DNA from: Microgenomates group bacterium
GTDB lineage: Bacteria; Patescibacteriota; Microgenomatia; UBA12405
Assembly: GCA_049303675.1 (NCBI GenBank)
Contig: JBAQNJ010000001.1
Coordinates: forward strand, 344,711 to 408,710
Length of the DNA: 64,000 nucleotides
Reading direction: 5' to 3'
The translations under genes and the position numbers were made by a program. This document shows, one piece after another, positions 1-64,000 of this stretch. Below the pieces are notes generated by a model that worked only from the letters and a program-made list of their open reading frames with translations, was not told the origin of the DNA and made no database searches. How positions within the stretch are numbered: the stretch's first letter is position 1; every line of letters begins with the position of its first letter.

Positions 1-4
1 CCAA

Positions 5-436
5 ATGCTGGGGATACTCTTTTCTGTTATTGCCCTAGTCGGGGCACTGTTTTCCTATATTTCTGGCAAATTTTCTCAGGGCAGAGATCTATTTTATCTA
101 ATACTCATTCTTTCCGGCGTCTCCGCCCTGACATATTTATTATCACCCTTAGCTGGAGTCGTCTTGGGGAGTATTCTCCTAATTAGTCGGAGCGCTATCA
201 TGGCTGTTTATGGTAATTACCAGTCGTCGCTGCTAAACAAGCATATTGATTCAAAATATCGGGCCACTGCCTTGTCCTCTTTCAATCTAATCAAGACACT
301 CCCTTATGCCATTTCCGCACCATTCCTAGGAATTTATATGCAGCAAATCACCGCCAGAAACTTTGCCTTTTTTGTAGGAATACTCATCGCCATTGTTGTT
401 ATCTTTCAAAGTATCGCTAAGAAGACCTCTTCTTGA
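5..436 (+). CDS. 5'-truncated membrane protein (C-terminal fragment)
   Basis: ORF runs off the window start; multiple hydrophobic helices. Confidence 0.35.
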   Translation: MLGILFSVIALVGALFSYISGKFSQGRDLFYLILILSGVSALTYLLSPLAGVVLGSILLISRSAIMAVYGNYQSSLLNKHIDSKYRATALSSFNLIKTLPYAISAPFLGIYMQQITARNFAFFVGILIAIVVIFQSIAKKTSS

Positions 437-467
437 CACCACATTATCAAACCATTATAATACCATT

Positions 468-776
468 ATGGACACTACCATTATTCAAGTACCAGTTACC
501 AAATCATTTCGTGATGAAATGGCCAAGATAGCCATCAATATGGGTTTTTCCTCGCTGCAAGATCTGATTCGTTTTAATCTCACTCAGATCAAAAATAAAA
601 TAATTACCCCAGCCATGGTGTCTACTTTTTATTCCGAAAAATTATCACCAAAAGCCGTTGCCAAATACGACAAAATGTCGGACGATATCAAAAGCGGTAA
701 AGAAAAGACATTGAAATTTAAGACTACTAGAGATATGTTTAAGTATCTCAATGATCCAAATAGAATTTCACCGTAA
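468..776 (+). CDS. DinJ/RelB-family antitoxin (probable start at MDTTIIQ, inside the 393..776 ORF)
   Basis: N-terminal pattern I.VxVxKSFRDEMAKIAxxMGFSSLQDLIRFNLTQI and C-terminal tail resemble DinJ; overlaps the downstream toxin gene. Confidence 0.5.
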   Translation: MDTTIIQVPVTKSFRDEMAKIAINMGFSSLQDLIRFNLTQIKNKIITPAMVSTFYSEKLSPKAVAKYDKMSDDIKSGKEKTLKFKTTRDMFKYLNDPNRISP

Positions 777-1023
777 CTTTGTAAAGTCGTACGACAAGCG
801 AATAAAGCCCAATGCAAAATTAGCCTTCCAGACCCAGTTAAGAGTCAACTTATTTAGGAAAAATCCCCTTGATGAAATTCTTAGAGATCATAAGTTAGCC
901 GGCAGCAAAAGAGGCTATCGTTCTTTCTCCATTACCGGCGACATCAGAATAATCTATGAAATGGTGTCTGAGAGAGTAGCGATTTTCTACGATATCGGCT
1001 CTCACAATCAAGTTTACAAATAG
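751..1023 (+). CDS. YafQ/RelE-family mRNA interferase toxin
   Basis: 90 aa; HKLAGSKRGYRSFSITGDIRIIY...GSHNQVY matches the YafQ/RelE fold signature; overlaps the antitoxin ORF. Confidence 0.7.
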   Translation: MIQIEFHRNFVKSYDKRIKPNAKLAFQTQLRVNLFRKNPLDEILRDHKLAGSKRGYRSFSITGDIRIIYEMVSERVAIFYDIGSHNQVYK

Positions 1024-1025
1024 TC

Positions 1026-1283
1026 CTATTTTGGAAAATGGGGGACACGATCTCGATTGTGAATTAACACAGTTTGGTACCCCTCACTCAGGTTTTTTCG
1101 CCGTAGCCCATTAAACAGCCAAGATGAAGCCATTGTCCCATCACCCACAAATATTATTTCCAAATTACTTTCTTTTATTACCTCTCCTTCCGCCGGATTT
1201 ACACTCTTCTTTGTCCTCCCTACACCAAACTTATCTTTACTAAATTTATGATCAGCCACAGTTAGTATTTCTGGTTTTCTCAC
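1026..1283 (-). CDS. hypothetical protein
   Basis: 85 aa ORF, no recognisable motif. Confidence 0.3.
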   Translation of the reverse strand: MRKPEILTVADHKFSKDKFGVGRTKKSVNPAEGEVIKESNLEIIFVGDGTMASSWLFNGLRRKNLSEGYQTVLIHNRDRVPHFPK

Positions 1284-1522
1284 TTCTTATTCCTTTCCCA
1301 CTCGGGATGTTTTTTATCTTTTGCAGTTGGACAGCCAGCCAGCATAGATTTCCATTCTCTATATTCCTCTACAACCAGTTTTGGCAAGTGTACCTGACAA
1401 GTAGGGCAATTACACGGCGATGGATGCTCTTGAGCATAGTTTACCTGTCTTTTGGTCATCTCCACTCTCAATAATATTGCTTCTTCTACTATTTTATTAG
1501 CTTTCTCGATTACATTTGGCAT
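1280..1522 (-). CDS. hypothetical protein (CxCxxC-containing)
   Basis: 80 aa ORF with a 4-nt overlap to the downstream ORF; Cys cluster CNCPTC. Confidence 0.3.
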   Translation of the reverse strand: MPNVIEKANKIVEEAILLRVEMTKRQVNYAQEHPSPCNCPTCQVHLPKLVVEEYREWKSMLAGCPTAKDKKHPEWERNKK

Positions 1523-1571
1523 TTTATCTTAAAAAACACATAGTTAAAATATATAACATATAATTCTCCTC

Positions 1572-1907
1572 ATGAGAATAACAAAAGATATGTTAGACCA
1601 TTCCAGCAGAGTACTCTCTCGCCCCGTAGATTATCAGAGTCCACCTTTGGAATGGATGTTAGAAGAAGCTCATGTAATTATTGACAATTCAGTCGATTCA
1701 TCTGCCAGCGAAGTCGCCAGATTTAATCAACTATTATTACTTCGGGCCAATCAAATGCTCGAGCGTCCTATTTTTTATAAGAATTTTCTCAGAAGCCGTC
1801 TGGGTGGTGCCATGTCAGAAGATAATATCACCCTACTCGAAGATTTGGCCCCAGTCGACCATCGTGTCGCCAGTGGGATTTTAGAGATGATCAAAAGAGA
1901 ACATTAA
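1572..1907 (+). CDS. hypothetical protein
   Basis: 111 aa ORF ending just before the tRNA genes. Confidence 0.35.
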   Translation: MRITKDMLDHSSRVLSRPVDYQSPPLEWMLEEAHVIIDNSVDSSASEVARFNQLLLLRANQMLERPIFYKNFLRSRLGGAMSEDNITLLEDLAPVDHRVASGILEMIKREH

Positions 1908-1912
1908 TTGAG

Positions 1913-1986
1913 TAGGCATGCATGGACTCGAACCATGGACCCCCGACTTATAAGATCGGTGCTCTAACCAGCTGAGCTACATGCCC
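1913..1986 (-). tRNA. tRNA-Ile-like gene with TAT anticodon (reads AUA); no CCA encoded
   Basis: Reverse complement GGGCATGTAGCTCAGCTGGTTAGAGCACCGATCTTATAAGTCGGGGGTCCATGGTTCGAGTCCATGCATGCCTA folds as a cloverleaf. The anticodon loop CTTATAA is palindromic, so the TAT anticodon is unambiguous. Body resembles bacterial tRNA-Ile. Confidence 0.7.
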
Positions 1987-2018
1987 CTAAAACAACTCTT
2001 CTTTTTTGCCTGCCCTGT

Positions 2019-2060
2019 CAAGGGAAGGTGGTCCCGCAGCTGCGGGACCGGAAGGGTTTT
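2019..2060. repeat. GC-rich hairpin element copy A (caagggaagg-TGGTCCCGCAGCTGCGGGACC-ggaagggtttt), between the two tRNAs
   Basis: Perfect 10-bp palindrome flanked by mirror G-rich arms; near-identical architecture at 12825-12862. Confidence 0.6.
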
Positions 2061-2061
2061 G

Positions 2062-2135
2062 TAGCAGGACCGGGACTTGAACCCGGAACCTCAGCGTTAT
2101 GAATGCTGTGCTCTAACCAATTGAGCTATCCTGCC
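2062..2135 (-). tRNA. tRNA-Met(CAT), elongator-like; no CCA encoded
   Basis: Reverse complement GGCAGGATAGCTCAATTGGTTAGAGCACAGCATTCATAACGCTGAGGTTCCGGGTTCAAGTCCCGGTCCTGCTA. Anticodon loop TTCATAA; resembles elongator tRNA-Met. Confidence 0.7.
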
Positions 2136-2192
2136 ATACCAAAAACTAAGGTGATTATATCAAAAATTGTGAATTCGCTTCGTAGCTATTGT

Positions 2193-2450
2193 CTACTGCA
2201 ACTTCGTCGGTCTTCCCTTCTGTCCGTCTGTCAGTTCTAGCAGAGATTCATCAAACAACTTTTCGGATTTATTCTGTTCTGTTGTTTCCACAATTGGGTT
2301 TAGCTCCATTATTTCCAGTGCTCTCACCATCAATTCAGCATCGTAAAGAGTTTTAGATCTGTCTTTAATTTTTTCCAATTCGCTTCCATGCCTTTCTCCC
2401 ACTATTTTCATCAACAAAGACTTGGCCATTCGCTGCTTTAATGTATCCAT
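2193..2450 (-). CDS. hypothetical protein
   Basis: 85 aa ORF. Confidence 0.3.
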   Translation of the reverse strand: MDTLKQRMAKSLLMKIVGERHGSELEKIKDRSKTLYDAELMVRALEIMELNPIVETTEQNKSEKLFDESLLELTDGQKGRPTKLQ

Positions 2451-2475
2451 ATTTGCCTATTATACCTCATAATAT

Positions 2476-2530
2476 ACAAAAAAGCCGTCAAACCTGTCCG
2501 CCGTGGTGGATTAATGACGACCTCTTTGTT
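2476..2530. repeat. copy 1 of a 37-bp direct repeat (acaaaaaagccgtcaa...ttaatgacgacctctttgtt) carrying a 19-nt internal insertion
   Basis: Matches 2834-2870 except for the insert acctgtccgccgtggtgga. Confidence 0.6.
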
Positions 2531-2833
2531 TCATCGCAACCTCCATTAAATTCTCTGCTGAATTCACATTCCCGTGGGCCATATACGCAAAATACCAAAT
2601 TGAACTATCCATATCTGTGCCAGGGACAACTCTTCTTCCCGTTGAACTCTCCACCAGTTTCTCTAGTCTAGTGACTAGTATAGCAGTTGCTGACGGCTCT
2701 GCACTTGGAATTGGTCCGCGTGTTTCTCTTCTCATACAACTTCCATGCACTATTGCCATAAGATATGTTATCACCTTTGAAGAGCTTTTGTCAATTATAC
2801 CCTCTTCTTCCACAACATTCCCAGTAACAGTGC

Positions 2834-2870
2834 ACAAAAAAGCCGTCAAGTTAATGACGACCTCTTTGTT
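2834..2870 (-). terminator. copy 2 of the 37-bp repeat; on the minus strand it forms hairpin GTCGTCA-ttaact-TGACGGC followed by TTTTTTGTG (terminator-like)
   Basis: Inverted repeat plus T-run read directly from the sequence. Confidence 0.4.
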
Positions 2871-3002
2871 GTAAAGTAAGTGGTACCGACTTTCATCGAT
2901 ACATACATATTATATCAATGAGTATCATTTATGTCTAGTTTTTACTATTTAGACCAAAAATACAAATCTATTCTATCTCTTGACTAAATTTAATATACTT
3001 TA

Positions 3003-3011
3003 TGCTAGAAT
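3003..3011 (+). promoter_or_regulatory. extended -10 promoter element TGcTAGAAT upstream of the structured RNA
   Basis: TGn + TAGAAT; TTGACT at 2980-2985 gives a long 20-nt spacer, so the -35 is weak or absent. Confidence 0.35.
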
Positions 3012-3038
3012 AGCTATGTTCTTTGACAACATAAGATG

Positions 3039-3343
3039 TGCGGGGTAGTGTACGGCTGCACGTGAGGCTAGTAGTATGGGCCCATTAAGCGGTAACGCTT
3101 AATGCAAACTTGGCTATATCGGTGAACAACCTAATGACGATGATTTAGGTAAATACCGAGGGAACCCTTTCGATAAACTCAAGGCTATAGCCCTGAGCAC
3201 AGCGAAGGGGACTCCGTAGAGACTAGACGCCAAGCTCCTCCGATAGCTATCGGAGGATGATGATATAGTCCGACACTCTTGGTAACAAGAGATTACAGAC
3301 AGCATAATCTCACAGGCTGGGTTCAACTCCCAGCCCCGCAACA
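3039..3343 (+). ncRNA. structured RNA with a tRNA-like 3' end; tmRNA (ssrA)-like candidate
   Basis: 5' TGCGGGG (3039-3045) pairs with 3' CCCCGCA (3334-3340) across about 290 nt. T-arm CTGGG-TTCAACT-CCCAG matches the E. coli tmRNA T-loop UUCAACU. Discriminator A, then promoter upstream and a strong terminator immediately downstream; no long ORF. The acceptor lacks the G3·U70 pair and no convincing ...AA tag frame was found. Confidence 0.4.
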
Positions 3344-3350
3344 GAAAAAA

Positions 3351-3377
3351 CCCTCCGATAACATCGGAGGGTTTTTA
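3351..3377. terminator. bidirectional rho-independent terminator (CCCTCCGAT-aaca-ATCGGAGGG + TTTTT; A-run on the other side)
   Basis: 9-bp GC-rich stem with flanking A6 and T5 runs; sits between the plus-strand RNA gene and the minus-strand gene ending at 3380. Confidence 0.75.
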
Positions 3378-3379
3378 AT

Positions 3380-3793
3380 TTAATTGCCTATCTGGGTCAA
3401 CAGTTCCCACCAAGCCACAATGTTTGGCTTCTGATTAGTTTGACTAAACTTTTCTACCAGTTCAGGCATTTTTTCCGCTGGCGGCATAATTAGCCAATAA
3501 TCATTTTCCCTGCCAACTCCAAAATATTCCCTTGCCTTGCGCTCAATTATTTCACTACTGGTAGCCTCTTCTGCCAATTTAGTATATTTTCTTATTTCTT
3601 GCTGCATCTCCTGTTTTTTCGTTTCTAGCCTTAGTAGACGCCTCTGCCCCGCCTCTAGGGTGGTCCATTGTCGGACTACGTTGACGATCGAAGAAAATAT
3701 TATATAAACCAAAATCACATAAAAACCCCACTGTTTTAGCCATTTCACCCATTCTAATTGTCTTTTGTCCTTATTTGTGTTACTATAAGTCAT
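3380..3793 (-). CDS. FtsB/DivIC-like septum formation initiator (single TM plus coiled coil)
   Basis: N-terminal TM helix, heptad-rich region, ERKAREYFGVGRENDY tail typical of FtsB/DivIC. Confidence 0.45.
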   Translation of the reverse strand: MTYSNTNKDKRQLEWVKWLKQWGFYVILVYIIFSSIVNVVRQWTTLEAGQRRLLRLETKKQEMQQEIRKYTKLAEEATSSEIIERKAREYFGVGRENDYWLIMPPAEKMPELVEKFSQTNQKPNIVAWWELLTQIGN

Positions 3794-3794
3794 T

Positions 3795-4661
3795 ATGTCT
3801 CAAATAACTATCGAAGCTGCCCTCAATTCATTCACTGGGGCACTTGCCAAGAAAGGCAAGTCAACCAATACTATTGTAGCCTACAAAGGCGACATCAACC
3901 AGTTAATCACTTATCTGAATACCCAAAATGTGGTTGCCATCGACTCCATAACTGGAGTCCATATCGAAGGCTTCAAAAAATATTTGGTTAGCAACAATTA
4001 CACCGCCAAATCAGTTTCTCGTAAACTCAACTCTATCAAAAACTTTTTTTCTTTTCTCATTAGCGATGGCAAAATATCTACCGATCCTTCCACCGATGTC
4101 AAGCATCCCAAGTACGAAAACGATATTCCCAAGATATTGAAACCTCTCGAATATCGCTCCCTGCGCGATGCCTGTCGCAATGATATTCGGACTACAGCTA
4201 TCGTCGAACTGATGTTGCAGGCTGGTCTGCGCATCAAAGAAATCGAGAATCTCAAATTAGAAAATGTCCGAGACAATGAAATTTTTATCGAAAGCTACGA
4301 GAGCCATGGTTCACGCGCTGTCCCGCTCAACAATTCATCCAAAACAGCCCTCAAAAAATACATCGAAGAAGTCCGTTATCAAACCAAGTCCAAAAATGTT
4401 TTTGTCACCAAAACCGGTCGTCATCTCTTAGCCCGTAATATACGTAGTTTACTCAATCGTTATTTTGACAAAGCCGATATTCATGGGGTGAAGGTCAACG
4501 ATTTGCGCAACACTTTCATCGTCTTCCAGCTCAAATCTGGTGTTCCCATGGATGTTGTTTCTCAGGTCGTTGGTCACAAGCGCATTTCTACCACCGAAAA
4601 ATATCTCGAACTCATCGATTCCAAAGAAGAATCAAAAGGGATCAAATTAAAAGAATTATAA
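3795..4661 (+). CDS. tyrosine recombinase, XerC/XerD-like
   Basis: 288 aa; N-terminal core-binding domain (TIVAYKGDINQLITYL); C-terminal catalytic region with R...HxxR...GHKRISTTEKYLEL (catalytic Tyr). Confidence 0.75.
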   Translation: MSQITIEAALNSFTGALAKKGKSTNTIVAYKGDINQLITYLNTQNVVAIDSITGVHIEGFKKYLVSNNYTAKSVSRKLNSIKNFFSFLISDGKISTDPSTDVKHPKYENDIPKILKPLEYRSLRDACRNDIRTTAIVELMLQAGLRIKEIENLKLENVRDNEIFIESYESHGSRAVPLNNSSKTALKKYIEEVRYQTKSKNVFVTKTGRHLLARNIRSLLNRYFDKADIHGVKVNDLRNTFIVFQLKSGVPMDVVSQVVGHKRISTTEKYLELIDSKEESKGIKLKEL

Positions 4662-4663
4662 AA

Positions 4664-4909
4664 ATGGCCAGTCTCTCAGCCAAACTTTCTCCCGACACCA
4701 ATAGAAGAATCTCTGAGGTTGGTGCCGATGCCGCCTATACTATCAATAGTTTAACCAATTTCGTTATGGCCACCACCACTCGAGGAACACTGCCTGTAGC
4801 AGAATTGTTAGTTACCGCTATTCCAGTCGGAAAAAAAATAAGTGCCCTCACCTTAGAAGTCACTCGAGTAGCCAGCTCAATATTATTAGACATCTCCAGA
4901 AGGAGCTAA
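4664..4909 (+). CDS. hypothetical protein
   Basis: 81 aa ORF. Confidence 0.3.
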   Translation: MASLSAKLSPDTNRRISEVGADAAYTINSLTNFVMATTTRGTLPVAELLVTAIPVGKKISALTLEVTRVASSILLDISRRS

Positions 4910-4918
4910 CTTTTCTGC

Positions 4919-5386
4919 ATGGACAAATTAAAAGATCGCCGGATCTCACCTCTGCTTGAATTATTATCCACAGTCAATGATCACGAAGTAATTCACGGTG
5001 GCCTGTCTTCACCTGATTGCCAAACCTGTGCTACAAACACCGCCAAAATAGAAAAAATGATCGAGGCTCGTATTGCCGCCCGACAACCAACTGTGGAACC
5101 TCATGTTTTTGCATTAGTCAAAACCGTATCTGAATTAAATATTCAAATGGAGGGAGGTTCTCGTGGACCAATCAAAAATGCTGCCTTTTTACTTTTTACT
5201 GCTGATTCTCCAGTCGGACGTCTCCAAACTCTAACCGCCGGTCGAAGTATGTCCGACACCACCGCCAACTTCCCTTTTGGAATAAGGGATGGCTTAACTT
5301 TATTAAGTGATTACTCCCAAAAAATGGCAGAATTTACATATAATGAAAAATGGAGCCATCTCTCAAATCTTTGTCGCAACTGGTAA
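4919..5386 (+). CDS. hypothetical protein
   Basis: 155 aa ORF. Confidence 0.35.
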   Translation: MDKLKDRRISPLLELLSTVNDHEVIHGGLSSPDCQTCATNTAKIEKMIEARIAARQPTVEPHVFALVKTVSELNIQMEGGSRGPIKNAAFLLFTADSPVGRLQTLTAGRSMSDTTANFPFGIRDGLTLLSDYSQKMAEFTYNEKWSHLSNLCRNW

Positions 5387-5423
5387 TTACAAAAATATAT
5401 TTTCTTTTGTATTATAATTCCTC

Positions 5424-6536
5424 ATGTCCCTAGACCCAGTCATCGCAGCCGAATTAATCAAACTCGAATCAAAATACACCTATCGTAGCGAGGAAGTTTA
5501 TTATTTCAACGTTCATCGTCCTGCCTCACTTGTCCGCCAACTACAACATCGGACAGAGGAATTTGATGATACAGTAGTCCCCGCTATTTTCGAGCATGCC
5601 CTCCACGAAAAAGTTTATCATCACGAGGTTTTTACCAACATGGGCACTGGCCACATTATCGTTTTTGTGCAGACTGGTAGTGGTCGCGACCTAGTTCTCC
5701 GTGCCAATCACGCCCTGACCACTCCCGAATACTATATGGATTGGGAGCGGGAAATCGCCTCCCAGTTCGAAGCCATTGGTGTTCACAGTGTTCCCATTTT
5801 ATATAGCGACACTAGCCGTCAATTTTTCCCTTTTGATTATCAAATCATCGAGAAATTATCCGGCAAAGATTTGGAATTAGAATGGGAGGGGACACAGGAT
5901 AATTATAATCAGCTTAGTTTTGACTTAGGTCAAATTTTTGCCAAGCAATATCAATTGCCAGCCACAGGGTGGGGCCGCTGGACCAAGGATGCTACAGGTC
6001 AAATAGTTGGCGCTTTGCCTAGCCATCATGATTATCTCACTGCCTATCTTGATCATGATTTAGAGTTCATTACTTTCTTCAAATTCATCTCCTCAGCCGA
6101 CTCCAATCGTCTTCATGCCTATTTCAATTCGCCAGATATCACTTCACTTTTTGCCGACACTACTCAGGGATACTACATGCACCACGACCTGCCCGATCAC
6201 AATGTCCGCTATGACAACCATAAAATCATTTCTATCTTTGATTGGGAGAATGCCGTTGTCTTCGATCCAATTTGCGATTTAGGCGCTGTCCCTACTTGGA
6301 AATCCCACTATCCTCGGGAAAAACAGTTTATCGATGGTTTTATCTCGGAGTTAGGCCACAAACCAGCCAATCTTGAGGCCAAAATTGCCGTCTATCTTCT
6401 ACGTACCATGCTCTGGAAAATCCAATTTGCTCTGAAGGGCAATCGGCTCAGTGCTCGCCATATCAATCTCTTCGAAGAAGCTCTCATCCGTAACGGCCTC
6501 TCCGAAGTCACCATCCTCGGCCAACCCTCCAACTAG
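5424..6536 (+). CDS. phosphotransferase-family (APH-like, protein-kinase fold) protein
   Basis: HHDLPDHNVRYDNHKIISIFDWENAVVFDP matches the APH catalytic loop (HxDxxxxN) and DxE/DWE motif. Confidence 0.55.
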   Translation: MSLDPVIAAELIKLESKYTYRSEEVYYFNVHRPASLVRQLQHRTEEFDDTVVPAIFEHALHEKVYHHEVFTNMGTGHIIVFVQTGSGRDLVLRANHALTTPEYYMDWEREIASQFEAIGVHSVPILYSDTSRQFFPFDYQIIEKLSGKDLELEWEGTQDNYNQLSFDLGQIFAKQYQLPATGWGRWTKDATGQIVGALPSHHDYLTAYLDHDLEFITFFKFISSADSNRLHAYFNSPDITSLFADTTQGYYMHHDLPDHNVRYDNHKIISIFDWENAVVFDPICDLGAVPTWKSHYPREKQFIDGFISELGHKPANLEAKIAVYLLRTMLWKIQFALKGNRLSARHINLFEEALIRNGLSEVTILGQPSN

Positions 6537-6551
6537 TGCTATAATCGCCAT

Positions 6552-6749
6552 ATGAACACACCAGATTTAGATAAGGACTTGCTAGTTCTAGCTGTCAAGA
6601 CAAAACTAATCATTCCCCCCATCTTTGCCGAGTCTCAGGCTCCAGACGCGGTCAAAATTGGCGATGATTCATACAATCCTCACAAACTCGCGGCCATGAT
6701 CGATGCTCGGCTCACAAATACACCACTCACCGATCTTATATTTGAGTAG
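6552..6749 (+). CDS. hypothetical small protein
   Basis: 65 aa ORF. Confidence 0.25.
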   Translation: MNTPDLDKDLLVLAVKTKLIIPPIFAESQAPDAVKIGDDSYNPHKLAAMIDARLTNTPLTDLIFE

Positions 6750-7092
6750 ACTCTTTTGCTGTTCTAATTATTTTTGAAAATATCAAATATAGTTCTTCTA
6801 TTTCATTCCACAATGGAATTAACTCAGGTTTAACGGTCGGTTCAGCAGTGCCAAGTAGTCTTATCCAGTGTTTAGTTTCTTTGATTTCTTTTAAACTAAT
6901 TTTAAGTTTATGGATAAAGTCTTTTCTACTCTCACTACCATTTGCTTCACAATAGTTAGCACCAATCGACCCAGATGACCCGACTATTTGATTAATAATT
7001 CGGCTATTTAGTGGGGTTGGCTTAATTCTTTTTAGTAACTTAATAATGTCCTCAGCAAATTTTACTGTTCTTTCCTCCAAATCATACTTCAT
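6736..7092 (-). CDS. four-helix-bundle protein (TIGR02436-like, as often found in 23S rRNA intervening sequences)
   Basis: 118 aa; ...DFIHKLKISLKEIKETKHWIRLL... pattern typical of this family. Confidence 0.45.
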   Translation of the reverse strand: MKYDLEERTVKFAEDIIKLLKRIKPTPLNSRIINQIVGSSGSIGANYCEANGSESRKDFIHKLKISLKEIKETKHWIRLLGTAEPTVKPELIPLWNEIEELYLIFSKIIRTAKESTQI

Positions 7093-7124
7093 TTTCTTTT
7101 CTTAAATTTTCTTTGTTCTTGTTT

Positions 7125-7157
7125 CTGTTAAATTCTTAAATTCTGTTAAATTTTCTC
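7125..7157 (+). repeat. TCTGTTAAATT direct-repeat motif, copy R1
   Basis: tctgttaaattcttaaattctgttaaattttctc; near-identical to 13582-13615. Confidence 0.6.
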
Positions 7158-7158
7158 A

Positions 7159-9492
7159 TCACAGTTTCGCTCTCTTACCAATATCACTCTCCACAATCTC
7201 TCTCGGTCTCCCATATTTTAGACTCGACAATTTTTTAATCATCGCTGCCAATTCTGGATTCCCCGGTTTTTTTATTTCATCAGCCGTAATGTTGAGGGAG
7301 AATGGGGATTGAGGTATTCCATTGACCATAGTCTTCAAATAAGTGTGTCCTACTGGCAAATTCAGCAAATCATGTTCGTTAAATTCTGGCTTAAATTGGT
7401 TTACTAAGAAGCTGGCATCCGAGATACCTACTCGGAAGCTACAAATCGACCCCACGTTTCCAAAGACAGCGTTTTTAATCTCATCATCCATTTGGGAGAT
7501 AAACTGGTTGCCCACCGTCAAATTCAAGTGATATTTTCGCGCCTCTGACATGATCACCGCAAAGTCTTGAGTGGCAAAGTTTTGGAACTCATCCACGTAC
7601 AAATAAAAATCTTTTCGTAGTGGCTCTGGCGTGTCCTGCCGGCTCATAGCCGCAATCAGTATTTTGGGAATTAGCACCAGTCCGAGGAAGGCGGAGTTTT
7701 CTTCGCCGATACTTCCCTTGGCCAAATTAATAATCAGTATTTTCCCCTCATCCATGGCAGTGCGAAAATTAAACGAGCTCGTCGATTGTCCAATAATATT
7801 TCGCATCATGGTGTTGGTGATGAACCGTCCAAATTTAGAGACGATATAATCGAGCACTTCTGATTTATGAAACTCATTAGTGTTGGCAATTTGATCTGTC
7901 CAATAGCGTTTGACCATCGGGTCGTGAACTTTGGGCAATAATTGTTGGACAAATGATGGGTCAGTCAGACAGCGGACTATTTCAATAAAAGTCGCCCCAG
8001 GTTCGGCCATTACCGTCAACATAATATTACGGATAGCATGTTCAAACCGCGGTCCGACAATCCCTGTTTTGTACGGATCATACAGTTTATACATCAGGTT
8101 AATAATCGAGCTAGTCACAAAATCTTTTTGGTCTTCCCGCTCGCATTCCATCACATTAAATCCCATTGGTCTATCCACCATCCCTGGGTCAAAATAAATT
8201 ACATCCTCTACTCTTTCTGGTGGTATCCGCTCCAGTATCATTTCATAGGTATCATGAGGATCAATAAAACACACCCCCTTGCCCGCCTTAATATCTTGCA
8301 GTGCCATGTTGGCCAGTAGCCACGACTTTCCTACCCCAGTTTGCCCCACGATATAAAAGTGTCGTTGTCGGTCTTTGGTAGTGATATGGAATTTCTTTTT
8401 TATTCCTCGATAATGATTTTCTCCTATATATATCCCCTCAGCCGGGCTATCGGTGGGTGCTGGGGCATTCTTGGATTTTAGCCAATAAATATTTGGGGTT
8501 TGAATAGTTTTGTTGGGGAAGTGGAATATCGAGGCCACCTCATCCGCCGACAAAATAGTTTTATTTTTATACCAATAAATAATTGGGTATTTATAAATAT
8601 AATCGTCCAAAAACAATTTTTTCACCCAAATTTTTCGCGACGATAATTTACTCCATGGTGATTCAAATTGAGAAAAGCTGGCCTTAATATTCGACAAATT
8701 TCTCTTGGCTATTTCTTCGGTCGGGGCAAACGAGACTATTCGTATGGCAGTTTCAAATCCCACCCGACTCGACTTGCTATCAATCGCCTCCAGTTGCCTC
8801 GCATCTACTTTGTAGCTCGCTTTTTCCGGATTAGCCTCCGCTTTTTTGGTACTGGCCACAAAACCTTTACCATTTTTGGCCCACATCCCGTCAGTTGGTG
8901 ACAGCACTAGTTGTATGGCCACACTTTCGTTTGGACTCAGCTTCGACAGGGCCGAGGTCATCGCCGACAGGGGATCAGTGGCTATTTCTCGGTATGTTTT
9001 TAGGGGAATATAGGGTGCCTTTTTAATTCCCATCCACGCATACTCCGCCCTACCTTCCTCCGGATAGATATTTGGCTCTTCCACTTCCTCCACATTGGCC
9101 CCCGCATAGACGCTATAAATTTGTTTCTCTATAAAATCTTGGGTCTTTTTCGGTACACAGACATAAAATTTTATGTCCTCATTAGTACCAATTATTTCTA
9201 GCGACACGCTTGGTTGGGCCTGAAATCTTTGAAAAATTTTGAATTTAGCACTTTTATAGAGACTACCCATTGATCCAATAATCTGCTCCATGGCATCAAT
9301 TTTTATCTCATTATCCTCGGGCACAGCCACGAGTAGTGTTACCATCTCTAGGGCTTTTTCTTCACGATCCCGCCACTTGTACCACAGTACGAAGGCCGCT
9401 CCCAGTAGCCACAAGAGTAGGCCCACTAGGACTACTAGCATCATTACCATCAGAGCATTGGTAGCATAGGTCACCACTATATCTGTATTCAT
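7159..9492 (-). CDS. TraG/VirD4-like type IV coupling-protein-family ATPase (two N-terminal TM helices plus FtsK/HerA-type P-loop)
   Basis: 777 aa; N-terminal hydrophobic helices; Walker A GQTGVGKS; Walker B LYVDEFQNF; size and architecture typical of T4CP / DUF87 ATPases. Confidence 0.5.
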   Translation of the reverse strand: MNTDIVVTYATNALMVMMLVVLVGLLLWLLGAAFVLWYKWRDREEKALEMVTLLVAVPEDNEIKIDAMEQIIGSMGSLYKSAKFKIFQRFQAQPSVSLEIIGTNEDIKFYVCVPKKTQDFIEKQIYSVYAGANVEEVEEPNIYPEEGRAEYAWMGIKKAPYIPLKTYREIATDPLSAMTSALSKLSPNESVAIQLVLSPTDGMWAKNGKGFVASTKKAEANPEKASYKVDARQLEAIDSKSSRVGFETAIRIVSFAPTEEIAKRNLSNIKASFSQFESPWSKLSSRKIWVKKLFLDDYIYKYPIIYWYKNKTILSADEVASIFHFPNKTIQTPNIYWLKSKNAPAPTDSPAEGIYIGENHYRGIKKKFHITTKDRQRHFYIVGQTGVGKSWLLANMALQDIKAGKGVCFIDPHDTYEMILERIPPERVEDVIYFDPGMVDRPMGFNVMECEREDQKDFVTSSIINLMYKLYDPYKTGIVGPRFEHAIRNIMLTVMAEPGATFIEIVRCLTDPSFVQQLLPKVHDPMVKRYWTDQIANTNEFHKSEVLDYIVSKFGRFITNTMMRNIIGQSTSSFNFRTAMDEGKILIINLAKGSIGEENSAFLGLVLIPKILIAAMSRQDTPEPLRKDFYLYVDEFQNFATQDFAVIMSEARKYHLNLTVGNQFISQMDDEIKNAVFGNVGSICSFRVGISDASFLVNQFKPEFNEHDLLNLPVGHTYLKTMVNGIPQSPFSLNITADEIKKPGNPELAAMIKKLSSLKYGRPREIVESDIGKRAKL

Positions 9493-9872
9493 TCTTGTTT
9501 AAATTTTACATTACCTTTGTGCTTTTTTATTATTTTTAGCAAAAATGCTGACAGCCACATCCCCGTATCTGCCACTGTTTTTTGCAACCCTTCCAGAAAC
9601 GTTTTCCGAGTTGAGGGTAATATAATTCTTGGATCTTGTGTCGGGCTAGGTGTCAACATCGGAGTACCTGTATCATCGTGGACAGTTTTCATTTGAGTAG
9701 GGTCTTGTTCAATTTTTTGCAGCCAAGTTTTTATCTCAGTTGGTACCCTCGCGTTTGTTTCCCGTAGATCCTGCAATCCCTCGTGTTGTCCACGTTGTTC
9801 TATTCTGTTTTCAGATTTATCAATTCCGATTTCGAGTTTCTCGTTTCTCGTTTCTATTTTGGACTCTGCCAT
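9489..9872 (-). CDS. hypothetical protein, translationally coupled upstream of the ATPase
   Basis: 127 aa; 4-nt overlap with 7159-9492. Confidence 0.35.
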   Translation of the reverse strand: MAESKIETRNEKLEIGIDKSENRIEQRGQHEGLQDLRETNARVPTEIKTWLQKIEQDPTQMKTVHDDTGTPMLTPSPTQDPRIILPSTRKTFLEGLQKTVADTGMWLSAFLLKIIKKHKGNVKFKQE

Positions 9873-9907
9873 GTTTTAAGTATAAACCAAACTTCCTCTT
9901 TTCGTAG

Positions 9908-11032
9908 TTGTTATACTACTTTATTATGGCTCAAAACTATTCTTCCCGTGGCACCCCAGTTGTCACTATCTTGGCCATCGCTTTTCTGATTTTTTTGTCT
10001 GTCTGGTTTGTTCGCGGTGAATCATTTCGTCTCTACGCCAGCCTTTTTTTTGGACTCTATTATCTGACCAAGACTTCGTGGTTGTCAATTATTTTAGTTA
10101 GCATTGTTCAAAACATTTTTTTTCTGCCTTTTCGGATTATCTCTGAGCGTTTTTATGTCGATTTGAAGGATTTTGAACACGAACTCACCAAGTCGAAGGG
10201 GGACGAGCAGTCTTTTGTCTTGAAGAAGCAAATCCGCTCTGGTAACCTCTCGGTTATTTTTTACATCATCAATTTCGTTCTCTTCTTTATCGCCTTTATC
10301 TCGGCCGGCCGAGTCTTTTTCTTGGAGTTTTACCACACCCCCATTGCCCAGCACTGGCTCTATTCTTGGGTGCCTTACCCCACTTATCCACTGCAAGGAG
10401 TCATTTTTAATTTTCCTTTCTTTAGGGCCACTGGTACTTTTGCTCTGGAGTGGTGGACTATTGCCAAAATTTGGCTAATTCCCATTGGCATTCTCGCCCT
10501 TATCCGCATACTCTGGCGACTTATCAAACCCTTTATTTCCGGTAATCAAAAATTGTTGGAGACTCGTATCGGTATCAATCGTTTCAAACTCCTTACCTCT
10601 GGTTTTATGGGCACCATTTTTATTTTATCTCTCTATTTTTTCCGTCATGTTCCTACCGGTATTCAGTTTTATTGGCTCTCGGCCGATTTAAGTAAACAAA
10701 ATACAGTTTTCAATATTATCACTGCTATCTGTACAGCCTTTGCAGCAGTCTATGCTGGGGCTCAGCACAACAAAGAGACATCCATTGAGGCTCGCGTTCG
10801 CGGCATCCCCGAAGACATAATTACCCGAGTCAATCACGCCTATCTGCGCCAAAGTGTCAAAAATGGCATACTGCTTGGCATTTCCGCACTCATTGTTACC
10901 CGTCTTATGCCCTGTTCCCACGACTTATCAGTTCTGGCGTTCGAAGCACTCTATTTAATGTCCCCCATTACCTTTGATCTTCTAATTCCCAAAAAACGTG
11001 ATCGTCCTGTTCCTGCTACCACATCAACATAA
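9908..11032 (+). CDS. polytopic membrane protein, function unknown
   Basis: 374 aa with at least 8 hydrophobic segments; weak YidC-like N-terminal resemblance but no conserved insertase core seen. Confidence 0.35.
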   Translation: MLYYFIMAQNYSSRGTPVVTILAIAFLIFLSVWFVRGESFRLYASLFFGLYYLTKTSWLSIILVSIVQNIFFLPFRIISERFYVDLKDFEHELTKSKGDEQSFVLKKQIRSGNLSVIFYIINFVLFFIAFISAGRVFFLEFYHTPIAQHWLYSWVPYPTYPLQGVIFNFPFFRATGTFALEWWTIAKIWLIPIGILALIRILWRLIKPFISGNQKLLETRIGINRFKLLTSGFMGTIFILSLYFFRHVPTGIQFYWLSADLSKQNTVFNIITAICTAFAAVYAGAQHNKETSIEARVRGIPEDIITRVNHAYLRQSVKNGILLGISALIVTRLMPCSHDLSVLAFEALYLMSPITFDLLIPKKRDRPVPATTST

Positions 11033-11201
11033 TCTACTACTAGTCTCTATCTATCGGCCAAATTACAATTCCAAATTCATTCGTAATTCGCCTGTGCCCA
11101 TTTGGGTATAATTATTAATTCGTAATTAATTTATACGTCCCGATTCACCATATACTCCGCCACGGCAGAATGATATATTCATCATGTCCGACTAAACTTC
11201 T

Positions 11202-12251
11202 ATGGTAGACACAGACTTCATCAGTATTCTCAAAAATTATCGTGATTTAGTTTCCCCAGTAGTTCTCCGTTACCTAAGTGAATCACTCCAGTTTCCACAG
11301 TATTGTCAAATTGATCCAGCACACCAAGCAGAATTAGATTTCCAAGAAAAATTAATTAGTGAATATCCCCGTAGATTTGGTAAATATCTTCGCCCTTCTC
11401 TGGTCATGGCTACTGCGTTGGCCATGGGAGCCAAAACCGAAGCTGTTTTATTGACCGCTGCTGCCATGCAATTATCTGAGGAATGGATTCTCATTCACGA
11501 TGATATTGAAGATGATTCCGAGGAGAGACGTGGCTCACCTACACTTCAAAAGTTATTCAATGTTCCCCTTGCCGTCAACGCTGGCGATGCCCTACATGTC
11601 ATTATGTGGAAAATAATTGGAGATATTGATAACAAAAAAGTTTTCAATGAATTCTATCAACTGTTAAATCGGACAACTCTTGGCCAGACTATTGATATTC
11701 ATTGGAATACCCAAAACAAACTTGACATTACCGATGAAGACATTTTTCTAATACTTGAAAGCAAAACTTGCTATTACACCATTTCTGGTCCTATGAGGCT
11801 GGGAGCAATAGTTGCAGGATCTACCGATTCTCAACTAAATACAATATATCTATTTGGGCGATATCTTGGTCGTGCCTTTCAAATAATCGACGACATCCTC
11901 GACCTAACCTCTGATTTTGCCGGACTCAAAAAACAATCATTTAATGATATATACGAAGGCAAACGGACAATTCCTTTATCTCACCTATTAAAATTAGCCA
12001 ACGCTGAGGAATTATCCACTATCAAAAGTATTTATTCTAAGACTCGTGCTCAAAAATCAGAATCAGAGGTAGCTACAATAATTAATTTAATGAATAAATA
12101 TCATACTATTGATTCTGCCCGTGACATGGCCAAAAATTTTGCTCAAGCAGCCAAAAAAATGTTAAATGAAAAAATGTCTTTTATAAGAATTGAGCCGTAT
12201 CGTCATCAGCTTGAGACCGCAATTGATTTTATCGTCTCTCGCGACCATTAG
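11202..12251 (+). CDS. polyprenyl (isoprenyl) diphosphate synthase
   Basis: First DDxxD (ILIHDDIEDD) and second DDxxD (FQIIDDILD) motifs at the correct spacing. Confidence 0.8.
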   Translation: MVDTDFISILKNYRDLVSPVVLRYLSESLQFPQYCQIDPAHQAELDFQEKLISEYPRRFGKYLRPSLVMATALAMGAKTEAVLLTAAAMQLSEEWILIHDDIEDDSEERRGSPTLQKLFNVPLAVNAGDALHVIMWKIIGDIDNKKVFNEFYQLLNRTTLGQTIDIHWNTQNKLDITDEDIFLILESKTCYYTISGPMRLGAIVAGSTDSQLNTIYLFGRYLGRAFQIIDDILDLTSDFAGLKKQSFNDIYEGKRTIPLSHLLKLANAEELSTIKSIYSKTRAQKSESEVATIINLMNKYHTIDSARDMAKNFAQAAKKMLNEKMSFIRIEPYRHQLETAIDFIVSRDH

Positions 12252-12333
12252 TCACAAATTTCATCAATGTGTCTTTTGCATTCATAGGTATTTAGTCGAA
12301 TTTCACTATCATATCATTTGAATTTCATTATTG

Positions 12334-12366
12334 TCTGTTAAATTCTGTTAAATTGTTAAATTTTCC
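12334..12366 (+). repeat. TCTGTTAAATT direct-repeat motif, copy R2 (upstream of 12392 CDS)
   Basis: tctgttaaattctgttaaattgttaaattttcc. Confidence 0.6.
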
Positions 12367-12391
12367 TTTCTTTTTCTGTTATTCTTAATTA

Positions 12392-13579
12392 ATGCCTCAG
12401 AAAAAACCGGAGTATACAGTCACTTTTGGTGGCTGGTACCAGCGCACTACTCTTCATCTCACCGAAATTTATGATCTCTTCGCTCTCGGCCGTTCTGGGC
12501 TCAAGTTAGACTCTCAGAAACTCCAAGAATTACATCAAAATCTCAAATTTGTCTCCGTCACTCGCGAATGGGGAGATTTAGAATATATCGTTTGTCAGAC
12601 TCGGGAAGGTATTGCCGTCCGCTATTACGAAGACGGACTTTATGTCCTCTCCCTCAATACCAGCGATATTGCCGCCGGCCAACATACTCTTCGTCATTAT
12701 TTTGACACTTGTCTTTCTCCCGCTATTTCCTACATATTTTCTCTTGGCGCCCCCACTCCCAAAATTCTCGCCAAAATCAAACCCGATCACCCATTCGTTG
12801 TTTCGAGTATTAGCTCCCCTTCTTCAAGGGGAGGTGGTCGCCTCAGGCGACCGGAGGGGTTTGGTCCCATTTATTCCCAAATTACCAGTTCTCATATTAC
12901 AGTCTCCAAAACACCATCCACAATTTACATTTTTTCCCCCTCAAATTTTTCTCACCTTCGCGACTTAATTGAAATGCAAATATTCTTCCGTGAGTTCAAA
13001 GATCAGCTCCATCGTTACCTCAACCTTCACCGAGAAATCTGGGAAGAAATTTCCGATATCAAGGAGAGGGGAGTTATCATCGGTACCCAAATTGAGACCC
13101 TTCGTTCCCGCCTCGACTCCTATCAGAAGACTATCAATCTCATCAAAAGTCGCCTCAATCAAATGGGCGCCTATGTCCACACCCGCGCCTCTCTGGCTCG
13201 CAAGTTGTCTCTCGAAGATCAACTGGCTTCTGTTTTCCAATACAAGTTCGAGACTCTCTCCGATACTCATTCTTATGTTCAGGAAATTTGGAAAATGACT
13301 CAGGATTATGTCGAAACGGCCATTGCTGTGGTCAATGAAGTCAAGGGTCGCAGTAGTAGCAACGGTATCAATTCTCTTCGACTAATCACCACCATTGGTG
13401 TCCTCTCGGGTATTTTTAGTTATTTGAGCAAGGATACTTTTCCCGTTTTTACCTGGATCGGTCTCTGGTACTTTCTCATTTTAGTTATCGGTACCTATCT
13501 TATTGATCAATTAGTTTCCTCAACTTACAAAAAATATCGTTATCAACTCAAGTTCGCCAACAATCAGGGAATTAAATGA
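12392..13579 (+). CDS. hypothetical protein with C-terminal TM helices, carrying an in-frame insertion of GC-hairpin element copy B
   Basis: 395 aa ORF; residues SSRGGGRLRRPEGFG are the translation of the 12825-12862 element. Confidence 0.4.
   Translation: MPQKKPEYTVTFGGWYQRTTLHLTEIYDLFALGRSGLKLDSQKLQELHQNLKFVSVTREWGDLEYIVCQTREGIAVRYYEDGLYVLSLNTSDIAAGQHTLRHYFDTCLSPAISYIFSLGAPTPKILAKIKPDHPFVVSSISSPSSRGGGRLRRPEGFGPIYSQITSSHITVSKTPSTIYIFSPSNFSHLRDLIEMQIFFREFKDQLHRYLNLHREIWEEISDIKERGVIIGTQIETLRSRLDSYQKTINLIKSRLNQMGAYVHTRASLARKLSLEDQLASVFQYKFETLSDTHSYVQEIWKMTQDYVETAIAVVNEVKGRSSSNGINSLRLITTIGVLSGIFSYLSKDTFPVFTWIGLWYFLILVIGTYLIDQLVSSTYKKYRYQLKFANNQGIK
12825..12862. repeat. GC-rich hairpin element copy B (caaggggagg-TGGTCGCCTCAGGCGACC-ggaggggttt), inside a CDS
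   Basis: Same mirror G-rich arms as copy A; central hairpin sequence differs but its pairing is preserved. Confidence 0.6.
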
Positions 13580-14685
13580 ATTCTGTTAAATTTTTAAATT
13601 CTGTTAAATTTTCTCAGTTTTTTCCCGCCATCTTTCTCATGTTCATGGGCACTGTTGGTTCAGGTATCTTTGTCCTGCCCTATTTATTTTCTCAGTCCAA
13701 TTTTATTTTTGCCTCGGTTTTTTTAGTCTTTCTGACTATCATCACTGCAGTTCTTAACCAGTTTTATGTCGCAATTGTCACCACTACTGCTGGCGATCAC
13801 CAGCTCTCTGGCTATGCCCAAAAATATTTAGGTCATCGCTTTGGACTTCTCGCCAGTCTCAACTTATTGATTCTTGCCTTTGGCGCCATTTTGGCCTATT
13901 CCAAGCTCTTTTCCGGCTTTACCCTAGTCGTTTTTCCCAATTTCTCTATTTATCTAATCTCTTTTTTATATTTATTAATCATTTTTGTTTTATTTTATTT
14001 TCACCAAATTTTATCCAAAAATATATTTCTCCTCATCCCCATTTTTATTTTAGTGGTTCCCATATTTCTTTATTTTTATTCTTTTAACTATCCACTATTA
14101 ACTATTAACTATTCACTATCAATTACCCCCTCCTTCTCCTTCTTTGGTCCTCTTCTCTTTGCCCTTTCTGGATTTACCATTATTCCCGAGGTCAGGGAAA
14201 CTCTCGGTACTCCCAAAAAGTTGTCACTAGTTGTTACCCTTGGGTTACTCTTAGTAGCCATCATTTATTTTCTCTTCGCTTTTTCTATTATCCGACTAAG
14301 TGGCGACTCCCTGAATATCGATTCGGTTACTGGGCTAGCCACCTCTTTTCCCTTATTAGCCAAATTAATCGCCATTTTTGGCATGGTAATTACTCTCCGA
14401 TCCACGGTAAACTTTATGGTCATTTTACGCGAGTTATTTTATCGTGATCTCAAGGTATCTTTACCCATAGCCAATCTATTACCATCACTCTTTCCCTTGT
14501 TGGGTTTGTTGCTGACAACAGTTTCTCTACTGACTGTCATCTCTTTGACTGGCCATTTTACTATTTTCGTCTCAGCCCTAGTTATTTGTCTTATCCGTCT
14601 GCGGCTTCCCCATAGCTTTTGGACAGAGTTTTGGGCAATATTAATTATGCTAACCCTTACCCTCGGATTAGTCATTGCCCTATGA
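13576..14685 (+). CDS. polytopic membrane transporter (APC/amino-acid-permease-like); true start probably 13639
   Basis: About 11 hydrophobic segments; GSGIFVLPY motif near the N-terminus. Confidence 0.4.
   Translation: MNSVKFLNSVKFSQFFPAIFLMFMGTVGSGIFVLPYLFSQSNFIFASVFLVFLTIITAVLNQFYVAIVTTTAGDHQLSGYAQKYLGHRFGLLASLNLLILAFGAILAYSKLFSGFTLVVFPNFSIYLISFLYLLIIFVLFYFHQILSKNIFLLIPIFILVVPIFLYFYSFNYPLLTINYSLSITPSFSFFGPLLFALSGFTIIPEVRETLGTPKKLSLVVTLGLLLVAIIYFLFAFSIIRLSGDSLNIDSVTGLATSFPLLAKLIAIFGMVITLRSTVNFMVILRELFYRDLKVSLPIANLLPSLFPLLGLLLTTVSLLTVISLTGHFTIFVSALVICLIRLRLPHSFWTEFWAILIMLTLTLGLVIAL
13582..13615 (+). repeat. TCTGTTAAATT direct-repeat motif, copy R3
   Basis: ttctgttaaatttttaaattctgttaaattttctc; lies in the annotated 5' end of ORF 13576-14685, whose real start is probably ATG 13639. 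Confidence 0.6.
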
Positions 14686-15881
14686 AATTCAAAAAAATCT
14701 TATTTACTGCCGGCGCCATGCTCTTTTTTTGGTCAATTTATGATGGCATTATTTCCTACTTAGTCCCTGTTTTTATTACCAATCGCGGCTACAGCAACTC
14801 GGTCGTCGGCCTACTTATTTCCCTCTCAGCTATTTCTGGTGCCATTTTTGACATTATCATCAGCAAGTTTATTCGGGGGGCGCACTATCTCAAATATTTT
14901 CTCCTCGTCTTTATCCTCAGTTTTGCTATGCCACTTGTCCTCTGGTCAGCCTCGACTATTTCTCTTTTTATACTCGCCATGGCCATGTGGGGACTCTATT
15001 ATGACCTGATGAATTTTGGTATTTTCGATTTGGCCAGCCGCATCTCACAGAAGCATGAGCACACCAAAAATATCAGCATCATCGGTGTTTTCAAAACCGT
15101 CGGCTATTTTATTGGTCCGCCACTAATTGCCTACATTATTACTTTTAGCTCCGTCTCCCTTACACCCATTGCTCCAATTTATATCTTTCTAATTATCGCC
15201 GCAATTATCTATATCATTTTATTTTCCCTTACTGATGCTCGGGATTTTATCCGTCCAGTCACCTATCGCGAATCTCATGTTTATTGGTTCAAAGAATTAA
15301 TTGTCTGGAAAAAATTGGCCAAAGTCCTCTTACCAGTGCTTATCTTCAACATCCTCTTTTACATTTTTGAGGCTACTTTTTGGACTCTTGGACCTATTTT
15401 TTCCCAGCAGTTTCCCGACTCCCAGCATTTTAGCGGCTTGTTTATGATTGTCTACGTTTTGCCGGCGGTTATCGCCGCTGGTTTTGCTGAGAAAATTACC
15501 GGTTGGTTTGGCAAGAAGCGGACAGCTTATGTTGCTTTTATTATTTCCAATTTGTTTCTCATTCCCCTCGGTCCTTTTGCTACTCCGACACTTATCTTAG
15601 TATTAGTATTTATTTCCACTATCGCCGGTTCCCTGGCGTGGTCGGCTATCAGTGGTGCTTTTGTTGATTATTTATCCGAGACAGATTTGTATGACAGTGA
15701 AATCATTGGGCTCAAAGATTTTTCAGCCAACACGGGCTATATCTTGGGGCCAATTTTAGCTGGAGTCATTTCTGATATTGTCGGCATCAGCTACACCTTC
15801 ACCATATTGGGAATTATCAATATATTGGTAGTTATCTATCTTTTTTCCATCACTCCCAAAAATATTGTTATTCCTGACTGA
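14682..15881 (+). CDS. MFS-type transporter
   Basis: 12 predicted TM helices; ATG 14682 overlaps the upstream stop (ATGA). Confidence 0.5.
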   Translation: MKFKKILFTAGAMLFFWSIYDGIISYLVPVFITNRGYSNSVVGLLISLSAISGAIFDIIISKFIRGAHYLKYFLLVFILSFAMPLVLWSASTISLFILAMAMWGLYYDLMNFGIFDLASRISQKHEHTKNISIIGVFKTVGYFIGPPLIAYIITFSSVSLTPIAPIYIFLIIAAIIYIILFSLTDARDFIRPVTYRESHVYWFKELIVWKKLAKVLLPVLIFNILFYIFEATFWTLGPIFSQQFPDSQHFSGLFMIVYVLPAVIAAGFAEKITGWFGKKRTAYVAFIISNLFLIPLGPFATPTLILVLVFISTIAGSLAWSAISGAFVDYLSETDLYDSEIIGLKDFSANTGYILGPILAGVISDIVGISYTFTILGIINILVVIYLFSITPKNIVIPD

Positions 15882-15922
15882 TACAGATTGACCCTGTAGA
15901 AATATCTGGTACAATATAGGAT

Positions 15923-16252
15923 ATGGCAAAAAGAAGAAGTCCAGAGCAAATAGAATCAGCAAATAAGATCGATACCTTTGTCAGGATTATTAAAAGTGCT
16001 GAACACCGTCTCCCCAATTATATTGAATCAGGTGACATCGAAGGTGCCACTGCTGGTATTGTTGTTCGTAATTGGTTTGCTGCATGCGCCCACGTCGAAA
16101 GGGGACGAGCCACACTCACTGGACTTGTTCCAGGTACAGAATTAGATGTACTCAAAGATGCTGGATCGGCAGTAGTCAATGTCCTCCTTATTCCAGTTGA
16201 AGCCAGTGTCTTTGCTATTAGGGCCGCAGGACATATCATTCCGAAAAAGTAA
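15923..16252 (+). CDS. hypothetical protein
   Basis: 109 aa ORF. Confidence 0.3.
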   Translation: MAKRRSPEQIESANKIDTFVRIIKSAEHRLPNYIESGDIEGATAGIVVRNWFAACAHVERGRATLTGLVPGTELDVLKDAGSAVVNVLLIPVEASVFAIRAAGHIIPKK

Positions 16253-16267
16253 AATCAAGGGAAACTA

Positions 16268-16783
16268 TTATCCCTTCATAGCCTCGTCTGCCGCATTTCT
16301 TTGATCTATATCCACCCAATATAATTTGCCGCGATCACTTTCTATCCCCTTCAACCAAAACCGATTCCTACTTCCCTGAGCATCCTTCAGTCTTGCCATT
16401 GTCTCTAGAGTATCCTTCCTTGGAAATTCATATGCCGGCCCTATTTGATTTAGCGCCTCCATTCTAGCTATATGTTTCTCATGAATATACATAAACCTGC
16501 CCGCTCTTCCGTCTTCATCTTCACTCCGCTTAACCAATTTCTTTATCGGTCCTGTTCCATATTCCACCACTTCGTCTAGTGCCGATAAAGCCGTCAAATT
16601 ACCCTGTGCCAACCCCATCCCCGGAATTCTGGCCAAAATATCATCAGCAGTCAGTGCGACATTACTTTCATTCATTATTCTCTTGATTTCTTGGCCATAA
16701 TATTGTCGTCTCTCGTATTCTCTCCTTTGTTTACTAATTATTGCCATATTCGCTATATTACCACACCCATATATTTCATCCAA
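16268..16783 (-). CDS. hypothetical protein
   Basis: 171 aa ORF. Confidence 0.35.
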   Translation of the reverse strand: MDEIYGCGNIANMAIISKQRREYERRQYYGQEIKRIMNESNVALTADDILARIPGMGLAQGNLTALSALDEVVEYGTGPIKKLVKRSEDEDGRAGRFMYIHEKHIARMEALNQIGPAYEFPRKDTLETMARLKDAQGSRNRFWLKGIESDRGKLYWVDIDQRNAADEAMKG

Positions 16784-16808
16784 TTACAATATGCTTATCT
16801 CCCTTTTT

Positions 16809-17927
16809 TCAAGGCCATGCCTGCCGGCAGGCAGGGGAGAAGCCGCGAAGCGGAGAGGGGTTTATCGCCCAGAGTATCATCCCCGCTGCCCAGGCAAAGG
16901 GGTGTTCGGCAGTATACAGTTTTCTTTTTACCGATTTTCCATTTCTTTCATAGCACTCATAAATTATTTTGTCATCTACAATTTTTTGACTTATATTTTG
17001 AATTATTTTTAGAGCTTCTTTATTTTTACCTACTCTGCTTAGGGCCACTATATAGGCAGTAATTGTCTGCCACCACAATATCCCTTTATTTTGGTAATCA
17101 GGGATTCCTACTATTCTTTGCAGGATATCCACTCGCCACCACGGATACTTTGGACTATTTGTCTCCATCGAAAAATTAGCCAGCGTCTTCTGGCACTCGG
17201 CCAAAATACTCTTACTTTCCTCACCAGTCGTTAGTCCCCAAATTATAGCCAGACAATTTCCAAAAGGATACAAATAATCTTCTCTCTTATAGTCGTGCCA
17301 GTCAGCCAAATATTTCCCATTCCATAGTTTCTCTCTTATATTTTTAGCTATGTCTTTTTCTTTGGACTTGTTTAAATCCTTATATATTTTCCAATAAATT
17401 ATATTGGTGTAGAGTAGGTGTCCCCACTTCCACACCGCATCATTCCATTCGGCCATTGGCCCATCCCATAGTAGTCCATTCTTTTCTTTAGACGACAAAT
17501 ATTTTAGGGATTTATCGATATTTTTCTTATATTTATCTTTATCAACATGTATCGCCAGCAGGGTTATTAGTGTCGTTCCATCTAGCACCTCCTGACCCAG
17601 CCCTCTCAACTTATATGTTGGTCGCGGTGTTTTATAAAACTTTGGTTTACCAAAATATTTACCCATATTTAGTGGCCCGTTCATTATCCGGTAGGGGACC
17701 ATGCCATCCTCCCGTTGGAACGAGAAAAATAGATCCACCATTTTTATGACTATTTCCCTATCCCCGATTTCCAGCGACCCGAGGGCCGCGAAAAATCCAT
17801 CTCTGGCCCAATAATCAGTAAAGTGATGTCCGCCCGCCACAACACCCTCACTCCGATAGCAATCCCTCAAATTTTTCTTGGCTATTTCTCTGGCCTCTGC
17901 CACCATATCCATTCTAAAGTCTAACAT
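16809..17927 (-). CDS. glycoside-hydrolase-like (six-hairpin / GDE_C-like) protein
   Basis: 372 aa; HFTDYWARDGFFAALGSLEIGD motif reminiscent of amylo-alpha-1,6-glucosidase / GH63-like domains. Confidence 0.4.
   Translation of the reverse strand: MLDFRMDMVAEAREIAKKNLRDCYRSEGVVAGGHHFTDYWARDGFFAALGSLEIGDREIVIKMVDLFFSFQREDGMVPYRIMNGPLNMGKYFGKPKFYKTPRPTYKLRGLGQEVLDGTTLITLLAIHVDKDKYKKNIDKSLKYLSSKEKNGLLWDGPMAEWNDAVWKWGHLLYTNIIYWKIYKDLNKSKEKDIAKNIREKLWNGKYLADWHDYKREDYLYPFGNCLAIIWGLTTGEESKSILAECQKTLANFSMETNSPKYPWWRVDILQRIVGIPDYQNKGILWWQTITAYIVALSRVGKNKEALKIIQNISQKIVDDKIIYECYERNGKSVKRKLYTAEHPFAWAAGMILWAINPSPLRGFSPACRQAWP
16810..16865. repeat. GC-rich hairpin element copy C (larger relative: caagg-GCCTGCCGGCAGGC-aggggagaa-GCCGCGAAGCGG-agaggggttta)
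   Basis: G-rich arms caagg / gaggggttt resemble copies A and B; two GC hairpins; supplies the C-terminal residues of the minus-strand ORF 16809-17927. Confidence 0.45.
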
Positions 17928-18571
17928 TTATATTCATCTTTTCCCCAGTTTTCTACGTTATTCATAATATATTTTTTCGTTGCCAAATAATGTTTTTTGT
18001 CTTTAATAATTTCATCATAATATCCTGTTTGCCATCCAAATAATATTTTATTTTGGTTGGCATATCTCGATACCGCCGATTTGTACTGTTGAATAATTTT
18101 TGGAATCATCTGTTTTGACTTCACACTTAAATATCCCATGCTTTTGTTTTGTAGAGACGCCATATATGGCGTCTCTACTGAATTATCAACACGCGTCTCT
18201 ACTGAATTAAAAACCTTCGTCTCTACTGAATCTCTAGTACACATGTTCAGTGAATCATCAGTATTCGCCACTATTGAACACGCATTAGTTACCTCGATCA
18301 ACATATGTATATGGTTTGGCATGACAGCAAATGCACAAATTATTATATTTGGAAAATGTTTTGGAATTTCAATCAAATATTGTTTTGCTATTTCTCCTAT
18401 TTTTGAAAACACCATCTTATTATTTTCAATTTTTCCCAGCGATCTATCATGTTTCCATGTACAAATTGTTATATGGTAATAACCGTTACTGGAATAGTCC
18501 CACGATTCCAACCTTGCCGATCTTATTTTATATCTCTCATCAAATGTGTCCAAATGATCATCATCGATCAT
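17921..18571 (-). CDS. REP-associated tyrosine transposase (RAYT / IS200-family TnpA, HuH-Y1), with an in-frame REP insertion
   Basis: HuH motif MPNHIHMLIEV and catalytic Tyr region FGWQTGYYDEIIKD...YIMNN. About 50 residues between them (DSVETKVFNSVETRVDNSVET...) are the translation of the palindrome/direct-repeat cluster at 18148-18235. Confidence 0.7.
   Translation of the reverse strand: MIDDDHLDTFDERYKIRSARLESWDYSSNGYYHITICTWKHDRSLGKIENNKMVFSKIGEIAKQYLIEIPKHFPNIIICAFAVMPNHIHMLIEVTNACSIVANTDDSLNMCTRDSVETKVFNSVETRVDNSVETPYMASLQNKSMGYLSVKSKQMIPKIIQQYKSAVSRYANQNKILFGWQTGYYDEIIKDKKHYLATKKYIMNNVENWGKDEYKC
18148..18235. repeat. REP-like cluster 1: palindrome GTAGAGACGCCATATATGGCGTCTCTAC plus three CGTCTCTACTGAAT direct repeats
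   Basis: Palindrome at 18151-18178; repeats at about 18170, 18193 and 18218; inside the RAYT ORF. Confidence 0.75.
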
Positions 18572-18600
18572 GTATTTATCTTATTCCTTTTTTGTAGAGA

Positions 18601-18682
18601 CGCGCCATGGCACGTCTCTACTGAATATCAAACGTCTCTACTGAATATCAAAACCAACGTCTCTATAGATTCACCAATTTTC
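18601..18682. repeat. REP-like cluster 2: palindrome GTAGAGACGCGCCATGGCACGTCTCTAC plus 20-nt direct repeats (CGTCTCTACTGAATATCAAA x2, third copy degenerate)
   Basis: Palindrome at 18604-18631; about 30 nt upstream of the RAYT start. Confidence 0.75.
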
Positions 18683-19312
18683 AATAATTCTCTCTTCCCC
18701 TTGGACTATTATTTTGTCACCGTCAACAATTATTTCCTCGCCATTTTTTAGTAAATATAATTTATTACCTATATATTGTGCTTTTATTTTTTCGTACAAA
18801 CTGTCCTCATAATGAGGGTAAATATCAAAGTCAACTAGGTTCATCGGTCTAATTTCACTCGCCCCATATTCTTTATCACCAAAATCAAACTCAGCTATTT
18901 CCAAGCTTCTTCCCGCCACCATTGATCCGGCGCTAGATCCTACATATACCTTATTTGAATTATTTTTATCCAGCAAATATTTATCAATTCCACATCTTTT
19001 TATCCAGTACATCAGATATCCAGCCATACCTCCAACAAACCACAGTATCTCATTGTCATCCAATATTTTAAGAACGCTAGCATTTCTATATTCTTCCAGT
19101 ACCACTGGAGTAACTACTGCCCCAGAATTATTTATCTGTTCCCAAGTGTTACTACTTTTCCAAGATTCCCAGCCTCCCTCACCATTTGATGCAGTCGGGA
19201 TGTAGGCAATTTTTTTATCTTTCAATCCGCCTACAAAATTTTCTAATTTGTGCCAAGTATTTGGTTCGCGAACATATGATGCCAAAAACATTTTCATCAT
19301 CAATTTTATCAT
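18671..19312 (-). CDS. peptidase S51 (dipeptidase E / cyanophycinase-like) family protein
   Basis: YVGSSAGSMVAG nucleophile-elbow-like motif in an S51-like context. Confidence 0.5.
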   Translation of the reverse strand: MIKLMMKMFLASYVREPNTWHKLENFVGGLKDKKIAYIPTASNGEGGWESWKSSNTWEQINNSGAVVTPVVLEEYRNASVLKILDDNEILWFVGGMAGYLMYWIKRCGIDKYLLDKNNSNKVYVGSSAGSMVAGRSLEIAEFDFGDKEYGASEIRPMNLVDFDIYPHYEDSLYEKIKAQYIGNKLYLLKNGEEIIVDGDKIIVQGEERIIENW

Positions 19313-19406
19313 TTGACATTAGAAAATTGCGCCCAAAGGAAGTCCACTTGGGGGAATTAAAAATTATAAATTAAAAATTAAAAATTAGATTGCGGTAGAA
19401 TACCCT

Positions 19407-21215
19407 ATGGATTCCCAAGTCGCCGATATCAAGAAAAAATTGGATATCGTCGATGTCATCGGTAAATATCTACCTCTCAAAAAACGTGGCCGCCACTGGC
19501 TGGCCAATTGTCCCTTTCACGGTGAAAAAACTCCCTCTTTTACCGTCTCTGCCGAATTACAAATGTTCAAATGTTTTGGCTGTGGCAAGTCGGGGGATTT
19601 GTTCACCTTTGTCCAAGAGTTTGACCATATCGATTTTCGTGAAGCCCTCGAAGAAATGGCCAAGTTGGCTGGAGTCGAGTTAAAAAAAGATCCCCATATT
19701 ACCGCCGTCGAGAAGCTTCATCGCCGGCTTGTCGATCTAAATCAAGAAGCTTCCAAGTTTTATCACTATATGCTGACTACTCATCCACTCGGTCAGTCTG
19801 CCCTCGAATATTTGAGTGGTCGCCATATCACTCTCGACACCATTCGCCTTTTTCGTCTTGGTTTTTCACCCCAAAATCCGGAACTGGTTATCAACTATTT
19901 ACTCAAAAAGGGTTTTACCAAATCCGAATTAATTAGCAGTGGTTCTTATGGCACATCCCGTTATGGCAATAATTTATATGACCGGTTTACTGGCCGCTTA
20001 GTTTTTCCCTTGGCCGATTTTCGAGATCGGATACTCGGCTTCTCCGGTCGAATAATACCCTCACAGTCCGGTTTACCTGCCGATAGGCAGGCCAAATATA
20101 TTAATTCGCCCGAAACCGACATTTATCACAAGAGTCAGCTACTTTTTGGCCTCAATCTGAGTAAGGATAGTATTAAGAAAAATCAGAGTGTCATCATCGT
20201 CGAGGGCGAGTTTGACATGATCTCTCCCTTTACTCATGGAGTCCAAAATATTGTGGCTATCAAGGGGACTGCCTTTACTGTCGATCAATTAACCCTCTTG
20301 CACCGCTATACCGATACTCTTATTCTTGGCCTCGACTCCGATTTTGCGGGTACAGCTGCCGCTCTCAAAAGCATCGAATTAGCCGATTCTATGGGCTTTG
20401 ATATTCATGTTATTGATCTCTTGGGTCGCTACAAGGACCCCGACGAAGCCATTACCGCCGATGTCGATTTTTACAAGCAGCAGGTCGCCCATCCCATTCC
20501 CATCTGGGACTTTATTATCAATTCGGCGCTATCAAAATTTGATTATTCCACTCCTAGGGGCAAACAAGATATTTTGCGTTTGGTATTACCTTTTATTACC
20601 AAAATCAACAATTTAGTGACTCGCTCTGATTATCTTTCCAAGTTATCCTCCGCCATTGGTTCGTCTCCTGATGCTGTTATTGCCGAATCCCAAAAATACA
20701 CCAATAAACTTTCACCCCAAACTTCAAACTTAAAACCTCAAACTTCAAACTTTGCAGTTCCAGTCGCCAAAATTGACTTATTAGAATCCCATTTATTATC
20801 TCTTATTTTCTCCGCCAAAAAACCCTATCTTCTCGCCGCTAGGATCAAGGAAAAATTAGAATTCGTCACCCCTCGTTTTGTCAAGATTTTTTCAGCCCTT
20901 CTAAGACCTCGCAAAATCTTTAATCCAGTCCGTTTTGGCAGTCGTCTGCCGCCCGAACTATTATCAATTTATCAGGATATTTTTCTCAACTCCACCCGTT
21001 TCAAATTTGAGTCAAAGGATAGGTTGGTTGAGATCAACAAGACCATTAATCAAATTCTCACCCTCACACTCAAAGACAAGTTATCTGTCATTAGCTCCAA
21101 AATCGCTCAGGCCGAATCTGCCGATGACGACGAATTAGTGGCCACATTGGAAGCAGATTACAATTCCCTCCTCCACCAACTCTCGTCTATTCAGTCCACA
21201 AAAAGTAGAAATTAG
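19407..21215 (+). CDS. dnaG: DNA primase
   Basis: N-terminal zinc ribbon CPFHGEKTPSF...CFGCG, TOPRIM region EGEFD...DSD; 602 aa; upstream of rpoD. Confidence 0.85.
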   Translation: MDSQVADIKKKLDIVDVIGKYLPLKKRGRHWLANCPFHGEKTPSFTVSAELQMFKCFGCGKSGDLFTFVQEFDHIDFREALEEMAKLAGVELKKDPHITAVEKLHRRLVDLNQEASKFYHYMLTTHPLGQSALEYLSGRHITLDTIRLFRLGFSPQNPELVINYLLKKGFTKSELISSGSYGTSRYGNNLYDRFTGRLVFPLADFRDRILGFSGRIIPSQSGLPADRQAKYINSPETDIYHKSQLLFGLNLSKDSIKKNQSVIIVEGEFDMISPFTHGVQNIVAIKGTAFTVDQLTLLHRYTDTLILGLDSDFAGTAAALKSIELADSMGFDIHVIDLLGRYKDPDEAITADVDFYKQQVAHPIPIWDFIINSALSKFDYSTPRGKQDILRLVLPFITKINNLVTRSDYLSKLSSAIGSSPDAVIAESQKYTNKLSPQTSNLKPQTSNFAVPVAKIDLLESHLLSLIFSAKKPYLLAARIKEKLEFVTPRFVKIFSALLRPRKIFNPVRFGSRLPPELLSIYQDIFLNSTRFKFESKDRLVEINKTINQILTLTLKDKLSVISSKIAQAESADDDELVATLEADYNSLLHQLSSIQSTKSRN

Positions 21216-21239
21216 TATTATAGTTTGATACACTAGGCC

Positions 21240-21551
21240 ATGGCAAAAAAACTCAGGCTTGTCAGTATCGAAGGTAGAGGTTTCAGAAATAGTCCAGATG
21301 TCGATGTCATCGATGCTCCTGAATTCATTTCCTTGCGTTCACCAAAAAGTAGCGAAGAGAGACAGATGGTCATAGGTAGTGAGGCTGTCGCCGTAAAAAG
21401 GCTACCCCTAAGCAGACGCGGTTTTCCGGTGGTTGAAAAACATGGAGTAATTGGTCCTGATAAACCATTTTTTTACGATGATCGGACACTTGCCGAAATG
21501 ATTATGCATCGAGGTCGTCAGTATGCGGTTGTAGTCAAAGAAGAGGCATAG
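21240..21551 (+). CDS. hypothetical protein between dnaG and rpoD
   Basis: 103 aa ORF. Confidence 0.3.
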   Translation: MAKKLRLVSIEGRGFRNSPDVDVIDAPEFISLRSPKSSEERQMVIGSEAVAVKRLPLSRRGFPVVEKHGVIGPDKPFFYDDRTLAEMIMHRGRQYAVVVKEEA

Positions 21552-21585
21552 CTTTTTAGCCTAATTTCCTATACAATATAACCCA

Positions 21586-22671
21586 ATGCCGACCCCTCTC
21601 AATTTTTCCAAAATCAAACAGTCGTTAGTTGCCACCGCCAAGAAGCTTCGTTATCTCACCCAAGATGAAATTTTAGCCGTCGTCGCCGAGCCCGAAAAAC
21701 ATGTTGATGAAATAGATCAATTATTCGACTATCTTTTTGAAAAAGGTATCGATGTCTTTGACAAGGTCGAATCTCAGGCTCTGGCCGATGTGAAGAAAGA
21801 GAAGGCGAACAATGCCGAGCTCTTAGCCATGCTTACCCAGAAAAATACAGTAGATTCGGTGCGCATGTATTTGAAGGAAATTGGCAAAATCGATCTTTTG
21901 ACCTTTGCCCAAGAAGTCGAGTATGCCAAGGCTATCGAGAAGGGATCCGACGAAGCCCGTGCCAATTTAATCAATGCCAATTTACGTCTCGTAGTCTCCA
22001 TTGCCAAAAAATATATTGGTCGCGGTCTCTCTTTTTTGGATCTAGTTCAAGAGGGGAATCAGGGTCTAATGCGTGCCGTCGAAAAATTTGATTGGAAGCG
22101 AGGATTCAAATTTAGTACTTATGCCACATGGTGGATTCGTCAGGCGATTACTCGGGCTATTGCCGATCAAGCCAAGACCATTCGTATTCCGGTTCACATG
22201 GTCGAGACAATCAACAAAGTATACAAAGCCACCCGTGCTCTCACTCAGCGATTAGGCCACGAGCCGGCCATCGAGCAAATTGCCGATGAAGTCGGTATCA
22301 CTGTTGAAAAAGTCGAAGAGATATATCGTATCTCACAGGACACTACTTCACTGGCCACTCCCGTCGGCGATGATGAGGATTCATTTTTGGGCGATTTTAT
22401 CGAAGATACTACCCAGCTCTCTCCTTACGAAGAGACTAGTATGGAGTTGCTGCGCGAATCCATCGAAGAAGTCTTAGAATCTCTGGATGAGCGCGAATCA
22501 AAAGTTCTCTCACTCCGCTTTGGGCTGATGGGCGAGACACCCAAGACTCTCGAAGAAGTCGGCAAAATTTTCAATGTCACTCGCGAGCGTATTCGTCAAA
22601 TCGAAGCCAAGGCTCTTAGAAAATTAAGACATCCATCACGTAGAAAGAAACTCCAAGATTACCTAGAGTAA
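21586..22671 (+). CDS. rpoD: RNA polymerase sigma-70 factor
   Basis: Region 2 [24 protein letters not shown]; region 4 [29 protein letters not shown]. Confidence 0.85.
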
Positions 22672-22959
22672 AAACTACCATGTTAAAATCACAAGACCAC
22701 TCTCCAAAAGTTCCTTTTACAATATTTCAGTATGGTTTTCGACGCATTGATTTACTATCCAGTAGTCAGATATCTCAGCCGGTCACAAATACAAAAACAA
22801 TTGGTAGATTAGAAATTAAAATCACAAAAACTCCAGTAGTTGTAGATGGTAATGTCTCTCTGGGAGACTATGAATCGATACCCTGTGTCGATACAAAAAT
22901 TATCTGTAGATTGCTACCTCCCAAGGTAAGTAATTTTGGAATTTAGAATTGTTTTTTTC

Positions 22960-22987
22960 TGATCACTGATCACTGATCACTAATCAC
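22960..22987. repeat. tandem heptamer (TGATCAC)x3 + TAATCAC spanning the stop of the minus-strand gene
   Basis: ctgatcactgatcactgatcactaatcac; each unit carries a GATC. Confidence 0.6.
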
Positions 22988-23425
22988 TAGCTCTATCTCC
23001 ACCATCTCTCCATTCTCCAATCTTCTTTTTGTCCCTGTAATCAAATAAGTCATCATCTGAATCGCGAGTAGGTGGCTGACCACTAGTATAGTCTCGCCTT
23101 GTTTGTGATCAAACTTCACATCATCCAAAAACAATTCTATTCTGGCTTTCAATTTTTCATAGTTTTCCCTTTTGTGTTTTGGGCCGACTAGGCTAGTTAG
23201 ATGTATCGGCATATTATCCTCTCTTAGTCGCAATATTTCATCCAAAGTTTGCACACATCTTGGCTTTGAAGAACAATATATTGCATCAATTTTTTGTTCA
23301 ACTAGTTTTTCTCCCACTGATATAGATTGTTTCACTCCTGCCGCCGTTAAATTATTTTCACTACCGGCCACTTTATAGCCTCTGTTATGCGCCGACTCCC
23401 CGTGGCGAATCAATATTAGTTTCAT
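22970..23425 (-). CDS. histidine phosphatase (phosphoglycerate-mutase-like) family protein
   Basis: LILIRHGESAHN (RHG motif) at the N-terminus. Confidence 0.6.
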   Translation of the reverse strand: MKLILIRHGESAHNRGYKVAGSENNLTAAGVKQSISVGEKLVEQKIDAIYCSSKPRCVQTLDEILRLREDNMPIHLTSLVGPKHKRENYEKLKARIELFLDDVKFDHKQGETILVVSHLLAIQMMTYLITGTKRRLENGEMVEIELVISDQ

Positions 23426-23495
23426 GGGGGTATTTTAACATTAGTACGTCATTGCGAGGGGTTTATCCCCGTGGCAATCTTTTGTAATTCTGCCT

Positions 23496-24104
23496 TTATA
23501 TCTTCACTCCCATTTTATTTAGTTCTTCCAAAAACTGCTCAAAATCTTTATAGACAAAAGCACAAATTCCCACTTCCTTGGCCGCAGCCACCGATGGCTC
23601 ATAATCATCAGCCAGCGCAATTTCATTGGCCGCGACCCCAGATTTTTTCACCAATTCCTCATACAAACCCTTTTCCGGTTTATTAATTCCAATTTCATAC
23701 GACAATGCGAAGGCATCAAAATTATCTAAAAATCCAAATCGCTTATGCAATCCGTTTATCCTCGCTGGAAAATTACTACTACAAATTAATGTTTTATATC
23801 CATTGTTTCTGACCCTTCTCACAATTTCGGCCACATACTCATTTACTTCATAGCCACTTATTAGCAAATCAATTAGTTCAGCTGGCTTAGCCTCTATTTT
23901 CCACTCGCTCGCCGCCCAGTTCCAAAATTCTCCATCATTCATTTTTCCAGTTTTATATAGTATATTCATTTGCTCGCTTTTAAGGAACACTCTTTTAGCC
24001 TCGTCTTCACTTATGCCATATTTCTCGCCCAAATTCTTGATAAAGTTTTCCTTACCCTTGAGAAAATAGACTCCGTCAAGGTCAAAAGTTATCGCTTTTA
24101 TCAT
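23496..24104 (-). CDS. HAD-superfamily hydrolase
   Basis: Motif I ITFDLDGV at the N-terminus; 202 aa. Confidence 0.65.
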   Translation of the reverse strand: MIKAITFDLDGVYFLKGKENFIKNLGEKYGISEDEAKRVFLKSEQMNILYKTGKMNDGEFWNWAASEWKIEAKPAELIDLLISGYEVNEYVAEIVRRVRNNGYKTLICSSNFPARINGLHKRFGFLDNFDAFALSYEIGINKPEKGLYEELVKKSGVAANEIALADDYEPSVAAAKEVGICAFVYKDFEQFLEELNKMGVKI

Positions 24105-24118
24105 TGGCTATTTTAACA

Positions 24119-24433
24119 TCAATTAACCTCTCTCACTTTTAAATCTACCCCCTGTACTTCGGTATATATTTTTCTGCCTTTCAACATTGATCTATGAATT
24201 GTAGTGATTTGATGACCAGCATGATCTCTTAGTGCCATTTTTGCCACTACGCCATCATCAACTTTATCTTTAAGTAGCGCTATTGGTTCAGTACAACCTT
24301 CGCAAAATAGCACTGATTTTACATCGTCATGTATATAGGTTGTACCCTCGTAGGCCGTTGGCAATTTGACAGTATCTAGATTAGGCATTTCGGGATTATA
24401 CCAGAACTTTAGTTTATCGTCCCACTTCCCCAA
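24119..24433 (-). CDS. hypothetical protein
   Basis: 104 aa ORF. Confidence 0.3.
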   Translation of the reverse strand: MGKWDDKLKFWYNPEMPNLDTVKLPTAYEGTTYIHDDVKSVLFCEGCTEPIALLKDKVDDGVVAKMALRDHAGHQITTIHRSMLKGRKIYTEVQGVDLKVREVN

Positions 24434-24760
24434 TATATTCCTATCAATAGAGTATCGTTTTTCGTCGGCAATCTGGTCACCAGCAGTGGTTCTTTGTTCG
24501 GGTGTCGATTCATATGATCTCCCACTGCATCCATCACATTTCCTCGGACATTCAAATCAGTTCCCTTTTCCAGTCGGATAATTAGGTCCCTGCACAATGC
24601 ACAGCCAATTTCCCGCTCGATCGCCGGTTTCTGCGATATATTTACCTCCACATCATATCTATCGGTGATTATTCTGGTCATAGGGGGATTATAGCCTAGA
24701 TTTCCTCCAGTTTCTGTTATATATCTTGACAAAGATTGGCAAACTATGGCATAATAAGCC

Positions 24761-25051
24761 ATGACCACTATGAATATCTCAGTTACCGAGGAACAAGCCA
24801 AGTTTATTGACCAAATTGCGGCCAAATTTAATTTTAGTAATCGTAGTGAATTATTTCGCTCCTTTTTACGTCTATTGCAACAGCAACCAAACCTTATTGC
24901 AGAATCAGCCACCACCCCATTTATATCGCCACCTACGCGAAGTCTGTCGGAGGTAATTAATGGTCTAAAACAAACAGGCAAATACTCTTCTGAGTTTTTA
25001 AAAGATATGGAAGACGGGCTCAAGGATAGTCTATACTTTAATGAGAAATGA
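24761..25051 (+). CDS. ribbon-helix-helix (CopG/ParD-like) antitoxin
   Basis: 96 aa; MNISVTEEQAKFIDQ...NRSELFRSFLRLL pattern; overlaps the downstream toxin ORF. Confidence 0.45.
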   Translation: MTTMNISVTEEQAKFIDQIAAKFNFSNRSELFRSFLRLLQQQPNLIAESATTPFISPPTRSLSEVINGLKQTGKYSSEFLKDMEDGLKDSLYFNEK

Positions 25052-25247
25052 TTATTCTGCCCTTAAATCCAAAGAGTCACTACTATTCCTGTCCAACATC
25101 TACCATCCAAGCTTAAATTTTGAGTTATTAGAACCAAGAGAATTGGGAAATTACAGCTTTAGACTGGATATTCATTATCGGGTAATTTTCATTTTCCACA
25201 CGTCAGAGATTGTCGAAATCATCTCCATCACCAACCATTATCGCTAA
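25041..25247 (+). CDS. RelE/ParE-family toxin
   Basis: 68 aa; ...FRLDIHYRVIFIFHTSEIVEIISITNH typical RelE/ParE C-terminus. Confidence 0.45.
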   Translation: MRNDYSALKSKESLLFLSNIYHPSLNFELLEPRELGNYSFRLDIHYRVIFIFHTSEIVEIISITNHYR

Positions 25248-25358
25248 AGACTATTTTTTTAGCTTAAATTATTCTATAATCAGACCTGTCCTTCGCTCTT
25301 TTAAATCTTATGTCAGTTCGACTGTTAACTGTTTTCTGTTAACCGACAACTGACTTAT

Positions 25359-25690
25359 TCCCCTGTAGCTCAATGGTAGAGTGCCCGCCTGTTCCTTATC
25401 GAGCAGCTTTTTATCGTAAGGTAGATCGAATAATTGGGAGAATTGCGTGAAACCTAACTTTTGAAGTAATTCAAAACATGGCAACCCGCAGCCGCGCTTT
25501 TGTCAAGACAATGGAGGGCTTTGCCACTCCGAAGCCTTGGCGAAGGAGGGTTCAGAGACTAGGTGATTACACCCTAGAGCACCCAAATCCCGATGAAATA
25601 TCGGGATATGATATAGTCCAAGCCTCATAGAAATTTGAGGGTTACTTGTAAGCGGTTGGTTCGTGGTCCGAGTCCACGCGGGGGAGCCAT
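25359..25690 (+). tRNA. tRNA-Asn(GTT) interrupted by a group I intron (exons 25359-25392 and 25650-25690, CCA encoded)
   Basis: 5' half TCCCCTG-TA-GCTC-AATGGTA-GAGT-G-CCCGC-CTGT; 3' half TAA-GCGGT-TGGTT-CGTGG-TCCGAGT-CCACG-CGGGGGA-G-CCA. Spliced anticodon loop CUGUUAA. Acceptor and discriminator G resemble bacterial tRNA-Asn. Confidence 0.7.
25393..25649 (+). ncRNA. group I self-splicing intron (257 nt) in the tRNA anticodon loop
   Basis: 5' exon ends in U and the intron ends in G. P7-like strands GUUCAGAGACUAG ... AUAUAGUCCAAGCC resemble cyanobacterial tRNA-Leu introns. Candidate internal guide sequence GAGCAGC pairs with the exon end CUGU. Confidence 0.65.
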
Positions 25691-25770
25691 CATCACTTTG
25701 ATAAACCCTATAATATTGACAAATCACCAGTTTATAGCTAAAATACCTCAGTTAATACCTAGTCTCAACT

Positions 25771-26100
25771 ATGTTTGTTTCACTTGAAGAAATTGATAGA
25801 CGACCATCACGCCATCTTCTGGAACCCATTCTAGGGGAAAGTATCGACCATTTTGATTCGCCCCGCGCTGTTGCCAAGTTAGTAAACAATCCTGCATTTT
25901 ACAACTTGGTTGCCCAAGAATATAAGGCATTGAAACCATTGAGGCAAGGTAATTTTAGTAAACGTTTGTTTAATAATTATCAAGGAATTGAAGAGCTTAT
26001 CCAGCAACTCCCCATAGTTAAGGAAACAGAGGTGCGAGGTGGAGCAATAGCGGCTGCCACGGCCGTCGTTTTTCAGGATATAGAAACTGGAGGTAGATAA
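25771..26100 (+). CDS. hypothetical protein
   Basis: 109 aa ORF. Confidence 0.3.
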   Translation: MFVSLEEIDRRPSRHLLEPILGESIDHFDSPRAVAKLVNNPAFYNLVAQEYKALKPLRQGNFSKRLFNNYQGIEELIQQLPIVKETEVRGGAIAAATAVVFQDIETGGR

Positions 26101-26285
26101 TTGGAAAACTTAGTATAAATGTCTGCCCTGATTTTGCCGATGTTATCACTCAATGAATTGACGAAGTCAAGGTCCACTAGTCCTGAGGTAATCGAAGGAC
26201 GCGGGGAGCAACTTTTTTCAGGCATAAAATCTATTCAAATAACACCTTACCCCGAAAAGGATTCGGACTGCTGATAAAATTTAGT

Positions 26286-26849
26286 ATGACTAAATTAATA
26301 TACATAACTCACCCTTCAGTTGAATTAGATAGGAATAAACTGCCCCATCAATGGGGGCTTTCGGAAAAAGGATTTGAACAGACAAAATTACTTATAGAAA
26401 AGCCATTTTGGCATGAAGTTAATGTGATTTATTCAAGTGCTGAGCCAAAAGCTACTCAAGTAGCCAATCTTGCGTCAGATAAATATCATTTGCCCTGGTT
26501 TATAGAAAAAGATCTTGGAGAAGCAGATCGTACCACTACCCCTTTTTTGCAACCAGACGAATATATGGATGAAGTTCAGAAAGCCTATCTTCATCCAGAT
26601 ATGAATATCAGAGGATGGGAAAGTCATCATCAAATGATGAAAAGAAATGCTGCAGTTTTAGAAAAAATTAAGAACGATAATCCCGAAAAGACAATCGTGA
26701 TCGTGGGTCATGGAGGAGCGGGGACAACAGTTAAATGTACAATTAAGGGAATCGAACCAAGTTTCGATGAAGACCCAAAACAAACTGGCTGCATTTTTAT
26801 TGCTGACTTAGATACAAATACAATTATTCAAGACTGGGTGAGATATTAG
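26286..26849 (+). CDS. possible histidine-phosphatase-superfamily protein
   Basis: IVGHGGAG near the C-terminus; N-terminal ITHPSVE where RHG would normally sit. Confidence 0.3.
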   Translation: MTKLIYITHPSVELDRNKLPHQWGLSEKGFEQTKLLIEKPFWHEVNVIYSSAEPKATQVANLASDKYHLPWFIEKDLGEADRTTTPFLQPDEYMDEVQKAYLHPDMNIRGWESHHQMMKRNAAVLEKIKNDNPEKTIVIVGHGGAGTTVKCTIKGIEPSFDEDPKQTGCIFIADLDTNTIIQDWVRY

Positions 26850-26920
26850 ATGAAATAATCCTAAACTCATTCCATTCATCGAGCATCTTTGGGATAGACT
26901 GGGTATAATGAATTACTACT

Positions 26921-27556
26921 ATGTTGAGTTCAACTTTTGACAATATTCATTCTGGCGATCTACGAAAACTGTCAAAAATGGAAACTGTTCAGGAGGTTGC
27001 CCAATACTTTCCAGAAGGCAGTGAGATTACTCCGGTAACCGAGGGCATGGAAAATGAATATCGTGTTTCTGGAGTTTTAAAATCAGGTGCCATCGAAGGC
27101 GGCCAAACTTTTTCAATGAAATTAACCTCTATGGATATTGATGTCGGCAGTCAGTATGCCCACCCTGTCTGGGTAATGCAGGAAATTATTGTTTGTGGTG
27201 TCGATATCTCAGCTGAGCTAGTAGTTCCGGCATATATCTCCAGACGCTATCTCCCACCAGTAGAGCCCGAGAATCTTGCCACTTACGATCAGATGATGTC
27301 AAACGTTTCAGCCTTTACCCTTACCGATCTCGGTCAAATCCATATGCCTGAATTCTCAACTGCCGACAATTTTTTTGGCTTGCTACATGAGAATGGTCAC
27401 AATAAATCAATCCCTTTTTTAAGACCGGGAGAGTATCGTGAAATTAGCGTATTTCATCAGCTAATCAACAGAATCATGTCATCATCTGACCCAGTTGGCG
27501 CAGCCCAAACTGTTTTTAGCAACGCAGTCAGGAGTGGGGGCATCTCGAAGGATTGA
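26921..27556 (+). CDS. hypothetical protein
   Basis: 211 aa ORF. Confidence 0.35.
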   Translation: MLSSTFDNIHSGDLRKLSKMETVQEVAQYFPEGSEITPVTEGMENEYRVSGVLKSGAIEGGQTFSMKLTSMDIDVGSQYAHPVWVMQEIIVCGVDISAELVVPAYISRRYLPPVEPENLATYDQMMSNVSAFTLTDLGQIHMPEFSTADNFFGLLHENGHNKSIPFLRPGEYREISVFHQLINRIMSSSDPVGAAQTVFSNAVRSGGISKD

Positions 27557-27792
27557 GAGAATTGGCCCAATCAGATTACTTTTGGGAAATGATTTCCAGC
27601 CAATATGCTCTTGACTTTGTTGCCGACCGTCCCGAAGCAAAGTGGTTTACCACCGACACTGATCTATATCGTGTAAAAAATTTTCTAAATACCATGATAC
27701 TTAGCTACCATAACTTATTTAATCAAGTTTTTGGTGTCGGCACTATTCCATCTGAGACAGTCAACTTTCAACCCACCCCTTCCGATCCATAA
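27553..27792 (+). CDS. hypothetical protein
   Basis: 79 aa ORF overlapping the previous stop. Confidence 0.3.
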   Translation: MRELAQSDYFWEMISSQYALDFVADRPEAKWFTTDTDLYRVKNFLNTMILSYHNLFNQVFGVGTIPSETVNFQPTPSDP

Positions 27793-27855
27793 TCTCTGTA
27801 GTACAAATTCGTTCGTTATATGAGCAAATCAGCCTATAATGTGATATAATCGTTA

Positions 27856-28332
27856 ATGCCTCAAAAGCTAGTACTTCATCCTTCAGAATCCGGAAAGCCG
27901 GTACCACCACTCAAAGAGTTTCAATCATTTATAAAAGTTAGTAGCGCCAAAACTAGACAAGCGCTTACAGATACATTAGAAGAGCTACATACGCTCACCT
28001 CGGAAGTCTGGCGTCCGGGCGCATGTTATGCCGCCGAACACATTCAAGCACAAGTTGAAAAAGCTAAACGTGAGGGGAGGCTGACTGGAGCAGAAATCTC
28101 GGTTAGAAGTTTTGCTGGTGGAGCTCACTATCACTTGGTTGCGGAAGTTGAAGGTCAAGAGTTAGTCGTCGATCCGTTTGGAGTCCCGACACCAGGAAAA
28201 GATTATCACATAGAACCTAGAACCATTACCCCGTTTTTTGGAGAGGCCGAGTCCGCTCCAGAACATCACAGACGTATCTATGAGAAAAGTGAATCCCTAG
28301 GGGATCGGGGATTCAGACGGTTTTCACCATAG
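27856..28332 (+). CDS. hypothetical protein
   Basis: 158 aa ORF; higher GC than surrounding core genes. Confidence 0.35.
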   Translation: MPQKLVLHPSESGKPVPPLKEFQSFIKVSSAKTRQALTDTLEELHTLTSEVWRPGACYAAEHIQAQVEKAKREGRLTGAEISVRSFAGGAHYHLVAEVEGQELVVDPFGVPTPGKDYHIEPRTITPFFGEAESAPEHHRRIYEKSESLGDRGFRRFSP

Positions 28333-28384
28333 TAAGAACTGAAAATGTTCTGAAATCACTCAATCAGCCAGCAGAAGCTTCAAC

Positions 28385-28768
28385 ATGGTGCCACAATGCA
28401 ACAAGACATTTATTGAGGTATATTTAGTTATGGATTTACCCGTATTGGCTTTTTCAATTTTAGGTTTGTTTATCATTTGTATTTTTGCCTATCAAATGTG
28501 GAGCAAAAAAGGGCGAAGGCAGACTATAGAAATGATAACTGGTCTAAAAGTTGTTGGCGAAGTCGCTGAATTACCCTCAAATGAATTTAGTCCTCGATTT
28601 GGTTTGCGTGTTCATCAAGATCTTAGGTTATACAAGTGTAAAGAAGGGGACAATCTGGTGTATATTCTCGAGAATACCCAAAGGGCACTTGGCGGAATTT
28701 CTCGGAATTTTATAAAATTATCATCCGAGTCAATTGATCGAATCAACCAATTCAAAAATCGTGCATAG
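28385..28768 (+). CDS. hypothetical membrane-anchored protein
   Basis: 127 aa ORF with an N-terminal TM helix. Confidence 0.3.
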   Translation: MVPQCNKTFIEVYLVMDLPVLAFSILGLFIICIFAYQMWSKKGRRQTIEMITGLKVVGEVAELPSNEFSPRFGLRVHQDLRLYKCKEGDNLVYILENTQRALGGISRNFIKLSSESIDRINQFKNRA

Positions 28769-29548
28769 TTTTGGGATTGTCTGAATAGTAGAACCAATTA
28801 TGCGGGAGATTCGTTAATAATTTGAAATTATTTTTCCGCACACAAATATTCAAATTCCATTTGTTGGGTTGCTTCGTTGACTTTATTGTTTATCTTAAAT
28901 TTGCATCTATTTTCTTTGCCATTTTTTAGACTCATGCAGCCAGTGTAGCCATCTTTGTTGGAAAATTGCGAGCATCCTCCTGTCGATCCAGTCTTAGACT
29001 TTGAAAAAATAAAGGCAATTCCCAAAATAACCAATACCATTACACTCACTATTATAATTTTTTTCATATTTATTAATAATAACAAATTTAAAAAGATCAT
29101 ATATACAACCACTACAACTAAGTGTATTATTACCACAATGACAAGTATTTCAAAACAACGGGTAACCCTCTTTTTAAATCCAAAGCTTCTAATTCATGCC
29201 AAGGCACAGGCAGTTATCGAAGATTCCACTCTCACCATTCTAGTTGAAAAAGCTCTGGTCGACTATCTCCCTGACGAGATAATTGTCAAAAAACCAAAAA
29301 TCTGAGTGTAATTCTTTTATAAGTTTAAGTGAGTGATTAAGTGTATGACTACTGTTATTAACAGTCCTCCATCTTCGGAAAACAACAATCTCGGTATGTT
29401 TGTTGGCATTTTTATTTTTTTAGTTCTCGGACTAGTCTTTTATTATTTTGGTCTTCCAGCGTTAAAACAAATGAGGCAAATCAGTGCTCCTCAAATTGTT
29501 ATTCCCAATCAGATCGACGTTAATATTAAGCAAACACCTTAAGAATAT

Positions 29549-29887
29549 ATGAAAGAAATAATTACCACCCCAGTTCGCTCTGGTGCCACCAACAATGAAA
29601 CCGGCGAATATTTAATCTATTTTTTCTTTGGTCTCTTAGAATCACTCTTAGCCTTCAGGCTACTCCTCAAACTAGCCGGAGCCAGTGTCTCTAGTGGTTT
29701 TGTCCGGTTTATTTATGGTATTACCGGTATTTTTACCTTACCTTTTCAGGGTATGTTCCGTCAGGCATCTGTCTCTACTTCCGTTTTTGAGCCAGCTACA
29801 TTAGTGGCCATTTTTGTTTATATATTAATCGCTTGGGGGATTGTCAGACTAATTCGCATTTCCTCAGGTGAACAACAGGAGTCATAA
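29549..29887 (+). CDS. YggT-family membrane protein
   Basis: FRLLLKLAGAS...FIYGITGIFTLPFQ pattern typical of YggT. Confidence 0.5.
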   Translation: MKEIITTPVRSGATNNETGEYLIYFFFGLLESLLAFRLLLKLAGASVSSGFVRFIYGITGIFTLPFQGMFRQASVSTSVFEPATLVAIFVYILIAWGIVRLIRISSGEQQES

Positions 29888-30033
29888 TATGAATATTTCC
29901 TTTTCCTCTCTCAGTCCTCTGTCAGCCCTAGTTTTTGGAATTCTAATTTTAGTCTTTCCTAGAATCATCAATTATCTCATCGCCGCTTATCTCATTATCA
30001 CTGGACTCATTGGTCTAGGGATTTTAAAATAAT

Positions 30034-30378
30034 ATGTTGCTACTTATTTTCCTCTTGATTATTGGCTCGGGACTAGTCTATATTTCAAAATTCAATTTCA
30101 TGTTAGTTTCCGTAAATTTTGGTTCATTTGTTGTTTACGACATTCCTCTTTTTTATGTTATTGTTGGCTCGATTCTGTTTGGACTTGTTCTCTCTTATTT
30201 AGTTCATCTAGTCAATTCTGTTTCCACCAATCTCACTCTCCGTGGTAAAAATAACCAGATCAAAAAAGAAAAAGAAGAAGTCCTAGAATTGACCAAGCGA
30301 GTTCATCAGTTAGAGTTAGAAAACGAAAAAATTAAGCACGAACCAGTTGTCGAGAATGACGACCAAAACGCCCTGTGA
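30034..30378 (+). CDS. hypothetical membrane protein with coiled-coil tail
   Basis: 114 aa ORF. Confidence 0.3.
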   Translation: MLLLIFLLIIGSGLVYISKFNFMLVSVNFGSFVVYDIPLFYVIVGSILFGLVLSYLVHLVNSVSTNLTLRGKNNQIKKEKEEVLELTKRVHQLELENEKIKHEPVVENDDQNAL

Positions 30379-30833
30379 AAAACATCTTAGCCAAAATTTA
30401 CCATGCTCTCAATCTCTCCAAGGGTACCCAGCTTTTGGCCATGCGTTTTTTACAAGATAAATTTTTAGTCGGGGTCACCGGTATTATTCAAAATGAGCAA
30501 CAGGAAATCTTGTTGTTCAAACACACCTATCGCTCTCATTCATGGAGCCTCCCCGGTGGCTATCTCAAAGCCGGTGAGCATCCCCGCGAGGGCCTCGAAA
30601 GAGAAATAAAAGAAGAATCAGGTTTGGTCGTCTCAGTGGACGAAAATCTCAAAATTCGCACCGATCGTGATACCGCCCGTTTGGACATTTGCTACACCGG
30701 AGTCCTAATTGGCGGCGATTTTACCCCCACCCACGAGGTCTCTGAATTTGGTTTTTTCAATTTAGACAATCTGCCTCTCCTTCGTCAAAACCAACTATTT
30801 CTCATCGATCTCGCCACCAAAGCCACGTTATGA
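30375..30833 (+). CDS. NUDIX hydrolase
   Basis: Nudix box GGYLKAGEHPREGLEREIKEESGL. Confidence 0.7.
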   Translation: MKNILAKIYHALNLSKGTQLLAMRFLQDKFLVGVTGIIQNEQQEILLFKHTYRSHSWSLPGGYLKAGEHPREGLEREIKEESGLVVSVDENLKIRTDRDTARLDICYTGVLIGGDFTPTHEVSEFGFFNLDNLPLLRQNQLFLIDLATKATL

Positions 30834-30865
30834 TGAAGAAGTGGTGGTTGTAAATTGATTGTCAT

Positions 30866-31735
30866 TTGACATTAATCCGGCTGTCAACTACTATCATGTA
30901 CATGGAAGGATCACAAATTTCAAAAATATTTTCTCTCAAAAATATTCTAATTATTATCATCGTTATAATTTTATTTGTTTTTGTACTTTTTATTATTTAC
31001 AATCAAAATAAATCCAAAAAATTAACATCTCTTTCAATCACTCCCACCCCCGAAAAATTAGTCGTGGTTAGTCCCTCGCCCCCTCCTACAGATACTATAG
31101 CTCCCACTGCGACAATCACTCCTCGACCTACCTCCACTCCCAAGCCCACCTCAACCCCCAATCCAACCGCCACCATTACCCCCAGCCCTACCATCACTCC
31201 CACCCCCACTCCCACTGTGGTGATAACCAATTTAACTCTCAACTCTACCGCCACACTTGATGGCTGGAGATCGAGTAATGGTGGATCAAATTGGGATTAT
31301 CCTTATGTTCAGGCAGGTCACAACGCCACTCTAACCAGTCGTGGATTTGTTAGTTTTGATATCACCTCAATTCCTGTCACTGCCACTATCGATTCAGTGA
31401 CCTTACGCTTGTATCAGGTATCAGTTGTGGGCACTCCTTATACATCATCTTTAATTATTGACCATGTTAATTATGGTACCAGCACATCTGCCACTCCCTA
31501 CGATGGTTCACCACTTAGTACCAACATTGGCACTTTTTCAGAAAACTCCACCCTTGAGTGGAAAGAATCGGTAGTTACCAACAGTGTCAAGGATGACCGG
31601 ACTAGCAGTCGCACCCATGCCCAATTTGGTCTCCATTTTGCCACCGAATCAGCCGGTGGTGCCGATGCTTGGGTACAATTTACTTCGGCCAATGGTTCGG
31701 GAAATATTCCCCAACTTGTCATTCGCTATCATTAA
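30866..31735 (+). CDS. secreted/anchored protein with Pro/Thr-rich linker
   Basis: N-terminal TM/signal, PTxTPxP repeats, Thr/Ser-rich C-terminal domain. Confidence 0.4.
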   Translation: MTLIRLSTTIMYMEGSQISKIFSLKNILIIIIVIILFVFVLFIIYNQNKSKKLTSLSITPTPEKLVVVSPSPPPTDTIAPTATITPRPTSTPKPTSTPNPTATITPSPTITPTPTPTVVITNLTLNSTATLDGWRSSNGGSNWDYPYVQAGHNATLTSRGFVSFDITSIPVTATIDSVTLRLYQVSVVGTPYTSSLIIDHVNYGTSTSATPYDGSPLSTNIGTFSENSTLEWKESVVTNSVKDDRTSSRTHAQFGLHFATESAGGADAWVQFTSANGSGNIPQLVIRYH

Positions 31736-31784
31736 TAAAAATTTACCATAGCGTAAATTATTTCAACCCCTGTCTATTTATTCC

Positions 31785-32006
31785 CTACTTTATAGTTGGC
31801 GAGTCATCAGGATAATTCTTATTTTTTATTTTAAATATTTCCCGCCATGGTTTTTTACGGTCTATCACCAGTTTCCAGCCCAGCAATTCCAGTCCCAATG
31901 GAATAAACCATACCCCTGGTAATACCGGCAATATCATCCCCAAAATACCCAAGATAATTAATAAAATACCCACTCCTCTTTTGACCCTAGCCATATATTT
32001 TTCCAC
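31785..32006 (-). CDS. YbaN/DUF454-like small inner-membrane protein
   Basis: 73 aa; GILLIILGILGMILPVLPGVWFIPLGLELLG. Confidence 0.35.
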   Translation of the reverse strand: MEKYMARVKRGVGILLIILGILGMILPVLPGVWFIPLGLELLGWKLVIDRKKPWREIFKIKNKNYPDDSPTIK

Positions 32007-32596
32007 TCCTCTATTTTACTCTCAAAAGAATATTTTGTTTCACTCAAAACTCATTATTGCCAATTTAAAAATAAATATATTCGACATTCATAGTAGAGGA
32101 TTCTAAGCTCAATTCGCATCTAGCATATATTTGTATTATCATATAAATATATGAAGCCAGAAAAACCAAGCTCTGATTGTTGCTCCACGAGTCAGCATTT
32201 TCACAAACATCATTCCTCAGGCGCCTCCAACACTATTTATGCCCTCGGCGTAATCGGGGCTCTCTTTTATTTTCTCCAACACGCCACCACTTTTTCTCTA
32301 GTTATGATTGGCATCGGCAAATCAATTTTTTGGCCCGCCATTTTGATGTTCAAACTCCTCACATTTTTGCAAATGTAGATGATGGTACCGGAGAATCCGA
32401 GAATGCTTGACATGGCCTACAGACCAAAAAAGAATCAGCCGACCCATTAGTTCCCTATCCATTTCTCAATTCGAGGAAATATTTTTTGCACCAAGATTTG
32501 GCATACTCCTCCATGTTCGTCAAAATATTTTGCTAAAATCAAGCAATGAAAGTGAGGCATAGTCAGACGATTTTCTGGTTATACCCGACTAATTAA

Positions 32597-33781
32597 ATGA
32601 GAAACAATATCAAAATTGCCTACATCCTATCTTTTTTGAGTGAGCTGTATTTTCCTATTTCTATTTGGATTTTTTATTATTTGAATTATTTGGATTTCAA
32701 GCAAATAGGTATACTCACGGCTGTCAAGTTGGTTTCGTCCAATATATTTGAAATACCTACAGGAGTATTTGCCGACATAGTCGGTCGAAAAACCTCAATT
32801 GTAATTTCATTCTCTTTGTACAGTTTGGTTATGTTTGGTTTTGCCAACATATCAGTGTTTTGGATGTTTATTGTCCTAGATATACTCAAGGCCATCAGCA
32901 ATGCATTTTTTTCAGGAAGCTTAGAAGCATTGGTCTACGACTCTTTAATAGAAAGTGGAGAAGTAGAGAATTACGACAAAGTTATCTCCAATATGGAATC
33001 GGTATCATGGACAGGATTATTTATCTCGTCCATTGCTGGAGGTTATATGTATTTCTATTGGTTTCGCTCACCATATATTTTTCAGGGTGTTTTGTATTTC
33101 ATAACTGCAATAATTGCTCTATGGTTAGTTGAGCCAAAAATTGACTCACAAAAACATAAATTTATTGAAGCAGTTAAATTAAACTTTGTCGGCTTTAAAG
33201 AATTGTTTGGTAATTTTCATGTATCTCAGATGTCTATTGTTTTTATTATTCTCGGAGCCGGCTATTTAATTGCCTCAGAACTGTTGGGAATTTCACAGGC
33301 TAGGGAATATGGTATAGATTCGCGCGGAGTTGGATTTTTGTTTGGTGCCGGTTTTATTATTTCTGCCATTGCTTCGCAGTTTTATCCTAGACTAAAAAAG
33401 TTATTGGGCACCAAAATGTTGCTATCAGTTACGGCTAGTATCTTAATATTGTCATTTTTGCTGGCAAAGTGGGTTGGTGTGTTATTCGGATCAATACTTA
33501 TAATTGCCAGAATTTCCAGCTCGACAACTTTTAGAAATACCCGATCAAGTGTTATCAATAGTCTCATTGGATCCAAAAATCGGGCCACGACGCTGTCAAC
33601 ACTGGCCCTATTATCACAGTTACCTTTGGCCTTTATGGCCTATTTTATGGGTGATTATATCGACAACTCTTCTCCAAATTCATTAGCTTGGATATTGGGG
33701 ATAGTTATGGTTGTAGTTTTATTGGGACAGGCACTCTATTTTTACCGACAAAAGTCTAATTTTGCTAAAATCAAGTTATGA
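32597..33781 (+). CDS. MFS-type transporter
   Basis: 394 aa with about 12 TM segments. Confidence 0.5.
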   Translation: MRNNIKIAYILSFLSELYFPISIWIFYYLNYLDFKQIGILTAVKLVSSNIFEIPTGVFADIVGRKTSIVISFSLYSLVMFGFANISVFWMFIVLDILKAISNAFFSGSLEALVYDSLIESGEVENYDKVISNMESVSWTGLFISSIAGGYMYFYWFRSPYIFQGVLYFITAIIALWLVEPKIDSQKHKFIEAVKLNFVGFKELFGNFHVSQMSIVFIILGAGYLIASELLGISQAREYGIDSRGVGFLFGAGFIISAIASQFYPRLKKLLGTKMLLSVTASILILSFLLAKWVGVLFGSILIIARISSSTTFRNTRSSVINSLIGSKNRATTLSTLALLSQLPLAFMAYFMGDYIDNSSPNSLAWILGIVMVVVLLGQALYFYRQKSNFAKIKL

Positions 33782-34038
33782 ATAACGTAGGATTAGAAAA
33801 AAGAATAAAGTTGATTGAAAATCGGAACAAAAGAGTTGAAATTGACAAGGCGTGGGAGACAAGTCTGACTAGAAAAGTTTTGTTGATTATCTTTACCTAT
33901 TTCAGTATTGGATTGTACATGAAGGCCATCGGGGTCGATAACCCATGGTTAAACGCCATTATACCCTCACTTGGATTTTTATTATCAACTTTGAGTTTGC
34001 CATTCTTTAAGAAGATTTGGTTAAGTAAGCAAATATGA
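33778..34038 (+). CDS. hypothetical small membrane protein
   Basis: 86 aa ORF. Confidence 0.3.
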   Translation: MNNVGLEKRIKLIENRNKRVEIDKAWETSLTRKVLLIIFTYFSIGLYMKAIGVDNPWLNAIIPSLGFLLSTLSLPFFKKIWLSKQI

Positions 34039-34601
34039 AAAATCGTATTTTTGTAATACATGGTTGGGGAGGTGGGCCTGATAAAGATTGGATGCCATGG
34101 ATTACAAAAGTACTAGGTGACAAAGGTTTTGAAGTAATTACTCCTCAAATGCCCGACACCGATGTTCCAGTAATTGATGCATGGGTAAATAAACTAAACG
34201 AAATTATTGGTGATATTAGAGAAACGGATATTTTTATTGGTCATAGTATAGGTTGCCAAACAATTTTAAGATTTTTGGAAAAATTGCCTTCAGATAAAAA
34301 AATTGGTAAGGTAATTTTAGTGGCTCCGTGGTTTGAATTAACCAATCTTGAAAATAACCAAATGTGGCAAATTGCCAACCCGTGGATCAAGTCACAAATT
34401 GACTTTTCGGAGGTAGTGCACAAATCCCTTTCATTTGTCACTATATTTTCTGACAACGATAGTTGGGTGCCAATGGATATAAATGTCAAATTATTTAAAG
34501 AAAAATTAAATCCAGAGATAATTATTTTGAAAAACAAAGGTCATTTTACTGCTGACGAGGGAAGTACTAAACTGCCAGAATTATTAAATTTAATTATATG
34601 A
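34035..34601 (+). CDS. alpha/beta-hydrolase (YdeN/RBBP9-like serine hydrolase)
   Basis: Nucleophile elbow GHSIGC; 188 aa. Confidence 0.55.
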   Translation: MKNRIFVIHGWGGGPDKDWMPWITKVLGDKGFEVITPQMPDTDVPVIDAWVNKLNEIIGDIRETDIFIGHSIGCQTILRFLEKLPSDKKIGKVILVAPWFELTNLENNQMWQIANPWIKSQIDFSEVVHKSLSFVTIFSDNDSWVPMDINVKLFKEKLNPEIIILKNKGHFTADEGSTKLPELLNLII

Positions 34602-34689
34602 TAGTTCTCAATGTTTTCACCAATGAAAAGGGGGATACGGCAAGTAGTTTTCCGATATAATCAACCATCTTAATTAGTACACTTAATAG

Positions 34690-35499
34690 ATGTACCAAAG
34701 AAAAATTATTATTTTTGTCATAGTCATTTTATTAATTACCACTAGCGTTGTACTTTATCCACAGAGCAAAAATAGTGTCAAGTCGCCATTCACTTCGGGT
34801 AACGATATCTTAAGTTGGACGTTTGATGGCCAGTCTTGGCAGGCAAGGGGTAGTCCACCTCTCTGTCCAGATCCGCTAACCTTATCCTCACCTGTTGACC
34901 TCAGACAGGTGAGTGGAATTTTGTATCCGGGGCAGGAACGAGGTAATGATTACAAGCCGCATGGGGGTTTTCGGTTTGACAACAATATTAACAATCAGAT
35001 TGACGTTTATGCACCGATGGATGGGAGCCTTTTCAAAGCCGCTCGACATTTGGAATCTGGTGAGGTCCAGTATTCGCTATATTTTATTAATAACTGTGGC
35101 TTTATGTACAAGCTGGATCATTTACGGGAGTTAACGGCTAAATTTAATGAAATATTGGACAAAATCCCCATGGGTGTTGAGGGTGACAGTCGCACAACTG
35201 AAGTAAGCCCCGCAATTTTTGTTGCTCGGAGCCAACATATCGCAACAAAAGTTGGATTTGAATATTTCAAGGGCGGGTATAAAGACAAAAATATTTTTGT
35301 CGATTTTGGTTTATATGATCTAAGGAAAACAAATGGCGTAAATTATGATTCCGCATTCCGAGCCAAACATCCAAATATCAATGAATATGGCACCTCTGCT
35401 GTTTGTTGGTTTGATTATCTTTCCAGCGAAGATGAGGCGATTGTCAGAAGTCTCCCTGCCACCGGAAATAGTGGAAAAACAAGTGATTATTGCCAGTAG
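34690..35499 (+). CDS. secreted hypothetical protein
   Basis: N-terminal signal/TM segment; 269 aa. Confidence 0.35.
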   Translation: MYQRKIIIFVIVILLITTSVVLYPQSKNSVKSPFTSGNDILSWTFDGQSWQARGSPPLCPDPLTLSSPVDLRQVSGILYPGQERGNDYKPHGGFRFDNNINNQIDVYAPMDGSLFKAARHLESGEVQYSLYFINNCGFMYKLDHLRELTAKFNEILDKIPMGVEGDSRTTEVSPAIFVARSQHIATKVGFEYFKGGYKDKNIFVDFGLYDLRKTNGVNYDSAFRAKHPNINEYGTSAVCWFDYLSSEDEAIVRSLPATGNSGKTSDYCQ

Positions 35500-35592
35500 T
35501 CGGTCTGCATGATTCTAGCAATTTAGTAATCAGTTGATATAACTCCTATCATATCAGTAGCAGTTCGTACAAAATAATTGTAAAATCATTTT

Positions 35593-36204
35593 ATGAATAA
35601 TCAAAAGGTGATCTGTGGCATAGCTATGTCAATTGATGGGTTTACCTCGGGTATCAATCAAAGTTTTGAAAAACCTTTTGGCGACAATTTTGATCCCGAT
35701 TTGCTCCGTCGTTGGCTGTTTGTGGAGCCTGAAAAAAATAATCATCAAAGAGAAATTAATTCACTTCTCGATGCAGGTGCCTTCATCATGGGCAGTAATA
35801 TGTTTGGTCCAAAAGATAGAAGATTGGCTCCAGATTGGAGAGGCTGGTGGGGTGATGAGCCTCCTTATCACGCTCCTGTTTTCGTTCTCTCTCATCAACC
35901 ACGTGAACCGTTTGAAATGAATGGCGGGACTTCTTTTACTTTTATTACCGATGGCATAGAATCAGCCCTGTCACAGGCCAAAGAAGTTGCCGGAGATCGT
36001 AATGTAGCTATCTCTGGAGGTGCCCACACGGTTAATCAATTCTTAGCCGCAGGGCTCATTGACGAGCTCTGGCTCCATATAATACCTGTCACCATTGGTG
36101 CAGGTACTCGTCTTTTTGAAGGAGTGCCTCCACTCGACTTAGTACCTATAGAAGTGGGCGGTAATAGTTTGGTCACCCATATTCGATATAAAATTATCAA
36201 ATAA
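35593..36204 (+). CDS. dihydrofolate-reductase-family (RibD C-terminal domain-like) protein
   Basis: ICGIAMSIDGF...GG...VNQFL...DELWLHIIPV pattern of the RibD_C / DHFR-like family. Confidence 0.6.
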   Translation: MNNQKVICGIAMSIDGFTSGINQSFEKPFGDNFDPDLLRRWLFVEPEKNNHQREINSLLDAGAFIMGSNMFGPKDRRLAPDWRGWWGDEPPYHAPVFVLSHQPREPFEMNGGTSFTFITDGIESALSQAKEVAGDRNVAISGGAHTVNQFLAAGLIDELWLHIIPVTIGAGTRLFEGVPPLDLVPIEVGGNSLVTHIRYKIIK

Positions 36205-36228
36205 ATATTTTAATAATTAAAAAAATAT

Positions 36229-36609
36229 ATGTCCAAATATGTCGATGGATTTGTTCTAGTAGTACCCAGCAATAAGACCGAAGAGTACAAAAAAATGGCC
36301 CAGATGGGTCGGGATTCGTGGATGAAGCATGGTGCCCTCAGTTATTTTGAATGTCGTGGTGACGATATGGCACCCCAAGAAATGGAAGGTCAAAAGACTC
36401 GTGCCTTTCCCGAAGTGGCCGGTGCTAGTAGTGGCGAAACAGTCTGGTTCTCTTTTATCACCTTTAAATCCAAAGCCCATCGAGATGAAGTCAATGCCAA
36501 AGTAATGAAGGAGATGGGCGAGCAGATGACGGATATGAAAGACATGGAAATGCCCGTCGAAATGAATCGGATGGCCTACGGCGGTTTTGAGGTCGAAGTC
36601 GAGGGATAG
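36229..36609 (+). CDS. DUF1428-family protein
   Basis: MSKYVDGFVLVVP...EYKKMAQMGRDSWMKHGALSYFEC pattern. Confidence 0.45.
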   Translation: MSKYVDGFVLVVPSNKTEEYKKMAQMGRDSWMKHGALSYFECRGDDMAPQEMEGQKTRAFPEVAGASSGETVWFSFITFKSKAHRDEVNAKVMKEMGEQMTDMKDMEMPVEMNRMAYGGFEVEVEG

Positions 36610-36633
36610 CCCATAGGGAGTATAATCAGTTAT

Positions 36634-36936
36634 ATGACCAAAAACCCCTTTATCAACGCCCTTTGTGCTTCCGGCTACATTTTATTAGTCGTCTGTGTCA
36701 TGACATTTGTCACTTCACCGCTACGCAACAAGCCAGATACTTTTATGGCTCCACTTACAGTATTATCGGTACTCACATTATCTGTCTCGGTCATGGCCTA
36801 TTTGTTTTTTTACCAGCCACTTTTGCTTTTTATTGATGGGAAGAAAAAAGAGGCAGTAAATTTATTTATCAAAACAGTTGGAGTCTTTGCCATTATCACC
36901 ACAGTGGTCTTGATCTTACTTTCCCTTGGGCTATGA
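36634..36936 (+). CDS. hypothetical membrane protein
   Basis: 100 aa, three hydrophobic segments. Confidence 0.3.
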   Translation: MTKNPFINALCASGYILLVVCVMTFVTSPLRNKPDTFMAPLTVLSVLTLSVSVMAYLFFYQPLLLFIDGKKKEAVNLFIKTVGVFAIITTVVLILLSLGL

Positions 36937-37487
36937 ACTATATTAGTGATCAACAGCAAGAAGAGCTTTTCTCGACACTAGAGGTTAGATTTGCCAAAAA
37001 CATGAATCGGCACAAGGGTATAGATTGGGATAAAGTAAAAACAAAATTAGAGTTAAGCCCGCAAAAGTTATGGTCACTTTTTGAAATGGAGCGCACCGGC
37101 GGCGAGCCAGATGTTGTTGTCTTTGATAACAAAGTCTATGAATATTTTTTCATTGACTGTAGTACTGAAAGTCCCAAGGGGAGGCGAAGTTGTTGTTATG
37201 ATCAAGAAGCTCTCGAGGATAGAAAAACATTTAAGCCCGCAGATAGCGCCGTTCATTTGGCCAAATCGATGGGTATCGATATATTATCTGAAGAGCAATA
37301 TCGAGATTTACAAAAATTAGGTGAGTTTGATTTAAAATCTCAAAGTTGGCTGAAAACCCCAGACGAAATACGAAAATTAGGTGGCGCCATTTTTGCCGAT
37401 CGTCGTTATGACCACGTCTTTGTCTACCACAATGGTGCGGAGTCTTATTATGCCACTCGTGGTTTTCGCGGTCTACTTCGTGTCTAA
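36933..37487 (+). CDS. DUF4256-family protein
   Basis: 184 aa; LEVRFAKNMNRHKGIDWDKVKTKL pattern. Confidence 0.4.
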   Translation: MNYISDQQQEELFSTLEVRFAKNMNRHKGIDWDKVKTKLELSPQKLWSLFEMERTGGEPDVVVFDNKVYEYFFIDCSTESPKGRRSCCYDQEALEDRKTFKPADSAVHLAKSMGIDILSEEQYRDLQKLGEFDLKSQSWLKTPDEIRKLGGAIFADRRYDHVFVYHNGAESYYATRGFRGLLRV

Positions 37488-37804
37488 ACTTCCTGTTTTT
37501 TATATCTTCTGTTTTCCAGAGAATTGATTTGTCGGTAAATATTATCGAGCAAATATCCTACAAAAGCATAGACAATCAGGGCAAATAGAGAAGAGAATTC
37601 AATCACCAATCCTCCCTCCAGTCTGGGCGAGGGGAATGCTCCAATAAATGGTTTTAAAAGTGGTTGAGTCGTCTCATAAATCCAATAGACAAATGGCGCC
37701 CCAGCCGATGCCCCAAATAATTTTAAAATAATTCTAAAGCCCAGCAAAAACTCGACAATTCCCAAAATAATACTAGTTAGTGAATAAAACAGTGGCTTAA
37801 ACAT
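37484..37804 (-). CDS. YggT-family membrane protein (second copy)
   Basis: FRIILKLFGASAGAPFVYWIYETTQPLLKPF. Confidence 0.5.
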   Translation of the reverse strand: MFKPLFYSLTSIILGIVEFLLGFRIILKLFGASAGAPFVYWIYETTQPLLKPFIGAFPSPRLEGGLVIEFSSLFALIVYAFVGYLLDNIYRQINSLENRRYKKQEV

Positions 37805-37891
37805 AACTAATACCTAAATAGTAGCAGTTAAATCTTTTACTGTCAATTATTAAATTCTCTGCATCCTTTTATAAAACTGGTACAATCAAGC

Positions 37892-38446
37892 ATGTCCAAA
37901 ACACCAGAGTTACCAGTCAATAGTGTTGCCAAAGTTCTGCCTATTATTTGGTTATTCACAATTATTACTATTGCTATCGCTGCCTATTTTTATATTAGTT
38001 CTGGGGCCCTCGCCCAACAATTTCTCGGACTTTTTAAAAAGCAAGTTGACAGCTATATTACTCCCTCGATTTCACCCACCGGAGTACTCAAAACTACTTC
38101 TGTACCATCAGCTGTGGCCACCAATAAGCCCACGTCTACACCCACCAAAAAACCTGTTGCTTGTTATCGCCTCAACATTCGCGAAGGCGAGTTTGCCAGC
38201 AACAAGTGTTATTCTCGGACTGATTACGACAATTTGTACTATTACCTCCAGCGACTCGATTCAGCCAAGTTCGATCTCACTGCCGCCCAAAATTCTATTA
38301 ATATTACCTGTAATTGTCGAGTCCCTCAGGAATGCGAATTCTTCAAAGATTCCTGTACTCGGGACAAAGCCCAAAAATCTCAGGCAGAGACCAATATCAA
38401 TACTTACACCACCACCATCCGTTCAATTATTGGTCGCGGTAGATAA
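37892..38446 (+). CDS. secreted hypothetical protein (Cys-containing)
   Basis: N-terminal TM/signal segment; 184 aa. Confidence 0.35.
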   Translation: MSKTPELPVNSVAKVLPIIWLFTIITIAIAAYFYISSGALAQQFLGLFKKQVDSYITPSISPTGVLKTTSVPSAVATNKPTSTPTKKPVACYRLNIREGEFASNKCYSRTDYDNLYYYLQRLDSAKFDLTAAQNSINITCNCRVPQECEFFKDSCTRDKAQKSQAETNINTYTTTIRSIIGRGR

Positions 38447-38486
38447 TGATCTATTATGAACCAAATTTTAGTATTAATCTCAATAA

Positions 38487-39251
38487 ATGAAAAATTCAAC
38501 TATTTCAATCAAGCAAAAAATAATTGATACATTCAATACCTACGTCAGAGGCAAAACAGCCGATATTTCAGCCAGTAACCAAAAACATGATGGGCGCGGG
38601 GGTCATTGGCTGGAAACACAAATGGGGATAGTCCACAACCGCTCAAACTCGCCCGATATTGACGGTTTTGAAATGAAAAATAGCACATCTACAAAAACAA
38701 CTTTTGGTGACTGGTCAGCAGATTATTATATTTTCAAAGATAAAAATATTATCTTATCTCGAGACGAATTTATGCATATTTTTGGTAAACCAAATGTCAA
38801 CAAGGACATGAGATATTCATGGTCAGGTGAGCCTATTCCAAAATACAATAAATATAATAAATTCGGTCAAATACTCATAATTAGCCCCAACGAAGATATT
38901 ATTATCCAATATAACTTTTTAAAGGACTGTCGTCCTCACAAATCAGGAATCGTCCCCAAAAACCTCCAGCATGATAGCTTAATCCTAGCTAAGTGGAGTC
39001 GTAGTTGGATGAAAAAAAAGTTAGAAAACAAATTCAATAAACTCGGCTGGTTCAAGTGCCAGACGGATAAGAATGGTATATACACCAACATTGTATTTGG
39101 TGAGCCTATTCAGTGGGCTTCATGGCTGTCAGAAATCAAGAAAGGTTTGGTTTTTTTTGACAGTGGCATGCATCAAAACAATTCTAGAAATTATTCGCAT
39201 TGGCGCGCCAACAATAAATATTGGCAAGAAAAAATAACCAGCACTTATTAA
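38487..39251 (+). CDS. MutH/Sau3AI-family (GATC-type) restriction endonuclease candidate
   Basis: KHDGRGGHWLETQMG...PDIDGFEMKNST parallels the MutH region KGWIGVLLEIWLG...DFAALGVELKT, including the PD-(D/E)xK catalytic motif; convergent with the adjacent C5-MTase. Confidence 0.55.
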   Translation: MKNSTISIKQKIIDTFNTYVRGKTADISASNQKHDGRGGHWLETQMGIVHNRSNSPDIDGFEMKNSTSTKTTFGDWSADYYIFKDKNIILSRDEFMHIFGKPNVNKDMRYSWSGEPIPKYNKYNKFGQILIISPNEDIIIQYNFLKDCRPHKSGIVPKNLQHDSLILAKWSRSWMKKKLENKFNKLGWFKCQTDKNGIYTNIVFGEPIQWASWLSEIKKGLVFFDSGMHQNNSRNYSHWRANNKYWQEKITSTY

Positions 39252-40231
39252 TCAAAAATTCCGGTTTCTTTAATTTTTTTTGCTAGTGCCCTTATCACGG
39301 GCACAGCCACGCTATTACCAAATTGCTTGTATGCTTGAGCGTCACTCACAGGGATAACAAAACTATCAGGGAAACCTTGCAGTCTGGCAGCCTCTCTCGG
39401 TGTTAATTTTCGCGGATTTTTATTTTTTTGTTCTATCAAAATTTCTGACCCATCCTTGTAATATCTTGCCGAAATAGTGCTGGTGTAGGGACTGTTTTCA
39501 TTAAAAAGGCAATATCCAAACCCATTACCCTTTATTGCATGTTCTTTTCTCCGTCTTTGATGTCCCGCCCACAATCTGTCTGAAATTGTGTATTTATTGT
39601 CAACTTTATTTTCTAGTATATCTCCGACCTTTGTTGTCTTGTTTAACTCATCAGGGTATTCAAATTTTACATCTTTTCTAAATCCAATAATATATATTCT
39701 AGCTCTATTTTGCGGTAGTCCAAAATTTTTAGCATTCAGTATTTTATAGTGCATTTTATAGCCCAGTTTTTCCAAAGTCCCTAGAATTACTTTCAAAGTG
39801 TTTCCCTTATCATGACCTGCCAAGTTTTTTACATTTTCCAAAAATACAACTTTAGGTTTGTGATGTTTGATTATTTTGACAATATCAAAAAAAAGTGTAC
39901 CCCTCGTATCAGCAAATCCTTTTTTAAAACCAGCTTGTGAAAACGGTTGACAGGGGAACCCCGCCAACAGTACATCAAAGGGCTTTATTTCCGATGGCTT
40001 AATTTTTGTAATGTCCCCATATGGTATTTCATTAAAATTTGTTTGATAGGTCTTTTGAGAGAAGTTATTCCACTCTGAGGTAAACACGCACTCCCCACCA
40101 ATACTCTCAAATCCAATTCTGATTCCTCCTATACCAGCAAATAGGTCTATGAATTTAAATTTATGTTGCATGTTTCTAATAGTTTTAGAAAATAAGTCAT
40201 TTACAATTATTCTTGGCCTAGTCTGATTCAT
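39248..40231 (-). CDS. DNA (cytosine-5)-methyltransferase
   Basis: Motif I FIDLFAGIGG, motif IV GFPCQPFSQAG, motif VI ENVKNL, motif VIII QNRARIYIIGF. Confidence 0.85.
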   Translation of the reverse strand: MNQTRPRIIVNDLFSKTIRNMQHKFKFIDLFAGIGGIRIGFESIGGECVFTSEWNNFSQKTYQTNFNEIPYGDITKIKPSEIKPFDVLLAGFPCQPFSQAGFKKGFADTRGTLFFDIVKIIKHHKPKVVFLENVKNLAGHDKGNTLKVILGTLEKLGYKMHYKILNAKNFGLPQNRARIYIIGFRKDVKFEYPDELNKTTKVGDILENKVDNKYTISDRLWAGHQRRRKEHAIKGNGFGYCLFNENSPYTSTISARYYKDGSEILIEQKNKNPRKLTPREAARLQGFPDSFVIPVSDAQAYKQFGNSVAVPVIRALAKKIKETGIFD

Positions 40232-40308
40232 ATTTTAACTATTATCAATATGATTTGTGAAGTAACTAGATTATCACACGAACAAAACCCGAAGAAAAGT
40301 AGGTAAAA

Positions 40309-40728
40309 CTATAACACTTTTATCCTCTCAAAATTCTTCCCTTCCAACCCAGATATTTTCACGGGAACAACCTTATATTTGACCGCCTCCAGTTGTCTCG
40401 GAGTCATTATATATTCAATGTAGCCATCATTGTGAGGCTTCAATAGTCCCGCCCCCACCCAAAACTTTACCACCGATGTTTTGGCTGTCCCCGTGGCGAT
40501 AGCGCATTTTGCTGGAATGTTATTTACCAATATTTTTCCTTCGTTTCGGTAATATGGCCGGCGCTTACTTGCCAGTGAATAGGCGTCGTGAACTAACTGA
40601 ACTTTTTCTCGCCATTGTCCATCACTTATTTGCCCATCTTTGGGCTTCACGTTCAGTTCCACTGTGGCGGCTTGTTGCGGTGTCAGTACTGGTAATCCGT
40701 TTGGCAGTTCCCCCTTCAGTTTTTCCAA
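40309..40728 (-). CDS. hypothetical protein downstream of the MTase
   Basis: 139 aa ORF; no recognisable motif (not Vsr-like). Confidence 0.3.
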   Translation of the reverse strand: MEKLKGELPNGLPVLTPQQAATVELNVKPKDGQISDGQWREKVQLVHDAYSLASKRRPYYRNEGKILVNNIPAKCAIATGTAKTSVVKFWVGAGLLKPHNDGYIEYIMTPRQLEAVKYKVVPVKISGLEGKNFERIKVL

Positions 40729-40740
40729 GTTTTGTTGATA

Positions 40741-41262
40741 TTACTTTTCAAACAGTTCCTGACTCTCATACTGTTCAATCAGTCGGCTCAAACTGAATCT
40801 AAAATTAGTCGGCAAATATGAATTGACCAATTCAACTAATTTTCTAAAACTATTTATATATTTTTTTATATCCTCTTCCGCCACATTATTTATTTGCGGG
40901 ACAAACACATCCTCCGAGAAAAAATCAAAATTCACTCCCGCCTCAAAACTGGCGGCAATTGGCATTAGCCATTTGGCAAAATAAATTAAGGTAAATAATT
41001 CTGCCCAGTCGACTTCTGGTGTCTCTTCTAGTCTCCACAACTTATATCCTCCAAAATCCCAGACCAAATTTATTGGAGTATTACTAGCAATTGATTCATT
41101 TATTATTTTTGTTAAATGATTCCTAAAATCATTATCTACAGCATATTTTCTGAACTTTTTTGATAATATAGTTTTCTCAATCACCTGCCCCAACTCACCC
41201 TCAGTCTTGGGCTGGTTTTTTAGGCTATTCAACTCACGAGTTATATATTCATCAGGCGTCAC
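40741..41262 (-). CDS. hypothetical protein
   Basis: 173 aa ORF. Confidence 0.3.
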   Translation of the reverse strand: MTPDEYITRELNSLKNQPKTEGELGQVIEKTILSKKFRKYAVDNDFRNHLTKIINESIASNTPINLVWDFGGYKLWRLEETPEVDWAELFTLIYFAKWLMPIAASFEAGVNFDFFSEDVFVPQINNVAEEDIKKYINSFRKLVELVNSYLPTNFRFSLSRLIEQYESQELFEK

Positions 41263-41707
41263 TGCCTATTCTACTACTTTCTTCACAATATCGTTTAAAG
41301 CTCAATAAAATTGCTTTCCATCCTTCCCGTTGTTGATTTTTGGTATGCGACTTCTCAGCCTCAAACATTTCCCAGACCTTTGTCTGCTCCTTTTCCAATT
41401 CATCAAAACCGACAATCACTCTTCTGCCGTCCGTCAAATTATATTCAATTGTCTTAGTTGGCTCAATTTTGCGATACACTCCCGCAAATTCAAAGCTATT
41501 ACTACCATCCTTGGCCGACATAGTATAGTCAAACTTTCCCCCGACTCTTAGGTCATTCGTCGCTCTCGGGCAGTACCAATCTTCACTCGCCTGATTCCAT
41601 TTGACCACCGCTTCTGGGTCAGTCCACATCTGCCAAACTTTATCTACTCCTATATTAATGTTTGTTTCAATTTTTATCATTTTCATAAGCATATACCAAA
41701 TCTGCAA
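41252..41707 (-). CDS. SRPBCC / AHSA1-domain protein
   Basis: KVWQMWTDPEAVVKW...GGKFDYTM pattern typical of Activator-of-Hsp90-ATPase-homolog-like SRPBCC proteins. Confidence 0.55.
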   Translation of the reverse strand: MQIWYMLMKMIKIETNINIGVDKVWQMWTDPEAVVKWNQASEDWYCPRATNDLRVGGKFDYTMSAKDGSNSFEFAGVYRKIEPTKTIEYNLTDGRRVIVGFDELEKEQTKVWEMFEAEKSHTKNQQREGWKAILLSFKRYCEESSRIGSDA

Positions 41708-42116
41708 TTATAATTTTTTTCATCTTCAGCATGGCTTGCATTACTCTGTTGGCCTTTGCTGGGTCTTTGTCACCCAACAATTCCATTAATTTTGTCGGCA
41801 CTATTTGCCACGACAAGCCATATTTGTCCTTTAGCCAGCCGCATTGTGACTCTTCCCCACCAGTAGTTAGTCGCTTCCAATAATAATCCACTTCTCTTTG
41901 GTCGGCACAGCTGACCATCATTGATATTGCTTCACTAAATTTGTATTGAGGTCCGCCATTGAGGGCCATTAATCTCTGCCCCTCCAGTTCAAAAGTAGTC
42001 ACCATCGGGCTTCGTTCCCATATTTTTGAATTATCAAAAATATTCACATAATATTCCGCTGCTTCTTGAGCTTTATTATCAAACCACAAGAATGGGGTTA
42101 TTTTATGACTGATCAT
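41667..42116 (-). CDS. VOC-family protein (PhnB / 3-demethylubiquinone-9 3-methyltransferase-domain-like)
   Basis: ITPFLWFDNKAQEAAEYYVNIF...QCGWLKDKYGLSWQIVP pattern. Confidence 0.55.
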   Translation of the reverse strand: MISHKITPFLWFDNKAQEAAEYYVNIFDNSKIWERSPMVTTFELEGQRLMALNGGPQYKFSEAISMMVSCADQREVDYYWKRLTTGGEESQCGWLKDKYGLSWQIVPTKLMELLGDKDPAKANRVMQAMLKMKKIIIADLVYAYENDKN

Positions 42117-42205
42117 TTTTAAAATTTATAACTAATACCACTATAGTAGTAGATAACCTAAATTTCAACAACTAATTTTTTCAATTTGTATTATTATATT
42201 GATGT

Positions 42206-42589
42206 ATGAACAAACAATTATTCCAAAGTTCTTTGCTCTGGGGTTTTCTGCTCTGGCTCTTTGGCTATATTTTAGGTTTTGTTTTATTTTTTGTGGTTCC
42301 TACTGCCTACTTAGGGTGGGTGATTATGCCTCTTGGCATATTCTTTACTCTCTGGGTGCTCAGCCACAAAATTCCTCATACCACGCTTGACCACTATATT
42401 ATTATTGCCCTAATTTGGACAATTATAGCCATAGTTTGTGATTATTATTTACTTGTCAAAGTCCTCCACCCTGCCGATGGTTACTACAAGCTCGATGTCT
42501 ACCTCTACTACCTGATTACCTTTATGTTACCAATTATCTATAGCACCAGTCACTATGTGCAAAAAAAATCTGCTCAGAAGTCTCAATAA
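42206..42589 (+). CDS. hypothetical membrane protein
   Basis: 127 aa with 4 hydrophobic segments. Confidence 0.3.
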   Translation: MNKQLFQSSLLWGFLLWLFGYILGFVLFFVVPTAYLGWVIMPLGIFFTLWVLSHKIPHTTLDHYIIIALIWTIIAIVCDYYLLVKVLHPADGYYKLDVYLYYLITFMLPIIYSTSHYVQKKSAQKSQ

Positions 42590-42775
42590 TATCCGTAAAC
42601 TAACTGCATCTTTCAACCAGCCGCCAGCGCCAAATCGCCGTCAATTTCTTTTTGATGGTACCATCATAGTCGAGGACGCCGCCGGCACTCTTATTATCGG
42701 TCCAAACACCATCCTCGATCTTCGCGTGGGGGAGACACCTTCTGTTCGAATTCACCGTCCCGAGCCAAAGACCCG

Positions 42776-43111
42776 TTAATTCAGCGCACTATTTATCTCA
42801 GCCATCAAAGTTGACTCGGGTCTAAACCCAATAAAATCTTTGACTACTTTGCCTTTGACAAACAATTTCATGTTGGGAATACTACTTATTTGATAGTCCA
42901 TAGCTAGGGCCTGATTATCTGTTTCATCAGTATCTACCTTGACCACTTTCAACTTGCCCTCCATTTTATTGGCAATTTCTTCTAGGACTGGTGCCATCAT
43001 TTGGCAAGGACCACACCATGGTGCCCAAAAGTCCACCAATACTGGTAGTTCAGAATTAATAACTTCTTTCTCAAAACTATCCTTGCCCAACACATTAACT
43101 GGATTTGACAT
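42776..43111 (-). CDS. trxA: thioredoxin
   Basis: WAPWCGPC active site; 111 aa. Confidence 0.85.
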   Translation of the reverse strand: MSNPVNVLGKDSFEKEVINSELPVLVDFWAPWCGPCQMMAPVLEEIANKMEGKLKVVKVDTDETDNQALAMDYQISSIPNMKLFVKGKVVKDFIGFRPESTLMAEINSALN

Positions 43112-43325
43112 ATTTTTTGTATTTAATTAATAATTTTTTATCATCACAAAATTGCGACTCAACGATTTCCTCAATTACTCGACTAATTCCCGACTTGACC
43201 GCTTTCAACTGCATCAACACTTTCTCACATTCACACTTACCTTCCATCATTTTTTTGACACCCTCAATCTGTCCGAGGATATTGTTTAGTCTTTGATCAA
43301 TTGATTTCATCAATAATTCTAGCAC
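43095..43325 (-). CDS. CsoR/RcnR-family metal-sensing transcriptional repressor
   Basis: 76 aa; LNNILGQIEGVKKMMEGKCECEKVLMQLKAVKSGI...C pattern (DUF156). Confidence 0.55.
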   Translation of the reverse strand: MLELLMKSIDQRLNNILGQIEGVKKMMEGKCECEKVLMQLKAVKSGISRVIEEIVESQFCDDKKLLIKYKKYVKSS

Positions 43326-43425
43326 ACCCTAGGGGGGTGTCAAGAAGAAATTGTCCCTGTCTTAATGTTTTCTTAATTTTCACTTTGTATACTCACTTTG
43401 TTCTCATTATAAATATTATAAAAAT

Positions 43426-44316
43426 ATGAAAAAAACTATCTTACTTGCCTCCGTCCTTTTGTCCTCATTATTTGTTGTCAAACCCTCGTTGGCTGCTACA
43501 GTCTGTAATGACGTATTAGATCAGCAACAGTTGCTCCGAAACGGAGGAATTAGTGCTCGCACTCTCCTCGGCTACAAAGTTGGACAGTCTTTTACTGCCA
43601 GTGCTACCGGAATTCTTTCAAAAATTGAAATAGGTTTCTACAATGAGTTCAACCCAACAGGTACTATAGACATATATGAAGGTAATGGTATTAGTGGAGC
43701 ACTCCTATCTACCCAACATGTTAACGGTGGATACTGCCTCATGGCAGACTGTAGTGCACCATTTACAGTTAGTGCCCCAGTAGTTGCCGGTCAAATATAT
43801 ACTTTCGTATTTACCCCAGATGCAGGGATGTCGGACCCATTCTTAATTTCACTTTCTAGTTTCAACCCCTATTTAGGCGGTGAAATGATCCAGGTGGATA
43901 CTGCTGGTGTCTATTTTCTCAGTAAATACAATTATGATATGAAATTTTCAACCTACATTCAGGACGTGACCTGTAGCGTCGCTCCAACTGTCGCTCCAAC
44001 TGTCGCACCAACTGTCGCTCCAACAGTCGCTCCAACTGTCGCTCCAACTGTCGCTCCAACTGTCGCTCCAACAGTCGCTCCGACTATTACTCCAACTCCT
44101 ATTGCTAGTACCGGCAAAAAAGTTGAGTCAAAAGGTAAAATCTCAGCAGTCACTGATAATTCAGTCACAGTCAACGGTATTCTTCTCCGCTTACTGCCTG
44201 AGACAGTTATTAAAATGAATTATGCTCCAGCCTTTGCCATTGGCCAAAGAGTCGAATACAAGGGTATTCTCAACACCGATGGATCAGTCAATCTTTCCAA
44301 GATAGAGATAAGATAA
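43426..44316 (+). CDS. secreted protein with (APTVA)n linker repeat
   Basis: Signal peptide MKKTILLASVLLSSLFVVKPSLA; 15-nt tandem repeat gtcgctccaactgtc x10 or so at 43975-44095. Confidence 0.45.
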   Translation: MKKTILLASVLLSSLFVVKPSLAATVCNDVLDQQQLLRNGGISARTLLGYKVGQSFTASATGILSKIEIGFYNEFNPTGTIDIYEGNGISGALLSTQHVNGGYCLMADCSAPFTVSAPVVAGQIYTFVFTPDAGMSDPFLISLSSFNPYLGGEMIQVDTAGVYFLSKYNYDMKFSTYIQDVTCSVAPTVAPTVAPTVAPTVAPTVAPTVAPTVAPTVAPTITPTPIASTGKKVESKGKISAVTDNSVTVNGILLRLLPETVIKMNYAPAFAIGQRVEYKGILNTDGSVNLSKIEIR

Positions 44317-44320
44317 TAAA

Positions 44321-44366
44321 TCATTCTCAAAATACCCCCCCACATCTTGGGGGGTATTTTTATTGG
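44321..44366 (+). terminator. rho-independent terminator (ATACCCCCC-acatcttg-GGGGGGTAT + TTTTATT)
   Basis: Read directly; follows the stop of 43426-44316. Confidence 0.7.
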
Positions 44367-44445
44367 TGCTAACTATTTTCAATTGACAAACTACCGCACA
44401 ATCCATCAATGTTGTATAATACCGGTATAGTTTTCAACGGTACCT

Positions 44446-45123
44446 ATGCAGATTTTAATTATCGAGGACGAGGTCAAGCTGGCGCAATCCATCAAGAGGG
44501 GGTTAGAGCAAAGCGGCTATTCTGTCCAGATGGTTCACGATGGTCAGGAGGGGTTGGAAGAAATTGAAATAAACCACACTGAGTACGACCTAGTTATCTT
44601 AGATCTCAATTTGCCCAATCTCACCGGTATCGAAATCTGTCAATCAGTCCGCAGCCAAGATATCAAAATTCCTATCATTATGCTCACTGCCCGCGATACA
44701 GTAGAGGACAAGGTCGCCGGTCTCAACAGTGGTGCTGATGACTATTTAGTCAAGCCCTTTTCGTTCATTGAGCTACTGGCCCGAGTCCGCTCCTTGCTTC
44801 GTCGGCCTGCCGCCATTTTATTTACCAAATTATCAGCCGGTCAAATTATTCTCGATCCCACAAATCAAAGGGTTTGGCGTACCAACGATGAAATTAAGCT
44901 GACTTCTCGAGAGTTTTCCCTTTTAGAATATCTAGTTCGCAACAAGGGGCGCATCGTCCCCCGCGAGGAAATTTTGTCCCATGTTTGGGATCAATCTTTT
45001 GATCCAGCCTCAAATGTCATCGATGTTCACATTACCAATTTAAAGAAAAAAATCAGCGGCAATACCGACAATGATCAAATTATCAAAACTATTCGTGGCT
45101 CCGGCTATAGAATCGACGACTAA
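44446..45123 (+). CDS. OmpR-family response regulator
   Basis: Receiver domain (DLVILDLNLP, phospho-accepting Asp context) plus winged-helix C-terminus (IRGSGYRI). Confidence 0.85.
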   Translation: MQILIIEDEVKLAQSIKRGLEQSGYSVQMVHDGQEGLEEIEINHTEYDLVILDLNLPNLTGIEICQSVRSQDIKIPIIMLTARDTVEDKVAGLNSGADDYLVKPFSFIELLARVRSLLRRPAAILFTKLSAGQIILDPTNQRVWRTNDEIKLTSREFSLLEYLVRNKGRIVPREEILSHVWDQSFDPASNVIDVHITNLKKKISGNTDNDQIIKTIRGSGYRIDD

Positions 45124-46081
45124 TCCCTTCAAAACAGCCCAAATTCGTTTAACTGTCCTTTACACTCTAATTTTCGGAGTCCTTGTTCTTATTCTCAGCC
45201 TCTTTCTCTATAAATTATTTGCCGCTGATATCCACGAAGACATGGTTTCAATTTATGGAGACACCGCTTCCAGTATTGACATTATTAATCAGCACAAAAT
45301 TCCCTTACGCAATTATCTAATTAAATTAGATTTAGGAATAATGCTCTTCATAATTGTCGTTAGTTATTATTTATCTCAGTTCACACTTCGTCCCATTCAG
45401 CTTAATTACGAAGCCGAAAAGCGGTTTATCACCAATGCTTCCCACGAGCTTCGCACCCCCCTAGCCATACTCCGGTCCGATATCGAAGTTAGTCTTCTCG
45501 ACCGTCATTTTCCCCGCTCACTTCGACCCAGTTATCTTAGTTTTCTCGATGAAATCGACAATATGAAGTTAATTATTGAAAACATGTTAATGCTTTTTCG
45601 TTTTGAGAGTCGACAAATAGTTCTCCATCCCGAAAAAGTATCACTCTCCCTATTGTTAAAACAGGACATCAAACGACTAAATTCTTATGCCCTGACCCAT
45701 GGAATAATTATCAATTCTCATCTTGAATCTCGGGTATATTGTCATTTGGACAAATTTTTTATCGATATCGCTCTTCGCAACATCATTAAAAACGCCATCG
45801 AATATTCACAAAAGGGAGGTTCTGTCACCATTACCCTTTCCAAAATCAAACACCATGTTTCAGTTGTCGTCACAGATTGTGGTATCGGCATCCCTCCAGA
45901 AGTTTTACACGATATCTACAACCGATTCCAACGTAGCCGTGTTTCTAGTACCAAGAGAAAAGAAGGTTTGGGTTTGGGGCTCTCCATCGTCAAACAAATT
46001 GTCGATCTCCATCATGGCACAATAAATATTACTAGCCAAGAATCAGTTGGTACCACTGTCACTCTCGACCTTAGCTGTTAA
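45071..46081 (+). CDS. sensor histidine kinase (true start probably downstream of the 52-nt overlap with the response regulator ORF)
   Basis: H-box ASHELRTPL, N-box NAIEYS, G-boxes DCGIGIP and GLGLGLSIV. Confidence 0.8.
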   Translation: MIKLSKLFVAPAIESTTNPFKTAQIRLTVLYTLIFGVLVLILSLFLYKLFAADIHEDMVSIYGDTASSIDIINQHKIPLRNYLIKLDLGIMLFIIVVSYYLSQFTLRPIQLNYEAEKRFITNASHELRTPLAILRSDIEVSLLDRHFPRSLRPSYLSFLDEIDNMKLIIENMLMLFRFESRQIVLHPEKVSLSLLLKQDIKRLNSYALTHGIIINSHLESRVYCHLDKFFIDIALRNIIKNAIEYSQKGGSVTITLSKIKHHVSVVVTDCGIGIPPEVLHDIYNRFQRSRVSSTKRKEGLGLGLSIVKQIVDLHHGTINITSQESVGTTVTLDLSC

Positions 46082-46097
46082 GGTGATATTATTAATT

Positions 46098-46856
46098 ATG
46101 AAATTAACTGACAAAGTCGCCATTGTTACTGGTGCCGCTAGCGGCATGGGACTAGCCATTGCCAAATTGTATGCCCTTGAGGGAGCCAAGGTTATCGTTT
46201 CCGATATAGATAAAGAGGGAGTTGAAGCAGTAGTCGCCGAAATAAATTCAGCTGGCGGGCAGGCCACTGGTGTAGTTGCCAATGTTGCCGTTCAGTCAGA
46301 TGTCGACAATTTAGTTGATACTGCAGTCAAAACTTATGGCACACTAGATATATTGGTAAATAACGCCGGTATTATGGATAATTTCATGCCTGTCGACAAA
46401 GTCACCGATGATCTCTGGGACAAAATAATTGCTGTCAACACTACTGGTCCAATGCGGACAATTCGCAAATCAATGCCTATATTTTTGGACAAAAAGTCTG
46501 GCGTGATTATCAACATCAGTTCAATTGGTGGACTTATGGGATCACGAGCTGGTGCCGCCTACACCACTTCCAAATTTGCCCTAATTGGCCTCACCAAAAA
46601 CATTGGTTTCCAATATGCCTCTACCGGTATCCGTTGCAATGGCATTGCCCCAGGTGGTGTCAATACCAATATTGGTAAAACTATCAACAACCCCGACAAA
46701 TTTGGAATGGAGCGCGCTACCTCAGGCTCAGCCAACAATATTCGTATGGGTGAACCCGAGGAAATTGCCCAAGTCGCCCTATTTTTGGCCTCTGCCGATT
46801 CTAGTTTGGTCAATGGCACGATTATTACTGCCGATGCTGGTTGGACGGCGTATTAA
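46098..46856 (+). CDS. short-chain dehydrogenase/reductase (FabG-like)
   Basis: TGAASGMGLAIA cofactor motif, NNAG, S...YxxxK catalytic tetrad (YTTSK). Confidence 0.8.
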   Translation: MKLTDKVAIVTGAASGMGLAIAKLYALEGAKVIVSDIDKEGVEAVVAEINSAGGQATGVVANVAVQSDVDNLVDTAVKTYGTLDILVNNAGIMDNFMPVDKVTDDLWDKIIAVNTTGPMRTIRKSMPIFLDKKSGVIINISSIGGLMGSRAGAAYTTSKFALIGLTKNIGFQYASTGIRCNGIAPGGVNTNIGKTINNPDKFGMERATSGSANNIRMGEPEEIAQVALFLASADSSLVNGTIITADAGWTAY

Positions 46857-47645
46857 TTTCCTTTGGCTTTCTCCGAGGATTTTCTGGCAGCTCTTATACA
46901 ACAATAGCCATTTATCAAAACTCAATTCAGTTGGTTTTACCTCACCGATCTTCAGCATTTTTTGGATATTTTTTCTCTGGTCATAGGTCAAGACTTTTTT
47001 GTATGACTCCATAACTGTCGGTGCCCAAGCAGCAAATCCATAGTTGACAAAATGTCTAAAAAATATTTTATCCTCATCCTTGATAAAGGCACTTTGTCTT
47101 TTAACAAACTTGACAAACACAATTTTTATTTGGGGTTTTAGGGTAAAATTTGTTCGATCAATTTGTCCTAAAACTTCTATCTCAAACCATGGTTTGGTCA
47201 ATATCGACGACTTTGTTTCATGGGGTATACCCGCAAACTTCTCAGCAGTTTCTTTTTGCATTATCAGATACATTTCTTCCGGTAAATTAGGACTAGTTAA
47301 TATCTTGTTCATTATTTCGGCTGTTATTGAAAAGGGGATATTGGCAAAAATCTTATATTTTTCCTTAGGCAATTCGTAGTCCAAAAAATCAATACATATC
47401 GCCCCATATTTTTGGGCCAACTCCGGATCTTTTTCAATAGCAATTACATTGTCGACTACTTTTCTTAGCTCGTTGGTAATAATATTTTTCCCCGATCCAA
47501 TTTCAATAACCAGATCTTCTTTTTTCAAATCCGCAGCAGCAATCAGTTCCGACACCAGTCCCCTGTATTTTATAAAATTTTGACCCAGAGAGTTTTTATC
47601 ATGATAGACCATATTATGGCTCTGGCGGCAGGAATTCTTCTCCAT
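46779..47645 (-). CDS. rRNA adenine N6-dimethyltransferase family (Erm/KsgA-like)
   Basis: GQNFI, EIGSGKNIIT (SAM motif I), IFANIPFSIT (motif IV), YLIMQKE; overall order matches ErmC/KsgA. Confidence 0.6.
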   Translation of the reverse strand: MEKNSCRQSHNMVYHDKNSLGQNFIKYRGLVSELIAAADLKKEDLVIEIGSGKNIITNELRKVVDNVIAIEKDPELAQKYGAICIDFLDYELPKEKYKIFANIPFSITAEIMNKILTSPNLPEEMYLIMQKETAEKFAGIPHETKSSILTKPWFEIEVLGQIDRTNFTLKPQIKIVFVKFVKRQSAFIKDEDKIFFRHFVNYGFAAWAPTVMESYKKVLTYDQRKNIQKMLKIGEVKPTELSFDKWLLLYKSCQKILGESQRKLIRRPTSIGSNNRAIDQTRIGRGQK

Positions 47646-48138
47646 TATCCGACACAGTTTCTCCCGCCTTCAGCCACAGAATATAGTCGCATCCAGTCGC
47701 TTTTTTCGCCTCACGATCCCAGCCACTAGTTGAACATTTTTTCATCCTCTTCCCTGCTGCCGTGGTAAATAGTACTAGTGGCTCACCACACTTGGGACAT
47801 TTCTCATCGAGTTTTTCAGTTGACCCGTTTATCCATTCGACATAGTCGCATCCAGTCGCTTTTTTGGCTTCTTTGTCCCAGCCTCCAGCGCTGCATTTTT
47901 TCATTTTTTTACCAAAACGAGTTACTTGAAGTATCAAGCTTGCCCCACATTTGGGACATTTTTCATCGAGAGTTTCTGGTTCTACCTCCAGCCATTTTAC
48001 GTATTCGCAGCCTTCATTTTTGTGTGTCTGGGGATTCCAGCTACCAGCACTACAACGTTGTAGTTTCCGGCCGGTGGCCGTAGTAGTAATCTCTCCGAGT
48101 TGCGCCCCGCATTTGGGACATTTTTCTTCTGTTGTCAT
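47614..48138 (-). CDS. protein of three tandem topoisomerase-type C4 zinc-ribbon repeats
   Basis: EKCPKCGxxL...KKCSxxGWxxEAKKATGCDY repeated three times with about 52-aa periodicity. Confidence 0.5.
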   Translation of the reverse strand: MTTEEKCPKCGAQLGEITTTATGRKLQRCSAGSWNPQTHKNEGCEYVKWLEVEPETLDEKCPKCGASLILQVTRFGKKMKKCSAGGWDKEAKKATGCDYVEWINGSTEKLDEKCPKCGEPLVLFTTAAGKRMKKCSTSGWDREAKKATGCDYILWLKAGETVSDNGEEFLPPEP

Positions 48139-48157
48139 ATGTTATCTATACTAACAT

Positions 48158-48469
48158 CTATTTAATTATTTTTATCCCTCTAATTCCCCACAGCAAGAAT
48201 CCAATAATAATTATTTTAATTAAATAATGATTGCTTGGATCCAAAAAATCTTTGGTCATTTGAGTTTTGTTACCGATTAGTAGATGTACTATGATTGATG
48301 TTGGCAGTGTCAAAAACAACCAATTAATTTTAGGTATATCAATATTTATTTTTCGAAAAAGCCAAGACAGTGCAGGGGATAATAGATATATTCCTATAAA
48401 TGAGACTATCAAGTCAAAAACGGCATAATTCCCAATTCTAAATTGTCGCAAAGTTTCAATATTTATCAT
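48158..48469 (-). CDS. hypothetical small membrane protein
   Basis: 103 aa ORF. Confidence 0.25.
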   Translation of the reverse strand: MINIETLRQFRIGNYAVFDLIVSFIGIYLLSPALSWLFRKINIDIPKINWLFLTLPTSIIVHLLIGNKTQMTKDFLDPSNHYLIKIIIIGFLLWGIRGIKIIK

Positions 48470-48489
48470 ATATCTGGTATAAAGATACC

Positions 48490-49809
48490 ATGTCCTACTC
48501 CACTCCCTCCCTCAATCTTCAGGAACTGGATGTCAGCGGGATCAGTTTGAGTACTGAGCAGCAAAAACTTTTTTCTCGATTTGAAAACACCACTTCGCAT
48601 ATGTTTATTACCGGCAAGGCTGGTACTGGCAAATCAGTTCTCCTCCAATACATAAAGTTACATACTCAAAAAAACATTATTGTCGTGGCTCCGACAGGTG
48701 TGGCTGCCCTCAATGTCGGTGGCCAGACCATCCACTCTCTTTTTATGTTCCCCCCCAGTTTTATTGATACTCGCAGTTTGCGACTATTACCCAAAACTTC
48801 CAAAATTCTCAAGCACATTGATACCCTAGTTATCGACGAAGTCAGTATGGTGCGCGCCGATTTGATGGATGGTATAGATTATTTACTCCAAAAAGCCCGT
48901 GGCAATAGCGACGCTTTTGGTGGGGTCCAGTTACTTATGTTTGGTGACCTCTATCAGCTCCCGCCGGTAGTCAACGAGCCTCAATTAATTAGTTATTTTC
49001 ATGAACTAAACGGTGGTTATTATTTTTTTAATTCTCTCGCTTGGAACGGTGCCGATTTGGAAATATATGAACTAACCCAAAACTTTCGTCAAACTGAAGA
49101 AAATTTTAAAAATATTTTAAACTCCCTTCGTCAGGGCGACATCTCCGAGTCACTTTTGTCTCTTCTCAATGCCCGTGTCAACTCCTCTCCGCCTTCGTCC
49201 GGAGTTATTACCCTCGCCACCACCAACTCCACCGTTTTTGACATCAACCACACCCGACTCAATTCACTTATCGACCAGGCTCATGCTTATCAAGCAGTTA
49301 TCACTGGCCAGCTAGACGCTGCCCTTTATCCAACTGAGAGCTCCCTAATTTTGAAAAAGGGCGCCCAAATCATGATGCTCAAAAACGACTCCAAAAAACG
49401 CTGGGTCAATGGCTCCCTCGGGATTATCGAGTCGGTTAGTAGTCACGAAATCACCGTCAAAATAGATAACAATATTTATTCAGTTTTACCCGAGACATGG
49501 AACAAAATTCGCTATACTTTTAATAATGACAAAAAACAAATCGAAGAAGAAATTATTAGTAGTTTTACTCAGTATCCTCTTCGATTGGCTTGGGCTATTA
49601 CGGTACACAAGTCACAGGGGCAGACCTATGATTCAGTCATAATCGACATGGGTCGTGGGGCTTTTGCTCATGGCCAAACCTATGTGGCCCTGTCTCGCTG
49701 CAAGAGTTTAGAGACTCTTCATTTGCTCCGTCCTTTGACCTATCAAGACATTATTATTGACCCCGCCATCATCAACTTTATGAAAAAAGCCAATATCAAT
49801 CAACTCTAA
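48490..49809 (+). CDS. Pif1/RecD-family 5'-3' DNA helicase
   Basis: GKAGTGKS (Walker A), APTGVAALNVGGQTIHS, LVIDEVSMV, FGGVQLLMFGDLYQLPPV (Pif1 signature). Confidence 0.7.
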   Translation: MSYSTPSLNLQELDVSGISLSTEQQKLFSRFENTTSHMFITGKAGTGKSVLLQYIKLHTQKNIIVVAPTGVAALNVGGQTIHSLFMFPPSFIDTRSLRLLPKTSKILKHIDTLVIDEVSMVRADLMDGIDYLLQKARGNSDAFGGVQLLMFGDLYQLPPVVNEPQLISYFHELNGGYYFFNSLAWNGADLEIYELTQNFRQTEENFKNILNSLRQGDISESLLSLLNARVNSSPPSSGVITLATTNSTVFDINHTRLNSLIDQAHAYQAVITGQLDAALYPTESSLILKKGAQIMMLKNDSKKRWVNGSLGIIESVSSHEITVKIDNNIYSVLPETWNKIRYTFNNDKKQIEEEIISSFTQYPLRLAWAITVHKSQGQTYDSVIIDMGRGAFAHGQTYVALSRCKSLETLHLLRPLTYQDIIIDPAIINFMKKANINQL

Positions 49810-50063
49810 CTTTTTTTTGGTCTAAATCCGATAGTTCTCAATTTAAATTCAGTTCTAGATCTTAGACCTATTTCTCGGGTCACTTCGGCCTGCATCGCCA
49901 CTACCTGGCTATTTACCATGGCAATTTTCTCTGCTGTGTTTATCCCGAATTCCCCATACACCTTTATTAAGGTATCCATATCTTCCTCAGTTCCCTGCAA
50001 TTTTTCCGTATTGTAGAGCATTAGTATTTTATCTGCCGCTGCCGCTATTTCATTCCCCGCCAT
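49806..50063 (-). CDS. hypothetical protein
   Basis: 85 aa ORF. Confidence 0.3.
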   Translation of the reverse strand: MAGNEIAAAADKILMLYNTEKLQGTEEDMDTLIKVYGEFGINTAEKIAMVNSQVVAMQAEVTREIGLRSRTEFKLRTIGFRPKKS

Positions 50064-50092
50064 AGATTATTTTAGAGTATTATTTTTATATT

Positions 50093-50665
50093 ATGTTATC
50101 CAACTTAGCTCTCATTAACTTTTTATTCTATCTGGCCTATGTTTTCTTAATTACCATTGTCGGATTGGTCATCAAGTTTGACTTCTTTACCCTTAGAATC
50201 GGCAACTTGTTTGGACAAGTGGCTGTGGCTTTTTACATCCTGACCCTACTATCAGGTATTTTTCGTCGGCTCAATTATAACTTTACCCCCATCAATCTTC
50301 TTCGTCTTTATCGCCGCCACTTGGGTATCTCCATGTTTCTCTGTGCCCTGTCTCACCTCATCCTCGTCAAACTCGGTTCATTCCAGACTATCTCCGCTAT
50401 TTTTTATCAAAACCCAGCTGATTTATTTGGGTCTTTAGCCGTATTATTGTCTCTACTTTTATTTATTACTTCCAATGATTATAGTCAGCGATTATTAAAA
50501 ACCTTTTGGTTTGTTCTCCATCGCCTCACTTATATTATTATGTTTTTTATTTTTCTCCATCTGGCTCTACTCGGCTCACTCAAATGGTCTGGCCTCTTTT
50601 TAGTGGTTATCGCCCTTGAAATTATTTCCTATTTAGTTAATTTTCACTCTTCTCCAAAATCATGA
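50093..50665 (+). CDS. ferric-reductase-type transmembrane heme-binding domain protein (MsrQ/YedZ-like)
   Basis: Two bis-His TM helices (H-x13-H and H-x12-H) in a 6-TM protein. Confidence 0.4.
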   Translation: MLSNLALINFLFYLAYVFLITIVGLVIKFDFFTLRIGNLFGQVAVAFYILTLLSGIFRRLNYNFTPINLLRLYRRHLGISMFLCALSHLILVKLGSFQTISAIFYQNPADLFGSLAVLLSLLLFITSNDYSQRLLKTFWFVLHRLTYIIMFFIFLHLALLGSLKWSGLFLVVIALEIISYLVNFHSSPKS

Positions 50666-51327
50666 AAACACTTTTTATATCCGGCGGTAGTCGGGGGATA
50701 GGTAGAGCCACTGTAAAGTACTTTTTATCAAAATCATGGCAAGTGATTACCACTTCCACCAGTGGTCGGCTCGACTATGTTGACACCGACTTAACCTGCA
50801 TTAAATTTGATCTTGGTGATAAAAATTCTCTTGAAAATTTAATAGCCACTCTCAGAGATTCATCAGTAAAAATTGACTGTCTTATCAATAATGCTTGGTG
50901 GTCCACCGGTCGTACTCAGGAGCAGGATATCGATATTCACCGATTGCAAGAAGTCCTCTCAGTTAACTTAGTTGGGACAATTAACTTAACTCAAAGATTA
51001 TTGTCTACACTCAAAGACGACTCAATAATAATCAATATATCCTCTGAGTACGGATCTTTAACTGAAGATTGGGGCTTTGTCTCTCCCTCATATAGGATAG
51101 CCAAGGCAGGCATCAACATGTTTACTCGTAACCTCTATAAACACGAAAGTTTGGTAAAAAGAAAGATAAAAGTTTATAGCTTTGACCCAGGGTGGGTCAA
51201 AACTGACATGGGTGGTCCGGAGGCTCCTCGTGATCCATCAGAGCCAGCCAAAGAATTATTTGATCTTGCCAATTCCAATCTAGCCTCCGGCGAATTTTAT
51301 CGTGGTTTAGTCAAAAGAGATTGGTGA
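50662..51327 (+). CDS. short-chain dehydrogenase/reductase
   Basis: ISGGSRGIGRA, NNAW, S...YRIAK. Confidence 0.7.
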   Translation: MKTLFISGGSRGIGRATVKYFLSKSWQVITTSTSGRLDYVDTDLTCIKFDLGDKNSLENLIATLRDSSVKIDCLINNAWWSTGRTQEQDIDIHRLQEVLSVNLVGTINLTQRLLSTLKDDSIIINISSEYGSLTEDWGFVSPSYRIAKAGINMFTRNLYKHESLVKRKIKVYSFDPGWVKTDMGGPEAPRDPSEPAKELFDLANSNLASGEFYRGLVKRDW

Positions 51328-51584
51328 TTTAACTAACCTTTAGTATCCCCACGTTTTTTCGCTTTCGTGATCTTACTACCCCAACGGGTGCCAATATTAT
51401 TACTCCCTTATCCAACAACTCTATAGCCTCCGCGTTGTCTTCTATCTTTACTTCCTTCTTAACCACCATCGTTTCTATTTTCATAAGCCATCATATCACC
51501 AACTCCGGAAATAATCTTTCTTTTCCGCTATAATATAGGTACTGATATCACAAAGCCACGTATCTTTTTGTAAATTTTGATTTT

Positions 51585-52718
51585 GTGCCTCACCGAGTTA
51601 TGACCAAGTTGACCAGTTTTGATGTTCTCATCGTCTATTCCCAGCACTTAGCCCGCAGTGCCAGTGACACTCCCCGTTCACTTGCCCCATTTGCTCGTGG
51701 ATCCAGCAACGAATCATACAATATAGTCTATAGTTATTTTTTGCAGAGTTGTGCTGCTGCCAATCTCTCGGCTGCCTTCACCACTTCGGCCGATATTATT
51801 GGCCCTGGTTTTTGCAAGAGCTATTGGACCTTCAAAGACAATACCTGGCACAAGGTAAATTCCCCTTGTTACGCCTCACTTATCTTCGACAAATTTTCTC
51901 CGACCAGTATTGGTATCAAAAACCGTCGCCAGTTATTATTCTCCGAAAAAACCATTAAACCATTCAACGACCCCCAGTTATTCAATATGTTTTTTGACAA
52001 ACAAAAAACCTTCGATAAATTAGCCGATTTTGCCATACCCACTATCACTCTTGATCAAAACAGCCAGCAAACAATTAGCGCCAGTTGTCAGGCTATGTCC
52101 GATCTGATGAGTACCTATTCAGGTAACGGCGATTTTACCACCGACATAATTATGAAAGACCGTTTCGGTGCCGGTGGCCGCCGAGTTTTCAAATTCAAGA
52201 CTGGTGATTCTGCTAAAATGATGTCCGTAGTCGACCGCAATACCAAAATCTCTTATATTATTCAGCCATTTGCCAAATTTGATCAAGGCTACAAATATCA
52301 AGACACTCCAGTTTCCACCGATATTAGACTGGTTTATTTAAAAGGCCAGATAGTCCAATCTTACATTCGCACTGCTAAGGCAGGAGACTTCCGTTGCAAC
52401 GAGCATCAAGGCGGAACTCTTACTTATCTTGATATTTCTCACCTCCCCACCTCGCTTCTTCAAAAATCAGCCAAAATAGCTGCATTCCTTGGCAATACCT
52501 GTTCACTTTTTTCCCTCGACTTTATTATTACCAATAGTGGCAACAGCTATCTATTAGAAGGCAATACTGGTCCTGGATTGGACTGGAATCTCAACTTACC
52601 TCAAAACGAAATAGAAGCCAAAAAATTAATTCGACTTGTAGTCAATGAATTATCTTCCCGTGCTATATTATCTTATGAACAAAATCATTCCCCGTCTCGA
52701 GTGGGAGTCAAAGTATAG
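51585..52718 (+). CDS. hypothetical protein, possibly ATP-grasp fold
   Basis: 377 aa; weak ATP-grasp-like segments (DRFGAGGRRVF, EGNTGPG). Confidence 0.3.
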   Translation: MPHRVMTKLTSFDVLIVYSQHLARSASDTPRSLAPFARGSSNESYNIVYSYFLQSCAAANLSAAFTTSADIIGPGFCKSYWTFKDNTWHKVNSPCYASLIFDKFSPTSIGIKNRRQLLFSEKTIKPFNDPQLFNMFFDKQKTFDKLADFAIPTITLDQNSQQTISASCQAMSDLMSTYSGNGDFTTDIIMKDRFGAGGRRVFKFKTGDSAKMMSVVDRNTKISYIIQPFAKFDQGYKYQDTPVSTDIRLVYLKGQIVQSYIRTAKAGDFRCNEHQGGTLTYLDISHLPTSLLQKSAKIAAFLGNTCSLFSLDFIITNSGNSYLLEGNTGPGLDWNLNLPQNEIEAKKLIRLVVNELSSRAILSYEQNHSPSRVGVKV

Positions 52719-53094
52719 TGTCGGTGTCAAAGTTATCGACGACCAGCATCAAAAGATGTTTGCCACCATTAATTCACTCATCTCCACCATCAACACCATG
52801 CCCACCAAAGATGAAGTAATGAAGATAATCACTTCACTAATAGAATACAAAAAGTTCCACTTTGCCACCGAAGAAAAATACTTTACCGAATTTAATTATG
52901 AGGGTGCAGCCGACCATATTGCTCAACACCAAGAATTTACAAAAAAATTATCCGCCATCCAGCAACAAGCCGGTGATGACTATCTTCTATTGGCCTTCGA
53001 GCTAGTTGATTTTCTCGAAGACTGGTTAATCGGTCATCTTCAGACTTCAGACCGACTCTACATAGATTGTTTCCTCTCCCATGGTTTAAAATAA
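52675..53094 (+). CDS. hemerythrin-like metal-binding protein
   Basis: EWESKYSVGVKVIDDQHQKMF...H...EE...H...HL pattern. Confidence 0.55.
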   Translation: MNKIIPRLEWESKYSVGVKVIDDQHQKMFATINSLISTINTMPTKDEVMKIITSLIEYKKFHFATEEKYFTEFNYEGAADHIAQHQEFTKKLSAIQQQAGDDYLLLAFELVDFLEDWLIGHLQTSDRLYIDCFLSHGLK

Positions 53095-53097
53095 ACT

Positions 53098-55014
53098 GTG
53101 GATCTTCAAAAATTATTTTATCCTGAAACTATTGCCCTGATCGGCGCTTCCGACAAAGTTGGCACTGTTGGTCACGCCCTCGTCACCAACTTATCTACCT
53201 TCAAAACCGTCTTTTATGTCAACCCTTATATTCCTCGTATCAACAATCAGTCCTGCTATGCCAAAATTGCCGATATTAGCAAGGATATTGATTTGGCCAT
53301 TATTGCCGTCCCCGCCAAAATAGTCCCGCTTCTAGTTGAGGAAGTGGCTCAAAAAGGTACCAAAAATATTATTATTCTCTCTTCTGGTTTTCGTGAAATT
53401 GGCCGCACCGATCTCGAGGATCTAGTCAAACTTATTTGCCAAAAAAATAATATCAACTTATTGGGACCAAATTGTCTTGGACTCGTCAATCCAAAAATAA
53501 GCCTTAATGCTACTTTTTCTAATACTATGCCTCTGCTTGGGCCAGTTGGTTTTGTCTCTCAAAGTGGCGCTCTTTGCGCCTCAATCATCGAATATTCACC
53601 AAAACTAAACATCGGCTATTCCCAGTTTGTTAGTCTTGGCAACAAAACTATTATCAATGAAAACCAAATTCTCGAATATTTTGAAACAGACCCCTCCACC
53701 AAAATAATTGCTGTTTATACCGAGCAGTTAATTTCCCCCTCTCAGCTTTTTCATCTCACCAAGCCAGTGATTGTCTTAAAATCAGGGACTACTTCTGCCG
53801 GTCAGGCCGCGGCCAAATCCCACACTGGCGCCATTTCCGGCACCGATTCGGCCTATGAGGCATTATTTGCCCAAACTGGGGCAATTCGAGCCAATTCAAT
53901 TAGTGATTTTATCAATTTCCAATCAATATTTTGCACCAATGAGTTACCCAGAGGCAACCGTTTGTCCATCATTACCAATGCTGGTGGTGTCGGAGTCATT
54001 GCGGCTGATGCCGCCATTAAGAATAATTTAATTGTCGACCATGTCACTGATTTATTAGGTGATGCCACCCCCGAAAAATACTCTCTTGCCCTAGTCCAAA
54101 ACAATTCAGATTCTATTCTGGTTATTCTCACCCCCCAGTCAGTGACCCAAGTGGCAGAAACAGCCCAAGTAATAATTGATTTTCATAAAAACTCTCATGT
54201 CCCATTAGTTGTCTGTTTCCTCGGTGGTGATTCAGTCGACCAATCTATCAAACTCCTGCGTCAACACCATATTTGTGTCATCGACTATCCCGAGGCAGCT
54301 GTTGCTGCGATTGGCGCCCTAACTAGTTATTCTCTGTTTTATAAACAGCCACCCAAAATAAATTTTGAAAAATTTGATATTGTTCCCAGTAAAAATCTTT
54401 TAGAATCATACGGACTTCCAGCAATTTCTAGTTATCTAGCCTCCACTGTCGACGCAGCCAGTGAATACGTCAAAAATAAGACTGGTAAATTTGTCCTCAA
54501 AATTTCTTCACCTGATATTCTCCACAAAAGCGATGTCGGCGGAGTCATCCTCGACGTTGATTCGGCCAATCTGTCTCTCGAGTATCAAAAATTATTAGAT
54601 CATATCGGTGCTCTTCGGCCTGACGCCAAAATCGACGGCATTCTTATTGAGCCAATGTTAGACAGAACCAATAGCCTAGAACTAATTATTGGTGCCACCA
54701 CGGATCCTTCTCTTGGACATATTATTATGGTCGGCTATGGTGGTATTTACACTGAAGTTCTTGCTGATGTCGCCTTTGGTGTTGTTCCCCTCACTCGTAC
54801 CGATGCCTATAATCTGATTAGTCAGTTAAAAGTCAAAAAAATCCTCGATGGAGTTCGTGGTAGACCTCACTTAGATATCGAATCAGTGGTTGATTGTCTT
54901 GGCCGGCTATCCCAGTTGTTAGTTGATCATCCTGAAATTAGCGAATTAGATATCAACCCGCTTCTTGTTTCCGAGCATGGTAGTCAAATTTTAGATTATC
55001 GTATTCTCAAATAA
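53098..55014 (+). CDS. acetate--CoA ligase (ADP-forming), fused alpha/beta
   Basis: N-terminal CoA-binding domain (IALIGASDKVG), succinyl-CoA-synthetase-like flavodoxin domain, C-terminal ATP-grasp; 638 aa. Confidence 0.75.
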   Translation: MDLQKLFYPETIALIGASDKVGTVGHALVTNLSTFKTVFYVNPYIPRINNQSCYAKIADISKDIDLAIIAVPAKIVPLLVEEVAQKGTKNIIILSSGFREIGRTDLEDLVKLICQKNNINLLGPNCLGLVNPKISLNATFSNTMPLLGPVGFVSQSGALCASIIEYSPKLNIGYSQFVSLGNKTIINENQILEYFETDPSTKIIAVYTEQLISPSQLFHLTKPVIVLKSGTTSAGQAAAKSHTGAISGTDSAYEALFAQTGAIRANSISDFINFQSIFCTNELPRGNRLSIITNAGGVGVIAADAAIKNNLIVDHVTDLLGDATPEKYSLALVQNNSDSILVILTPQSVTQVAETAQVIIDFHKNSHVPLVVCFLGGDSVDQSIKLLRQHHICVIDYPEAAVAAIGALTSYSLFYKQPPKINFEKFDIVPSKNLLESYGLPAISSYLASTVDAASEYVKNKTGKFVLKISSPDILHKSDVGGVILDVDSANLSLEYQKLLDHIGALRPDAKIDGILIEPMLDRTNSLELIIGATTDPSLGHIIMVGYGGIYTEVLADVAFGVVPLTRTDAYNLISQLKVKKILDGVRGRPHLDIESVVDCLGRLSQLLVDHPEISELDINPLLVSEHGSQILDYRILK

Positions 55015-55037
55015 TTTAATCTACTTTTAATGTCATT

Positions 55038-55946
55038 ATGTTAGTATTATTTATGCAAAATAAAATTTTATTTCTATTTTTTTGGTTAAGTATTTTTTTA
55101 TTTGTCACCACCGATACCGCCCTCGCCTACAACATCAATATTTCTCTTGATAATTATGGTAATGCCACCTATTCTTTCCCCAGTGTTTTAGGGGATGATG
55201 ATCAACCTGAGAAACCTGATACAGAGAAAAAGGAAGAGTCAAAGGAGGAGAAAAAAGAAGAGAAAAAATCAGAAAAATCTGAAGTTAGAGAAACACCCAA
55301 TACCTCCCGCCCTGAAAAAATTGAAATCAAAAGGGAAGAAAACAAATCCAAAGTTACTCTTAAAAAAAGCGACAAAAGCAAGCAAGAACTCAGACCAGAT
55401 AAAGTAAAATTAAAATTTTCCGCAGTTCCCAAACTCACCCCCACTCCAAAAATGGAGGTTGAAGACGAGGCTAATGATTCTTCAGATGATGTTACTAAAG
55501 TTGTCGAAGACCGTGCTAATCGTACCAACGAGAAGGTTGAGTTTCAAAGCGAAGTCCACGACGATGGCACCGTCGAAATGCAATTAGAATCCCGCAATAT
55601 CAAAGCCAAGATAAAAAGCGATGAAATTGAATTAGATGTCAAAAATAACAATATTGGTATGACCAACAATGCGGGTGTCCAAACTACACTGGTTCACTTA
55701 CCCGACCAGGTCATCACCAAGTTTTTAGAATTAGGTATCTCTAGTACTCCTGACAGTTTAGAAATCGGTCAATCAGCTGAGGGATTTGTCTACAAATCCA
55801 AATCTATCAAAAACCAAAATTTGTTTGGAATTTTCCCCCGTCAAGTTGAGTATGATGTCTCTCTCAATGACTCAACTGGTGATATCACTCAGCAAAAATC
55901 AGCCGCCAATTTTGTCCAGCAATTTCTAAATTTATTTACCTTTTAA
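55038..55946 (+). CDS. secreted Lys/Glu-rich low-complexity protein
   Basis: Signal/TM N-terminus, KEEKKEEKK repeats. Confidence 0.35.
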   Translation: MLVLFMQNKILFLFFWLSIFLFVTTDTALAYNINISLDNYGNATYSFPSVLGDDDQPEKPDTEKKEESKEEKKEEKKSEKSEVRETPNTSRPEKIEIKREENKSKVTLKKSDKSKQELRPDKVKLKFSAVPKLTPTPKMEVEDEANDSSDDVTKVVEDRANRTNEKVEFQSEVHDDGTVEMQLESRNIKAKIKSDEIELDVKNNNIGMTNNAGVQTTLVHLPDQVITKFLELGISSTPDSLEIGQSAEGFVYKSKSIKNQNLFGIFPRQVEYDVSLNDSTGDITQQKSAANFVQQFLNLFTF

Positions 55947-55947
55947 C

Positions 55948-57124
55948 CTAGACAGCCACCAATCTTTCTTTGTGAAATACTTTAAACGATAGCCAAAAAC
56001 ACAACAAGACTACTCCCGATCCACCCAAAAACGGATAATGAATATTTAGTTGCCCTAGCCCGCCACCGATAATCGGCCCCAATACCTGCCCCACACTCAT
56101 ATACGAAGTCTGCAGTCCCATTATCACCCCCTGCGATTTAGCATCTGTTTCATTGGCGATAATTGACTGAGTCAGGGGATTAACCATGGCATTAGAAACC
56201 GACATTAGTATCGAGGCCGCTATAAATAGTGGCCATGAGTTCGAGGCCGACATCAAAAAAAACGCCACCGACACTAGTCCAATTGCCATCGGATATGTTT
56301 TTTTAATAGATATTTTTTTCAGTATTCTTTGCACCAAAATTAGTTGGGACAACAATCCAGTTATTCCAAATAGAGTGAAAATTTGGGCAATTTGTTGTGG
56401 TCCCATCCCCAATGTTTTAACCGAAAATGGTTGGAAGGCGTAGGTGAATAGAGAAAATGATAGCGAATACAGCGCCGTAATAATTAGAAGTGTGCCAATG
56501 TTTGGATCAATTAAAGCTCCCAGCATTTTTTTAAAATCAAACAATCGGTGATGTGACACTTCTCCCATCTGCTGGTTTGTTTCTGGCAATATTATGGCCG
56601 TAATTACTACTGCCAATAGTGCCATGCATCCCGATATTACAAATGGTACCCACATGCCATATCCCACAGTCAGTGCTGAAATTGCCGGTCCAAAAATAAA
56701 TCCAAATCCAAACGAAGCCCCGATAATTCCAAATCCCTTGGCCCTATCTTTTGGTGCCATGGTGTCAGAAATTATTGCCGACAATATCGGTATATTTCCC
56801 GCTGTTATCCCATCCAATGCCCGTGCCAAAAACAAAAATGCTGCGCTGGGTGCCACCGCCATCAAAAAGAATGATCCGGCCGTCCCCGCCACCGATATTA
56901 TATAGTAGTGGCTTTCGGCCGTATTTGTCTGATAATCTGCCAATTATTGGCGTCGATATAAACTGGCAAATTGAAAACAGGGCAAACAGTAGCCCATTTT
57001 GAAAATCACTTAGACCAAACTTGTGACTATATGTATATAGTATCGGGATAATAATTCCATAGCCTAGGGCATTCACTATGGCAATTAGGGCAATTATTAA
57101 TAAATTTTTGTTCTCTTTTGTCAT
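55948..57124 (-). pseudogene. MFS transporter split by a frameshift near 56890-56910 (ORFs 56765-57124 and 55948-56943)
   Basis: N-terminal ORF ends GRLSDKYGRKPLL then turns to nonsense; downstream ORF continues the MFS TM3-TM12 sequence in another frame. Confidence 0.5.
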
Positions 57125-57195
57125 CTATAGTCTGGAATTATAGCAAATATAGTTATGGCAAGAATAGTCGGTTTGCGGTATCCTAACTAATAATT

Positions 57196-57651
57196 ATGAA
57201 ACCTGAGTTAGTATTTTATTGGAAAATATTACTCTATATTTTTCTCGGTTTACTTTTTATTGGGGTCAACTGTTTTCTCTACTTAAAGTATCAACAGCAA
57301 ACTACTTCCTCTATTACCACACCTACCCCCTCTCCCTCGCCTAGTCTTACTCCCACCAATGTTGTCCAAAAACAGTTTTCTGCACTCCGTTTCTCCATCC
57401 AAAACGGTTCCGGTAAGACAGGTTATGCCCTAGCTACTGCCACCCAGTTTAAGGCCGCCGGTCTCCTCGATATCACTACCAGCAACGCCCCGTCGAGTGA
57501 TTACACCCAATCCGAATTAATTTTTCAATCCTCTGAATTAAAAAATTTATATACCCCAAACTTTATCTCAATTTTTCCAGTACCATCCTCCAATATTACA
57601 GTTGATCAAAATCAATCTTTTGATGTTGTCCTTATTCTCGGCACCAACTAA
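57196..57651 (+). CDS. LytR_C-domain (LytR/CpsA/Psr C-terminal-like) membrane-anchored protein
   Basis: N-terminal TM, Pro/Ser/Thr linker, C-terminal VQKQFSALRFSIQNGSGKTGYA...FDVVLILG typical of LytR_C. Confidence 0.45.
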   Translation: MKPELVFYWKILLYIFLGLLFIGVNCFLYLKYQQQTTSSITTPTPSPSPSLTPTNVVQKQFSALRFSIQNGSGKTGYALATATQFKAAGLLDITTSNAPSSDYTQSELIFQSSELKNLYTPNFISIFPVPSSNITVDQNQSFDVVLILGTN

Positions 57652-57656
57652 ACTTT

Positions 57657-58097
57657 ATGTCAGCTCATAAATTTGAATTATTAATCATCTTTGGCACTAT
57701 CATCCTCGCCATCGCTTTTGTTGTCACTGCCCTCAACCCTGCTGCCCGCCGGCGCGAAGCCCGCAATACTGCTCGTACCGCCGCCGTCGATACTATTCTG
57801 TCTGCCATTCATCAATACGTTCTTAGTACTGGCAGTGTTCCACCAGAAATCAATTCTATTGCTAGCCAAATTGGCACCTGCACCACTGGCGGCAATGTTC
57901 TCTGTCCCAATGCTAGTTCCGTCTGTATCGACCTGAGTACCATTCTCTCCTCTGGTGAATATTTAAAATCAAATCCTCTCGACCCTCTGTCAGGTACAGC
58001 TTCTTCCACTGGTTATGCCATATCCAGAGACGTCAACAATGTTTTTACTGTTTCTGCCTGTCAAGCTGAGGGCCTATCTATCAATCACTCCCGCTAA
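57657..58097 (+). CDS. type IV pilin-like protein (degenerate prepilin N-terminus)
   Basis: KFELLIIFGTIILAIAFVV hydrophobic N-terminus followed by a Cys pair. Confidence 0.3.
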   Translation: MSAHKFELLIIFGTIILAIAFVVTALNPAARRREARNTARTAAVDTILSAIHQYVLSTGSVPPEINSIASQIGTCTTGGNVLCPNASSVCIDLSTILSSGEYLKSNPLDPLSGTASSTGYAISRDVNNVFTVSACQAEGLSINHSR

Positions 58098-58099
58098 TT

Positions 58100-58648
58100 G
58101 TGTTAAATCAACTAATTGCCTATCTCCAGCACCTATCATTAGTCCTCCCGCTCGAGATATTTTGTTTAGTAGGTTCTTTCATCGAAGAAATTATTGGCCC
58201 TATTCCTTCACCTATTATTCTAGTGACTTCGGGAACCATTGTCTTTCAACGACATGGCCCCGAACTTTACCTAATAGTCCTCGCCATTATTGCTGCCTCT
58301 GGTAAAACTTTTGCTAGTTGGATTATTTATTATCTCTCCGACAAAGTTGAAGATTTGATTTTTACCAAATACGGTCAAGTTTTGGGCACAGTTCGCCGTG
58401 AAGTCGACAAAATGAGTGCTTATTTTAATGGCACTTGGAAGGATGACTTTTTTCTAATACTATTTCGGGCTATTCCTATTTTTCCCACTACCGCTGTTTC
58501 CATTGCCAGCGGATTTATCAAGTTAGACCAAAAATCATTTATTAGGTCTACTTTTATTGGATTTTTTATTCGCAGTCTTTTTCTATTATATTTAGGTTAC
58601 GCCGGTATCGAGTCATTCGGTCTACTTCGTTCTTGGTTGGCCGAATAG
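58100..58648 (+). CDS. DedA/SNARE-associated family membrane protein
   Basis: Conserved GxxxPxxP-containing segment (IEEIIGPIPSPIIL...) and 4 TM. Confidence 0.5.
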   Translation: MLNQLIAYLQHLSLVLPLEIFCLVGSFIEEIIGPIPSPIILVTSGTIVFQRHGPELYLIVLAIIAASGKTFASWIIYYLSDKVEDLIFTKYGQVLGTVRREVDKMSAYFNGTWKDDFFLILFRAIPIFPTTAVSIASGFIKLDQKSFIRSTFIGFFIRSLFLLYLGYAGIESFGLLRSWLAE

Positions 58649-58669
58649 TTTTCAGCCCCTCTTCAGTCT

Positions 58670-59359
58670 TTGGACTATAATAGGGCCATGAGAATCCTTG
58701 TCATCGAAGACGAACATCGTATCGCCCAATCAATCAAAAAGGGCCTAGAACAGGAGCATTATGCTGTCGATGTCGCTTATGACGGTCTTGACGGTTATGA
58801 TCTAGCCACTACCGAAGAATATGATTTAATCCTTTTAGACCTAATGTTACCCAGCAAAGATGGTCTGTCTATTTGCCGTGATCTTCGTGGTCAAAAAATA
58901 AATATTCCCATACTGATGCTCACCGCCCGTGGCCAAACTGATGACAAAATTACTGGTCTCGATGCTGGTGCCGATGATTATCTCACCAAACCATTTTCCT
59001 TCGATGAACTATTGGCGCGCATTCGTGCTCTTTGTCGTCGCCCAGCACCAGCCTTATCAACGGTGCTAGCAGTCGGTGATCTCACTTTGGACACTACCAA
59101 CTACTTAGTCACTCGCCGTGGAGTCAATATTAAATTATCCGGCAAAGAGTATTCCTTACTCGAGTTTTTCATGCGTCACCCTCATCAAATTCTTCGCAAA
59201 GAGAGAATCATCGGCCATGTTTGGGACTACGACTCCGACATCCTCCCCAATACAGTTGAAGTCTATATCAAAAATCTTCGTCACAAAATTGATACCCCTT
59301 TTCCCCACCAAAAACCTCTATTTACTACCATTCGTGGTTTTGGTTATCGATTAGGATAA
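58670..59359 (+). CDS. OmpR-family response regulator
   Basis: Receiver domain plus winged helix (TIRGFGYRL). Confidence 0.85.
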   Translation: MDYNRAMRILVIEDEHRIAQSIKKGLEQEHYAVDVAYDGLDGYDLATTEEYDLILLDLMLPSKDGLSICRDLRGQKINIPILMLTARGQTDDKITGLDAGADDYLTKPFSFDELLARIRALCRRPAPALSTVLAVGDLTLDTTNYLVTRRGVNIKLSGKEYSLLEFFMRHPHQILRKERIIGHVWDYDSDILPNTVEVYIKNLRHKIDTPFPHQKPLFTTIRGFGYRLG

Positions 59360-59361
59360 TT

Positions 59362-60339
59362 ATGTTTAAATCAGCCAGAATCAAATTAACCAGTTGGTAT
59401 TTACTTATAATTATGGTTATTAGTATTGCCTTTAGTGTTTTTATCTACCAGTTAATTTCCTTTGAAATATATCGTTTTGCTCGGGCTCAGCGTGGTCGTT
59501 TTGAGAGTCGACTCTACATCAATACTCCTGTAGAAATGGACCTAATCTTCGAAACCCAGCATCGTCTCCTCTTGTCTCTTATTGTTATCAACAGCACTAT
59601 CTTTGCCATTTCTGGGACACTCGGTTATTTTCTCGCCGGCAAGACTTTAGCCCCGATCCAAAAAATGGTCGATGATCAAAATCGTTTTATCTCCGATTCT
59701 TCCCACGAATTTAGGACTCCACTTACAGCCCTTAAATCATCACTTGAGGTAAATTTGCGCGACAAAAAAATGACTCTATCCGCCGCCCGTCGACTAATGA
59801 GGGACAACATTATTGAAGTCAACAGTCTTCAGGCACTCTCTGATGGTTTGCTTCAATTGACTCAGTATCAGCAGGTCAAAATAAATTTTCACCCACTCGA
59901 TATTTACGATGTTATCCAAAAATCTATCGACAAAATCTCGCCTCTAGCCCATCATAAAAAAATCACTCTTAAAAATAAAACAATTCACCAACAAGTCATG
60001 GGGGACATTTATAGTCTCACCGATTTGTTTGTAATTTTATTAGACAATGCCATCAAGTATAGTCCCCCAAATTCTTCCATAAAAATTACATCCCTCACCA
60101 AAAACAAAAATTTATTAATCTCAGTCCAAGATCAGGGGCAGGGGATCGCCCCCACCGACGTCCCCCATATCTTTGATCGCTTTTATCGATCCGATACCAG
60201 TCGCACCAAATCTGAGGTTACTGGTTTTGGACTTGGGTTATCAATTGCCCAGAACATAGTTGATAATCACCACGGTACCATCAAAGTTGATAGTCAATTA
60301 AATCACGGTAGTACCTTTATTATTTCCTTACCATTATGA
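59362..60339 (+). CDS. sensor histidine kinase
   Basis: SHEFRTPL H-box, NAIKYS, DQGQGI, GFGLGLSIA. Confidence 0.8.
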   Translation: MFKSARIKLTSWYLLIIMVISIAFSVFIYQLISFEIYRFARAQRGRFESRLYINTPVEMDLIFETQHRLLLSLIVINSTIFAISGTLGYFLAGKTLAPIQKMVDDQNRFISDSSHEFRTPLTALKSSLEVNLRDKKMTLSAARRLMRDNIIEVNSLQALSDGLLQLTQYQQVKINFHPLDIYDVIQKSIDKISPLAHHKKITLKNKTIHQQVMGDIYSLTDLFVILLDNAIKYSPPNSSIKITSLTKNKNLLISVQDQGQGIAPTDVPHIFDRFYRSDTSRTKSEVTGFGLGLSIAQNIVDNHHGTIKVDSQLNHGSTFIISLPL

Positions 60340-61547
60340 AATTACCTAATAAAAAAATAGTTATCGGTTTAATCTTTTTAATCGCCATTTATTTTGGCTC
60401 CAAATATTTTTTTACATCATCTAGCTCCGCTCCCACCTATCAAATAGCCAATGCAGAAAAAGGCAGCCTCATCATTAACCTGTCTACTTCAGGGTCAGTC
60501 GCTGCTACCAATAGTCGGACTGTTACCACCACTGCCTCAGGTGTCGTCAAAAAAGTCTACGTCAAGGAGGGACAGGCAGTCCGTACTGGTACTCCAATCA
60601 TGTTAATCGAGCTAGATCTCAATGGAACTCAAAAACTATCATCAGCATATTCATCCTATCTATCCGCCCAAAATAGTTACAAATCTACTCAGGACAAAAT
60701 TTATTCACTCCAGAGTGATCTAGTTTCTGCCAAAAATATTTTCGACAATCAGTGGGCCGGCCAATCTCCCAACGATCCTACCTACATCCAAAAACACAAT
60801 GCCCTTTTGTCCGCCCAAGCCGCCTACGACAATTTACAAAATAGTCTTCGTCAGGCTAGTTCGGCGCTTGAGTCAGCCCGCTTGTCTTATCAAATGGCTA
60901 GCGCTACAGTCTATGCCCCCATTTCCGGTACAGTCTCAGCCATTTCTCTCGCTTCTGGCATGATTCTCAATCCCACTAGTGATACTGCCAATAGCAGTAA
61001 TGTCGCCAACAAAATTGCCATTGTCAAAACCAGTGCCACTCCAGCAATATCTGTTTCTCTCACCGAGACTGATGTCACCAAAGTGAAGGTTGGTCAAAAA
61101 GCCACCATTACCCTCGACGCCCTTCCTGAAAAAACTTATACCGGCAAAGTTATCGCAGTTGACACCAGTGGTACTGTTAGTTCGGGAGTTGTCTCCTACA
61201 CCACTACTATTCAGTTGGATACCAATGTCGATGAAATATTGTCCAACATGTCCGCCACCGCCAGCATTATTACTGATATCGTTGATGATGCCATTTTGGT
61301 TCCCTCTAGCGCGGTAGTTACCGTCAATGGCCAAACTGTAGTACGTCAATTAATCAACAAAGTATTGACCAACATTGAGGTACAAGTTGGCAAAAGCAAT
61401 GGCACTCTAACCCAAATTATTTCTGGCATCAATGATGAGGACTCAGTAGTTACCAGCATCACTACACCCAGTACTACCAGTAAATCTACTACAGGTACTT
61501 CGGTATTTAGTTCCCCTATGGGCAGTGGCAGTCGTATCGGTCGTTAA
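60336..61547 (+). CDS. HlyD/MacA-family periplasmic adaptor
   Basis: N-terminal TM, coiled-coil, beta-barrel/lipoyl-like segments; precedes the ABC ATPase. Confidence 0.55.
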   Translation: MKLPNKKIVIGLIFLIAIYFGSKYFFTSSSSAPTYQIANAEKGSLIINLSTSGSVAATNSRTVTTTASGVVKKVYVKEGQAVRTGTPIMLIELDLNGTQKLSSAYSSYLSAQNSYKSTQDKIYSLQSDLVSAKNIFDNQWAGQSPNDPTYIQKHNALLSAQAAYDNLQNSLRQASSALESARLSYQMASATVYAPISGTVSAISLASGMILNPTSDTANSSNVANKIAIVKTSATPAISVSLTETDVTKVKVGQKATITLDALPEKTYTGKVIAVDTSGTVSSGVVSYTTTIQLDTNVDEILSNMSATASIITDIVDDAILVPSSAVVTVNGQTVVRQLINKVLTNIEVQVGKSNGTLTQIISGINDEDSVVTSITTPSTTSKSTTGTSVFSSPMGSGSRIGR

Positions 61548-61548
61548 T

Positions 61549-62214
61549 ATGATCAAATTAATCAATATTTCCAAGGTCTACCAAAATGACAGCGTCAAGA
61601 CTGTAGCTCTAACCGATATTTCTTTTCATATAAAAAAAGGCGATTTTGTGGCTATCATGGGTCCATCTGGTTCGGGTAAATCTACCTTAATGCATATTTT
61701 GGGGGCCCTCGATACCCCCACCGCAGGTGAATATTTATTAGATGGTATCTCAGTTGCCAAACTAAATGATGATCAGCTATCCGAAATTCGTAATCAAAAA
61801 ATTGGCTTTATTTTTCAAGCATTCAATTTATTACCCCGAACTACCGTTCTCAAAAATGTCATGTTACCCATGGCCTATGCTGGAATCGAGGCAGACAAAC
61901 GTGAAGAAATTGCCCTAAAGTACATCAAACTAGTTGGTCTCTCGGATAGGATCAACCATACTAGCAATCAATTATCCGGCGGCCAGCAGCAACGAGTTGC
62001 CATTGCCAGATCACTAGTTTTGAATCCCAAAATAATTCTGGCCGATGAGCCTACCGGTAATATTGCCTCAGATCAGGCCGAGCAAATCATGGCTATATTT
62101 AAAAAACTAAATCAAGAGGGTCATACAGTTATCATGATTACTCATGAGCCCGACATCGCCGCCCATGCCCATCGTATTATTCACATCCGTGACGGCAAAA
62201 TCTCCAAAAATTAG
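61549..62214 (+). CDS. ABC transporter ATP-binding protein (MacB/LolD type)
   Basis: Walker [10 protein letters not shown], signature LSGGQQQRV, Walker B ILADEPTG. Confidence 0.85.
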
Positions 62215-62224
62215 AATTATTTTT

Positions 62225-62262
62225 TAAATTATTAAATTCCGTTAAATTATTAAATTTTATTA
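62225..62262 (+). repeat. degenerate copy R4 of the TTAAATT direct-repeat motif, directly upstream of the permease gene
   Basis: ttaaattattaaattccgttaaattattaaattttattaa. Confidence 0.45.
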
Positions 62263-62263
62263 A

Positions 62264-63487
62264 ATGAATCTCTTTGAAATATTTATTGAAGCATTAGGAA
62301 CTCTAACTCTCAACAAAACTCGTACCGGTCTGGCTATTTTAGGAATTGTCATTGGTATTGGTTCGGTTATCTCTCTTGTATCTCTTGGCAAAGCCAGTCA
62401 GACCGCCATCCAAAACCAAATTCAATCTCTTGGCGCCAATTTATTAACTATTTCCCCAGGTTCTCAGTCTCAGAGTGGGGGAGTCCGTGGCGCCGCCGGT
62501 GGCCGCACTACTCTAACCAACGAAGATGCTACTGCTATTTCGACATCTACAACTTTGACCAATATTGTCGCAGTTTCACCCGAATACTCTGGTCGCACCC
62601 AATTAATTACTACCAGCAGTAATTCCAATTCTCAAGTAATCGGTGCCACTCCCACCTATCAGACAATTCACAAAATAACTCTATCGTCTGGTAGTTTTCT
62701 GACAGACGCCGATGTTCAGTCTAGTAATCGTGTCGCCATCATTGGCCCCACTGTAGCTACCAATTTGTTTGGCAGCACCGATCCACTTGGCCAAAATTTA
62801 CGTATTAAGGGCAAAAATTTTATTGTTATTGGGGTAACCACCAGTAAGGGAGGCTCAGGTTTTATGAACCAAGATGATTTGGTAATTATTCCACTTACTA
62901 CTGCCCAAAAACAAATATTTGGTGTCAATTATTTATCTTCAATTGCCCTTGAGGCTCGCTCGGCCGATGTCATGACCGCCGCCCAAGACGAAGTGGGTTA
63001 TTTCTTACTGAGTCGCCACCAACTAACTGATCCGGCTACTGCTGATTTCTCCATCTTTTCCCAGCAAGATATTTTGACCGCTGCCACCAGCACTACCGGT
63101 ACTTTTACCACCCTTTTAACTGGTGTCGCTGCCATCTCTTTATTGGTCGGTGGCATTGGCATTATGAATATAATGTTAGTGACTGTCACCGAGCGCACCC
63201 GCGAAATTGGTCTACGCAAAGCCCTCGGTGCCAAGAGGAAAACCATTATTTATCAATTTCTTATCGAAGCAGTTATTCTTACTTTTACTGGCGGTGTCAT
63301 TGGGGTCATCTTCGGAATTATTACTTCTTATATTATTTCGCTTTTGACCAATACTTTGTTTGTTGTCTCACCTACTTCTATTTTATTAGCCTTTGCGGTT
63401 TCCTCGGTAATTGGGATAGTTTTTGGTTGGTATCCGGCCAACAAGGCCGCCAAGTTACAGCCCATCGAGGCTCTTCGTTATGAATAG
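62264..63487 (+). CDS. ABC transporter permease (MacB/FtsX-like)
   Basis: N-terminal TM, large periplasmic domain, C-terminal 3 TM with FtsX-type layout. Confidence 0.75.
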   Translation: MNLFEIFIEALGTLTLNKTRTGLAILGIVIGIGSVISLVSLGKASQTAIQNQIQSLGANLLTISPGSQSQSGGVRGAAGGRTTLTNEDATAISTSTTLTNIVAVSPEYSGRTQLITTSSNSNSQVIGATPTYQTIHKITLSSGSFLTDADVQSSNRVAIIGPTVATNLFGSTDPLGQNLRIKGKNFIVIGVTTSKGGSGFMNQDDLVIIPLTTAQKQIFGVNYLSSIALEARSADVMTAAQDEVGYFLLSRHQLTDPATADFSIFSQQDILTAATSTTGTFTTLLTGVAAISLLVGGIGIMNIMLVTVTERTREIGLRKALGAKRKTIIYQFLIEAVILTFTGGVIGVIFGIITSYIISLLTNTLFVVSPTSILLAFAVSSVIGIVFGWYPANKAAKLQPIEALRYE

Positions 63488-63528
63488 TTCAGCCTTTCTT
63501 CAGTCTTATTGATTACAATCAATCCAAT

Positions 63529-63963
63529 ATGAATAATAATAATCTGCTGATCACCGCTATCTTAGTTATCGTTTTTACCATTGCTGGATTCTATGGAGGG
63601 ATTAGGTATCAACAGTCTAAAGTGCCCTCGTTTGGTGGTAGGTTTACTCAAGTCGAACGAACAGGAAATCTTCAAAACAGTCGAGGTCGGATGATGGGTG
63701 GTGGCAATATCTTTGGTGACATTATCGCCTCCGATGAAAAGTCTATTACCGTCAAATTAGCCGATGGTTCGAGCAAAATAATTTTGGTAACTAGTTCAAC
63801 TAGTATCGACAAGGCCTCATCAGCCACCATTGCCGATTTCAAAGTTGGTGAAAAAGTCTCCGCTTTTGGAGTGGCCAATGCCGATGGTAGTCTCACTGCC
63901 GCCAACATCCAACTAAATCCCATCATACGCGGCCAAATTAGTCCTACTCCCATAAGCAAATAA
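63529..63963 (+). CDS. hypothetical membrane-anchored protein
   Basis: 144 aa with N-terminal TM helix. Confidence 0.3.
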   Translation: MNNNNLLITAILVIVFTIAGFYGGIRYQQSKVPSFGGRFTQVERTGNLQNSRGRMMGGGNIFGDIIASDEKSITVKLADGSSKIILVTSSTSIDKASSATIADFKVGEKVSAFGVANADGSLTAANIQLNPIIRGQISPTPISK

Positions 63964-64000
63964 ATCCTATATAATCACCTCAATGAAGATAATTGTTGTT

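Follow-up and report, generated by a model that had tools for sequence, protein, structure and literature searches.

A convergent LlaMI-family endonuclease and SsoII-type cytosine methyltransferase from a Microgenomates bacterium form a type II restriction-modification pair with CCNGG as its predicted target

Plasmid pP62BP1 of Psychrobacter sp. DAB_AL62B carries restriction-modification systems (R-M1/R-M2) that combine a LlaMI-family endonuclease with a C5-cytosine (m5C) methyltransferase for CCNGG. In these systems, the genes are tail to tail and their stop regions overlap by 4 nt (PMC3346939). The endonuclease is 45-46% identical to R.ScrFI and R.LlaMI (PMC3346939), the prototypes of Pfam family PF09562, which are from Lactococcus lactis and act on CCNGG. 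A trait of the LlaMI family is a PD-x4-(D/E)XK motif with an unusually short spacer of four residues (PMC3346939). The partners of ScrFI and LlaMI are also m5C methylases for CCNGG, but the lactococcal systems also encode another methylase plus one additional ORF (COG4933), and their genes are not tail to tail (PMC3346939). We found a four-gene layout of the lactococcal type on a Vagococcus plasmid.

CCNGG is also the target of SsoII, Ecl18kI, and Kpn2kI, which are from enterobacterial plasmids. M.SsoII methylates C5 of the inner cytosine, and in SsoII-like methyltransferases, an N-terminal HTH domain of about 55-71 residues acts as a transcriptional repressor of the system (PMC6100179). The endonucleases of these systems are from an unrelated, base-flipping family that is dimeric or tetrameric (PMC2577355, PMC2978343). 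The genes of these systems are divergent. Their endonucleases cut before the first C of the site. Lastly, MvaI (CC^WGG) and BcnI (CC^SGG) are monomeric and distinguish between bases at the center of the site, where any base is accepted by the LlaMI family. Their partner methylases are N4-cytosine enzymes, not m5C enzymes. The structural similarity of MvaI to MutH has been published (PMC1874612).

We analyzed a 64-kb window (by which we mean the whole stretch of DNA under study) from an uncultivated Microgenomates bacterium. A sequence-only reading had proposed that two convergent genes in this window encode a Sau3AI/MutH-type endonuclease and an m5C methyltransferase, which would form a GATC-specific system. 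The two ORFs and their overlap are just as that reading described them (Table 1). The pair is indeed a type II restriction-modification system with a PD-(D/E)XK endonuclease and an m5C methyltransferase, but it is an ordinary one of the LlaMI/ScrFI endonuclease and SsoII-type methylase families, with CCNGG and not the Sau3AI site GATC as its predicted target. Unlike the pP62BP1 systems, which are on a plasmid, this pair is from a Microgenomates MAG, on a contig of 998 kb.

Table 1. Features of the restriction-modification locus, with positions in the window.
Feature	Position	Strand	Details
Restriction endonuclease gene, LlaMI/ScrFI family, predicted to be CCNGG-specific	38487..39251	+	254 aa; based on Pfam, PADLOC, pP62BP1 homology, and Foldseek
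Catalytic core E43...P56-D57-x4-E62-x-K64	38613..38678	+	Motif invariant in 20 homologues
3'-end overlap of the convergent genes	39248..39251	.	4 nt; overlaps also in pP62BP1 and four metagenomic relatives
C5-cytosine methyltransferase gene; catalytic and TRD portion of the SsoII/Ecl18kI type, no N-terminal HTH	39248..40231	-	327 aa, or 307 aa from the alternative start at 40171
TRD signature GNGFGYCLFNENSPYTSTISARYYK, methyltransferase residues 235-259	39455..39529	-	Exact match to G(K/N)GFx13T(I/L)x3YYK
Motif IV PCQ with the catalytic cysteine, methyltransferase residues 93-95	39947..39955	-	Motif located in the sequence
Promoter-like site upstream of the methyltransferase, TTCACA-18-TAAAAT	40232..40261	-	10/12; weak evidence only

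The endonuclease matches PF09562 (RE_LlaMI) with 208.1 bits (the gathering score is 25), and the alignment covers positions 2-266 of the 266 in the profile and residues 21-254 of the protein. There is a weaker second match to PF15515 (MvaI_BcnI; 44.5 bits, cut-off 25), but the protein is far better explained by PF09562 than by this sister family. PADLOC's REase_II model also matches (245 bits), while none of the NCBIfam models do. At the sequence level, the endonuclease shares 53% identity with pP62BP1's LlaMI-family enzyme. We found 569 homologues, and every one listed has the same pair of Pfam matches; several are named "LlaMI family restriction endonuclease." The exact endonuclease is already in GenBank under this same name, from a Microgenomates MAG. 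The identical protein is also encoded on contigs from two further sequencing runs.

We then examined the functional residues of the endonuclease. The nine-residue PDIDGFEMK motif noticed in the sequence-only reading is present at residues 56-64 and, like GHWLE (residues 39-43), is invariant across 20 homologues. The PD-x4-ExK motif of the pP62BP1 endonucleases is at residues 56-64 as well, and D57, E62, and K64 have the same numbers there (PMC3346939). The spacing of the core (14/5/2) is that of Glu36, Asp50, Glu55, and Lys57 in MvaI (PMC1874612); the tetrad E-x13-D-x4-E-x-K is spaced identically in BcnI. All seven of the functional residues that were named for the pP62BP1 enzymes (PMC3346939) are present: D57, E62, K64, K101, K182, D225, and R240. 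Three of them, namely the C/G-recognizing D225 and R240 and the backbone-contacting K182 (D226, R241, and K183 in the pP62BP1 numbering), are invariant in alignment A1.

Sequence searches against the PDB were uninformative for the endonuclease: with the single sequence we found nothing meaningful, and a profile of 20 sequences gave only a marginal hit to BcnI (E = 0.32, over the catalytic core). So, we relied on a predicted structure (AF2; pLDDT 89.9) and on Foldseek. The top hits in the PDB were MvaI (2oaa, E = 1e-7) and BcnI (2odi, E = 5e-7). In fact, all six of the significant matches are to MvaI or BcnI, with E values from 1e-7 to 9e-5, TM scores of 0.57-0.61, and just 13-16% identity. Neither MutH nor Sau3AI is among these six or among the 50 matches listed. 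Nothing significant was found when we compared the model to viral structures.

As for the methyltransferase, the m5C motifs that had been reported for it are all there (FAGIG at residue 31, PCQ at 93, ENV at 132, and QNRAR at 174), along with REAARLQGFP at 279 and GNSV at 305, so that fold motifs I, IV, VI, VIII, IX, and X were all located. It scores 381 bits against PF00145 and 365 bits against TIGR00675. Alignments A2 and A3 show no variation at P93 and C94; Q95 is replaced by valine in M.Ecl18kI and M.Kpn2kI. There are two calls for the start codon: 327 amino acids (Logan), or 307 amino acids from Met21 at position 40171 (NCBI). Over the catalytic and target-recognition (TRD) portion, the protein is 63% identical to M.Ecl18kI (from pECL18) and M.Kpn2kI (from pKPN2), and the TRDs are near-identical. 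It is 52% identical to the methyltransferase of pP62BP1.

To compare specificities, a search of the PDB with the full-length protein is of little use, as M.HhaI (which recognizes GCGC) and Dcm-like chains score alike (about 260 bits). We therefore searched with the TRD alone, and compared the protein to characterized plasmid enzymes. The TRD hits only Dcm-like chains, and HhaI drops out. The signature G(K/N)GFx13T(I/L)x3YYK was proposed to be characteristic of m5C methyltransferases for CCNGG, from an alignment given as "data not shown" (PMC3346939). Besides the exact match in our protein, we found it in M.Ecl18kI, M.Kpn2kI, the pP62BP1 methyltransferase, and the A-type methyltransferase from Vagococcus. 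(In two other relatives, L008 and L009, GYGF takes the place of G(K/N)GF.) We did not find a second m5C methylase or another LlaMI-like gene elsewhere in the window.

CCNGG is strongly avoided in the host sequence. The window contains 29 CCNGG sites versus 102-122 expected (observed/expected or O/E = 0.24, z = -8.4), which makes CCNGG the most avoided of 59 palindromic patterns. Of all 1024 pentamers, the four with the strongest depletion are CCAGG, CCTGG, CCCGG, and CCGGG. GGCC and TGCA show weaker signals. Each quarter of the window has the depletion of CCNGG, and neither gene of the pair contains a CCNGG site. Around four related loci (6-9 kb), we counted 12 sites where 48.6 were expected. 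With avoidance this pronounced, 64 kb of sequence is enough for a resident system to show up in k-mer statistics. A caveat is that the avoidance could be due in part to other or past systems in the lineage that target CCNGG, CCWGG, or CCSGG. We also considered decay of CCNGG by deamination, but in what is a weak test, O/E was 1.11 for CTNGG and 1.08 for CCNAG, within the range of the other one-step neighbors (1.01-1.18), with no specific sign of deamination.

The arrangement of the pair is conserved. A LlaMI-like endonuclease gene lies beside a gene for a CCNGG-type methyltransferase at five other loci, which are pP62BP1 and four metagenomic loci. At these four, the pair is convergent as well, with 3'-end overlaps of 4, 21, 21, and 17 nt, and the flanking genes are unrelated. 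At least two of the four are from genomes of candidate phyla.

The pair has one mild peculiarity: unlike its characterized relatives, the methyltransferase has no N-terminal regulatory domain of the HTH type. In the alignment, nothing corresponds to residues 1-70 of M.Ecl18kI, or to the regulatory domain of about 71 residues in the SsoII group, and motif I begins at residue 31 (or at residue 11 from NCBI's start). The pP62BP1 methyltransferase (424 amino acids) has an HTH_XRE domain at its N-terminus and 23 residues inserted after motif VI; both are absent from ours (307-327 amino acids). The domain is missing from the methyltransferases of the four metagenomic relatives, too. Using Pfam, PADLOC, and the methyltransferase alignment, we saw no evident controller protein or HTH domain at the pair. 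Two ORFs upstream of the methyltransferase (139 and 173 amino acids) were considered as controllers and rejected as part of the system: they have no hits from Pfam, NCBIfam, or PADLOC above the curated cut-offs and no HTH-type match. The 139-residue protein has only three homologues, and in the gene lists of the relatives, no similar pair of ORFs without Pfam hits recurs beside the restriction-modification genes. Promoter-like sites are not above background in this region (18 versus 15 +/- 4 in shuffled sequence), so we make no claim about regulation. If the promoter-like site in Table 1 is real, it would favor the start at Met21.

We weighed these results against other explanations for the pair. 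In the original proposal, a Sau3AI/MutH-type endonuclease and a methylase that forms GAT(m5C) would make up a GATC-specific system. It is easy to see where this came from: by eye, G36-x2-G39-x2-L42-E43-x3-G47-x9-D57 in the endonuclease is in the same register as G49-x2-G52-x2-L55-E56-x3-G60-x9-D70 in E. coli MutH, and the partner is an m5C enzyme. Sau3AI's partner methylase is an m5C enzyme as well. A MutH-like catalytic lobe has also been published for MvaI and BcnI (PMC1874612), and solely by way of that relationship, a distant likeness of the catalytic core to MutH does stand. What does not stand is any significant match of sequence or profile. The register is visible by eye only: Pfam's MutH model does not match the endonuclease at E <= 1, and in comparisons to E. 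coli MutH, BLASTP (E = 0.04-0.05) and hhalign (probability 0.1%) aligned the wrong, non-homologous regions. The spacer between the catalytic Asp and Glu is six residues in MutH (D-x6-ExK), versus four here and in MvaI and BcnI, and MutH and Sau3AI differ from our enzyme in the recognition lobe and the target. Together with RE_LlaMI's score, the Foldseek results, and a TRD of the SsoII type with the CCNGG signature, this refutes the GATC reading at the level of families, and we give it practically no chance of being correct. The sequence-only reading had itself named, as grounds for refutation, an HMM that puts the 254-residue protein into another family of nucleases, and the RE_LlaMI match does just this. 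It had also been argued that GATC is not depleted in the window, as would be expected if it were methylated. This carries no weight. In the present sequence, the resident system's target is itself strongly depleted. GATC occurs 180 times versus about 224-226 expected (O/E = 0.80, z = -2.9), as compared to 0.24 for CCNGG, although avoidance by itself neither proves nor excludes a system. (A tandem repeat of TGATCAC was reported at positions 22960-22987. It is present, but as (TGATCAC)3 followed by TAATCAC, and it is about 15 kb away from the pair, in the gap between two ORFs that converge.)

Could enzymes of these same families have a narrower target, either CCWGG (as for Dcm and MvaI) or CCSGG (as for BcnI)? 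The endonuclease does exceed the threshold for MvaI_BcnI, and there is a good alignment of the TRD to 3lx6 and 3me5, which are Dcm-like chains. The methyltransferase also has 303 bits against the Dcm subfamily model (NF007772), but this is well below that model's cut-off of 710, just as the MvaI_BcnI score is far below that of RE_LlaMI. Furthermore, the spacer in the TRD signature is 13 residues, as in M.Ecl18kI, M.Kpn2kI, and the pP62BP1 methyltransferase, and not 15 as in the Dcm-like chains. Finally, both subsets of sites are depleted (O/E = 0.26 for CCWGG and 0.20 for CCSGG). We consider a narrower target to be very unlikely. Alternatively, the pair might no longer be a working restriction system, with for instance an active methylase and an inactivated or silent endonuclease. 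The lack of a recognizable HTH domain or C protein, and of a convincing promoter above the shuffled background, would fit with this. But the endonuclease is full length relative to its family profile, it retains every catalytic and recognition residue that is invariant in the 20 homologues, and it recurs unchanged in two other sequencing runs. Also, the convergent form without the HTH domain is found in all four of the metagenomic relatives we examined, so this is a normal form of the module. Loss of function is, in our view, very improbable indeed.

We are highly confident that the pair is a two-gene type II restriction-modification module that is specific for CCNGG; we infer this specificity from homology (53-63% identity) together with the avoidance of the site. 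The 63% identity to M.Ecl18kI, and the activity of M.SsoII (PMC6100179), suggest that the methyltransferase would shield the host's DNA by methylating both strands of CCNGG at the inner cytosine. The endonuclease, with the two-lobed fold of MvaI and BcnI, is predicted to be active on unmethylated CCNGG in incoming DNA. It would probably cut within the site, at CC^NGG, with expected 5' overhangs of 1 nt. It probably works as a monomer, nicking one strand and then binding the site again the other way round to cut the second strand. (This monomeric mechanism was shown for BcnI and MvaI; we did not find it for any LlaMI-family enzyme, and the TM scores of our model to those two structures are no higher than 0.57-0.61.)

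How might such a module be controlled? We speculate that the balance of endonuclease and methyltransferase is set by convergent, overlapping transcription. A more elaborate version of this idea, which we put forward quite tentatively, is that modules without the HTH domain have swapped autoregulation by the methylase for control through the convergent 3' overlap (antisense transcription or transcriptional interference). This would be a minimal two-gene system for CCNGG with no protein regulator, in which a monomeric endonuclease would nick the strands one after the other, whatever the central base of the site.

The main value of these results is a corrected annotation, in which CCNGG replaces GATC as the predicted specificity. 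The DNA of this uncultivated Microgenomates bacterium should carry C(m5C)NGG, and at these sites it should resist ScrFI, Bme1390I, and BstNI-type cutters that are sensitive to m5C. DNA that is brought into its relatives would need to be protected at CCNGG. With 569 homologues of the endonuclease, of which several have a source name from a candidate-phyla lineage, the module is apparently common.

The window contains two convergent ORFs that overlap by 4 nt (see table), where the sequence-only reading had placed them, and the motifs can all be located. The methylase has FAGIG, PCQ, ENV, QNRAR, REAARLQGFP, and GNSV. The endonuclease has GHWLE (residues 39-43) and PDIDGFEMK (residues 56-64), and the residues of both motifs are unchanged across an alignment of 20 homologues. 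The assignment of this pair to the Sau3AI/MutH family, with GATC specificity, was wrong: the endonuclease is of the LlaMI/ScrFI type and the methylase is of the SsoII type.

In Pfam, the endonuclease matches PF09562 (RE_LlaMI) across all 266 profile positions (208 bits, E = 2e-61), which puts it in a different nuclease family from the one proposed. It also has a weaker match to the sister family PF15515 (MvaI_BcnI, 44.5 bits), but no match to MutH at E ≤ 1. PADLOC labels it a type II REase (245 bits). A search among 5.8 billion proteins found 569 homologues, and both Pfam domains are present in every homologue among the matches listed. An identical protein in GenBank, on a 998-kb contig, is named [quoted passage not shown]. 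The closest relative in the plasmid collection is the LlaMI-family enzyme of the Psychrobacter plasmid pP62BP1 (53% identity, full length). The pP62BP1 REases share 45-46% identity with the Lactococcus lactis enzymes R.ScrFI and R.LlaMI, and their PD-(D/E)XK motif at residues 56-64 has an unusually short spacer of 4 residues (PMC3346939). Their D57, E62, K64, K101, K183, D226, and R241 are counterparts of functionally proven residues of MvaI (PMC3346939). All of these are present in our endonuclease (D57, E62, K64, K101, K182, D225, and R240).

With the 20-sequence alignment as input, AlphaFold2 gave a confident model of the endonuclease (mean pLDDT 89.9, pTM 0.85). Its six significant Foldseek matches in the PDB are all MvaI (2oaa, 2oa9) or BcnI (2odi, 2odh); their E values range from 1e-7 to 9e-5, and TM reaches 0.61. 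The match ranked next is at E = 0.6, and the PDB matches listed include neither MutH nor Sau3AI chains. The tetrad E43/D57/E62/K64 is spaced exactly as Glu36/Asp50/Glu55/Lys57 of MvaI (PMC1874612). What stands of the MutH claim is a superfamily resemblance that is real but very distant, and it is not evidence for the target. (The catalytic domain of MvaI has been likened to that of MutH, but their recognition domains differ; Kaus-Drobek et al., PMC1874612.) E. coli MutH (G49...E56...D70) and the endonuclease (G36...E43...D57) share the register G-x2-G-x2-L-E-x3-G-x9-D. But the spacer from Asp to Glu is x4 in the endonuclease and x6 in MutH, and BLASTP and hhalign comparisons with MutH gave no significance and aligned segments other than the shared register, so we consider the resemblance to be distant only.

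The methylase matches PF00145 (381 bits). Across its full length, solved structures do not discriminate, as M.HhaI and Dcm-like chains score about 260 bits each. The recognition segment (TRD) searched alone has no matches other than two Dcm-like chains (3lx6, 3me5), whose TRD spacer has 15 residues. On the Dcm subfamily model, our methylase scores below the curated cut-off (303 versus 710 bits). The top matches in the plasmid collection (63% identity) are the methylases of pECL18 (Ecl18kI system) and pKPN2 (Kpn2kI system), along with those of Shigella sonnei plasmids, likewise of 4.2 kb. The TRD is nearly identical to that of these enterobacterial methylases (M.Ecl18kI, M.Kpn2kI). The target of M.SsoII is CCNGG, in which it methylates the inner cytosine at C5 (PMC6100179), and M.Ecl18kI is almost identical to M.SsoII (PMC3695355). 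G(K/N)GFx13T(I/L)x3YYK was proposed as a signature of CCNGG m5C methylases (PMC3346939). Our methylase matches it exactly at residues 235-259, including the x13 spacer that differs from 3lx6 and 3me5. The signature is also found in M.Ecl18kI, M.Kpn2kI, the pP62BP1 methylase, and one Vagococcus plasmid methylase.

We also compared site counts. The window has 29 CCNGG sites, while base composition predicts 102 and a maximal-order Markov model 122 (O/E 0.24-0.29). Among the 59 palindromic patterns of four, five, or six bases with at least 10 expected sites each, CCNGG is the most depleted by far (z = -8.4; GGCC is second, with z = -5.1). The depletion is seen in every quarter of the window (O/E 0.11-0.30), and also near four related R-M loci, in the surrounding 6-9 kb (12 sites versus 48.6 expected, pooled). 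CCAGG, CCTGG, CCCGG, and CCGGG show the strongest depletion among all 1024 pentamers. Because sites with W and S central bases are both depleted, we prefer CCNGG to CCWGG or CCSGG. Control patterns lack comparable depletion (O/E 0.95 for CCNNGG and 0.72 for GGNCC). GATC, which the sequence-only reading had called not obviously depleted, has O/E 0.80 (180 sites versus about 225 expected). The loss of CCNGG looks more like counter-selection than mutational decay, because the deamination products CTNGG and CCNAG show no special enrichment in the window, which is a weak test.

The next lowest palindromes are GGCC (180 versus 263 expected) and TGCA (102 versus 164, z = -4.8). The 64-kb window has no second m5C methylase or LlaMI-like ORF, and if these signals are true traces of R-M systems, the genes are elsewhere in the genome. 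GATC is markedly low around two of the related loci, L008 (12 versus 31.5 expected) and L009 (7 versus 25.4), from small counts in 8.7 kb each; the window has no comparable depletion. Those two genomes might have GATC-specific systems. The GATC-containing repeat reported earlier is (TGATCAC)3 followed by TAATCAC. It is preceded by a T7 run and lies in the gap between two convergent ORFs, partly over their last codons. It is 15 kb from the R-M pair and unrelated to it. Elsewhere, a 296-aa protein has nine tandem APTV repeats and an N-terminal hydrophobic segment that resembles a signal sequence by eye, with no Pfam match on record.

Features of the window
Feature	Coordinates	Strand	Size
Endonuclease ORF	38487-39251	+	254 aa
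Methylase ORF	39248-40231	-	327 aa
Promoter-like site	40261-40232	-	
ORF immediately upstream of methylase	40309-40728	-	139 aa
Second ORF upstream of methylase	40741-41262	-	173 aa
ORF flanking repeat	22680-22946	+	
TGATCAC repeat	22960-22987		
ORF flanking repeat	22970-23425	-	
APTV-repeat ORF	43426-44316	+	296 aa

Given its 63% identity to characterised enzymes, the methylase is predicted to modify CCNGG at its inner C, in both strands. The endonuclease would bind unmethylated CCNGG and cut within the site. ScrFI cleaves inside its site, at CC^NGG. (The cleavage position is worded otherwise, as "after the first cytosine", in PMC3346939.) Judging only from the similarity of fold, the endonuclease is probably a monomer that would cut one strand, turn, and cut the other. 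MvaI and BcnI are the model for such sequential cutting by a monomer (PMC1874612; PMC4081073).

An N-terminal HTH domain (about 70 residues) is the autoregulator in the SsoII and Ecl18kI systems (PMC6100179); it was experimentally shown for M.ScrFI, as reported by PMC3346939, and the pP62BP1 MTase is predicted to have it too. The domain is missing from our methylase and from those of the four relatives. The 139-aa and 173-aa ORFs have no match in Pfam, NCBIfam, or PADLOC above curated cut-offs and no HTH-type match. The 139-aa protein has just three homologues among the 5.8 billion proteins, and the relatives' gene lists have no comparable ORF pair beside the module. The start of the methylase is ambiguous: NCBI has 307 aa from Met21 (40171, -), while the Logan call and the longest ORF have 327 aa (40231, -). 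Alignments with homologues begin only near residue 20. The promoter-like site upstream, of a kind no commoner than in shuffled sequence, would favour the Met21 start if it is real. Speculatively, the balance of R and M expression may be set by convergent transcription.

The pP62BP1 pair is likewise convergent, with 3' ends that overlap by 4 nt, a tail-to-tail arrangement described as uncommon (PMC3346939). (A Vagococcus plasmid has an alternative four-gene, ScrFI-like layout, unlike this two-gene pair.) In four metagenomic relatives (from Paceibacterota, Kaiserbacteria, a further bacterium, and a Logan contig), the pair is convergent with a 3' overlap of 4 to 21 nt. At L008 (5824-7886; Paceibacterota GCA_041389025.1), it adjoins a LexA-like gene and a Thoeris-like ThsB_TIR/ThsA_Macro pair, which suggests a small defence island; a LexA-like gene is next to the pair in L009 too. 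The genes flanking the pair in the four relatives are unrelated. R and M behave as a self-contained module. Overall, this is an ordinary type II R-M system with a LlaMI/ScrFI-type endonuclease and an SsoII-type methylase. Its predicted target is CCNGG, not GATC. It is an uncharacterised new member of known families, and its name in the automatic annotation is already correct.
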